A stretch of DNA of 39,643 nucleotides from Candidatus Omnitrophota bacterium (GCA_017987425.1 JAGNTT010000002.1:1-39643); one strand, 5' to 3'; shown: positions 1 through 39,643, counted from the stretch's first letter. The notes: generated by a model from the letters alone, not told the origin. Made by a program: numbers and translations.

Positions 1-3000
1 CGTTAACTGTTCCGACGACTTGCAATTTAACGGTCGGTGTTGTCGTACCGATACCCACATTGTCCGAGGTGGCCGTGTTATACACATTCGTGCCGCCGTC
101 TGTCCATCCGCCTGCCGCAACGCCTGAAGGCAATGACGTCAGTCCCGAACCATCGCCGTACAATGTCCCGTCAACTTCCAGATCGCCTTCGACATATAAT
201 TCTCCGGCTGCCGTCGCGTTAGTATTAGTTCCCGCTCCCGTCCAGATCCTCACTTCATCCTGGCGGATGTCCACCATACCTGTCGGTGTGAATGTTCCGA
301 TCCCCACAGGACCGGCCGCATAAACTTCGCCGTTCACATTGAGCAGCGCTACCGTTGCTGATGTCGTGCCGATGCCCACATTGCCGGTCGAGAATACTGC
401 CGCGGTCGTCGCGTTGGAAAATGTTGTTGTACCCGTTAACGTGTTGGCATCCGTGCCGGACTGCGTATATCCGCCCGATGTCGCGATGCCTGTTGAGGCC
501 GCGATGGCACCGGTGTTGTTGACCTGGAATTGCGATGTCGGACCGACCGCAAAAAGATTAGCGGGATTCGCCGTCGAGATACCCACGTTACCGGACGGAT
601 TGATAACCATGCGCTCGGTACCAGCGGTATCTAAACGGATATAATCTTCGTTCGCTGATTCCTCGGTTTGTACTCTTGTATTATTGTCCGCGTCCGTAAT
701 CGTTGCACCCGCCGCCAGTCCGGTCAGGCCGGAACCATTCCCCACAAAGTTCGTGGCTGTGACTGTTCCGATAACTTGCAGACTTGAAATAGGGCTCACG
801 GTCCCGATGCCGACATTACCATTTAGCACAGCCAGCGCTCCAGCCGGTGTTGATGTGCCGATACCGACGTTGCCCGCTGATGTGACAACAACAAAATTTC
901 CGCTGCCAGTTCCGGTACTGGAAATTTTAAAAGGTGCCGTCGTACCCTGTCTGACGATTTCAAACGATGCGGCGTTCGGTGTAGTTGTACCGATACCGAC
1001 CGTGTCGGTTGTCAATGTCGTATAAATATTCGTTCCGCCATCCGTCCATCCGCCTGCCGCAACGCCGGACGGCAATGAGGTCAGGCCCGAACCGTCTCCG
1101 TAAATAATTCCGTCCACTTCAAGATCGCCTTCAACATATAATTCTCCCGCCCCGTTAGCGTTCGTATTCGTACCGGCACCGGTCCAGAACCTGGAACCTG
1201 TTCCGCCGCGGACTTCAAGTAACGACACCGGAGACCAGGTTCCCACACCGACATTTCCGTTCATGACGGCCAGTCCCGCAACTGGAGCTGTCGTGCCCAG
1301 ACCGACGTTACCGGTGGCAACAATGCCCGTTGCGCCGGAAAATGTTGTCGTACCTGTCAGAGTGTTTGCGGTCGAACCGGACTGCACATATCCGCCAGAT
1401 GACGCGATGCCTGTCGTTGCCGTGACCGCTCCGGAGACGTTGACCTGGAACTGCGATGCCGAACCGACCGACAGCAATGATGCCGGCGAGTTTGTACCGA
1501 TACCGACCCGGTCGGTCGATGTCGAATTGTAAACAAAAACGCCGCTGTCGTTCCAGCCGCCGGCCGCCGCAAGACCAGTAATCCCGGAACCATCGCCGAC
1601 GAAGGATGTCGCCAAAATGGATCCGATGACCTGCAACTTCGCCGTCGGGCTCCAGGTGCCGATACCGGCGTTACCGTTCATCACCGTCAAACCACCCACA
1701 GGTGTTGTTGTACCGATACCGGTATTGCCGTCCGACGTGATGAGCAAAAGATTACCGTCCCCGGTCGCTGTTGATGACACCATCAACGGAGCTGTCCCGG
1801 CTGCGGTCTTGACGATCTCGAGCGTTGATGTCGGGGTTGTCGTCCCGATACCCACGTTGTCCGAGGTCGTTGTGTTGTACACGTTCGTGCCGCCGTCTGT
1901 CCATCCGCCTGCCGCAACGCCTGACGGTAGTGAGGTCAATCCGGAACCATCGCCGTACAATGTCCCGTCAACTTCCAGATCACCTTCCACATATAATTCT
2001 CCGGCTGCCGTCGCGTTGGTGTTCGTTCCCGCTCCGGTCCAGATTCTTACTTCATCCTGGCGGATGTCCACCATACCTGTCGGTGTAAATGTTCCGATGC
2101 CCACGGGACCAGCAGCATATACTTCACCGTTAACGTTCAATAATGCAACCGTCGTTAATGTGGTACCGATGCCCACATTACCGGTTGAGAATACTGCCGC
2201 GGTCGTCGCGTTCGAAAATGTTGTCGTACCCGTCAACGTGTTGGCGCCCGTGCCGGACTGCGTGTATCCGCCGGATGTCGCGATGCCCGTTGAGGCCGCG
2301 ATGGCGCCTGTGCTGTTGACCTGGAATTGCGATGTCGGACCGACCGCCAAAAGATTAGCGGGATTCGCCGTCGAGATACCCACGTTACCGGACGGATTGA
2401 TAACCATGCGCTCCGTACCCGCGGTGTCCAGACGGATATAATCTTCGTTCGCTGATTCCTCAGCCTGGACTCTTGTATTATTGTCTGCGTCCGTGATCGT
2501 TGCTCCGGCCGCCAGTCCGGTCAGGCCGGAACCATTCCCCACAAAGTTCGTGGCTGTGACTGTTCCGATAACTTGCAGACTTGAAATAGGGCTCACGGTC
2601 CCGATGCCGACATTACCATTTAGCACAGCCAGCGCTCCAGCCGGTGTTGATGTGCCGATACCGACGTTGCCCGCTGATGTGACAACAACAAAATTTCCGC
2701 TGCCAGTTCCGGTACTGGAAATTTTAAAAGGTGCCGTCGTACCCTGTCTGACGATTTCAAACGATGCGGCGTTCGGTGTAGTTGTACCGATACCGACCGT
2801 GTCGGTTGTCAATGTCGTATAAATATTCGTTCCGCCATCCGTCCATCCGCCTGCCGCAACGCCGGACGGCAATGAGGTCAGGCCCGAACCGTCTCCGTAA
2901 ATAATTCCGTCCACTTCAAGATCGCCTTCAACATATAATTCTCCCGCCCCGTTAGCGTTCGTATTCGTACCGGCACCGGTCCAGAACCTGGAACCTGTTC

Positions 3001-4000
3001 CGCCGCGGACTTCAAGTAACGACACCGGAGACCAGGTTCCCACACCGACATTTCCGTTCATGACGGCCAGTCCCGCAACTGGAGCTGTCGTGCCCAGACC
3101 GACGTTACCGGTGGCAACAATGCCCGTTGCGCCGGAAAATGTTGTCGTACCTGTCAGAGTGTTTGCGGTCGAACCGGACTGCACATATCCGCCAGATGAC
3201 GCGATGCCTGTCGTTGCCGTGACCGCTCCGGAGACGTTGACCTGGAACTGCGATGCCGAACCGACCGACAGCAATGATGCCGGCGAGTTTGTACCGATAC
3301 CGACCCGGTCGGTCGATGTCGAATTGTAAACAAAAACGCCGCTGTCGTTCCAGCCGCCGGCCGCCGCAAGACCAGTAATCCCGGAACCGTCACCGTAAAG
3401 CGTTCCGTCCACTTCAAAATTTCCGGTTACATAAAGATCGGACGATCCCGTGCTGTTATTGAACGTTCCGGTACCAATCAGCGCATCCCCGCCCGCCAGC
3501 TGCAATGCGGCCTGCGGCGATGTCGTGCCGATACCCACGTTACTTCCGACCAAAACTCGGTTGCCAAAAAAATTATTATCGACTTCCATGTCGTTCTGGA
3601 CATAAACATCACCGGTGCCGGCGGCAAAGTCGACTGTGCCGCCCAAACCAAAACGGGCCAATCCACCGACCACTTGGAGTTTGCCTAACGGATTGACGGT
3701 GCCCAGACCGATGTTGCCGTCAACGACCAAACCTTCTGTTTCGGAACATTCCACCAGGCCGCTGTCGATGCGGATACAGCCGCGTGCGGCGATGTTACCG
3801 ATGGAATCAATGTGGGCCTGTTCGACGCTTGCGGAATTGCGGATGGAAAATCCGGACGAACCGTCTGTCGAATCGGTGACGGCTTCTATATCAGCGGCTT
3901 GGGCAAGACTGGATGGAAAAACAAGAAGGAAGGATGTCAGAAGAGAAACGAATACCCAGAAGAAATTCTCGGTCAATTTTTTTAACTGGCTCAATAGCAT
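1..4000 (-). CDS. Giant secreted repeat protein, N-terminal 1333 codons (3' end lies beyond the left window edge)
   Basis: Absent from the supplied ORF track because it has no in-window stop. The ATG at 4000 is preceded by an in-frame TAG (4003-4001). I read the reverse-complement frame codon by codon from 4000 to about 1520 and checked 2-650 for TTA/CTA/TCA at positions = 2 mod 3; 711-1591 is covered by its base-for-base identity to 2508-3388. About 60 nt (651-710) rests on near-identity to copy 2 only. No stops were seen. The N-terminus MLLSQLKKLTENFFWVFVSLLTSFLLVFPSSLAQA/ADIE looks like a Sec signal peptide with an AXA site. The body is Gly/Thr/Val-rich, with recurring GNVGIGT(T/S)xP and GELYVEGDLEVDGxxYGDGSGLTSLPSGVAAGGWTDGG motifs typical of tail-fibre-like or surface-fibre proteins. 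Confidence 0.85.
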   Translation of the reverse strand, partial: MLLSQLKKLTENFFWVFVSLLTSFLLVFPSSLAQAADIEAVTDSTDGSSGFSIRNSASVEQAHIDSIGNIAARGCIRIDSGLVECSETEGLVVDGNIGLGTVNPLGKLQVVGGLARFGLGGTVDFAAGTGDVYVQNDMEVDNNFFGNRVLVGSNVGIGTTSPQAALQLAGGDALIGTGTFNNSTGSSDLYVTGNFEVDGTLYGDGSGITGLAAAGGWNDSGVFVYNSTSTDRVGIGTNSPASLLSVGSASQFQVNVSGAVTATTGIASSGGYVQSGSTANTLTGTTTFSGATGIVATGNVGLGTTAPVAGLAVMNGNVGVGTWSPVSLLEVRGGTGSRFWTGAGTNTNANGAGELYVEGDLEVDGIIYGDGSGLTSLPSGVAAGGWTDGGTNIYTTLTTDTVGIGTTTPNAASFEIVRQGTTAPFKISSTGTGSGNFVVVTSAGNVGIGTSTPAGALAVLNGNVGIGTVSPISSLQVIGTVTATNFVGNGSGLTGLAAGATITDADNNTRVQAEESANEDYIRLDTAGTERMVINPSGNVGISTANPANLLAVGPTSQFQVNSTGAIAASTGIATSGGYTQSGTGANTLTGTTTFSNATTAAVFSTGNVGIGTTLTTVALLNVNGEVYAAGPVGIGTFTPTGMVDIRQDEVRIWTGAGTNTNATAAGELYVEGDLEVDGTLYGDGSGLTSLPSGVAAGGWTDGGTNVYNTTTSDNVGIGTTTPTSTLEIVKTAAGTAPLMVSSTATGDGNLLLITSDGNTGIGTTTPVGGLTVMNGNAGIGTWSPTAKLQVIGSILATSFVGDGSGITGLAAAGGWNDSGVFVYNSTSTDRVGIGTNSPASLLSVGSASQFQVNVSGAVTATTGIASSGGYVQSGSTANTLTGTTTFSGATGIVATGNVGLGTTAPVAGLAVMNGNVGVGTWSPVSLLEVRGGTGSRFWTGAGTNTNANGAGELYVEGDLEVDGIIYGDGSGLTSLPSGVAAGGWTDGGTNIYTTLTTDTVGIGTTTPNAASFEIVRQGTTAPFKISSTGTGSGNFVVVTSAGNVGIGTSTPAGALAVLNGNVGIGTVSPISSLQVIGTVTATNFVGNGSGLTGLAAGATITDADNNTRVQTEESANEDYIRLDTAGTERMVINPSGNVGISTANPANLFAVGPTSQFQVNNTGAIAASTGIATSGGYTQSGTDANTLTGTTTFSNATTAAVFSTGNVGIGTTSATVALLNVNGEVYAAGPVGIGTFTPTGMVDIRQDEVRIWTGAGTNTNATAAGELYVEGDLEVDGTLYGDGSGLTSLPSGVAAGGWTDGGTNVYNTATSDNVGIGTTTPTVKLQVVGTVN
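36..3388. repeat. In-frame tandem repeat, period 1797 bp (599 codons), about 1.9 copies in the window, inside the giant CDS
   Basis: 36-1591 aligns without indels to 1833-3388 at an offset of 1797. 711-1591 matches 2508-3388 base for base in my line-by-line comparison (881 bp). 36-710 versus 1833-2507 shows scattered substitutions, roughly 5-10% by eye. Each unit contains two related sub-modules, for example 75-200 versus 1021-1150. Confidence 0.9.
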
Positions 4001-4313
4001 CTAGTGATTTGAGTATAAGTCCAATAAAATTTAGTAGTTTGAATTTTTCTAATAGCATTCTAATTGATGGATGCATGTAAACAAGTTTTGTTTGAATTAT
4101 TTTCAATGCTGACCGCTGCGAAAACATGTTTTCCCCGTCGGGTTAATTAATAGTTCATTAAATCATTAAAATTTTTTAAGAAAAATTTTAAAATCGCGAT
4201 ATTTCGAACAAAATACGAAATACAGATTGGGTTTTTCGGAACATGTAAACCGTTTGTATCGCATCAGATAGTCATTTTCCTGCGGCCCGTTCTTGCGGGG
4301 GGCTTATAACTGT

Positions 4314-6017
4314 TCAAATGGCCTCGATGCCTTGCATGCGAAGAAGAAGTTCACGTGCCAGAGGAACCGCATTATGACTGGAACCGCCGTGTTCCAGGAA
4401 CACACAGTAAACCACCGTTCGTATGTCCGAACGGGAATATCCCACAAACCACGCGTGGTTCTCCTTGCCCTGCCCAGCCTGCGCGGTCCCGGTCTTTCCG
4501 AAACTTTTAAGCCCGGGAATTTTCAGATCATGCGCAGTACCGCTGGAATCTTCGACAACGCTTCTTAAACCTTCTTCAAGCGGAGTCAATGTGGCGGGAC
4601 TTAAACGAAGCATGGACGTCTTCGCAAAACGGTCGGTTGGTTTTCCACCAATGGATAGAATAAAATGCGGCTGAACGATTTTTCCTCGGTTGGCGACAAC
4701 GGACATCATCTTGACAAGCTGCAGCGGAGTTGCCAAGATTTTTCCCTGTCCGATGGAAAAATTCAGAGTATCTCCCGTGAACCACTGACCGCGCTGTGAA
4801 CCCCGGCTTGGGACCGACCCGGGGGCTTCGGTCGGAAGATCGATGCCGGTCTTCCCCCCCATTCCCATGATGCGCGCAAATCGCCTGACCTCGTCGGACC
4901 CGACGAGAAGACCCAGATGATAAAAATATACGTTGCACGAATGGGTGATCGCCTGGATCAAATTCTCGTCGTTGTGCACCTGCGTGCATCCGAAACGGAA
5001 TTTGCCGATTGAATAATAACCGGGACAAATGAAAGTAGTATTTCGGGTGATATTTTTTGTTTCCAGAGCGGCGAGCGCGACAGGAATCTTGAACACGGAT
5101 CCCGGCGGATACTGCCCGCTTGTCGCGCGGTTTAAAAGAGGCGATGCCGCGTCCTGAAAATAATTTCCTATTTCCCTGCGGCTGTTGGGATCAACGAAAT
5201 CATTGGGGTCGAACGCGGGCGATGAGACGAGCGCGAGAATTTCGCCGTTGTCCGCGTCCATGACGATCACGGCGCCGCGTTTTCCCAGCAGCAGTTCATC
5301 GGCGGTGTCCTGAATGTCCTGGTCGATGGTAAGCGCAATGTCATTGCCCACCTTCGGATTTCTTAAGCCGAGCAGCCTGACTTCCTGCCCGCGGTTGTTG
5401 ATCTCGATCTGCCTTCCGCCGGGCTCCCCCCGCAAGTCATCGTCATAAAATTCCTCCACTCCCGTATAACCCACGATGCTTTGCAGGCTGTATCCGTAAT
5501 CTTTGAGCTGTTCGATTTTGGCCCGGCTTATTTTTCCGACATATCCCAATACATGCCCCCCCACCGCGCCCTGAGGATAAACACGCCGGTAACTTTCCTC
5601 GACCATGAGCCCGGGAAAATGGAACTTATTTTCCTCGATCTCGACGGCAACATCGCGCGGAATATCCTCGGCAATGACGATCGGAGTAAACGGAGTCAGA
5701 AATTTCCGCCTGAATCTTTTGTTAAGCTCGTCGGCGGAAACATGAAGAACATTCGACAGATATGTAAACAGGGCCCGCCGGTCGTCGATGTCCTGGGAGA
5801 CCACGGAAACGTTGAATGTCAGAATATTATCCGCGAGTACCGCGCCTTTACGGTCAAAGATTTTTCCGCGCGCGCCTTCCAAAGCAACGACACGGATGCG
5901 GTTACGCATGCTCAAATTATAGTAATACTGTCCCCGTATGACCTGCTGATAAAACAGATTAACCCCAACCGCAAGAAGCAGAAAGTAAGTTATGTATTTG
6001 ACGATTCGGATACGCAT
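4314..6017 (-). CDS. mrdA: Penicillin-binding protein 2 (elongasome transpeptidase)
   Basis: 567-aa ORF with an N-terminal TM anchor and the transpeptidase motifs SVFK (SxxK), SCN (SxN) and KTGT. It lies directly downstream of mreD. Confidence 0.9.
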   Translation of the reverse strand: MRIRIVKYITYFLLLAVGVNLFYQQVIRGQYYYNLSMRNRIRVVALEGARGKIFDRKGAVLADNILTFNVSVVSQDIDDRRALFTYLSNVLHVSADELNKRFRRKFLTPFTPIVIAEDIPRDVAVEIEENKFHFPGLMVEESYRRVYPQGAVGGHVLGYVGKISRAKIEQLKDYGYSLQSIVGYTGVEEFYDDDLRGEPGGRQIEINNRGQEVRLLGLRNPKVGNDIALTIDQDIQDTADELLLGKRGAVIVMDADNGEILALVSSPAFDPNDFVDPNSRREIGNYFQDAASPLLNRATSGQYPPGSVFKIPVALAALETKNITRNTTFICPGYYSIGKFRFGCTQVHNDENLIQAITHSCNVYFYHLGLLVGSDEVRRFARIMGMGGKTGIDLPTEAPGSVPSRGSQRGQWFTGDTLNFSIGQGKILATPLQLVKMMSVVANRGKIVQPHFILSIGGKPTDRFAKTSMLRLSPATLTPLEEGLRSVVEDSSGTAHDLKIPGLKSFGKTGTAQAGQGKENHAWFVGYSRSDIRTVVYCVFLEHGGSSHNAVPLARELLLRMQGIEAI

Positions 6018-6030
6018 GGGAATTTATAAA

Positions 6031-6090
6031 GTATCAGTGACCAGTGCCAGTGATCAGCTCAGCAATCAGTTTTCTGAACATTGTCACTAG
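6031..6090. repeat. Heptamer-based intergenic element, copy A (degenerate)
   Basis: atCAGTGACCAGTGCCAGTGATCAGCTCAGCAATCAG is a run of CAGTGAN-like heptamers, with a weak complementary segment at 6074-6089. It lies between the mreD stop and the mrdA ATG and ends 14 nt from that ATG. Confidence 0.4.
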
Positions 6091-6092
6091 GA

Positions 6093-6578
6093 TTAAAGAC
6101 GAATTTTATCCGCCAGAGTTTTTAACCTTGAAAAGACAAACGTCGCCGACAGCATGGTGATGAGAATCTCCGGAATAAAGACATATTGAAAAACGACTGT
6201 CCAATTCACATCATTGTTCATGGCATATAAAAGCCCCTGAGCGAAAACAAAAACCGACACCACCCCGCCGGTAACCATAAGCCTGGATAATTTTGAACCG
6301 GGACGATAGAAGTTGCGGCGCATAACTGTCGCGAAAAACGCGCAGCACATGAACAGAAAAATATACGTTCCGAAAACTTCGGAACTGAATGCATCTTTGA
6401 AAATGCCTGCAAAAATTGCGGCCAAAAGTCCGTAACGTATCCCCAGATACAGATTGAAAAAAACAATCAGAATCAAAAGCAAGTCCGGCTTTCCCCAGCG
6501 GCCAAAAACATCAAAGAGAAGAAACTCAATAAGAAAAAAAGTGTAGGTAAGAATGAAAATGGTGAGTAATCGTTTCAT
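6093..6578 (-). CDS. mreD: Rod shape-determining protein MreD
   Basis: 161-aa polytopic membrane protein of MreD size and hydrophobicity pattern, immediately upstream of mrdA. Confidence 0.7.
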   Translation of the reverse strand: MKRLLTIFILTYTFFLIEFLLFDVFGRWGKPDLLLILIVFFNLYLGIRYGLLAAIFAGIFKDAFSSEVFGTYIFLFMCCAFFATVMRRNFYRPGSKLSRLMVTGGVVSVFVFAQGLLYAMNNDVNWTVVFQYVFIPEILITMLSATFVFSRLKTLADKIRL

Positions 6579-6597
6579 CGCGCGGACTCAGGATGCA

Positions 6598-7029
6598 TCA
6601 TGGTTTCTTTCTTAAGAAACTCACAATCTCCGCTTCCTTTTTTCTCATACGTGTGATGTCTTTGGGCGAGTGATCGTCATAACCCAAAAGATGCAGAATA
6701 CCGTGAACCAGATACAGCTCGATCTCGGCGGAGGTCGTGGTGTCATAAGTTGCGGCATTCTGCGCGGCAACCGCCGGGCAAATGATAATTTCAGCCTGAA
6801 TCTCTTTTGTTTTTGGAGACAAACGGTAATCGAACGTCAGAATGTCAGTCGTATAATTGTGACTTAAATGGCGGGCGTTTAAAGATTTCATGCGCTGGGG
6901 AGTCACAAAAACAACGGAGAGCTCGGCCCTGGAAACTCGCAAATGCCGGAAGGTCTGAAGAACGAGCTTTTTAATCCTCGTCGGAAGGATGGGGATTTTC
7001 GTCTGAAGATTTTTTAGTGTGATGTCCAT
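6598..7029 (-). CDS. ybeY: Endoribonuclease YbeY (rRNA maturation factor)
   Basis: Contains the HGILHLLGYDH zinc-binding motif. I prefer the start at MDITLKNL (ATG 7029) over the track start at 7062. Either start overlaps the upstream HD gene (59 or 92 nt), which is an unusually long overlap. Confidence 0.85.
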   Translation of the reverse strand: MDITLKNLQTKIPILPTRIKKLVLQTFRHLRVSRAELSVVFVTPQRMKSLNARHLSHNYTTDILTFDYRLSPKTKEIQAEIIICPAVAAQNAATYDTTTSAEIELYLVHGILHLLGYDDHSPKDITRMRKKEAEIVSFLRKKP

Positions 7030-8377
7030 TGGCCTTTTTTTCCGGATATTTGACGCGGCCATGATACATGGCGGTCAAGACGCGCGAGAATGTGCCTCCA
7101 ATAACGTCGATGTCCCGGAGCGTCAAATTGCATTCATCCAGCTGGCCGTCGATGAACTTGTTGTTGATGACCTTGCGGACAACCTCATCGATCTTGACGG
7201 GCGAGTGCTCATCGAGCGCCCGCGTCGCCCCTTCGACGGAATCCGCCAGCATAACGATCGCGGTCTCCCGTGTCTGCGGTTTGGGGCCGGGATAACGGTA
7301 GTTCTCTTCATCCACCTTCTCGCCGCCCGCTTCCGCCAGGGCTCTCTGATAAAAATAAAAAATCAGCGCCGTCCCGTGATGCTGCGGAATAAAATCAATG
7401 ATCCTCTGGTTCAAGCGGTTTTTCTTGGCAAGCTCGATGCCTTCCTTCACGTGATTTAAAATCACCAGCCGGCTCATGGACGGCTCCAAGTCATCATGCT
7501 TGTTGCCCGAGACCATCTGGTTTTCGGTGAAATATTCCGGTTTGACCATCTTGCCGATGTCGTGATAATACGACCCCACACGAGCCAGAAGTCCGTGAGC
7601 GCCGATCGCGTCCGCCGCGGCTTCCGCCAAGTTGCTTACAATAAGACTGTGATGATACGTTCCCGGCGCCTCAATGATCATTCGTTTGAGAAGCGGCTGG
7701 CTCGATGAATCCGCGAGTTCCAAAAGCGTGAAATGCGTGATCTCGCCGAAAATGGTTTCAAATATTTTGAGGGTCGAGACCACCACAAAAAAACAGATGA
7801 TACCGTTGATAAAAAGCGGCTTGACGACAAGATCGAATGTCGCGGGCGTAACCACGGGATTGAGCAAGAGGGCGCACACGACCTGGATGAGCCCCACATA
7901 AATACCGGCGGCGATCAGCCTGCCGCGCGTGCGGGCACCCCTCACTGTATAAGCCCCAACGAGCCCGCTTAAAAAGAATGGGATCATCATGCTCATTGGA
8001 CCGCCGGTCATGAGCGTCACAACGGCGCTGGAAATAAATGCCATGAGAAAAACAAGCTGAAGATCATTGAATAACAGCATCGTTAACATCGTGAAACTGG
8101 CAACAGGAATGTAAAGCGGAGTGATGTGCGGATACGCGCGCAACAGGTTGGTTAAAAACATCAACAGGGCGAGCAAAAGTCCGAGGTTTACCAGAAGTCT
8201 GATGTTGGCTTTCCCGAAATAAGCCAGATGCACAGCCAGAAAAAACAAGAGAAGCGGAATGACAAGCGAATATTTGCTGATGGCAAGAACAACACCCAGA
8301 ATCAATAGGATTGAAACGCCTATGATGGCAGGCCACATGCTGCGCCGGATCGTGTTGGATTTGGCTGTCGCGTTCAT
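6971..8377 (-). CDS. 7TM-HD membrane phosphohydrolase (PgpH/YqfF-like), short form
   Basis: Multi-TM N-terminal half followed by an HD domain (HHSLIVSNLAEAAADAIG...YYHDIGK). It sits between phoH and ybeY, as in the conserved phoH-yqfF-ybeY arrangement. Confidence 0.8.
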   Translation of the reverse strand: MNATAKSNTIRRSMWPAIIGVSILLILGVVLAISKYSLVIPLLLFFLAVHLAYFGKANIRLLVNLGLLLALLMFLTNLLRAYPHITPLYIPVASFTMLTMLLFNDLQLVFLMAFISSAVVTLMTGGPMSMMIPFFLSGLVGAYTVRGARTRGRLIAAGIYVGLIQVVCALLLNPVVTPATFDLVVKPLFINGIICFFVVVSTLKIFETIFGEITHFTLLELADSSSQPLLKRMIIEAPGTYHHSLIVSNLAEAAADAIGAHGLLARVGSYYHDIGKMVKPEYFTENQMVSGNKHDDLEPSMSRLVILNHVKEGIELAKKNRLNQRIIDFIPQHHGTALIFYFYQRALAEAGGEKVDEENYRYPGPKPQTRETAIVMLADSVEGATRALDEHSPVKIDEVVRKVINNKFIDGQLDECNLTLRDIDVIGGTFSRVLTAMYHGRVKYPEKKANGHHTKKSSDENPHPSDED

Positions 8378-8386
8378 AACTTTGTC

Positions 8387-9328
8387 TTACTTCCCGCTGG
8401 CGTCATAGGCCTCGATGATCTTCTGGATCAATTCGTGGCGCACGGTATCTTCGCTTGTCAGGTGGATAAATTTGATTTCAGAAATGTTTTTGAGCTTTTC
8501 CATCGCGTCAACAAGCCCGATCCGTTCACCCTGCGGCAGATCGCTTTGGGTGATGTCGCCGGTGATGACCGTCTTGGAATCAAAACCGAGACGCGTCAAA
8601 AACATCTTCATCTGCTCCGGCGTGCTGTTTTGCGCCTCATCCAGAATGACAAACGCTTCATTTAAGGTTCTCCCGCGCATGAAGGCAAGCGGGGCCACTT
8701 CAATGATCCCCTGCTCAGCGTACTGCTCAACTTTTTCCGCTTCCATCATATCCCGTAAAGCATCATACAACGGACGCAGATAAGGTGAAACTTTTTCCAC
8801 TAAATCTCCAGGCAAAAAACCGAGATTTTCACCGGCCTCAACAGCGGGACGCGTCAAAATGATGCGGCGCACCAGACCTTTCTTCAAGGCGTTGACCGCC
8901 ATGGCCATGGCCAGATACGTTTTACCGGTACCGGCGGGGCCGATGCCGAAAACAATGTCATAATTCTTGATGGCCTCGACATATTCGATCTGCCCTTTGG
9001 TTTTGGGCGTGACCAAGCTGCCGGAAACCTCGATCTTTTCCTTTGCCAGACGCTTGAAGTCAAAATCTTTATCTTTCTCGACAAGCCTCAGGGCATAAAT
9101 GATATCACGCTTCTTAACGTCCCTGCCCTTTTCAACAAAAGAATACAGATAATTGAAAAGCTCATTGGCTTTCTGCATCTGCGCTTCTTCGCCGATGATC
9201 TTGATGCCTTCGTTTTCCCGGCTGATCTTGACGTTAAGTTCTTTTTCAATGATCTTGAGATTCTGATCATACCGGCCGAACAAAAGCTGTATGGCTTTAT
9301 TTTGATCGAATTTTAAAAAAATCTGCAT
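8387..9328 (-). CDS. phoH: PhoH-like ATPase
   Basis: 313 aa with Walker A GPAGTGKT and a Walker B-like ILDEAQN, in the conserved position upstream of the HD gene and ybeY. Confidence 0.9.
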   Translation of the reverse strand: MQIFLKFDQNKAIQLLFGRYDQNLKIIEKELNVKISRENEGIKIIGEEAQMQKANELFNYLYSFVEKGRDVKKRDIIYALRLVEKDKDFDFKRLAKEKIEVSGSLVTPKTKGQIEYVEAIKNYDIVFGIGPAGTGKTYLAMAMAVNALKKGLVRRIILTRPAVEAGENLGFLPGDLVEKVSPYLRPLYDALRDMMEAEKVEQYAEQGIIEVAPLAFMRGRTLNEAFVILDEAQNSTPEQMKMFLTRLGFDSKTVITGDITQSDLPQGERIGLVDAMEKLKNISEIKFIHLTSEDTVRHELIQKIIEAYDASGK

Positions 9329-9342
9329 GTGCGCCTTCTTCG

Positions 9343-9906
9343 TTATTCAAGGGGAGGAATGGTTATGACTGTCCCCGGCTTTACAAAATTCGGGTTCTTA
9401 ATTTTATCTTTGTTCGCATCGTATATTTTGGTCCATTTGCCATGAGATCCGTAAACTTTCTTGGAAATTTTTTGAAGTGTGTCGTCTTTCATGACCGTGT
9501 ACTGCATGCCGGACACTGATAAGTCAGTCGCCGCAATCTGGCCTGCCTTTTCATCGTCGCCAATATAAGGAATGGTAATACCCTGCTGCTTGGCGGGTTC
9601 GGCTGCCGGCGCCGCAATCGTGGTCGTTGTGATTGTCGCGGATTCAGCCGCTTGCGCGGCCTGTGCGGCCTTCTCAGCCTCCAGCTTCTTTTTTCGGTCA
9701 AACTCAAAAACGTAAATGCGGCGGGTCGAACGTCCATCAATCGAATCGCCCTCCTTCTTATCCCCACCGATGTAACCGGAGTTGCCGGTATTAGCCTGAT
9801 CCACGCGCGGACGGTCAACCGCATAAAATCTGGGTTTAGACACGCATCCCGCGGCGGTAAACACCACCGCACACGACACAACGCTTAAAAGCAATCGGAA
9901 TCTCAT
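9343..9906 (-). CDS. LysM-domain lipoprotein
   Basis: Signal peptide plus lipobox (VFTAAG/C), an Ala/Thr/Gln-rich linker, and a C-terminal LysM-like segment YTVMKDDTLQKISKKVYG...KPGTVITIP. A strong RBS (AAGGAG) lies upstream. Confidence 0.75.
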   Translation of the reverse strand: MRFRLLLSVVSCAVVFTAAGCVSKPRFYAVDRPRVDQANTGNSGYIGGDKKEGDSIDGRSTRRIYVFEFDRKKKLEAEKAAQAAQAAESATITTTTIAAPAAEPAKQQGITIPYIGDDEKAGQIAATDLSVSGMQYTVMKDDTLQKISKKVYGSHGKWTKIYDANKDKIKNPNFVKPGTVITIPPLE

Positions 9907-10010
9907 TCGATCTCCTTTTTTAAGTAAGCAGTATGCACTAGACAGTATGCAGAAATCTTTTACCCAGGCAATCTATCAGCACTTTCATTCTTCTGCTTAC
10001 TACTTACTTC

Positions 10011-11405
10011 CTACTGCTTACTTGTCTTCAACGCCACCAGTCCGAGTTCTTTCAACTGTTTCTCATCAACGGACGACGGCGCTTCCGTCATCAAACAGCT
10101 TCCGCTCTGCGTCTTCGGGAAAGCAATGACATCGCGGATGGAATCGAGGCCGTTTAAAATGGTGGTCAGGCGGTCGATCCCGTAAGCGACACCGGCGTGC
10201 GGCGGCGCCCCGTACTCAAACGCACGCAATAAAAATCCGAAACGCTTCTGCGCTTCTTCACTGCTGAGTCCGATTATATCAAAAATTTTCTGCTGCAACT
10301 CGCGATTGTGGATACGAACCGAACCGCTGCCGATCTCATTGCCGTTTAAGACAAGATCGTATGCGCGTGACCGGACTTTGGCATACTCCCCTTTTTCCAG
10401 CAAAGAAACATCTTCGGGCATAACCGACGTGAACGGATGATGTTCACTGTCCCAGCGTTTTTCGTCGGCATTATATTTTAATAAAGGAAATTCGGTCACC
10501 CAAAGAAAAGCGAAATCCTGTCCTTCTTTGCGGATGTCCGGTTTGTCGGAATTATATTTCTCCATCGCCTCGCGGTGGGTCATGCGCGGAAACGGAATGG
10601 GCAGATCGATCCCTTTGATCTCTTTAAAAATTTTCTGGTAGAGACGTTCGGTCACCGAAAAGATATCCTCCTCATCAACGAACGACATCTCCATATCGAG
10701 CTGGGTGAATTCCGGCTGACGGTCAGCGCGCAAATCTTCGTCGCGGAAACATTTAACAATTTGGAAATAACGGTCCATGCCCGCGACCATAAGGATTTGC
10801 TTGAACAGCTGCGGGGACTGCGGCAGCGCGAAGAATTCGCCCAGCTTCAGACGTGAAGGAACTAAAAAGTCGCGCGCGCCTTCCGGAGTGGATTTAGTCA
10901 GGACCGGCGTTTCAATTTCAAAAAAGTTTTCCTGGTTTAAAAACTGACGGATGGTGGAACAAATCTGGTGACGGGTCTTAAGGTTGTTGAGAACTTTAGG
11001 CCTTCTTAAATCAAGATAGCGGTACGTCAGGCGAACATCTTCGGAAGCCAGCGAATTATCATCGATCTCAAATGCCGGCACAAGACTGGGATTTAGAATT
11101 TCCAATCCTTGGGCCAGAATTTCAACGTCGCCGGTCGCAATGTCCTTATTCACGTTCTTTTCCGGGCGGACATTCACGGTTCCGGTAATCTTCACAACAA
11201 ATTCGGGTCCGAGCTTCTCCGCAATCAAGTGAACTTCCGGAGCCACCGATTTAACGAAAACGACCTGGGTGATTCCGTAACGGTCGCGGATGTCGATAAA
11301 AATCAATTTTCCCTGATCGCGGCGGCGATGGATCCAGCCGCAGAGCGTCACTGTCTGATCTTTGAAATTTTTGTTCAATTCTCCACAAGTATGCGTACGC
11401 AACAT
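10011..11405 (-). CDS. aspS: Aspartyl-tRNA synthetase, bacterial type but without the GAD insertion domain
   Basis: Class II motifs are present: [31 protein letters not shown] and [12 protein letters not shown]. The protein is 464 aa versus about 590 in E. coli. The sequence runs [24 protein letters not shown] where the insertion of about 125 aa normally sits. Confidence 0.9.
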
Positions 11406-11436
11406 TGAAACCTCTTTCCTAATACAAATATTGTAC

Positions 11437-11455
11437 GGGCGGTCAATGACCGCCC
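11437..11455 (-). terminator. Hairpin immediately after the hisS stop (weak terminator or processing site)
   Basis: Palindrome GGGCGGTCAaTGACCGCCC starts 1 nt after the TAG of hisS and is followed on the minus strand by a moderately U-rich gtacaatatttgtatt. The aspS RBS (aggaaagagg) follows. Confidence 0.3.
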
Positions 11456-12799
11456 CTACGTTATTTTCTTTTTTAAATATTCAACCACTTCATCCCAGCC
11501 GACCAATTCCTGATCGCCGGTTGACATATTTTTCACAATGACCGAATGACTTTTTTCTTCATCATCGCCCAAAATCAAAACATATTTGGCACCGCGTTTA
11601 TCCGCGAGACGCATCTGACTTCTCATCGAACCGCCGGGACGATGGGCCATATCGCAGCTGACATTGCTTTTGCGGATAAAATCCGTGATGACGAAAGCTC
11701 TTTTGTACGCCGCTTCTCCAAGCGCCACCATAAAAGAATCAAGCTTACGTTCCGGAGAAGCGCCTTCACCCGTTGACAAAAGTATGCGTTCCATGCCGAG
11801 CGCGAAACCGACCGCGTCCGCGGCGGGACCGCCCAACTCGGAAACTAATCCGTTATATCTTCCGCCGGCGCCAAGCGCGTCCTGGCTTCCCAATCCTCCG
11901 CCGATGAACTCGAAAACCGTATGCGTATAGTAATCCAGACCGCGGACGAGTTTTGGATCGTACTCACAGGCAATGCTCAAACTCGCCACCGATTCACGAA
12001 CTTCTTTGAAATACTTCCGGCTTTCTGCCGAAAGATGTTGATCACCAAATTCGAGCGCATTGACAATCGCCTGGCATCCGGAATTCTTGCAGTCGAGAAC
12101 GCGGAAAACGTTACGGTCAAAACGGCTGCGGCAGTCTTCGCATAAATCATTCAGTTTAGGCTTCAATTGTTCGCGCAATATTTTGGAAAAATTTTCTTTG
12201 TCTTCTTTGGTACCAAGGCTATTGATTTTGAGCTTGAATCCGGAGAGACCGAACTCCTGCAAAAGACGGACGGCAACGCCGATGACCTCGGCATCCAGAT
12301 AAGGAGACGCGGTGTCGACACCGATGGCTTCGACACCGATTTGATGGAACTGGCGAAGGCGTCCCTTCTGGGGGCGTTCGCCGCGGAACATGGGACCGAT
12401 ATAAAAAAGCTTCGATATTCCTTCTTGCACATCCAAACGGTTTTCAATGTAAGAGCGGACAACAGAAGCAGTCCCTTCGGGACGCAACGCATAGATTTCT
12501 TTATTAACAAGCTCTGAAATTAGCCCACTAATGTTTTGATTGGATTTGGCTGCTTCTTTTAACTCTTCAATGAATGGCGAGACAGGAAAAATTTCCAAAA
12601 GCTGTTTGTTGACAACATCGCTCGTCTGGCCCATCGAGCGCTTGAACAAATTGATGTCTTCATAAATAGGCGTGCGGATTTCGGAAAAACCATAGAGTTT
12701 CAATGTGTCCCTGGCCTTGGACTCGAGTTTCTCCCAAAGCGGCATGGCGGCCGGCAATACATCGGACGTGCCTCGGGGTATGGAAAATTGTTTGGTCAT
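11456..12799 (-). CDS. hisS: Histidyl-tRNA synthetase
   Basis: 447 aa with [31 protein letters not shown] and GGRYNGL motifs. An extra segment of about 23 aa ([27 protein letters not shown]) lies before LRPEGT compared with E. coli HisRS. Confidence 0.9.
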
Positions 12800-12810
12800 A
12801 AGTACTCAGG

Positions 12811-12840
12811 AAAAACGCAAGGGCACGGCATGCCGTGCCC
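12811..12840 (-). terminator. Intrinsic terminator-like hairpin 11 nt upstream of the hisS ATG
   Basis: Perfect 20-nt palindrome GGGCACGGCATGCCGTGCCC (12821-12840), followed on the minus strand by ttgcgttttt. The hisS ATG (12799) follows 11 nt after the U run. Confidence 0.6.
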
Positions 12841-12968
12841 TGATTGACCTTTCTTTGTTCAACTGACAAACATCTTCAATTCCAACAACAGCAACTTGTT
12901 GGGAAAGAAAGGTCAACAATATTATTGATTGAACTGTTTAAACACCGATCTTAAGCCTCGTTGAATCA

Positions 12969-13241
12969 TTATTTCATTTTATGTTTCATTTCCAGACCGG
13001 GCTTAAAGACCACCACTTTGCGGGGCGGGACCGGAACACTTTGGCCGGTACGAGGATTGCGGCCGAAGCGTGCGCGGCGTTCCTTGATCTTAAACACGCC
13101 GAAGTTGCGCAGCTCGACTTTTTCACCGCGCATAAGGCTGTCGACGATGACATCAAACGTTTTCTGAACAATCTTTTTGACGTCAACCTGTTTAATGCCC
13201 GTCATATCCGTGATGCGTAATACAATATCTTTTTTTGTCAT
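12969..13241 (-). CDS. hup: HU/IHF-family DNA-binding protein
   Basis: MTKKDIV... with the RNPRTG arm motif. The start was moved to ATG 13241, which has a GGAGGA RBS about 9 nt upstream; the track start at 13280 is an upstream extension. Confidence 0.85.
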   Translation of the reverse strand: MTKKDIVLRITDMTGIKQVDVKKIVQKTFDVIVDSLMRGEKVELRNFGVFKIKERRARFGRNPRTGQSVPVPPRKVVVFKPGLEMKHKMK

Positions 13242-13305
13242 GAGTTTTGTCTCCTCCAGACGGACACATGCGCCCGTCAACCCTTAGAATGTTAATTACG
13301 TAACC

Positions 13306-13334
13306 ATAGTATCAACATGGGTTTATGGTGTCAA
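13306..13334 (-). promoter_or_regulatory. Sigma70-type promoter for hup
   Basis: On the minus strand: TTGACA (13334-13329), 17-nt spacer, TACTAT (13311-13306). Confidence 0.5.
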
Positions 13335-13385
13335 GTAATTTAACGGCCGGATGCGGAATGCCGGCAGTTCGACGGTGACGGCAGT

Positions 13386-16300
13386 TTAGATCACGACGTG
13401 CAGATGTTTTTCACCGACCAATCCCTTGATCTCATCGATAAGCACTTCGCTGGGCGAAACATAAAGCTCCCGTCCCACCTTGATCTGGACACTCTTATAA
13501 TTTTTTGTATCTAATTGCAAACAAACAGGTATCCGACCGGGGAATCGCGCCAGCTTATTTTTGATCAAGTCCAGATTCTCAACACCGAACTCGGAAACAT
13601 CCACATTGATCTGCTTGATGAGTTTGTAAACCTCATCAATGCCTTTGACGTCGCTGATAATCATTTTTGGCGGATCTTCCTTCAGACTTGCCCGTCCCTT
13701 CACGATAACGACAATACCTTCCTTAAGTGAATTGGCAATATTGGGATACGAAGACGGAAAAATCACCGCTTCCAATTCTCCTTCAACATCTTCCAGACGT
13801 ATGATGGCCATGCGCTCACCGGTCTTCTTGGTGGTCGTCAGCTTGACCGCTTTTAGAAGAGCAACAATTTTAACTTCCTGCCCATCAATAACCTTGCGGA
13901 TCGATTTGGTGGTGCAGTCGGAAAATTCCGCAATCTCATTTTTATAACGGTCCAGCGGATGACCGCTCAGATAAAACCCGAGCAGTTCTTTTTCATAGCC
14001 CAGAATCTGCGACTGCGGCCATTCTTTGATGTCGGGCACACTTTCGATATTTTTGTTAAAACCGCCCGAGTCATTCCCCATCGAAAAAAATGAAATCTGT
14101 CCGGTTTCCTGTTCCTGCTGAGATTTGATGCCGACCTCGAGGGCGCGTTCCGACATTGCCAATAACTGGGAACGGAACAATTTAAAACCGTCCATCGCTC
14201 CGCACTTGATGAGACTTTCAACAACTTTACGGTTGTTAAGACGCAAATCAACCCGGTTGCAGAAATCAAATATCGATTGGAACGGGCCGTTCTTTTGACG
14301 TTCGGCGACAGCTGATTCGATCGCCAGTCCGCCGACGTTTTTGACGGCGAGCAACCCGTAATCGATCACGCGTTCACCGATAACGTTAAAAGCGGCAAGG
14401 CCGGTATTGATATTGGGCGGCAGAACTTTGATGCCCATGACCGAAGCCTCTTTGACATATTCGACGACCTTTTCAGTATTATCTTTTTCGCTTGTCAGAA
14501 GCGCGCACATAAACTCAACCGGGAAATTGGCTTTCAAATATGCCGTGCGGTACGTGATGAGCGCGTAGGCCGCCGAATGGCTGCGATTAAAACCGTAACC
14601 GGAAAAATAATCGATCAAATCGAAAAGCTTGTTGGCTTCGAATTCGGAAATGTTGCTGGTTTTCTGACAGCCGATAACAAACTGCTGCCGCACTTTCTCC
14701 ATGACATCGACGATCTTCTTACTCATCGCCCGCCGGAGATCATCGGCCTGGGCCATGCTGAAACCGGCCAGGACGTTGGCGATCTGCATAACCTGTTCCT
14801 GATAAACAATGATGCCGTAGGTGTCCCTCAAAACCCCTTCGAGTTTCGCATGCGGATATTTGATGGGCGCTTCCCCGCGCTTGCGTTTGATGAAATCATC
14901 CAACATCCCGCTTCCCATGGGTCCCGGACGATACAAAGCCAAAATGGCAACGAGATCTTCAAATTGGGACGGCTTCATCTTTTTAAGCAAATCACGCATA
15001 CCCGCGCTTTCCAGCTGGAACACTCCGAAGCTGCTGGCGGCGCTGAGCATTTCGTAGGCTTTTTTGTCGTCGAATGTAATGGTGTTGATATCAACGTCAA
15101 TGCCGCGCGTACGTTTGATGAGCTTGATCGCCTCATCGATGACGGTGAGCGTTCGCAAGCCCAAGAAGTCCATCTTCAGGAGACCGATCTTGGAAACGCC
15201 GTCCATGTCGTAACCGGTTGTGATCTGACCGTCCGTACCTTTACACAGAGGAACATATTCCGTCAGCGGCTTATCGGAGATGACAACACCGGCGGCATGC
15301 ACGGAAGAATGACGATTTAAACCCTCGAGGACCTGGGCTGTGTCGATCAATTGCTTGGCGATTCGATCGGTCTCAATAAGACCACGCAACTGCGGCTCCA
15401 CCTGGAGCGCCTTGTCGATCGTAATGCCGAGATCATTCGGTATGAGTTTAGCGATGCGATCAACCTCGGAATAAGCCATGTCCATGGCGCGTCCCACGTC
15501 GCGCACGGCTGCTTTCGCCTGCATGGTCCCGAACGTGATGATCTGCGCAACGTTGTCCTTGCCGTATTTACGGGAGACGTATTCAATGACCTCGCCTCGG
15601 CGTTCGTAACAAAAGTCGATGTCGATATCAGGCATGCCCGCGCGGTCGGGATTAAGAAAGCGTTCGAAGAGAAGTTTGTATTTCAGCGGATCAAGATCGG
15701 TGATCCCTAAAAGATAACTGACCATGCTTCCGGCCGCCGAACCGCGCCCGGGCCCTACGGGAATCCCCTTGCTCTTGGCATAATGAATAAAGTCCCAAAC
15801 GATCAGAAAATAGCTGATGAATCCCATTTTCTCGATGGTCGCAAGCTCATGTTCAAGGCGCACAGAAAGTTCCGGCGTTTTTTGTCCGTAACGCCTGATC
15901 AGCCCCTCTTCGCATAATTCGCGAAAATAAACTTCCTTGAGCTTTCCATCAGGAGGATCGTAACGAGGTAAATGGTATTGGTCAAAATCGAGTTTAAGAT
16001 TGCATTTCTCAGCGATCTCAAGCGTGCTTCGAAGCGCCTGCGGTGCCCAATGAAATTGAGCCGCCATCTCCTGAGGCGTCTTGAAATAAAAATTGTCTGA
16101 CGCTAGTTTCATACGTTTGGGATCGGTCAGCACCGTCTGCGTCTGAATGCACAATAGCGTTTCATGCGCTGCATGCTGGTCGTGCTCTAAATAATGAATA
16201 TCGTTGGTGGCCACAACAGGCAGCTTAAGTTCACGGGCAATCTTCAAAAGATCTTGGTTGACCTTTTTCTGTTCGATGAGTTCATGGTCCATGAGTTCGA

Positions 16301-16814
16301 TGTAGAAATTACCGGGACCGAAGATATTCGACAATTCATCCGCAGCCTTGAGCGCCGCATTATAATCGCCCCGCATCAGATAGGAGGCAACCTCTCCTTT
16401 TAAACAACCGGAAGCGGCCATAAGCCCTTTGGCGTGTTGAGCCAAAAGCTGCTTATCCATGCGCGGCTTATAATAAAAACCTTCCAGATAACCGGCGGAA
16501 ACAAGTTTCAAAAGGTTTTTGTATCCGTCGATGTCGCGGGAAAATAATGTCAGGTGGTTGGTATATGACTGGGGAGTTTTTTCATTGCGATGGCCGCTGG
16601 CAACATAAGCCTCGCATCCGATGATGGGTTTAACGCCGGCCTTCTTGGCCGCTTTATAAAAATCAATAGCCCCAAAAATATTTCCGTGATCGGTAATGGC
16701 CAGCGCTGACATTTTATTGTCGGCCGCCTTATTGACCAGCCCCTCGATACGGCAGGCCCCGTCGAGAAGGCTGTATTGGGTATGAACGTGAAGATGGATG
16801 AACTCGGAGGACAT
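13386..16814 (-). CDS. dnaE: DNA polymerase III alpha subunit
   Basis: 1142 aa with an N-terminal PHP domain (FIHLHVHTQYSLLDG) and Pol III alpha core and OB-fold regions. Confidence 0.95.
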   Translation of the reverse strand: MSSEFIHLHVHTQYSLLDGACRIEGLVNKAADNKMSALAITDHGNIFGAIDFYKAAKKAGVKPIIGCEAYVASGHRNEKTPQSYTNHLTLFSRDIDGYKNLLKLVSAGYLEGFYYKPRMDKQLLAQHAKGLMAASGCLKGEVASYLMRGDYNAALKAADELSNIFGPGNFYIELMDHELIEQKKVNQDLLKIARELKLPVVATNDIHYLEHDQHAAHETLLCIQTQTVLTDPKRMKLASDNFYFKTPQEMAAQFHWAPQALRSTLEIAEKCNLKLDFDQYHLPRYDPPDGKLKEVYFRELCEEGLIRRYGQKTPELSVRLEHELATIEKMGFISYFLIVWDFIHYAKSKGIPVGPGRGSAAGSMVSYLLGITDLDPLKYKLLFERFLNPDRAGMPDIDIDFCYERRGEVIEYVSRKYGKDNVAQIITFGTMQAKAAVRDVGRAMDMAYSEVDRIAKLIPNDLGITIDKALQVEPQLRGLIETDRIAKQLIDTAQVLEGLNRHSSVHAAGVVISDKPLTEYVPLCKGTDGQITTGYDMDGVSKIGLLKMDFLGLRTLTVIDEAIKLIKRTRGIDVDINTITFDDKKAYEMLSAASSFGVFQLESAGMRDLLKKMKPSQFEDLVAILALYRPGPMGSGMLDDFIKRKRGEAPIKYPHAKLEGVLRDTYGIIVYQEQVMQIANVLAGFSMAQADDLRRAMSKKIVDVMEKVRQQFVIGCQKTSNISEFEANKLFDLIDYFSGYGFNRSHSAAYALITYRTAYLKANFPVEFMCALLTSEKDNTEKVVEYVKEASVMGIKVLPPNINTGLAAFNVIGERVIDYGLLAVKNVGGLAIESAVAERQKNGPFQSIFDFCNRVDLRLNNRKVVESLIKCGAMDGFKLFRSQLLAMSERALEVGIKSQQEQETGQISFFSMGNDSGGFNKNIESVPDIKEWPQSQILGYEKELLGFYLSGHPLDRYKNEIAEFSDCTTKSIRKVIDGQEVKIVALLKAVKLTTTKKTGERMAIIRLEDVEGELEAVIFPSSYPNIANSLKEGIVVIVKGRASLKEDPPKMIISDVKGIDEVYKLIKQINVDVSEFGVENLDLIKNKLARFPGRIPVCLQLDTKNYKSVQIKVGRELYVSPSEVLIDEIKGLVGEKHLHVVI

Positions 16815-16818
16815 ATTG

Positions 16819-16903
16819 AAGTGCTCAGTGGTCAGGGGTCGATGGTCAGAAAGTGCTCAGTAGATCATTTGGTTTCACCACTGATCACTGAGCACTGACC
16901 ACT
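16819..16903. repeat. Heptamer-based intergenic hairpin element, copy B
   Basis: AGTGCTCAGTGGTCAG (16820-16835) and a second copy AGTGCTCAGTAGATCA (16852-16867) are both complementary to CTGATCACTGAGCACT (16881-16896). The arms are tandem TCAGTGG-type and CCACTGA-type heptamers. The element fills the guaA-dnaE spacer and ends 5 nt from the dnaE ATG. Confidence 0.5.
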
Positions 16904-16907
16904 TAAA

Positions 16908-18620
16908 TTATTCCCACTCGATCGTAGCGGGCGGCTTGGAACTGATATCGTACACCACACGGTTGACGCCGCGGACTTCATTGATGATACGGTTGGCCAT
17001 TTTGCCCAAAAGTTCATACGGAAGCTGGACCCAGTCGGCGGTCATACCATCGACACTGTTGACGCAGCGGATAGCAACGACGTTCTCATACGTGCGCTGG
17101 TCGCCCATAACACCCACGGTCTTGATCGGCAATAGAACAGCAAAAGACTGCCAGACAGTTGCGTACAGGTTGGCCTTCTTCATTTCATCAAGCACGATTT
17201 CATCAGCTTCGCGAAGCATGATCAAACGCTCTTCGGAAACAGGACCGATAATGCGGATGCCGAGGCCAGGGCCCGGGAAAGGCTGGCGCTTCAAGATGGA
17301 TTCGGGGGCGTTTAAAACCTTACCGATCATGCGCACTTCGTCTTTGAACAATTCACGAAACGGCTCGACCAGTTTGAATTTCATGTTCTTGGGAAGCCCG
17401 CCGACGTTGTGATGGCTTTTAATGACTGCGGACGGTCCGCCCGTCGGAGAGATAGATTCGATGACATCCGGATAAAGAGTTCCCTGTGCGAGGAATTCAA
17501 CGCCCTTAAGTTTCTTGGATGCCTCCTGAAAGACATTCACAAATTCATCGCCGATGATTTTGCGTTTTTCTTCCGGATCTTCGACGCCTTCGAGACGCTT
17601 GATAAAACGTTTCTGCGCGTCCACCACCATCAGGTTCATATTGAAATGACCTTTAAATGTTCGCTGTACTGATGAGACTTCGTTTTTTCGCAAAAGTCCG
17701 TTATCAACGAAAATACAATGCAGACGGCTGCCGATCGCCTTCTGAATGAGAATGGCGGCCACGGATGAATCCACCCCGCCGCTCAAACCGAGAACAACTT
17801 TTTTGTTGCCGACAGTCTCGTTGATCTCACGGATTGCCGCATCGATAAATTTATCCATCGTCCAGCGAGGCAAACAGCCGCAGATCTGGATGACAAAATT
17901 CTGCAGAATATTGAGGCCTCTCTGAGTGTGAACGACCTCGGGGTGGAATTGAACACCATAAATATTTTTTGAACGATTACCCACAGCCGCGATCGGGGCG
18001 TTGAGAGTGTGCGCTAAAACGGTAAACCCCGGCGGCGCTTTCTGAATTTCATCGCCGTGACTCATCCAGCAGGTCAAATTCGTCGGCAGATTCGCAAACA
18101 AGTCTCGATTGCTGTCGACGAATAATTCCGCGCGACCATATTCACGATCCTTGGCCTTGCCGACCTTTCCACCGAATACATGAGTAATGATCTGCATGCC
18201 GTAACATACACCCAAGATGGGAAGGCCCAATTTGAAAATTTCCTTGTCTGGCATGGGGGCATTCTTATCATAAACGCTCATCGGTCCGCCGGAGAGAATA
18301 ATCCCCTTGGGATTCATTTCCTTAATGACATCCATCGAAACGTTGAAAGGAACGATTTTTGAGAATACCTTGGATTCTCGGATACGGCGGGCGATCAGCT
18401 GTGTGAACTGGGAACCGAAATCAAGAATGACGATAGTTTCGCGTGAACGCTGCTTCTTGATTTTCATAGTCAAAAGTGCGGATTTTTTGTGCATCTTCAA
18501 TTTCAGCTCTTTCGGCTTGCGGGGCTTCGCCCTCATAAACCGATTGGCGTTGCTGCGACGCGGAGGCTTGCCTTTGCCGACCAAAGTTTTCACACCTGAT
18601 TTGCTTGCACCATTGACCAT
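16908..18620 (-). CDS. guaA: GMP synthase (glutamine-hydrolysing), with a possible basic N-terminal extension
   Basis: GATase motif GVCYGMQ, ATP-PPase motif SGGVDSS, and a C-terminal dimerisation domain ending IEWE. The conserved core starts near [13 protein letters not shown]. The start is uncertain: 18620 has an AAGGTG RBS, and 18494 and 18470 are alternatives. Confidence 0.9.
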
Positions 18621-18678
18621 TGTCTATTCACCTTACCCTTGACTTACTCTTAAACTGCGAGGTTTAAAGTTTACTGCG

Positions 18679-19839
18679 TTATTTACCCATACCGACACGC
18701 TGTCCGACCTGGAAAACCTTGCCTTCCGTCTGGAAAGATCCAGCCAGAATGATTTCAACATCCTGCATTTCAGCGATATTGCGGGCCCCCAACGATCCCA
18801 TGGATGTTTTTAATGCTCCCAACAAATTCTGTGAACCATCATCGACCTTAGCGGGCCCTACAAGAATTTCTTTTAATGTGCCGCTAGTCCCTACTTTGAT
18901 GCGTGTTCCGCGCGGAAGATTGGCATGTGATGTAGCCATTCCCCAATGATAACCGTGGCCGGGAGCTTCTTCGGCTTTGGCGAACGCAGAACCAACCATG
19001 ACAGCGTCGGCGCCAGCGGCAAAGGCTTTACAAATTTCTCCACCGATGCGCATTCCTCCATCTGTAATAATTGAAACATATTTACCTTTTCTCTTGAAGA
19101 AATAGTCGCGTGCAGCGGCCGTATCAACCGTTGTGGTGATCTGCGGAACACCTACCCCTAAAACACCTCGGGTCGTACAGGCGGCACCCGGTCCAATACC
19201 GACCAACAAACCGTCGGCACCGATCTCCATCAGCTCCAAGGCTACATCATATGTGACGCTATTGCCGATGATGATGGGAATTTTGGAAGCCTTGCAAAAT
19301 CTCTCAAGATCAAGAATTTTATACTCTGTTGAAATGTGACGCGTGGTTGCAACCGTCGACTGAACGATGAAAATATCGCATCCGGCTTTCTGGGCGATCT
19401 TGTGAAAACGATCGGCATTTTGAGGAATACAACTGACAATGGCCGGAACTTTATGTTTTTTGATTTCGCTGACGCGCTTTTCGATTAATTTTTCTTTAAC
19501 CGGGTTTAAATAAACGCTTTGGACAAGCTTGGTTGCCTCGTCAGGAGTCGCCTGAGCGATCTTGTCGAGGACCTCGGAAGGATTATCATATCTGGTCTGG
19601 ATGCCGTCGAGGTTAAGCACCGCGATGCCGCCTAATTTACCCATGGCAACGGCGAACTTGACGTCGACCACACCGTCCATTGCAGCGGCTAGAATCGGAA
19701 CGGAAAACTTCAGTTTCCCGATCTCAAAAGTCGTATCCACCTCATTGGGATTAATCGTCACATTACCAGGCACAAGCGCGACTTCATCGAAACCGTAACA
19801 TCGTCTTGCCCTGCGACCAATTCCAATCCAATCTGCCAT
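18679..19839 (-). CDS. IMP dehydrogenase-family protein lacking the CBS/Bateman insert (GuaB3-like)
   Basis: 386 aa TIM-barrel IMPDH/GMPR family protein. The catalytic-loop-like GIGPGAACTTR retains the Cys, and there is no CBS pair. It lies directly upstream of guaA. Confidence 0.8.
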   Translation of the reverse strand: MADWIGIGRRARRCYGFDEVALVPGNVTINPNEVDTTFEIGKLKFSVPILAAAMDGVVDVKFAVAMGKLGGIAVLNLDGIQTRYDNPSEVLDKIAQATPDEATKLVQSVYLNPVKEKLIEKRVSEIKKHKVPAIVSCIPQNADRFHKIAQKAGCDIFIVQSTVATTRHISTEYKILDLERFCKASKIPIIIGNSVTYDVALELMEIGADGLLVGIGPGAACTTRGVLGVGVPQITTTVDTAAARDYFFKRKGKYVSIITDGGMRIGGEICKAFAAGADAVMVGSAFAKAEEAPGHGYHWGMATSHANLPRGTRIKVGTSGTLKEILVGPAKVDDGSQNLLGALKTSMGSLGARNIAEMQDVEIILAGSFQTEGKVFQVGQRVGMGK

Positions 19840-19942
19840 ATAAAACTACCTCCGACTTCGTTAGAAATTATATAAAGTATTAGTATTAAATTGGTTATGA
19901 ATCATAGTTCCTGAAGGGATTATTGAGGATATTTAGGCTATT

Positions 19943-19970
19943 ACTATAGGGATTTTTCCCGAAATGTCAA
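19943..19970 (-). promoter_or_regulatory. Sigma70-type promoter for the guaB-like/guaA unit
   Basis: On the minus strand: TTGACA (19970-19965), 16-nt spacer, TATAGT (19948-19943). It lies just downstream of the groEL terminator. Confidence 0.5.
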
Positions 19971-19974
19971 TAAC

Positions 19975-20010
19975 TAAAAAACGGGCGGAAATCAAATTTC
20001 CACCCGTTTT
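19975..20010 (-). terminator. Rho-independent terminator of groES-groEL
   Basis: Minus strand: acgggtggaaat-ttg-atttccgcccgt, followed by tttttt. This is a 12-bp stem with one G:U pair. Confidence 0.75.
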
Positions 20011-20011
20011 A

Positions 20012-20081
20012 GGGGTCAGCGATCGGTGGTCAGTGGTCAGCCCTGAACCGGACTGATCACTGACCACTGAACCCTGATCAC
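20012..20081. repeat. Heptamer-based intergenic hairpin element, copy C
   Basis: GGTGGTCAGTGGTCAG (20025-20040), a 12-nt loop, then CTGATCACTGACCACT (20053-20068); 14 of 16 positions are complementary. Further GGTCAGC-type and CTGATCA-type heptamers flank it. It sits between the groEL stop and the canonical terminator. Confidence 0.5.
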
Positions 20082-20084
20082 TTT

Positions 20085-21746
<1,662 letters not shown>

Positions 21747-21794
21747 TTATGAAAACATGACAAAAAATAATCACGTACGATGCCGATGTGATTT

Positions 21795-22085
21795 TTATTT
21801 TACGATCGCAAGAACGTCTTCTTCCTTCATAATGAGGTAATCCTTGCCGTCCTTGGTCTTGATTTCGTTGCCGCTGTATTTTCCGTAAAGTACGCGGTCG
21901 CCGACTTTGAGTTCGAGCGCCTGAACCTGTCCGTTGTCCAAAACTTTGCCGCGGCCGACAGCCACAATTTTACCTTCGTGCGGCTTTTCCTTGGCTGTTT
22001 CTGTAAGGATGATCCCACCCTTCGTTACTTCTTCAGCCTCCAAAGGCTGTACAACGATTCTGTCCCCTAATGGCTTAATGTCCAT
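21795..22085 (-). CDS. groS: Co-chaperonin GroES
   Basis: 96 aa ([27 protein letters not shown]...), immediately upstream of groEL. Confidence 0.95.
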
Positions 22086-22145
22086 ACAACTTACCTCCTT
22101 GCTGAATAAACGGTTGAACCTTGACGTATTAATGAATTGCTGTTG

Positions 22146-22172
22146 TTAGCACTAACAAATCCGGAGTGCTAA
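22146..22172. promoter_or_regulatory. CIRCE operator (HrcA binding site)
   Basis: TTAGCACTA-N9-GAGTGCTAA, compared with the consensus TTAGCACTC-N9-GAGTGCTAA. It lies in the groES 5' region next to the -10 box. Confidence 0.85.
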
Positions 22173-22200
22173 ATATAAAAAAAATCCGTGACCTTGTCAA
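22172..22200 (-). promoter_or_regulatory. Sigma70-type promoter of groES-groEL
   Basis: On the minus strand: TTGACA (22200-22195), 17-nt spacer, TATATT (22177-22172). It abuts CIRCE. Confidence 0.6.
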
Positions 22201-22240
22201 GATTTTTTAACAATCGGTTTTTTGCGGGCGAGCGAAATAC

Positions 22241-23008
22241 TCAAACAGCGGACTTTGAATTTAAGAGAAGATCGAGGCCTTTAAAGACCAACTCCTCGTC
22301 GACAACGCGGATGTCGCGGTTAATGAATTTTTTCATCAATTGGGTGTGCCCACCGGTCATAACCACCTTAGGCTTGCCCTTGATCTGTTTGGCAATAAGG
22401 TCAATAAAACCACGGCACAACGAACCGTAACCGTAAAAGAGCCCGCTTAAAATACTTTCCTGGGTTGTGCGGCCTATGACAGAATTCGGCGCCTTGATGT
22501 CAATCTGAGGCAAAAGCGCGGTTTTCAAAAACAATGACTCGGCAGACAAACGTATGCCCGGAACAATGGCCCCGCCCAAATATTCTCCTTTTTGGGAGAC
22601 CGCATCAAAGGTAATCGCCGTTCCAAGATCAATGATGATCGTCGGTTTTCCATATAAGGTCATCGCCGCGTATGCACCGACCAGACGGTCTTGGCCCACC
22701 TGTCGGGGATTCTTATACTTGTTATTCATAGGAACCTTGATGTCCTCACCAATAACGAGGGCCCTGATTCCAAGTTCCGCCTTAATTTCACTCTTGACGA
22801 TACTGACAGCGGCCGGAACTACACTACAGATGACAGCCTTTTGGAATACCCCATATCGACGTTTAAAACCACGCAACACTCCCGTAAGCTGCAGCCTCAA
22901 AGAATCTTTCTTAGCGAGTGTTTCTATTTTTTTAACGATAAGCACTTTATTTCTTTTGATAACAGCAAAAGCAATGGTGGTGTTCCCTATATCGACTGCT
23001 AGATGCAT
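22241..23008 (-). CDS. coaX: Type III pantothenate kinase
   Basis: 255 aa with N-terminal LAVDIGNTTI and a C-terminal VMTGGH motif typical of CoaX. Confidence 0.85.
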   Translation of the reverse strand: MHLAVDIGNTTIAFAVIKRNKVLIVKKIETLAKKDSLRLQLTGVLRGFKRRYGVFQKAVICSVVPAAVSIVKSEIKAELGIRALVIGEDIKVPMNNKYKNPRQVGQDRLVGAYAAMTLYGKPTIIIDLGTAITFDAVSQKGEYLGGAIVPGIRLSAESLFLKTALLPQIDIKAPNSVIGRTTQESILSGLFYGYGSLCRGFIDLIAKQIKGKPKVVMTGGHTQLMKKFINRDIRVVDEELVFKGLDLLLNSKSAV

Positions 23009-23019
23009 AATTTCCCCTA

Positions 23020-25047
23020 TTAAAATCGGCGGCTGGACTTCTTGGTTTTTGTTTTCACCGTCGGAGCCAACGGTTCCGTCCCGTAAGGAACCTTGAGCTC
23101 AGTGATCTTATCCCGTATCTTGGCGGCCTTCTCAAACTCAAGATTACGCGCCGCAGCCTCCATCTGGCGTTCCAACTCGGCGATCATTCCGGTGAACGCG
23201 TATTGTTCATCGTCCTGCCCCGTTACTGAAATAGTCAATTCTTCCGCCTCGGCAAACTGGTCAATGCCTTCCTGAATTGCTTTCTTGATGGACGCCGGCG
23301 TGATTCCGTGTTTCTTGTTAAATTCAATCTGAATTTTCCGGCGGCGCTCGCACTCCTGAATCGTAAATTTCATCGCCTGACTAACAGTGTCGGCATACAT
23401 GATGACTATACCATTAACGTTACGCGCGGCGCGACCGGAAGTCTGAATTAATGATGTCTGTGAACGCAAAAAGCCCTGTTTGTCGGCATCCAGAATAGCG
23501 ACGAGCGTCACCTCCGGAAGATCCAGCCCTTCGCGCAAAAGGTTAACGCCGACAAGGCAGTCAAACTTCTTCATGCGCAAGTCCTGCAGAATTTTCGAAC
23601 GGTCGATCGTTTCAATATCGGAATGAAGATATTTAACTTTGATCCCGGCCTCCTGCAGATAGGCCGTCAGATCTTCAGACATGCGCTTGGTAAGCGTGGT
23701 GACGAGAACTCTCTCATCTTTCTCGGCGCGCTTGCGCACCTCTTTCAAAAGATCATCCACCTGGCCCGCAGTCGGCCGAACTTCGATGGGCGGATCGACA
23801 ATTCCCGTCGGACGGATGATCTGCTCGACAATATGGTCGCGTGATTCTTTGACTTCATAAGGCGCCGGCGTTGCCGAAACATAAATTGTCTGGCCGATCA
23901 CTTCCTTAAGTTCATGAAATTTTAACGGCCGATTATCCAGACAAGACGGCAGACGAAATCCATGCTCAACCAGCATCTGCTTTCGCGAACGGTCCCCTTC
24001 ATACATGCCGTTTAACTGCGGAACGGTCACATGGGATTCATCAATGACCGTCAAAAAATCTTTGGGGAAATAATCAATAAGGCAGGACGGACGCGCGCCC
24101 GGCGGACGGCCGGAAAGAACGCGCGAATAGTTCTCAATACCTTTACAGCGCCCCATCTCCTTCATCATTTCCATATCGTACTTGGTGCGGGATTGCAAAC
24201 GCTGGGCCTCCACTAATTTTCCCTGCGAGGTCAGCTGTGCGACGCGCTCTTTCATTTCCGCGCTGATTTCCTCCAATGCCTTCTCCAGCTTCGGGGGAGA
24301 AACAATAAAATGCTTGGCCGGATAGATTGCCACTTTTTCAAGCTCAGCGATCCTTTCACCGGATACCGCATTTATCTGCGAAATGCGTTCGATCTCATCG
24401 CCGAAAAATTCGATGCGAAGCGCATCCATCCGGTAAGCCGGAAAAACCTCAAGAATATCGCCGCGCACGCGCATCTTGCCGCGGGTAAATTCATAGTCAT
24501 TGCGTTCGTACTGAATGTTGATCAAACTCGCCAGCACCGCATCGCGGTCGATGGTCTGTCCCTTTTTCAGATAGACGAGATATTCCTTATAATCGTCAGG
24601 CGAACCGAGGTTATAAATACACGAAACGCTCGCCACAATAATGGCATCCCGTCTGGACATGAGCGAAGTTGTCGACGCCAGACGCAAACGATCCAACCGG
24701 TCATTGATTGAGGAATCTTTTTCGATGTAAACGTCCGTCTGAGGAATGTAAGCTTCCGGCTGATAATAATCGTAGTAGCTGACGAAATACTCGACGGCAT
24801 TGTTGGGGAAAAAACTTTTAAACTCGCTGTAAAGCTGGGCAGCCAGCGTTTTGTTATGCGAGATGACGAGCGTCGGACGGTTGATGCGGGCGATCATGTT
24901 GGCAAGAGTGAATGTCTTGCCGCTTCCTGTGACTCCCAAAAGAACCTGGGCCTGCGCACCGGTCTCGACACCCTTGACAAGGGCGTCCACCGACCTGTTC
25001 TGCTCATCGACCGTTTTGAACGGACTATGGAGGATGAATTTATCCAT
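23020..25047 (-). CDS. uvrB: Excinuclease ABC subunit B
   Basis: 675 aa with Walker A GVTGSGKT, helicase motifs and a C-terminal UVR domain (LEFEKAAKIRDKI). Confidence 0.95.
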   Translation of the reverse strand: MDKFILHSPFKTVDEQNRSVDALVKGVETGAQAQVLLGVTGSGKTFTLANMIARINRPTLVISHNKTLAAQLYSEFKSFFPNNAVEYFVSYYDYYQPEAYIPQTDVYIEKDSSINDRLDRLRLASTTSLMSRRDAIIVASVSCIYNLGSPDDYKEYLVYLKKGQTIDRDAVLASLINIQYERNDYEFTRGKMRVRGDILEVFPAYRMDALRIEFFGDEIERISQINAVSGERIAELEKVAIYPAKHFIVSPPKLEKALEEISAEMKERVAQLTSQGKLVEAQRLQSRTKYDMEMMKEMGRCKGIENYSRVLSGRPPGARPSCLIDYFPKDFLTVIDESHVTVPQLNGMYEGDRSRKQMLVEHGFRLPSCLDNRPLKFHELKEVIGQTIYVSATPAPYEVKESRDHIVEQIIRPTGIVDPPIEVRPTAGQVDDLLKEVRKRAEKDERVLVTTLTKRMSEDLTAYLQEAGIKVKYLHSDIETIDRSKILQDLRMKKFDCLVGVNLLREGLDLPEVTLVAILDADKQGFLRSQTSLIQTSGRAARNVNGIVIMYADTVSQAMKFTIQECERRRKIQIEFNKKHGITPASIKKAIQEGIDQFAEAEELTISVTGQDDEQYAFTGMIAELERQMEAAARNLEFEKAAKIRDKITELKVPYGTEPLAPTVKTKTKKSSRRF

Positions 25048-25061
25048 CGGCAGGAGAAAAC

Positions 25062-25538
25062 TTATTTCTTAAGCAGAATTTTCTGCTCAATGCGGTCTAA
25101 AAGATTCTTGACCAGCCGTTCATTTTTGTAGGAACGCATTTTCCAGAGATGAAAATCGCGGACCCGGCCGTAGCGGACATCCACCTCAACCCCGTCAAAA
25201 ATGCGGTTGACGTAAACATTCAAATGGGTCGAGGTCGAATATACAAAACGCTGGGATTTTTTGATCTTCGTAAAAAGCAGGATGTGACCTTCTTCGCCTT
25301 CGGCATAAAGCGGATTGCGTTCATACTGGGTCGGATCTACTTCCTTGACGATTTCCCAACCTTCTTCATTCATGGTCGATCGCACCACATCGAGAATATC
25401 GGCATATTCTCCGTAATAGGTGCGCTTGTACGGCTGGTCGCCCTGGATGTAATGCGGCGGATTGACTCCCGCGCATCCTGCCAAAGCGATGAGACAACCG
25501 AAGAAAAATATTTTCGTAGTCTGAAAGACATTCATCAT
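25062..25538 (-). CDS. Lipoprotein of unknown function
   Basis: I prefer the start at MMNVFQTTKIFFFGCLIALAG/CAG (signal peptide plus lipobox). The 216-aa track ORF would overlap the upstream mazG-like gene. I recognise no family. Confidence 0.6.
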   Translation of the reverse strand: MMNVFQTTKIFFFGCLIALAGCAGVNPPHYIQGDQPYKRTYYGEYADILDVVRSTMNEEGWEIVKEVDPTQYERNPLYAEGEEGHILLFTKIKKSQRFVYSTSTHLNVYVNRIFDGVEVDVRYGRVRDFHLWKMRSYKNERLVKNLLDRIEQKILLKK

Positions 25539-25563
25539 AAAAGTAGCCCTGAATAAAAGCCGG

Positions 25564-25896
25564 TTAACAGATTTTACCGTGCTTGTACGGACGGGTTTTA
25601 TTTTTTTCGGATTTCTTGGAAATCTCCGCCTGGATGTCGATGCCCAATCCTCCGCACAGATCAAAAAGACGGATAAACGCGTCGGCAATTTCTTCACGGA
25701 AGTTGGCATCATCCTTATGTCGATATCCTTCCATGGCCTCCGCGAGCTCAGTGACCACGAGCATCAATGCTTCACCGACGTTTCTTTTCTCGTCCCAAAA
25801 ACCTTTTTCTTTGGCGATGGCATGGCATTGCGCGGTCAGCTCACGTATCGTTTGGTCACTCATTTCGACTCCATTCTCTGTTGGGTGATTAGTCAT
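25564..25896 (-). CDS. MazG-like all-alpha nucleoside triphosphate pyrophosphohydrolase
   Basis: 110 aa with EXXE-type metal motifs (TELAEAMEGY, REEIADAFIRL). An AAGGAG RBS overlaps the stop of the upstream rluA-like gene. Confidence 0.65.
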   Translation of the reverse strand: MTNHPTENGVEMSDQTIRELTAQCHAIAKEKGFWDEKRNVGEALMLVVTELAEAMEGYRHKDDANFREEIADAFIRLFDLCGGLGIDIQAEISKKSEKNKTRPYKHGKIC

Positions 25897-25905
25897 TACT
25901 TCTCC

Positions 25906-26610
25906 TTAATTTTTGGTCAGAAATCTTGCCATGTCGTCCGCAAGCGGCGCGACGGCGGATACATCTTTCTTGATGAGAGGATGATACCACTGCAGCTGGC
26001 GCGCGTGCAAGGCCGTCCGTTTAAATCTCAATTCGAAATCTCTGCGGAACGCATATTTATCTTCCCCCACCAGCGGATGCTTGAGCTGGGCAAAATGAAT
26101 ACGGATCTGATTAGTCCGCCCCGTCAGCGGCATGACATCCATCACGCTGTAGGTCTTTCGGACTTCCAGGACTTTGTAACGCGTCACACCGGGTTTTCCG
26201 CTCGAATTACCGGCGAATTTCTTCTGATAGAAATCTTTCACAAGCCCGCGGATTTCCCCTTCACGCTTGTCTAAATGCCCATGAACAAATGCCGTGTAAA
26301 ATTTTTTAACCTTCTTTTCGTTGAACACATCCATGAAGATCTTTTGATTTCTTTTACCCTTGGCATAAAGGATCACGCCGGAAGTGTCTTTATCAAGTCT
26401 GTGGCATGGATGCAAATGGAATTGGTCCGGATTGTCTTTAGAATGGGTCTGTTGCGCGAGGAATTGTTCATTCACGATATCAGTCAGCGTCGTCGTATGT
26501 TTATCATCGGCAGGAACAACCAGAAGGCCAGGCGGTTTGTCAAAGGCAACGCATACCTGGTCTTCGTAAAGTATTGGGATTTGGAGGTGCCCGCCGTGGT
26601 TTCCGGGCAT
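25906..26610 (-). CDS. RluA-family pseudouridine synthase
   Basis: Catalytic HRLDKDTSGVILYAK motif. I prefer ATG 26610 (AAGGTG RBS 9 nt upstream) over the GTG at 26622 used in the track. Confidence 0.85.
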   Translation of the reverse strand: MPGNHGGHLQIPILYEDQVCVAFDKPPGLLVVPADDKHTTTLTDIVNEQFLAQQTHSKDNPDQFHLHPCHRLDKDTSGVILYAKGKRNQKIFMDVFNEKKVKKFYTAFVHGHLDKREGEIRGLVKDFYQKKFAGNSSGKPGVTRYKVLEVRKTYSVMDVMPLTGRTNQIRIHFAQLKHPLVGEDKYAFRRDFELRFKRTALHARQLQWYHPLIKKDVSAVAPLADDMARFLTKN

Positions 26611-26625
26611 AATGCTTCGCACCTT

Positions 26626-26793
26626 TTAATTTTGAGAATTTTCCTGAGGCCCGTCCAGATGCTCGTGCAGAAGATCCGTCAAATAATTGATCTTGCGCAT
26701 AAGAATGATGGGGAAAACAATCATCCAGATCTGAAATGCCAGGGCCAGGATGGCCTGAAACGGCGTAACAGTTAAACTGACTGAACTTTCCAT
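26626..26793 (-). CDS. 55-aa single-pass membrane peptide (not in the ORF track)
   Basis: ATG at 26793 has an AAGGAG RBS 5 nt upstream. The product is MESSVSLTVTPFQAILALAFQIWMIVFPIILMRKINYLTDLLHEHLDGPQENSQN, one hydrophobic helix plus an acidic/polar tail. It exactly fills the gap between the PilZ gene and the rluA-like gene. Confidence 0.5.
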   Translation of the reverse strand: MESSVSLTVTPFQAILALAFQIWMIVFPIILMRKINYLTDLLHEHLDGPQENSQN

Positions 26794-26804
26794 AACGCTC
26801 CTTG

Positions 26805-27188
26805 CTACGCTTGGTGTGCCTCGCCGCTATCGAGCATGTGTTCAATAAAGTCTGAAATAGTCTGAATGTCTTTCGGCTGGATATCGTTGAAAAAAATAGC
26901 CGCGTTAAAATAATTATGATCGGGTACGGATTCAGCACGTACCACGACGCCCTGGCAGGAAATCCGCTTGGTCGAGGTACGGCTGTTTTTCTTGATCGGC
27001 AGAAGAAGATGGATCTTAAGTTTGGTCATCGGCTCGATGTACGCATTGACGCGGCAGTACACCCCGGATGAACTTAAGTTGCTCGTCTCTGTCACAATTT
27101 CGATGTCTCCGCTCGATAACTTGAGCGGAACCGTATGTTCGAGACGCGGACTGCGGCGTCTCTCTTGTGAAGATTGACTATATGTCAC
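26805..27188 (-). CDS. PilZ-domain protein (c-di-GMP receptor family)
   Basis: RRRSPR (RxxxR) and NLSSSG (D/NxSxxG) motifs. The GTG start lies 3 nt after the stop of the upstream Zn-ribbon gene. Confidence 0.75.
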   Translation of the reverse strand: MTYSQSSQERRRSPRLEHTVPLKLSSGDIEIVTETSNLSSSGVYCRVNAYIEPMTKLKIHLLLPIKKNSRTSTKRISCQGVVVRAESVPDHNYFNAAIFFNDIQPKDIQTISDFIEHMLDSGEAHQA

Positions 27189-27191
27189 GGA

Positions 27192-27389
27192 TTACCCCTT
27201 GCTTTCAGCGGCGGCAGCTTCAGCAGCTGCTGCTTTTTCCTTTGCCAGCTTGTCCTGGACGGTACGAAAACAGGTGTTGTTGCAGTAATAACCACCGTTG
27301 CGGTAAAACTTACGGGATCTCTTGAGAACTTTTTTGCAGGCGGGACAATTCTTGATTTCCTCGACCACGGGTTTTGTTTCTTCAGCCAT
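27192..27389 (-). CDS. Small CPxC...CxxxC zinc-ribbon protein (TRASH/YacG-like spacing) with an Ala-rich tail
   Basis: 65 aa: MAEETKPVVEEIKNCPACKKVLKRSRKFYRNGGYYCNNTCF...AAAAEAAAAESKG. The ATG at 27389 has an AAGGAGAG RBS and overlaps the upstream PilZ stop (ATGGCTGA). Confidence 0.6.
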   Translation of the reverse strand: MAEETKPVVEEIKNCPACKKVLKRSRKFYRNGGYYCNNTCFRTVQDKLAKEKAAAAEAAAAESKG

Positions 27390-27774
27390 CTTTTTTAACT
27401 CTCCTTTCAACAACAGACGAACGTTTAACTAAAGCTTCAATTATTTTACTTATTTCTTTTTTACCCGATTCATTCAGCTCTTGGAAATAAACTCCCACTT
27501 GATACCGCTCTGAATCAGATATAATCCTAACCCATGTGACCATGCCTTTGAGGGTGATCACTTTGGCTTGAGGATGCTGCTGCAAATGCAGAAGCACTGT
27601 ACTGTGGATCGGAACAAACTGACTGACCGTCAGACAAATTCCGCCACTGCTCACATCTTTGGATAGACTGCCTTCAAGGCAGCTATAATCTCCGACTTGG
27701 AATTTTACACCTTGTTTAAACGGGAAGCGGGTGTGCTGGCGTTTTTCACGCCCTTTATCGTGCTGACTATCCAT
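27382..27774 (-). CDS. PilZ-domain protein (c-di-GMP receptor family)
   Basis: RQHTR (RxxxR) and DVSSGG (DxSxxG) motifs; 130 aa. No obvious SD precedes the ATG. Confidence 0.75.
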   Translation of the reverse strand: MDSQHDKGREKRQHTRFPFKQGVKFQVGDYSCLEGSLSKDVSSGGICLTVSQFVPIHSTVLLHLQQHPQAKVITLKGMVTWVRIISDSERYQVGVYFQELNESGKKEISKIIEALVKRSSVVERRVKKDG

Positions 27775-27897
27775 AGGAATTTGTTCAAAGATCTATGATT
27801 GACTTTTATGTTGGACCCGGCAAATCGCTGATCGCAAACAGCTCAAATTCATCATTTTGCCGGATAAACGAGCTAATTAAGCTCGAAAAGTTTCACT

Positions 27898-27925
27898 AGT
27901 ATAACACAATCTATTTTCTAGACAA
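27898..27925 (-). promoter_or_regulatory. Sigma70-type promoter with extended -10 for the PilZ cluster
   Basis: On the minus strand: TTGTCT (27925-27920), 16-nt spacer, TGtTATACT (-10 at 27903-27898). Confidence 0.45.
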
Positions 27926-27949
27926 ATTATTTTTAGGCCCGAAGAACAC

Positions 27950-27980
27950 AAAAAAGGGCGGCCGAACATCTGCCGCCCTT
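27950..27980 (-). terminator. Rho-independent terminator of the TM-helix gene
   Basis: Minus strand: aaagggcggc-agatgttcg-gccgccc, followed by tttttt. Confidence 0.7.
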
Positions 27981-27993
27981 TGATACCGATTAC

Positions 27994-28647
27994 TTATTTT
28001 TTCAAACGGTCGATGTAGCGGGCTGCAGTATCGCGACCGCCCAGACCGAACGCCAATGCCAAAGCCAAACACACGCTCATAAACAACGTGTTCAGATTTG
28101 TTCCTGTCAAAACCGCTCCCAAACCGATCTCATGCAGAAAAATCGTCACGGCAAAGAGCACGATTGCGTATTTGGTCAGCTTCCCCATCAGGTCGGGCCG
28201 CGGAATGTCAGTGTTGCTGGCGACAATCGTGACCAGACTGGAGATGAAGTTTCCGAGAATCATACCGAAAATCAAAACGAACACGGCACTGATGACACTC
28301 GGAACATAGCTGAACAGACGGTTGAGCATATCGTCCACCAGCGGTAGGCCGAAGATTTTGACGCTGGTCGCGAGGACGGTAATCATAATCACCCAATAGA
28401 CCATACAGCCGATCACTTCGCTGGGAGTGCTCTTGACTCCTCCCTTACGAAGTATGCCTGCCAATCCGAGGTGCTGGCACATCGTATCGAAATAGATTTC
28501 CTTGAAGATGCGTCCGACCAATTTACTGACCACTCGGGCGATGACCCAGCCGATGACGAGCACCGACAATATGGTCAAAAATGTTGGCAGAAACCCCGTG
28601 ACCGCTGTAAACATGTCCTTAACCGAACCCAGGATGTATGTATCCAT
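27994..28647 (-). CDS. Membrane protein with repeated TM helices (mechanosensitive-channel-related 'conserved TM helix' type)
   Basis: About 217 aa from MDTYILGS (ATG 28647, AGGAGG RBS). It has four or more hydrophobic helices with a repeated pattern. The family call comes from overall architecture only. Confidence 0.55.
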   Translation of the reverse strand: MDTYILGSVKDMFTAVTGFLPTFLTILSVLVIGWVIARVVSKLVGRIFKEIYFDTMCQHLGLAGILRKGGVKSTPSEVIGCMVYWVIMITVLATSVKIFGLPLVDDMLNRLFSYVPSVISAVFVLIFGMILGNFISSLVTIVASNTDIPRPDLMGKLTKYAIVLFAVTIFLHEIGLGAVLTGTNLNTLFMSVCLALALAFGLGGRDTAARYIDRLKK

Positions 28648-28897
28648 AACAACATCCCTCCTTTTTGGGCGGTTATTTAAACGGTTCTCGGGGACCATTT
28701 CCCCGTAAGCCGACCGCCATGTGACTCTTCGTCAACACAGCACGAAGTTTCAACGCTTCATTAAACAACAGCCGCGACAAATCTAATAGTCACTTAAAAG
28801 GAGACAGGTTCGACATTCACAACATAAATAAGTAATTTAAAAGAACGTTTTATACCGCACATATAGGCGCTTTGACTGGGACTGGTCTACCAATTCA

Positions 28898-28925
28898 ACT
28901 ATAGCATCAGCTTTAAGCGATACAA
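28898..28925 (-). promoter_or_regulatory. Candidate sigma70-type promoter with a long leader for the TM-helix gene
   Basis: On the minus strand: TTGTAT (28925-28920), 16-nt spacer, TATAGT (28903-28898). This implies a 5' UTR of about 240 nt. Confidence 0.35.
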
Positions 28926-28961
28926 GTAGCCCCCATGCTTTCCGGGAAAACGCTTACTTTG

Positions 28962-29000
28962 GAAAATAAAACACCACGGGCAAGAGGCCCGTGGTGTTTT
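28962..29000 (-). terminator. Rho-independent terminator of yceI (bidirectional shape)
   Basis: Minus strand: acaccacggg-cctcttg-cccgtggtgt, followed by tttatttt. Confidence 0.75.
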
Positions 29001-29021
29001 ATTTGCACAGATTCTCACTAA

Positions 29022-29615
29022 TTACTTAGCGTAAGCTTCGAGGCTGACGTCGAGATTAACGTCATCGGAAACCATCAGGCCACCGTTATCCAGCGTCTTG
29101 TTAAAAGAAACGCCGTAATCCTGGCGGTTGACCTTGAAATTGGCATTGATGCCGATGGCAGTCCCGCCCATAGGGCTCGTGACTGGGCCGGAGATTTCGG
29201 CCGGGACCGTAATTTCCTTGGTCACGCCTTTGAGGGTCAGATCACCGGTGAGCGTATAGGCATCACCTTCCTTGGCAATGGACTTGGAAACGAAGGTGAC
29301 GGCCGGGAATTTCTCGGCATCGAGGAAGTCAGCGCCTTTTAAATGCTCATCACGCTTTTCATTGCGGGTATCGATACTGGCGGCCTTAACGGTTATTTCA
29401 ATCTTTGATGCGACCAGATCATTCGGATCGAAGCTGATCGTTCCGTCATAATCGCTGAACGAACCAGTGGTCTTGCTCACCATCAAGTGCTTGGCGGAAA
29501 AAGAGATTGTTGAATGAGCTTTGTCGAGAGTGTAATCCGCGGCAAAAACGGATGAAGACAACAACACACCAACTCCCAGCACCAATGCACTGCTTAAAAC
29601 TTTTACTGAATTCAT
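29022..29615 (-). CDS. yceI: YceI-family periplasmic polyisoprenoid-binding protein
   Basis: Signal peptide (MNSVKVLSSALVLGVGVLLSSSVFA/AD) followed by DKAHSTISFSAKHLMVSKTTGSF, typical of YceI. GGGAGGA RBS before ATG 29615. Confidence 0.85.
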   Translation of the reverse strand: MNSVKVLSSALVLGVGVLLSSSVFAADYTLDKAHSTISFSAKHLMVSKTTGSFSDYDGTISFDPNDLVASKIEITVKAASIDTRNEKRDEHLKGADFLDAEKFPAVTFVSKSIAKEGDAYTLTGDLTLKGVTKEITVPAEISGPVTSPMGGTAIGINANFKVNRQDYGVSFNKTLDNGGLMVSDDVNLDVSLEAYAK

Positions 29616-29669
29616 AACATCCTCCCTTGTAATTAAACAGTTAAACAATTGTTGTTACCACCTTAACCA

Positions 29670-30437
29670 TCAAGACTTCAAACCGGATCCTTTTTCCAGA
29701 AACCTGATATTTATGAAGGCCAGAAGAGCGATCATGATCACCAGCATGAAGGCGCTGACCCCGACGTGCACATCGGAGGCCCCGTAAAAACCGTAACGAA
29801 AACCATTGACCATGTAAAGGATCGGATTAAGTTTGGATACATTCTGCCAGAAAGGAGGCAGACTGTGAACAGAATAAAAGACACCTCCAAGATACGTCAG
29901 CGGTGTCAGAATAAATGTTGGCACTATGGCCACATCATCGAACTTAGTGGCAAAAAGAGCATTCATAAAACCGCCCAAAGAAAAGACGACCGATGTCAGC
30001 AAAACAAAAAGAATAATGACAAAAAGATTCGAGATAACGGGCTTTGTAAAGAAGCACGAGATCACAAACACCAGCGCTCCGACGCTGACGCCGCGGATAA
30101 CACCCCCGATCGTGTAACCCAGAACAATGACCCAATTCGGCGTCGGTGACACCATGATCTCTTCAACATTGCGCTGGAATTTCGCACCGAAGAATGAGCT
30201 CACCACATTGCCGTAAGCATTGTTGATGACCGACATCATGACAAGTCCCGGCACAATAAAAGCCATGTAGTCGATCCCGTTGACCTCACCGATTCTGGAG
30301 CCGATAAATTTTCCGAATATGACAAAATATAATGTCTGCGTGATCACAGGCGGAATCAGTGTCTGCGTCCAGATGCGTATGATACGCACCCATTCTTTAC
30401 GGATAATCGTTTTCAATGACACTAAGTGATCTTGCAT
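29670..30437 (-). CDS. ABC-2 type transporter permease (YadH-like)
   Basis: 255-aa six-TM protein of ABC-2 permease size and pattern, directly downstream of the ATPase. Confidence 0.8.
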   Translation of the reverse strand: MQDHLVSLKTIIRKEWVRIIRIWTQTLIPPVITQTLYFVIFGKFIGSRIGEVNGIDYMAFIVPGLVMMSVINNAYGNVVSSFFGAKFQRNVEEIMVSPTPNWVIVLGYTIGGVIRGVSVGALVFVISCFFTKPVISNLFVIILFVLLTSVVFSLGGFMNALFATKFDDVAIVPTFILTPLTYLGGVFYSVHSLPPFWQNVSKLNPILYMVNGFRYGFYGASDVHVGVSAFMLVIMIALLAFINIRFLEKGSGLKS

Positions 30438-30447
30438 AAAATCCCGT

Positions 30448-31362
30448 TTATTTTCCGGCCAGCAATTTTAAAAATAATTTTTCCAGACGTCGGCTTTTAG
30501 GATGAATATCTTTAATCACAAAGCCTGAGGAGATAAGACTGACGATCAACTGGTTTAAGTCCTCACGGCGGTTGACATCAACTTCCAATGTCGTGGGATC
30601 GACCGCGACCGGCTTGTACGACTGAATCTTGTCGAGAGACTTCATTTCATCCACGATGATGACATATGTTTCTTCCTGTAATATCTGCGTCAGATTGCGG
30701 ACACTTTCCTTATGGATGATCTCGCCGTCCTTGATGATGGCGGCATTCTTGCACATTTGCTCGACTTCCTCCAGATAATGCGTCGTCAGAAGAATGGTAG
30801 TGCCCTTGGCATTGATCTCTTTAAGATATTCCCACATGCCGATGCGCAGCTCGACGTCGACGCCTGCCGTCGGTTCATCAAGGATAAGAAGTTTCGGGTG
30901 ATGGACAAGAGCGCGGGCAATCATCAGACGGCGCTTCATACCGCCGGACAAAGTGCGGGCCGCGCTGTTTCGCTTCTCCCAAAGAGCCAGGCGTTTTAAT
31001 ATCACTTCCGTGTCTTTCATGGCCGCTGCCCATTCAATGCCGAAATAACCGGCCTGGGTAGCGACAATATCCGCCACTTTCTCAAACATGTTGAAATTAA
31101 ATTCCTGCGGCACAACGCCCATCATTTTTTTGGCCAGCCCGAAATCTTTATCAATGTCGTAATCAAAGACCTTAACTTTTCCCGATGTTTTTCTGACAAG
31201 ATCAGTAAGTATCCCGATGATGGTCGTTTTTCCGGCGCCGTTAGCTCCCAGCAAAGCAAAGAAATCGCCTTCCCTGACTTCAAGGTTAATATTTTTAAGC
31301 GCCTTGGTCCCGGTGTGGTAGACCTTGACCAGATTTTCAATGGTGATGGCGTTTTGCGGCAT
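30448..31362 (-). CDS. ABC transporter ATP-binding protein (YadG-like)
   Basis: Walker A GANGAGKTT, signature LSGGMKRR, Walker B LLILDEPT. I prefer the start at MPQNAITIENL (31362), 5 nt after the mreC stop. Confidence 0.85.
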   Translation of the reverse strand: MPQNAITIENLVKVYHTGTKALKNINLEVREGDFFALLGANGAGKTTIIGILTDLVRKTSGKVKVFDYDIDKDFGLAKKMMGVVPQEFNFNMFEKVADIVATQAGYFGIEWAAAMKDTEVILKRLALWEKRNSAARTLSGGMKRRLMIARALVHHPKLLILDEPTAGVDVELRIGMWEYLKEINAKGTTILLTTHYLEEVEQMCKNAAIIKDGEIIHKESVRNLTQILQEETYVIIVDEMKSLDKIQSYKPVAVDPTTLEVDVNRREDLNQLIVSLISSGFVIKDIHPKSRRLEKLFLKLLAGK

Positions 31363-31367
31363 GACAA

Positions 31368-32219
31368 TTATTGTTCTTTCTTTAAGACCAGTATTTCTTC
31401 CGCCCGGGATGGAAATGTCGCGGGGCGGACAAGACATTCGGTTCCGGTCGTATCGGCGCGGTTACTGACATTGACTACTGTGCCGATCAAAATCCCGTCG
31501 GGGAAAGTCGAACTGAGCTTCGAGGTCACGATTTTCTCCCCAACTTTAACACCCGCATCCTCCGGCAGGTATCTCAGACGGCAGAGACCCTGCAGCGTTC
31601 CGGTCAAAAGACCGCTCTCGCGGGAATCCTGTGTGACCGCGGCCACATTAAAATTCGGATCAGAAACAAGGATAACCTTGCTTATGTTGTCCGCAACTTC
31701 ACTAACTTTACCGACGACGCCGGCCGGATTGACCACCGGCATTCCGATCTTGATTCCTGACTTGCGGCCCTTGTCGATGATCAGCATCGCGTTCCAGTTC
31801 GTCGGATCGCGGCCGACCACAACTGCGGCAACTGTATCATAAGGAATACTGCGCTTGAAATCGAGCAGCTCGGTGAGGCGTCTGTTTTCCTCTAAAAGCT
31901 CCTTGGCGTTAGTGATCTTCGCCCAAAGGCCGCCGTTCTCCTTACGAAGTTTTGCGTACTCTTCGTATGTGACGTGATAAAACAATATTTTTTTGAATTC
32001 CTGAAACGGCCAGGCAATGAAAGCAAGCGGCCCAGTTGAACTCTCCACCACCGCATTCTTCTGAACATTTAGAAACACCGGACGGGCGAACAAAAGAAAA
32101 ACGGGAATCAGGAGCAGTAAAACATAGACAATATTTTTGGGTATTTTTTTATTCACGCCAGCGGTCTCCCCAGCAAACGCTTCGAGAGTCAAAGACCGGT
32201 ATCTAGAAAAAAAGTCCAT
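31368..32219 (-). CDS. mreC: Rod shape-determining protein MreC
   Basis: N-terminal TM segment, a coiled-coil segment, and beta-rich domains (VVGKVSEV...VILVSD, GILIGTVVNV), downstream of mreB. Confidence 0.85.
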   Translation of the reverse strand: MDFFSRYRSLTLEAFAGETAGVNKKIPKNIVYVLLLLIPVFLLFARPVFLNVQKNAVVESSTGPLAFIAWPFQEFKKILFYHVTYEEYAKLRKENGGLWAKITNAKELLEENRRLTELLDFKRSIPYDTVAAVVVGRDPTNWNAMLIIDKGRKSGIKIGMPVVNPAGVVGKVSEVADNISKVILVSDPNFNVAAVTQDSRESGLLTGTLQGLCRLRYLPEDAGVKVGEKIVTSKLSSTFPDGILIGTVVNVSNRADTTGTECLVRPATFPSRAEEILVLKKEQ

Positions 32220-32262
32220 AGTCGCCTATGGACATGTCAGAACACTATTTTCAAAAACGAAA

Positions 32263-33333
32263 TTAAAAATCGAGCTTGGTCTGAATGGTTAAACGGCGGC
32301 GCATATGCGGAGGCATATTAAGCGTCTCTCCTGTTCCCATGACCACGGCGGTCAGAGGATCGTCGGCAATATGAACTGGAAGACCTGTTTCTTCGGCAAT
32401 GCGTTTATCAAGACCGCGCAAAAGTGAACCGCCGCCGGCCATAACAATTCCATGATCGATCAAATCCGCGGCCAATTCCGGAGGCGTATGTTCCAGAGTC
32501 GACTTGGAAGCATCCACAATCGCCTGGACGGGATCGTGCAAAGCTTCACGGATCTCGACGGAAGTAATGTTGATCGTCTTGGGCAGACCGGCGATGAGGT
32601 CGCGGCCGCGCACATCCATATTCAATTCTTCTTCGAGAGGATACGCGGAGCCGATGCGGATTTTAATTTCTTCCGCAGTGCGTTCCCCGATCATCAGGTT
32701 ATATGTTTTGCGCAAATACTCGACGATGGCCATGTCCAGCTCATCACCGGCGATGCGGATGGATTTTGCGTAAACGATACCGCCGAGCGAGATGACGGCA
32801 AATTCGGTGGTACCGCCGCCGATGTCGATGATCATATTCCCGCTCGCCTCATAGACCGGCAACCCGACGCCGATCGCGGCGGCTTTCGGTTCTTCGATCA
32901 AAATAACATCGCGCGCGCCTGCATGAACGGCTGAATCCATAACGGCACGTTTTTCAACTTCGGTAATACCTGAAGGAATAGCGATGACAATCAGAGGACT
33001 GAAGAAACGGCGCGGCTGAACCTTGCGGATAAAATATTTAAGCATGGCCTCCGTGACTTCAAAATCGGAAATAACGCCGTCTTTCATGGGACGGACAGCG
33101 ATTATCGATCCCGGCGTACGACCGAGCATTTTCTTGGCTTCTTCACCGACCGCCACAACGCGGTTCGTGTCTTTTTCTATGGCCACAACCGAAGGTTCAC
33201 ACAAAACAACCCCTTCCCCTTTGACATACACCAGGGTGTTAGCAGTGCCCAAATCGATGCCCATATCTTTGGAAATTAAACCGAGTGCGGAATCAACGAT
33301 GCGTTTGAAAAGCTTCCGTAGTTGCTGAAACAT
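32263..33333 (-). CDS. mreB: Actin-like rod shape protein MreB
   Basis: 356 aa with [23 protein letters not shown] and [12 protein letters not shown] motifs. Confidence 0.95.
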
Positions 33334-33402
33334 GAAATCCCTCGTTGATGGTTTTTACGTGTGAGGAGTGAAACAACTTTTTTCGTAAATTGAATAAGGT
33401 CA

Positions 33403-33431
33403 ATGATAAAGGAAAAATTTGGGACTGTCAA
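33403..33431 (-). promoter_or_regulatory. Sigma70-type promoter for mreB
   Basis: On the minus strand: TTGACA (33431-33426), 17-nt spacer, TATCAT (33408-33403). Confidence 0.45.
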
Positions 33432-33470
33432 TGGAATTCTGGCCGTCGTAAAGCATTAAAGTCAACAAAT

Positions 33471-34763
33471 TTAGCGTTTTTGACCCGTCGAGACAAGCGC
33501 GCCGACCGCTTTGAAATCGCGGACAAAATTAGGGTAGGATTTGTGCGAACATTCGACATCTTTGACGGTCAAACCGACCCTTAAACCCAGGACCGCGAAG
33601 GCCATGGCCAAGCGGTGGTCGTGGTGAGGATCCAGGACAGCGCCTGCTCGGGGCTCGGTCAGAGGATGGATAAGAAGCGTGTCTTTTGTTTCTTCAACGC
33701 GGGCGCCCACTTTCAAAAGTTCGGTGCGTAAATCGCTGATGCGGTCCGACTCCTTCGCCCTGGCATGATGGATATTTTTCAAAACGGTGGGGCTTTTGGC
33801 AAACAAAGCAATGACCGCCATGATGGGCACGAGGTCCGGACAGTCTTGAAGAGAGAACGTCCCTCCCTTTAACTTAAATGGGCCCTTCATAACAATCGCA
33901 TTTTCTGCGCGAGTCCATTTGGCTCCCATCGTTTTTAAAAACTTCAAAATGTGTCCGTCCGCCTGGATGAGACCGTCATCAAAACATCCGCGAAGCTCGA
34001 CGGCCGACGGCACAATACTTGCGGCCGCCATCAAGAATGCCGCCAGACCGTAATCAGACGGTACCGTAAAATTTTTAAACCCCTGAAATGTCTGCGATCC
34101 TTTGACGGCAAAAGAACGTTCACCTTTTGGAGAAACAGCAACACCCGCTCTCTCGAGCATTTGCAGCGTCATCGTGATGTAATCCTTGGAGACAATTTTC
34201 TTACCCGTGATTTGGATGAGGGAATCTTTGGACAAAGACGGCGCGGTCATAAGCAACGCCGAGACGAACTGCGAACTGAGGCTGCCGTCGATCGTGATCT
34301 TTCCGGATTTGATCGTGCCGCCCTGAAAACGGATGGGAACGGATTCTTTTTCTCCAGCTCCTGAAATGTTGAGACCCTGACGCCTGAGCGCCTCGAGAAG
34401 ATGTGTGTTCGGCCGGCCGATCAAAGTCCTTTCACCAACAATGACAGCGCGGTCGGTCAGGGTGGATAAAAGAGGCAAAAGCAAACGCAGTACCGTGCCC
34501 GATTCACCGACGGAAATCATTTTAATCGGCGCAGTCCCTCTTGTGGCTTTAACCGTCCATCTGTCTTTCTTGCGCGTGATTGAACATCCAAGCGCCCGCG
34601 CGACGCGCATGGCGACATGAGCATCCTCGCAATTCGACGGACTGATGATCTCTGATTCACCGCCGCAGGCAGCGATCATGAACGCACGGATGGAATAGGA
34701 TTTGGAGGCCGGAAGATGAATACTTCCGGAAAGACGCTGTGTGGGCTTGACGTGAAGGAACAT
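33471..34763 (-). CDS. aroA: 3-phosphoshikimate 1-carboxyvinyltransferase (EPSP synthase)
   Basis: 430 aa with LPASKSYSIRA, AKESDRI and DHRLAMAFAV motifs. Confidence 0.92.
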   Translation of the reverse strand: MFLHVKPTQRLSGSIHLPASKSYSIRAFMIAACGGESEIISPSNCEDAHVAMRVARALGCSITRKKDRWTVKATRGTAPIKMISVGESGTVLRLLLPLLSTLTDRAVIVGERTLIGRPNTHLLEALRRQGLNISGAGEKESVPIRFQGGTIKSGKITIDGSLSSQFVSALLMTAPSLSKDSLIQITGKKIVSKDYITMTLQMLERAGVAVSPKGERSFAVKGSQTFQGFKNFTVPSDYGLAAFLMAAASIVPSAVELRGCFDDGLIQADGHILKFLKTMGAKWTRAENAIVMKGPFKLKGGTFSLQDCPDLVPIMAVIALFAKSPTVLKNIHHARAKESDRISDLRTELLKVGARVEETKDTLLIHPLTEPRAGAVLDPHHDHRLAMAFAVLGLRVGLTVKDVECSHKSYPNFVRDFKAVGALVSTGQKR

Positions 34764-34765
34764 AG

Positions 34766-34801
34766 ATTAAATAAGAACGGCAGTCAGTTACCTGACCGCC
34801 G
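34766..34801 (-). terminator. Intrinsic terminator-like hairpin abutting the aroA start
   Basis: Minus strand: cggcggtcag-gtaa-ctgactgccg (10 bp including one G:U), followed by ttcttattt. The aroA ATG is 14 nt after the stem. Confidence 0.6.
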
Positions 34802-34830
34802 CCCTCACCTTAAAAATTACTGGATTGAAA

Positions 34831-35715
34831 TTACTTTTTCGGAACTATGTTGTCGTTTTTGCGAACCATACGGCTGGAAAACGGCGGGATAAGATCGGCT
34901 GCAGACATTTCTTCCTGCACTCTGGAGACTTTGATATCGCCCAGATAATCATCCCCGCGCATGACAGAAAGGACATCACCCTGTTTAACACCGCTCTTTG
35001 ATCCCATGTCGAAGATCACGAATTCTGTTTCTTTATCGACACTGAGGATGCGGCCTTTGGATGAATCAGATTTGCTCACGATAATTTTATCGAGTTCGAC
35101 TTCTTTGGTTGCGCTATCTTCAACGGCAGCTTCAGAGCCTTCAGCGGGTTTGGCAGCCGTTGCTGCGGCTGCAGCGGCGGCCTCGGCAGCAGCCTGATCC
35201 TGCTTGGTTTTTTCGATAGCTGCATTCGCGTCAGTCAGCTGTTTCTCGACTTCGGCAACTTTGGTTTCCAATTCCTTGACGCGTGAATCACGTGTCTGTA
35301 ATTCCTGCTGGGAGACTTTTTCTTTTTCCTGAAAATCAGCGGCTAATTTGTCTTTGTCAGCCTGGAGTGCATCTTTTTCAAGAAGGACCGTATCCAAATC
35401 CTGTTTAAGCTTGGCGTTCTCGGTCTTCATGGCTTCTTTAAGACCTTTTTCCACATCGAGTTCTTCTTCCAGACTATTAATGCGGGTGTCAGCTTCCTTG
35501 TTCTTTTCTTCAAGAACGAAGGCCTTGTTCTGCGCAACCTTAAGGTCGCCCTGCAGACGGCTGATAGAACCCTGGGCATCGTTCAATGCCGCGTCGACAG
35601 CTTTGCGTTTTTCCGTTTCTTTATTCAAGAGGAAAATGCTGATGGATGCTGTCGAAACCAGGAGCACAACGATGAGCCCTAAAAAAATCGTGATTGTCTT
35701 TCCTGCATTATTCAT
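34831..35715 (-). CDS. Membrane-anchored coiled-coil protein with an Ala-rich linker and a small C-terminal beta-rich domain
   Basis: An N-terminal TM helix (ITIFLGLIVVLLVSTASISIFLL), about 150 aa of heptad-like E/K/L/Q-rich sequence, AAAEAAAAAAATAAKPAEG, then GRILSVDKETEFVIFDMGSKSGVKQGDVLSVMRGDDYLGDIKVSRV. I prefer ATG 35715 over the TTG at 35724. I recognise no family. Confidence 0.7.
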   Translation of the reverse strand: MNNAGKTITIFLGLIVVLLVSTASISIFLLNKETEKRKAVDAALNDAQGSISRLQGDLKVAQNKAFVLEEKNKEADTRINSLEEELDVEKGLKEAMKTENAKLKQDLDTVLLEKDALQADKDKLAADFQEKEKVSQQELQTRDSRVKELETKVAEVEKQLTDANAAIEKTKQDQAAAEAAAAAAATAAKPAEGSEAAVEDSATKEVELDKIIVSKSDSSKGRILSVDKETEFVIFDMGSKSGVKQGDVLSVMRGDDYLGDIKVSRVQEEMSAADLIPPFSSRMVRKNDNIVPKK

Positions 35716-35771
35716 ATCGTTCAAATCTCCTACAGTAATATGGTGGGCAAAGCTGGTGTTGAATTCAACCT

Positions 35772-35799
35772 ATTATATGGGAAAAAGATAACAAGTAAA
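35772..35799 (-). promoter_or_regulatory. Candidate promoter for the coiled-coil gene
   Basis: On the minus strand: TTTACT (35799-35794), 16-nt spacer, perfect TATAAT (35777-35772). A 12-bp palindrome GTTGAATTCAAC follows at the predicted transcription start. Confidence 0.4.
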
Positions 35800-35823
35800 G
35801 TATAAGTTATGAAGCGGCCGTTA

Positions 35824-36720
35824 TCAAGAAAATCTCAGAAATTCCTTGGGAGGAATGGATGAAAACTCAACCCAATGGCGCCCAATGGGATGCTCAAAAG
35901 CGATCGCCTGGGCATGCAGGGCCAGGCGGGTAAACGACTCTTTGTAGCCGTAGCGGTCATCGCCCAGGATCGGATGCCCCAGATGTTTCATGTGAACACG
36001 CAGCTGATGGGTGCGTCCGGTCTGAGGATACAGACCAACAAGCGTGGCCTTGTCGAAACGCTTGAGCACCTCATAAAATGTCAGCGCGTCTTTCCCTTCT
36101 CCTTCAGCCGCCACCTGGCGCATGTCATGATATTTCACATGGCGCTTTAATGGTACCTCGATCTTTCCCTGGTCAAAGCGGACTATGCCGTGAACAAGGG
36201 CGATGTATTTTTTAACCACCGTATGCTGTTCGAACTGGCGGCCCAAACGCGCGTGCGCCTGGTTTGTTTTGGCGATCACTATGAGACCGGAAGTTTCCTT
36301 GTCCAAACGGTGGACAATTCCCGGACGTCCGGAATTGACATCGGAGAGTTCTTTAAAATGATACAGCAGCGCGTTCGCCAGCGTTCCCGTGTAAACTCCG
36401 GTGGCCGGATGAACGGTCATGCCGATCTTTTTGTTGATGACAACAATCGCGTCATCTTCATAAAAAATATCGAGCGGGATTTTCTCGGGCTTTAATTCAG
36501 TGTCAGGAATGAGATCGTCGCCAAAATCGACATCGATTTTATCCCCGGTTTCAACCTTGTAACGCGGCTTCTCCGGTTGGCCGTTAACGAGAACCCCGCC
36601 GGCGTCGATTATTTTCTGAACGAACGTACGCGACGGCAGGTCCGTCAGTATCTGCGTCAAATAAACATCCAGGCGGATATTCGAATTTTCGTCATCGACA
36701 GTCAATTGATGCTTCGGCAT
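35824..36720 (-). CDS. rluD: 23S rRNA pseudouridine synthase RluD-type (S4 domain plus RluA-family catalytic domain)
   Basis: 298 aa with an N-terminal S4-like segment and the HRLDKETSGLIVIAK catalytic motif. Confidence 0.9.
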   Translation of the reverse strand: MPKHQLTVDDENSNIRLDVYLTQILTDLPSRTFVQKIIDAGGVLVNGQPEKPRYKVETGDKIDVDFGDDLIPDTELKPEKIPLDIFYEDDAIVVINKKIGMTVHPATGVYTGTLANALLYHFKELSDVNSGRPGIVHRLDKETSGLIVIAKTNQAHARLGRQFEQHTVVKKYIALVHGIVRFDQGKIEVPLKRHVKYHDMRQVAAEGEGKDALTFYEVLKRFDKATLVGLYPQTGRTHQLRVHMKHLGHPILGDDRYGYKESFTRLALHAQAIAFEHPIGRHWVEFSSIPPKEFLRFS

Positions 36721-36734
36721 ACATGCTCACATTA

Positions 36735-37454
36735 TTATTTACGCGACAGAAAAAACATGGCTGAGGCCGCAAATACGGCAACGCAGATCCACTGAAAAAC
36801 CCCGATCCCTAAAAAACCCGGATCATAATCGTAACGGAAAAACTGAACGATAAATCTTAACGCGGCCGCCAGCATGAAATACGCGGCAAATGTCCGCCCG
36901 GGCGTCAGCTTTTTCGCGTTTAAATTTTTTAAAACAAAAAAAACGATCACAAGCCCGATGCACTCGTAAATCTGCGTCGGATGCAGATGATCGTGATGTT
37001 CCGGAAAATACGGTCCCCACGCCACCGGCTTGCCGTAACAGCAGCCGTTTAAAAAACAGCCGATCCGTCCTATTGCCTGCCCCAAAGCGGCATAAGGGCT
37101 TGCCAGATCCAAAAACTTAAAGACACCCAGCTTTTTACGTTTGAGAAAAATCAGGGCCGCGGCGAATCCAAGGATGAGCCCTCCCTGCCAGGCAAGCCCG
37201 CCGTGCTGGATCTGCAAAAGTTCCGACGGATTTTCCCTGAAATACTCCAGGTTGAGCAGAATATAAAAAATCCTTGAACCGATAATGCCCGCGAATGCCG
37301 TCCAGAACGCAAAATCATAAACGGTCTCTTTGGGAATACCTACCTTGACCGCATCCCGCCCCATCAAGAATGAGCAGACCACAACAGCAGCGGCGATCAT
37401 AAACCCGAACGAATACACAGTAAACGGACCTATGGAGCACAATACTGGAAACAT
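36735..37454 (-). CDS. lgt: Prolipoprotein diacylglyceryl transferase
   Basis: Polytopic membrane protein with an HPTQIYE motif. I prefer the start at MFPVLCSIGPFTVYSFG (ATG 37454), downstream of the lspA stop. Confidence 0.88.
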   Translation of the reverse strand: MFPVLCSIGPFTVYSFGFMIAAAVVVCSFLMGRDAVKVGIPKETVYDFAFWTAFAGIIGSRIFYILLNLEYFRENPSELLQIQHGGLAWQGGLILGFAAALIFLKRKKLGVFKFLDLASPYAALGQAIGRIGCFLNGCCYGKPVAWGPYFPEHHDHLHPTQIYECIGLVIVFFVLKNLNAKKLTPGRTFAAYFMLAAALRFIVQFFRYDYDPGFLGIGVFQWICVAVFAASAMFFLSRK

Positions 37455-37480
37455 GGAATTCCGCCTTCCTGGAAAACGGA

Positions 37481-37966
37481 CTATTTGTCTTTGACGGACA
37501 AAGGAATGCACTTGATGAGAATGATGACCGCGCCGACGGTGATCGCGGAATCGGCGACATTGAACACAGGGAACACGCGGAAATCAAGAAAGTCGATGAC
37601 GTGCCCGATCTGGATCCTGTCGATCAGATTGCCGATTGCCCCACCCATAATAAGGGAAAAAGCGAAGATGTAACTTCGGCTCAAATTCTCATTCTCACGG
37701 TAGTAATAAATATTATAGACCAACAGAGCGATCGCGATAATGGGAATAATGATAAATACGATGCCGTGGTCGCGGAAAAGGCCGAACGCCATGCCGGTGT
37801 TATGCACGAGCGTGAAATGAAAAATGTCCTTGATGACGGGAATGGTTTCCCCTACGGAGAGAATCTTGGAGAAGAACGTCTTGGTCGCGCGGTCCAAGAA
37901 GACGACCATCACGACCGTGATGACGGAAATCAGAATGTCGACGTGTGAACGGATTTGCTGCTGCAT
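37481..37966 (-). CDS. lspA: Lipoprotein signal peptidase II
   Basis: NTGMAFG, IDFLDF and FNVAD motifs. The start is uncertain (ATG 37966 or TTG 37993). Confidence 0.85.
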   Translation of the reverse strand: MQQQIRSHVDILISVITVVMVVFLDRATKTFFSKILSVGETIPVIKDIFHFTLVHNTGMAFGLFRDHGIVFIIIPIIAIALLVYNIYYYRENENLSRSYIFAFSLIMGGAIGNLIDRIQIGHVIDFLDFRVFPVFNVADSAITVGAVIILIKCIPLSVKDK

Positions 37967-38136
37967 AGTTTTATGGGGAATACCAACGCACAAATGGCAA
38001 AATGTTAAATCAAAAAACCAATACCAAAGCTCAAAATCCGAATCGTTTTAAATTTTGACGTTGAACTTTGGTCAGTTAATTTGCCATTTGTTCATTTGAA
38101 TTTTGTTAATCGTTAGATTTAAAATCAGACTAACAA

Positions 38137-38194
38137 TAAAAAAACGACAAATCCCTCTGATACTGTTGAACCACATCGAAAGAGATCTGTCGTT
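38137..38194 (-). terminator. Possible terminator after the dksA/traR-like gene
   Basis: Minus strand: aacgacagatc ... gatttgtcgtt (11 bp with one G:U and a loop of about 30 nt), followed by ttttttt. Confidence 0.4.
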
Positions 38195-38206
38195 TCCTTA
38201 AAACAA

Positions 38207-38608
38207 TTAACGGCTGCTTTTGCTTTCCAGCTCTTCCTGGCACTTCACGCATGTCTCAACATACGGAATCGCCTTAAGACGGGCCGCGGCGATCGGCTTG
38301 TTGCACTGAATGCAATTGCCGTATGCGCCTTCGCTGATGCGCTGCAGGGCGTCATTGACGCGGCTGAGCGTTTCACGGTCGTTGGAGGCAAGGCCTAAAT
38401 TGAATTCACGGTCATACATGTCGGTCGCGACATCCGCCATGTGAAGGGCGTGGCCGGAGACATCCCCCGCCCCGTTGCCGTTCGGATTGGTACTTTCATC
38501 CTTCATGACTTTCAGATCACCGACAACCTGGTCTTTGATCTCCAGAAGGGCTTTTTTGTATTGATCGTATTTTTTTGTTTCCGGTTTATCCGTCTTCTTG
38601 TTCGGCAT
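38207..38608 (-). CDS. DksA/TraR-family C4 zinc-finger protein
   Basis: 133 aa with C-terminal CIQCNKPIAAARLKAIPYVETCVKC (CxxC-N17-CxxC). AAGGAG RBS upstream. It lies between ileS and lspA. Confidence 0.8.
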   Translation of the reverse strand: MPNKKTDKPETKKYDQYKKALLEIKDQVVGDLKVMKDESTNPNGNGAGDVSGHALHMADVATDMYDREFNLGLASNDRETLSRVNDALQRISEGAYGNCIQCNKPIAAARLKAIPYVETCVKCQEELESKSSR

Positions 38609-38643
38609 TCATGACTCCTTACCTTACGACTGTTGTGGCAAGC

Positions 38644-39643
38644 TCAACCTTCGACAACCCTGGCACAGGAACCGCACAAAGCCGGATGTGCGGCAGAGAG
38701 GCCTACATCCGTCTTGTAATTCCAGCACCGCGAGCATTTCTGTCCGTGCGCCTTTTCAACTATAACACGTGTTTTGCTATATTGATCGTTGACAGGCTGG
38801 TCAACGTTTTCAACCTTTTTGATCTCGACCTGAGAAACGATAAACACCGTATGCAGAATATCGCTGTAACTCTTCAGATAGCTTTCGTCGCGGTCGCTCG
38901 CCGTTTCAAAAACAACCCTGGCTTCCAGGGAACTTCCGATCTCCCCCGCGCGGCGTTTTTCCTCTAAAGCTTTGAGGACAAAGGGCCTGAGCTCCATGAG
39001 AGAGGCGAATTTTTCTTCGATTTCGGCGGACCGCCATTCCGGTTCGACCGCCGGCCAATCCAGCAAATGGACGGAAACGGCGTTCGCGTGTTTGGAACCT
39101 TTGGACATCAGCGAAAAAATTTCGTCCGACGTGAAACACATGATCGGAGCTGTAACTCTGACAAGCACGTCGAGAATATGATAAAGAACCGTCTGGGCGG
39201 AACGTCTCTCAAGCCCATGAGCGGCTGAAGTATATAACCGATCTTTTAGGATGTCAAGATAAATGCTGGAGAGCTCCTCGTTGCAGAACCCGTGGATGGC
39301 CTTATAGACGCCCACGAAGTCATAATGCTCGTAACCGTGGTTGACCTCCTCCATCAGCTTGGCCAGGGCATTGAGCGCCCAGCGGTCAATGTCGGGCAAT
39401 TTGGAGTAAGGCACGATATGGGCGTCCGGATTAAAGCCGTCCAGGTTCCCTAATAAATAACGCACGGTGTTGCGGATCTTGCGGTAGCCGTCCACCAGGC
39501 GGTCGACAATTTCCTTAGAGATCCTCACGTCATCGTTGTAACTGCTGGACGCAACCCACAGGCGCAGGATATCGGCGCCGAAATTCTGGATGATCTCCTG
39601 CGGCTTGACCACGTTGCCTAGAGACTTCGACATCTTGCGCCCT
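38644..39643 (-). CDS. ileS: Isoleucyl-tRNA synthetase, C-terminal part (5' end beyond the right window edge)
   Basis: The KMSKS motif lies at the window edge (...GRKMSKSLGNVV), followed by the anticodon-binding region and a C-terminal zinc cluster CSRCWNY...CGSCARVV. The reading frame is open to position 39643. Confidence 0.93.
   Translation of the reverse strand, partial: GRKMSKSLGNVVKPQEIIQNFGADILRLWVASSSYNDDVRISKEIVDRLVDGYRKIRNTVRYLLGNLDGFNPDAHIVPYSKLPDIDRWALNALAKLMEEVNHGYEHYDFVGVYKAIHGFCNEELSSIYLDILKDRLYTSAAHGLERRSAQTVLYHILDVLVRVTAPIMCFTSDEIFSLMSKGSKHANAVSVHLLDWPAVEPEWRSAEIEEKFASLMELRPFVLKALEEKRRAGEIGSSLEARVVFETASDRDESYLKSYSDILHTVFIVSQVEIKKVENVDQPVNDQYSKTRVIVEKAHGQKCSRCWNYKTDVGLSAAHPALCGSCARVVEG

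Follow-up and report, generated by a model that had tools for sequence, protein, structure and literature searches.

A phage-tail-fibre-like gene with a predicted Sec signal peptide, cut off at the end of an Omnitrophota contig

At the left end of the contig studied here one frame of the minus strand stays open up to the edge, which raises the question of what kind of protein is encoded there and what it may do for its bearer. The window, that is the whole stretch of DNA analysed, is the entire 39,643-nt contig, and its GroEL, whose named matches are all Candidatus Omnitrophica or Omnitrophota (83-86% identity), assigns it to an Omnitrophota bacterium. A sequence-only reading of this DNA had claimed a giant minus-strand ORF that the supplied ORF track did not list. 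Re-translating positions 1-4000, we found that the minus-strand frame from 4000 to 2 runs for 1,333 codons with 0 stops, an outcome expected by chance at ~1e-24 from the base composition; the remaining five frames contain 12-51 stops each, and at most 302 consecutive codons stay open in any of them. The ORF is thus real, the re-translation proposed as a check uncovers no in-frame stop, and the gap in the track has the cause that had been suspected, the missing stop inside the window, because ORFs that run off the source go unlisted. A TAG lies immediately 5' of the ATG at 4000, and the gene caller placed the start at a TTG two codons downstream of this ATG. Since the window is the whole contig, the gene has been cut by the assembly and its 3' end is missing; eight further contigs, which come from related species or from independent assemblies, likewise end within the fibre gene. 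The coding strand of 1-4000 is the minus strand: between the two copies of a repeat segment (segment V, below), the codon changes split into 51 synonymous and 7 non-synonymous ones in the minus frame, as compared with 43 and 19 in the best plus frame, so the plus-strand ORFs are not favoured. This bias, the stop-free frame and the homologues described below together identify 2-4000 (minus strand) as the 5' part of the gene, and the window probably holds two-thirds or less of what is a chromosomal Omnitrophota gene.

The N terminus carries the features of a secreted protein. Residues 1-35 (3896-4000, minus strand; MLLSQLKKLTENFFWVFVSLLTSFLLVFPSSLAQA, followed by AD) combine an n-region bearing KK with a core (residues 12-28) whose hydrophobicity reaches 2.45 on the Kyte-Doolittle scale and with an AxA cleavage motif (A-Q-A/AD). 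The textbook signal peptide described earlier is thus borne out by Sec-type features, which indicate that the fibre protein is exported by this route, and a hydropathy scan of the 1,333 aa detected no further transmembrane-like segment. Residues 36-94 (3719-3895, minus strand) form a conserved head with the pattern KGC[IV]R[IV]D…EC, common to 10 homologues, both syntenic orthologues among them. It contains the only two cysteines in the 1,333 aa, Cys-75 and Cys-85, a pair that 7 of 11 sequences retain and the other 4 have lost by deletion. The motif map places single-copy, N-proximal stalk modules at residues ~95-201 (3396-3718, minus strand), with the first GNIGLGT and SNVGIGT motifs, and YGDGSGIT at residue 202 opens the next segment. 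The first ~200 aa had been described as a unique region with two cysteines. The cysteine pair and the location outside the super-repeat hold, as 3396-3718 has no DNA similarity at an offset of 1,797 nt, but uniqueness ends at residue 95, from where the same GNxGxGT and YGDGSG modules are used as in the array.

The remainder of the protein is built from repeats. We counted 16 GN[VI]G[IL]GT-type motifs, 8 [YV]G[DN]GSG[LI]T motifs and 4 copies of ELYVEGDLEVDG in the 1,333 aa. The proposal of GNVGIGTTxP and YGDGSGLT modules arranged in 599-aa super-repeats agrees with this motif map and with self-comparisons, in which identity reaches 72% at a 599-aa offset (protein) and 75% at a 1,797-nt offset (DNA). 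All on the minus strand, unit 1 consists of segment R (2518-3395), which matches 721-1598, and of segment V (1858-2517), which is ~90% identical to 61-720. Segment J (1599-1857), a linker present once in the window, leads to unit 2, with its own segments R (721-1598) and V (2-720). Positions 721-1580 and 2518-3377 are exactly identical over 860 nt, and, read in the minus frame, 55 of the 66 nucleotide differences between the V copies are third-position changes. At the contig edge the last ~30 nt of unit 2 diverge from unit 1, and the final 10 residues (…TTTPTVKLQVVGTVN) differ from their unit 1 counterpart (…TTTPTSTLEIVKTAAG). The array thus comprises ~1.9 units, after which the sequence changes while keeping a stalk-like character; the earlier view that the array is still running at the edge is right about the stalk-like sequence but not about the repeat, which these 10 residues leave.

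We compared the locus with those of related genomes. The fibre gene follows mreD (6093-6578) and PBP2/mrdA (4314-6017), its conserved upstream neighbours, both on the minus strand and assigned by Pfam. Read directly from the sequence, an AT-rich spacer of 313 nt (4001-4313, minus strand) separates PBP2 from the fibre gene and presumably holds the gene's own promoter; a sigma-70 consensus scan of the minus strand in the spacer region returned no site. Relatives keep the gene order HisRS-AspRS-LysM-PhoH-HD-YbeY-MreD-PBP2-fibre, and their flanking proteins show 41-81% identity. The order mreD-PBP2-fibre recurs in contigs L008, L013, L016, L020/L021, L023 and a JGI contig, so that at least five related genomes have a fibre gene immediately behind mreD-PBP2. 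It had been labelled cargo in an otherwise core-genome region, which is wrong given this constant place. Complete fibres at the locus measure 348, 1,062, 1,677 and 4,029 aa in relatives, and two relatives have two fibres there (348 and at least 1,082 aa in one, 1,062 and 3,208 aa in another); position is conserved, and length, copy number and tip vary. With the longest family members reaching 5,098 aa, the suggestion that the truncated gene could be far larger is reasonable. No secretion or anchoring genes adjoin the fibre gene in the window.

One search with the fibre protein yielded 567 homologues and a second one 7,568 cluster representatives, so the family is very large, and no Pfam model was found for it. 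PHROG matches comprise phrog_9942, 'tail fiber protein' (3.4e-14), and phrog_18345 (7e-5). Single-sequence matches in the PDB are all Bdellovibrio bacteriovorus mosaic adhesive trimer (MAT) fibres, a group that includes Bd2133 (8OND), Bd3182 and Bd1334 (Caulton et al. 2024, PMC10769870). A stalk-unit profile matched 8OND (1.8e-13), 8OML (1.1e-5), 8OJN (3.8e-5) and 8OL4 (1.5e-4), and beyond the MAT structures nothing in the PDB scored below 0.05. The protein contains 20 [VIL]G[IVL][GS]T..P motifs, their Pro spacing one residue off the published MAT consensus. An AlphaFold monomer of one stalk unit was poor (pLDDT 57.5, pTM 0.29), and a query rebuilt from part of Bd2133 gave no matches. On a viral contig, a relative of the stalk adjoins tail-fibre and tailspike genes. 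These sequence comparisons reveal homology to both MAT stalks and phage tail fibres, and the PHROG, MAT and viral tail-cluster matches support the earlier tail-fibre-like label. The kind of family is already known, and the window gene is a further, phage-tail-fibre-like member. Among relatives, P0006 carries Peptidase_S74 (PF13884), P0003, at the level of a paralogue, has YadA_head repeats, and some have pectate-lyase (PF12708) or laminin-G (PF13385) domains. The family is also present in free-living Cyanobacteria such as Moorena, and membership thus does not imply predation.

The C-terminal ends of relatives give a view of what may lie beyond the contig. Complete fibres end in interchangeable tips of ~105 aa, and three recurrent tip families (A, B and C) were found among ~190 homologues. 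The two full-length syntenic orthologues differ in this part, P0021 ending in tip A and P0164 in tip B; the S74 domain, an intramolecular chaperone marked by an SDxxxK motif, is absent from both, as it is from the present 1,333 aa, whose C terminus lies off the contig. Tip A was modelled as a confident beta-sandwich (pLDDT 84, pTM 0.75) that matches phage tail-fibre/tailspike domains (6O38, 24QJ, CBA120 TSP4). There are 192 matches of tip A to viral models at E<=1e-3, and among the 11 tip A members, 8 give a weak match to PF25692 (Phage_depo_C). The predicted fold of tip A thus resembles the phage receptor-binding beta-sandwich.

Three known bacterial systems offer themselves for comparison. 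[quoted passage not shown] The window gene shares with them its nature as a chromosomal bacterial gene, the signal peptide, a long stalk with modules of the …GNVGIGTxAPxxxLxV… type, mosaic C-terminal tips with or without an S74 chaperone (here seen in relatives), and bearers that prey on other cells or are suspected of predation or parasitism. It differs in phylum (Omnitrophota versus Bdellovibrionota), in length (1,333 aa or more, and as much as 4,029 aa in orthologues, versus ~1,000 aa), in the recent 599-aa tandem duplication, in extra modules (ELYVEGDLEVDG…YGDGSGLT…GGWTDGG), in the fixed position after mreD-PBP2, and in the tips A, B and C of its relatives, which have no sequence match to solved MAT tips; it has a conserved head of its own at residues 36-94. 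Omnitrophota giant proteins, 10,000 to 147,000 aa long, are rich in transmembrane helices and bear dockerin, TSP3 or enzyme domains (Seymour et al. 2023, PMC10066038; West-Roberts et al. 2023, bioRxiv 10.1101/2023.11.21.568195; Nielsen & Lui 2026, bioRxiv 10.64898/2026.06.07.730766), and a tail-fibre-like class is not among the architectures of these three studies. The window protein resembles them in phylum, in being large, repetitive, exported and prone to break short-read assemblies, and in its proposed role in host-cell contact. Nothing points to membership in this class of at least 10,000 aa, however: no hydrophobic segment other than the signal peptide is present, the modules are of the tail-fibre type, no enzyme, dockerin or TSP3 domains were found in the 1,333 aa, and complete orthologues at the locus range from 348 to 4,029 aa. 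YadA-family trimeric autotransporter adhesins are likewise long, repetitive, exported fibres, with the YadA-head repeats of P0003 as a further link, but their stalk chemistry is different, and the window protein, P0021 and P0164 have no Pfam match to a YadA anchor or head; we rejected this assignment.

Could the gene instead encode a true viral tail fibre, carried in the contig by a prophage, tailocin or other mobile element? Phage tail fibres share with it the PHROG profile matches, stalk modules that occur on viral contigs too, the tip A beta-sandwich of fibre, tailspike and receptor-binding proteins, and the general plan, in which a repetitive stalk bears a receptor-binding tip that can be exchanged. 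The window protein, however, is much longer than most phage fibres, has no virion-attachment N-domain (a T7-like one is found on the neighbouring gene of the viral contig), and starts with a Sec signal peptide, which virion tail fibres are not known to have. The 38 kb upstream of the fibre gene are all housekeeping, with 0 phage genes, and in L016 a small ORF and then TPR genes, ordinary chromosomal genes, follow on the 3' side. The moderate rise in GC over the fibre gene, from ~0.49 to 0.55, is as expected for Gly/Thr/Ala/Val-rich coding sequence. With the position after PBP2 and its 41-81% identical flanks kept in at least five genomes, and no phage or prophage structural module around the gene, we rejected a virion component and consider a mobile-element origin very improbable. 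It is somewhat less improbable, though still not what we expect, that the gene is real but its 599-aa tandem duplication wholly or partly an assembly artefact, produced by loop traversal or a mixture of strains, so that the true repeat number differs. The exact 860-nt repeat exceeds short-read length, all six contigs retrieved for the identical PBP2 and contigs of three related organisms end in the gene, several exactly at repeat borders, and the 348-aa 'mini-fibre' of one relative could be a collapsed path. Yet an independent NCBI MAG contig (L001) spans the junction from unit 1 to unit 2 (J to R) at 99.9% identity and ends 165 nt further; the 51:7 excess of synonymous changes is expected of real paralogous copies under selection, and contig ends at the R/V border are expected given two different continuations.

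The function of the fibre is subject to a more serious alternative, which we regard as unlikely but well worth weighing: rather than a cell-cell adhesin, it would be a structural coat or spacer, or a binder or degrader of environmental polysaccharide or biofilm matrix, its tip being like the distal beta-sandwich of phage depolymerases. Such a role would suit the gene's place beside cell-wall elongation genes and the family members in free-living cyanobacteria, and also the weak PF25692 matches of tip A, the match of its fold to tailspike depolymerase structures, and the PF12708 or PF13385 domains of some relatives. Against this alternative, no catalytic domain was found in the 1,333 aa, P0021 or P0164. 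The sole solved relatives, moreover, are adhesive fibres of a predator, and receptor-binding proteins typically show such swapping of tips at a single locus.

We consider it reasonably probable that the gene encodes an exported, modular, phage-tail-fibre-like surface fibre whose tip, off the contig, binds target cells. The signal peptide would carry the protein over the inner membrane, and Gly/Thr/Asn/Val-rich modules (…ERMxI…GNVGIGTxxPxxxLxV… and …ELYVEGDLEVDGxxYGDGSGLT…GGWTDGGTNVY…) would form a long stalk, probably trimeric and beta-helical. Module number would set stalk length, here recently extended by the 599-aa tandem duplication, and the small C-terminal tip, in the closest relatives a ~105-aa domain like the phage receptor-binding beta-sandwich, would bind a surface structure on another cell. 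We infer passage of the fibre across the outer membrane and its surface display, an involvement in attachment to host or prey cells, and the identity of the window gene's own tip. A cell-attachment structure is plausible, and the adhesion or predation-type role suggested by the sequence-only reading serves as a hypothesis by analogy, for bacteria whose lifestyle has been inferred as that of predatory or host-dependent nanobacteria (PMC10066038). Recombination among modules and exchange of tips at the fixed locus may generate diversity in length and specificity. More tentatively, and with considerable doubt, we propose that the site after mreD-PBP2 is a dedicated, fast-evolving 'host-range locus' with one to three exported fibres, which vary in length through module duplication, exchange their tips with other fibres and with phages, and set which cells get attached. 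If true, in a phylum that offers hardly any experimental access these fibres would decide the attachment targets of ultra-small, host-dependent bacteria, and the host-range locus would be an independent, phage-like solution parallel to the MAT fibres of Bdellovibrio.

We re-translated the minus strand of positions 1-4000 and found 1,333 sense codons and zero stops, in agreement with the sequence-only reading, which had described a giant ORF open to the window edge. A stop is expected about every 25 codons at the local base composition, and the probability of 1,333 open codons is thus ~1e-24. The other five frames of this interval contain 12-51 stops each, and a TAG lies directly 5' of the ATG at 4000. 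The gene is missing from the ORF track because the track leaves out ORFs running past the sequence end, much as had been supposed from the lack of a stop inside the window. Since the window is the whole 39,643-nt contig, to run off the window here means to be cut by the assembly. The choice of strand was assessed with two repeat segments (61-720 and 1858-2517, ~90% identical), which differ at 66 positions, 55 of them third codon positions in the minus frame. The changed codons comprise 51 synonymous and 7 non-synonymous ones in this frame, versus 43 and 19 in the best plus frame and 4 and 54-56 in the other two. The minus strand is the coding one, as the earlier reading had proposed. We rejected the plus-strand ORFs with PTLP-rich products as genes, the longest of which (1617-2441) shows more non-synonymous change between the repeat copies. 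Its wobble positions coincide with those of the minus frame, a typical feature of antisense shadow ORFs. The gene at 2..4000 on the minus strand, hereafter the fibre gene, is real.

The window protein starts with a Sec-type signal peptide (residues 1-35; a KK n-region, a hydrophobic core and AQA|AD), its sole hydrophobic segment. A conserved head (residues 36-94) is common to ten relatives and holds the only two cysteines, Cys-75 and Cys-85, a pair kept in 7 and deleted in 4 of 11 aligned sequences. From residue 95 onward our motif map consists of recurring stalk modules, with 16 copies of GN[VI]G[IL]GT, 8 of [YV]G[DN]GSG[LI]T, 6 of GGW[TN]D[GS]G and 4 of ELYVEGDLEVDG, and the composition is dominated by Gly (230) and Thr (203), followed by Ala, Val, Ser and Asn. 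A super-repeat with a period of 599 amino acids (1,797 nt) lies below ~3395, and no sequence upstream of this point participates. Its two units are 100% identical over one stretch of DNA (721-1580 versus 2518-3377) and ~90% identical over another (61-720 versus 1858-2517), and unit 2 diverges at the contig edge, where it reads …TTTPTVKLQVVGTVN and unit 1 reads …TTTPTSTLEIVKTAAG. These comparisons show that the protein is modular and that a 599-aa duplication, with purifying selection acting on its copies, has recently made it longer. The signal peptide, the super-repeat and matches to the tail-fibre PHROG families phrog_9942 (3.4e-14) and phrog_18345 (7e-5) together bear out the proposed secreted, tail-fibre-like repeat protein.

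Tandem repeats of this kind could be created by an assembler, and the 100% identity of the copies could indeed partly reflect consensus collapse. A metagenome-assembled genome (MAG) contig from NCBI (L001, GCA_020050275.1), however, aligns at 99.9% with positions 12000 through 1416 of the window and spans the junction between units 1 and 2, ending 165 nt beyond it. In addition, three Logan contigs stop at ~2505, the border of the identical and the 90%-identical segments, the behavior expected of de Bruijn assemblers where a true repeat continues in two ways. A second assembly thus backs the tandem duplication, which is supported as real, an assembly artefact being improbable; the copy number and the 100% identity are uncertain. 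The 3' end was sought in close relatives. Among 20 contigs read after an exact-sequence look-up of the identical PBP2, all 6 that were listed end inside the fibre gene, a scan of genome contigs returned, for close relatives, truncated genes only, and a scan of JGI metagenomes for a complete close copy matched only one contig (L020), with the gene again cut. A 35.7-kb JGI contig from a strain with 94% identical GroEL ends 407 amino acids into the gene, and a MAG contig with 78% identical PBP2 (L008) also ends inside it. The fibre gene systematically breaks short-read assemblies and is therefore under-represented and truncated in MAG catalogues.

We found 567 homologues of the minus-frame product in a word-indexed search, and an exhaustive HMMER scan of 1.84 billion representatives returned 7,568 at E<=1e-3, 1,345 at E<=1e-10 and 199 at E<=1e-30. 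No Pfam model covers the stalk of this family of 7,568 cluster representatives, and Pfam and NCBIfam scans of the 1,333 residues yielded noise only. When the window protein and two relatives were each searched singly against the PDB, only Bdellovibrio fibre structures came up (E ~1e-3). A profile made from one stalk unit and 29 homologous sequences matched 8OND (Bd2133; 1.8e-13), 8OML (1.1e-5), 8OJN (3.8e-5) and 8OL4 (1.5e-4), with the next entry at 0.07. All four are 'mosaic adhesive trimer' (MAT) fibres of Bdellovibrio bacteriovorus, whose stalk is a trimeric beta-helix with the capping-loop consensus V-G-G/N-x-x-x-P-x-x-x-L and which also have a signal peptide and a conserved N-domain (PMC10769870). 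Their tips are S74-chaperone or diverse adhesive domains, and the predator both displays the fibres and deposits them in prey (PMC10769870). Some relatives of the window protein (P0006 and several others) carry a Peptidase_S74 domain, and YadA-head repeats, pectate-lyase or laminin-G domains are found in others. A search for full-length MAT proteins gave no matches; its query was a fragment of Bd2133 that we had reconstructed from a PDB alignment. Stalk relatives are also present on three viral contigs from IMG/VR, one of which (IMGVR_UViG_3300033067_000568, 1505-7824) encodes a protein with a T7-like tail-fibre N-domain and a pectin-lyase tailspike, followed by a 767-aa stalk-module protein. 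Its place among phage tail genes indicates that the modules are common to phages and bacterial chromosomes. An AlphaFold2 monomer of stalk unit 495-810, calculated from a 30-sequence alignment, was poor (pLDDT 57.5, pTM 0.29), as expected of an obligate intertwined trimer, and we thus infer the stalk fold from homology, not from this model. The window protein is homologous in its stalk to both MAT and phage tail fibres and may work in a similar manner. The N-domain is the defining feature of the MAT family; as our comparison covers the signal peptide and the stalk, and the window protein's own tip is lost at the contig end, we do not file it as a member.

We surveyed the C termini of ~190 homologues and found three domains of ~105 residues that recur always at the very end: tip A (P0021 type, 11 members), tip B (P0164 type, 14 members) and tip C (P0004 type, 20 members). 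The remaining homologues have Cys-rich or different ends. P0002, P0168 and P0174, the window protein's closest relatives, have tip A. Its model is confident (pLDDT 84, pTM 0.75, core above 90), and its best PDB fold matches are phage fibre or spike proteins (E 2e-3 to 1e-2, probability ~1.0), including 24QJ (a tailspike depolymerase), CBA120 TSP4 and phage baseplate or capsid spike proteins; 6O38, also among the matches, is deposited as 'Structure of a chaperone-substrate complex'. Tip A also matches 192 predicted viral structures (E<=1e-3), among which tail fibre, minor tail and pectate-lyase tailspike are frequent names, and 8 of the 11 tip A sequences weakly match PF25692, a phage depolymerase C-terminal beta-sandwich. 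A comparison of the tip A profile with PDB sequences reached only ribosomal protein L6, at chance level; only the fold comparison is informative here.

All named matches to the GroEL encoded in the window are, by their NCBI names, Candidatus Omnitrophica or Omnitrophota proteins (83-86% identity), with no other phylum among them. Named GroEL and fibre homologues alike are all from these two, and the label 'uncultured Planctomycetales bacterium' that submitters gave to four MAGs (L007-L010) is probably coarse. The called genes in 4314-39633 all lie on the minus strand; those that could be identified are housekeeping genes without exception, in the order IleRS, DksA, LspA, Lgt, RluD, MurA/AroA-like, MreB, MreC, ABC transporter, YceI, mechanosensitive-channel protein, PilZ, UvrB, CoaX, GroEL, IMPDH, GuaA, DnaE, HisRS, AspRS, LysM, PhoH, 7TM-HD, YbeY, MreD and PBP2, which precedes the fibre. 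Two minus-strand ORFs, 25062-25712 (216 aa) and 34831-35724 (297 aa), have no Pfam match at E<=1e-5. The 7TM-HD gene (6971-8377) and ybeY (6598-7062) overlap by ~90 nt if called from the first ATG; other assemblies call a 143-aa YbeY, so the real overlap is ~60 nt. The mreB-mreC pair (31368-33333) lies ~25 kb from mreD-PBP2 (4314-6578). The PBP2-fibre spacer (4001-4313) is AT-rich and unusually long (313 nt; ~115-370 nt in relatives), and contains no obvious Shine-Dalgarno sequence. A scan of it for a sigma-70 consensus and terminators had no match on the coding strand, and neither Rfam families nor tRNAs turned up in the window.

The same neighborhood precedes fibre genes in related genomes. 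In an Omnitrophica MAG (L013, GCA_015233335.1), HisRS-AspRS-LysM-PhoH-HD-YbeY-MreD-PBP2 is followed by a complete fibre of 1,677 amino acids, P0021, which is colinear with the window protein starting at the signal peptide, and in an ENA/JGI/NCBI scaffold (L016) the same order leads to a 4,029-aa fibre, P0164. The flanking proteins of these two loci are 41-81% identical to those of the window. Two further loci have PhoH-HD-YbeY-MreD-PBP2 within the stretch fetched: L023, with fibres of 1,062, 117 and 3,208 amino acids, and L020/L021 (a close relative, GroEL 93% identical), with the 348-aa P0174 and then a cut fibre of at least 1,082 residues whose N terminus is 66% identical to that of the window protein. 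As fibres occupy the same place in these genomes, their position is, on sequence comparison, conserved; what varies is how many fibre genes there are and how long they are. The two full-length syntenic orthologues also differ in tip, P0021 having tip A and P0164 tip B. We thus find a conserved locus where relatives differ in length and tip. The fibre gene had been described as the only non-housekeeping cargo of the region. The other identified genes are indeed housekeeping, but the fibre is not an insertion peculiar to this contig, as it recurs after PBP2 in relatives. We found no conserved gene, such as a chaperone or secretion partner, downstream of the fibre in L013 and L016.

Several features of these loci deserve mention. 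The gene rodA is absent after PBP2, and a fibre gene is in its place in the window, L013, L016, L020 and L023. P0174 in L020 (JGI Ga0209726_10000050, 5001-9325) and L021 is a mini-fibre of signal peptide, head, one module and tip A, and 33 nt after it starts the second fibre, which has a near-identical head and is cut at 1,082 residues; either a real gene or a collapsed path in the assembly would account for the mini-fibre. In L023 (5001-13189), the 117-aa member of the three consecutive fibre-type ORFs resembles a fragment, suggesting that the locus has undergone recombination or decay. A paralogue-level relative with YadA-head repeats, P0003 (1,911 aa), lies alongside a second fibre of 2,080 amino acids on a 474-kb contig (L014, 2912-20545), downstream of several HEPN/nucleotidyltransferase toxin-antitoxin pairs.

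The interpretation offered by the sequence-only reading was right, and the protein type itself is not surprising. From its signal peptide the protein is predicted to be exported, and its stalk shares homology with MAT and phage fibres. An origin of the gene from a prophage would fit its phage relatives, but is unlikely given the synteny and the signal peptide. We envision that the stalk trimerizes into a beta-helical fibre, which would get to the cell surface, and that a distal beta-sandwich tip may bind a surface structure on another cell. The main rival holds that the same fibre has a non-adhesive or polysaccharide-directed role. Binding of the tip to other cells would agree with the inference that Omnitrophota depend on hosts or live as predators (PMC10066038).

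Our full-text literature search found no paper linking this fibre class to Omnitrophota. These widespread, mostly uncultured nanobacteria are thought to depend on or prey on other cells, and attention has so far been on their proteins of 10,000 to 147,000 amino acids. The window protein is not one of these giants, which have at least 10,000 residues, are rich in transmembrane segments and carry enzyme, dockerin or TSP3 domains. Omnitrophota thus appear to possess a second, much more tractable class of surface proteins, which are phage-tail-fibre-like and homologous to the prey-adhesive fibres of Bdellovibrio. They have a fixed chromosomal position and a variable length (348 to 4,029 amino acids) and tip. 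If the tips are receptor binders, expressed tips could be used to fish for host cells, and this conserved yet hypervariable locus would be a useful lead on host recognition in an uncultured phylum.
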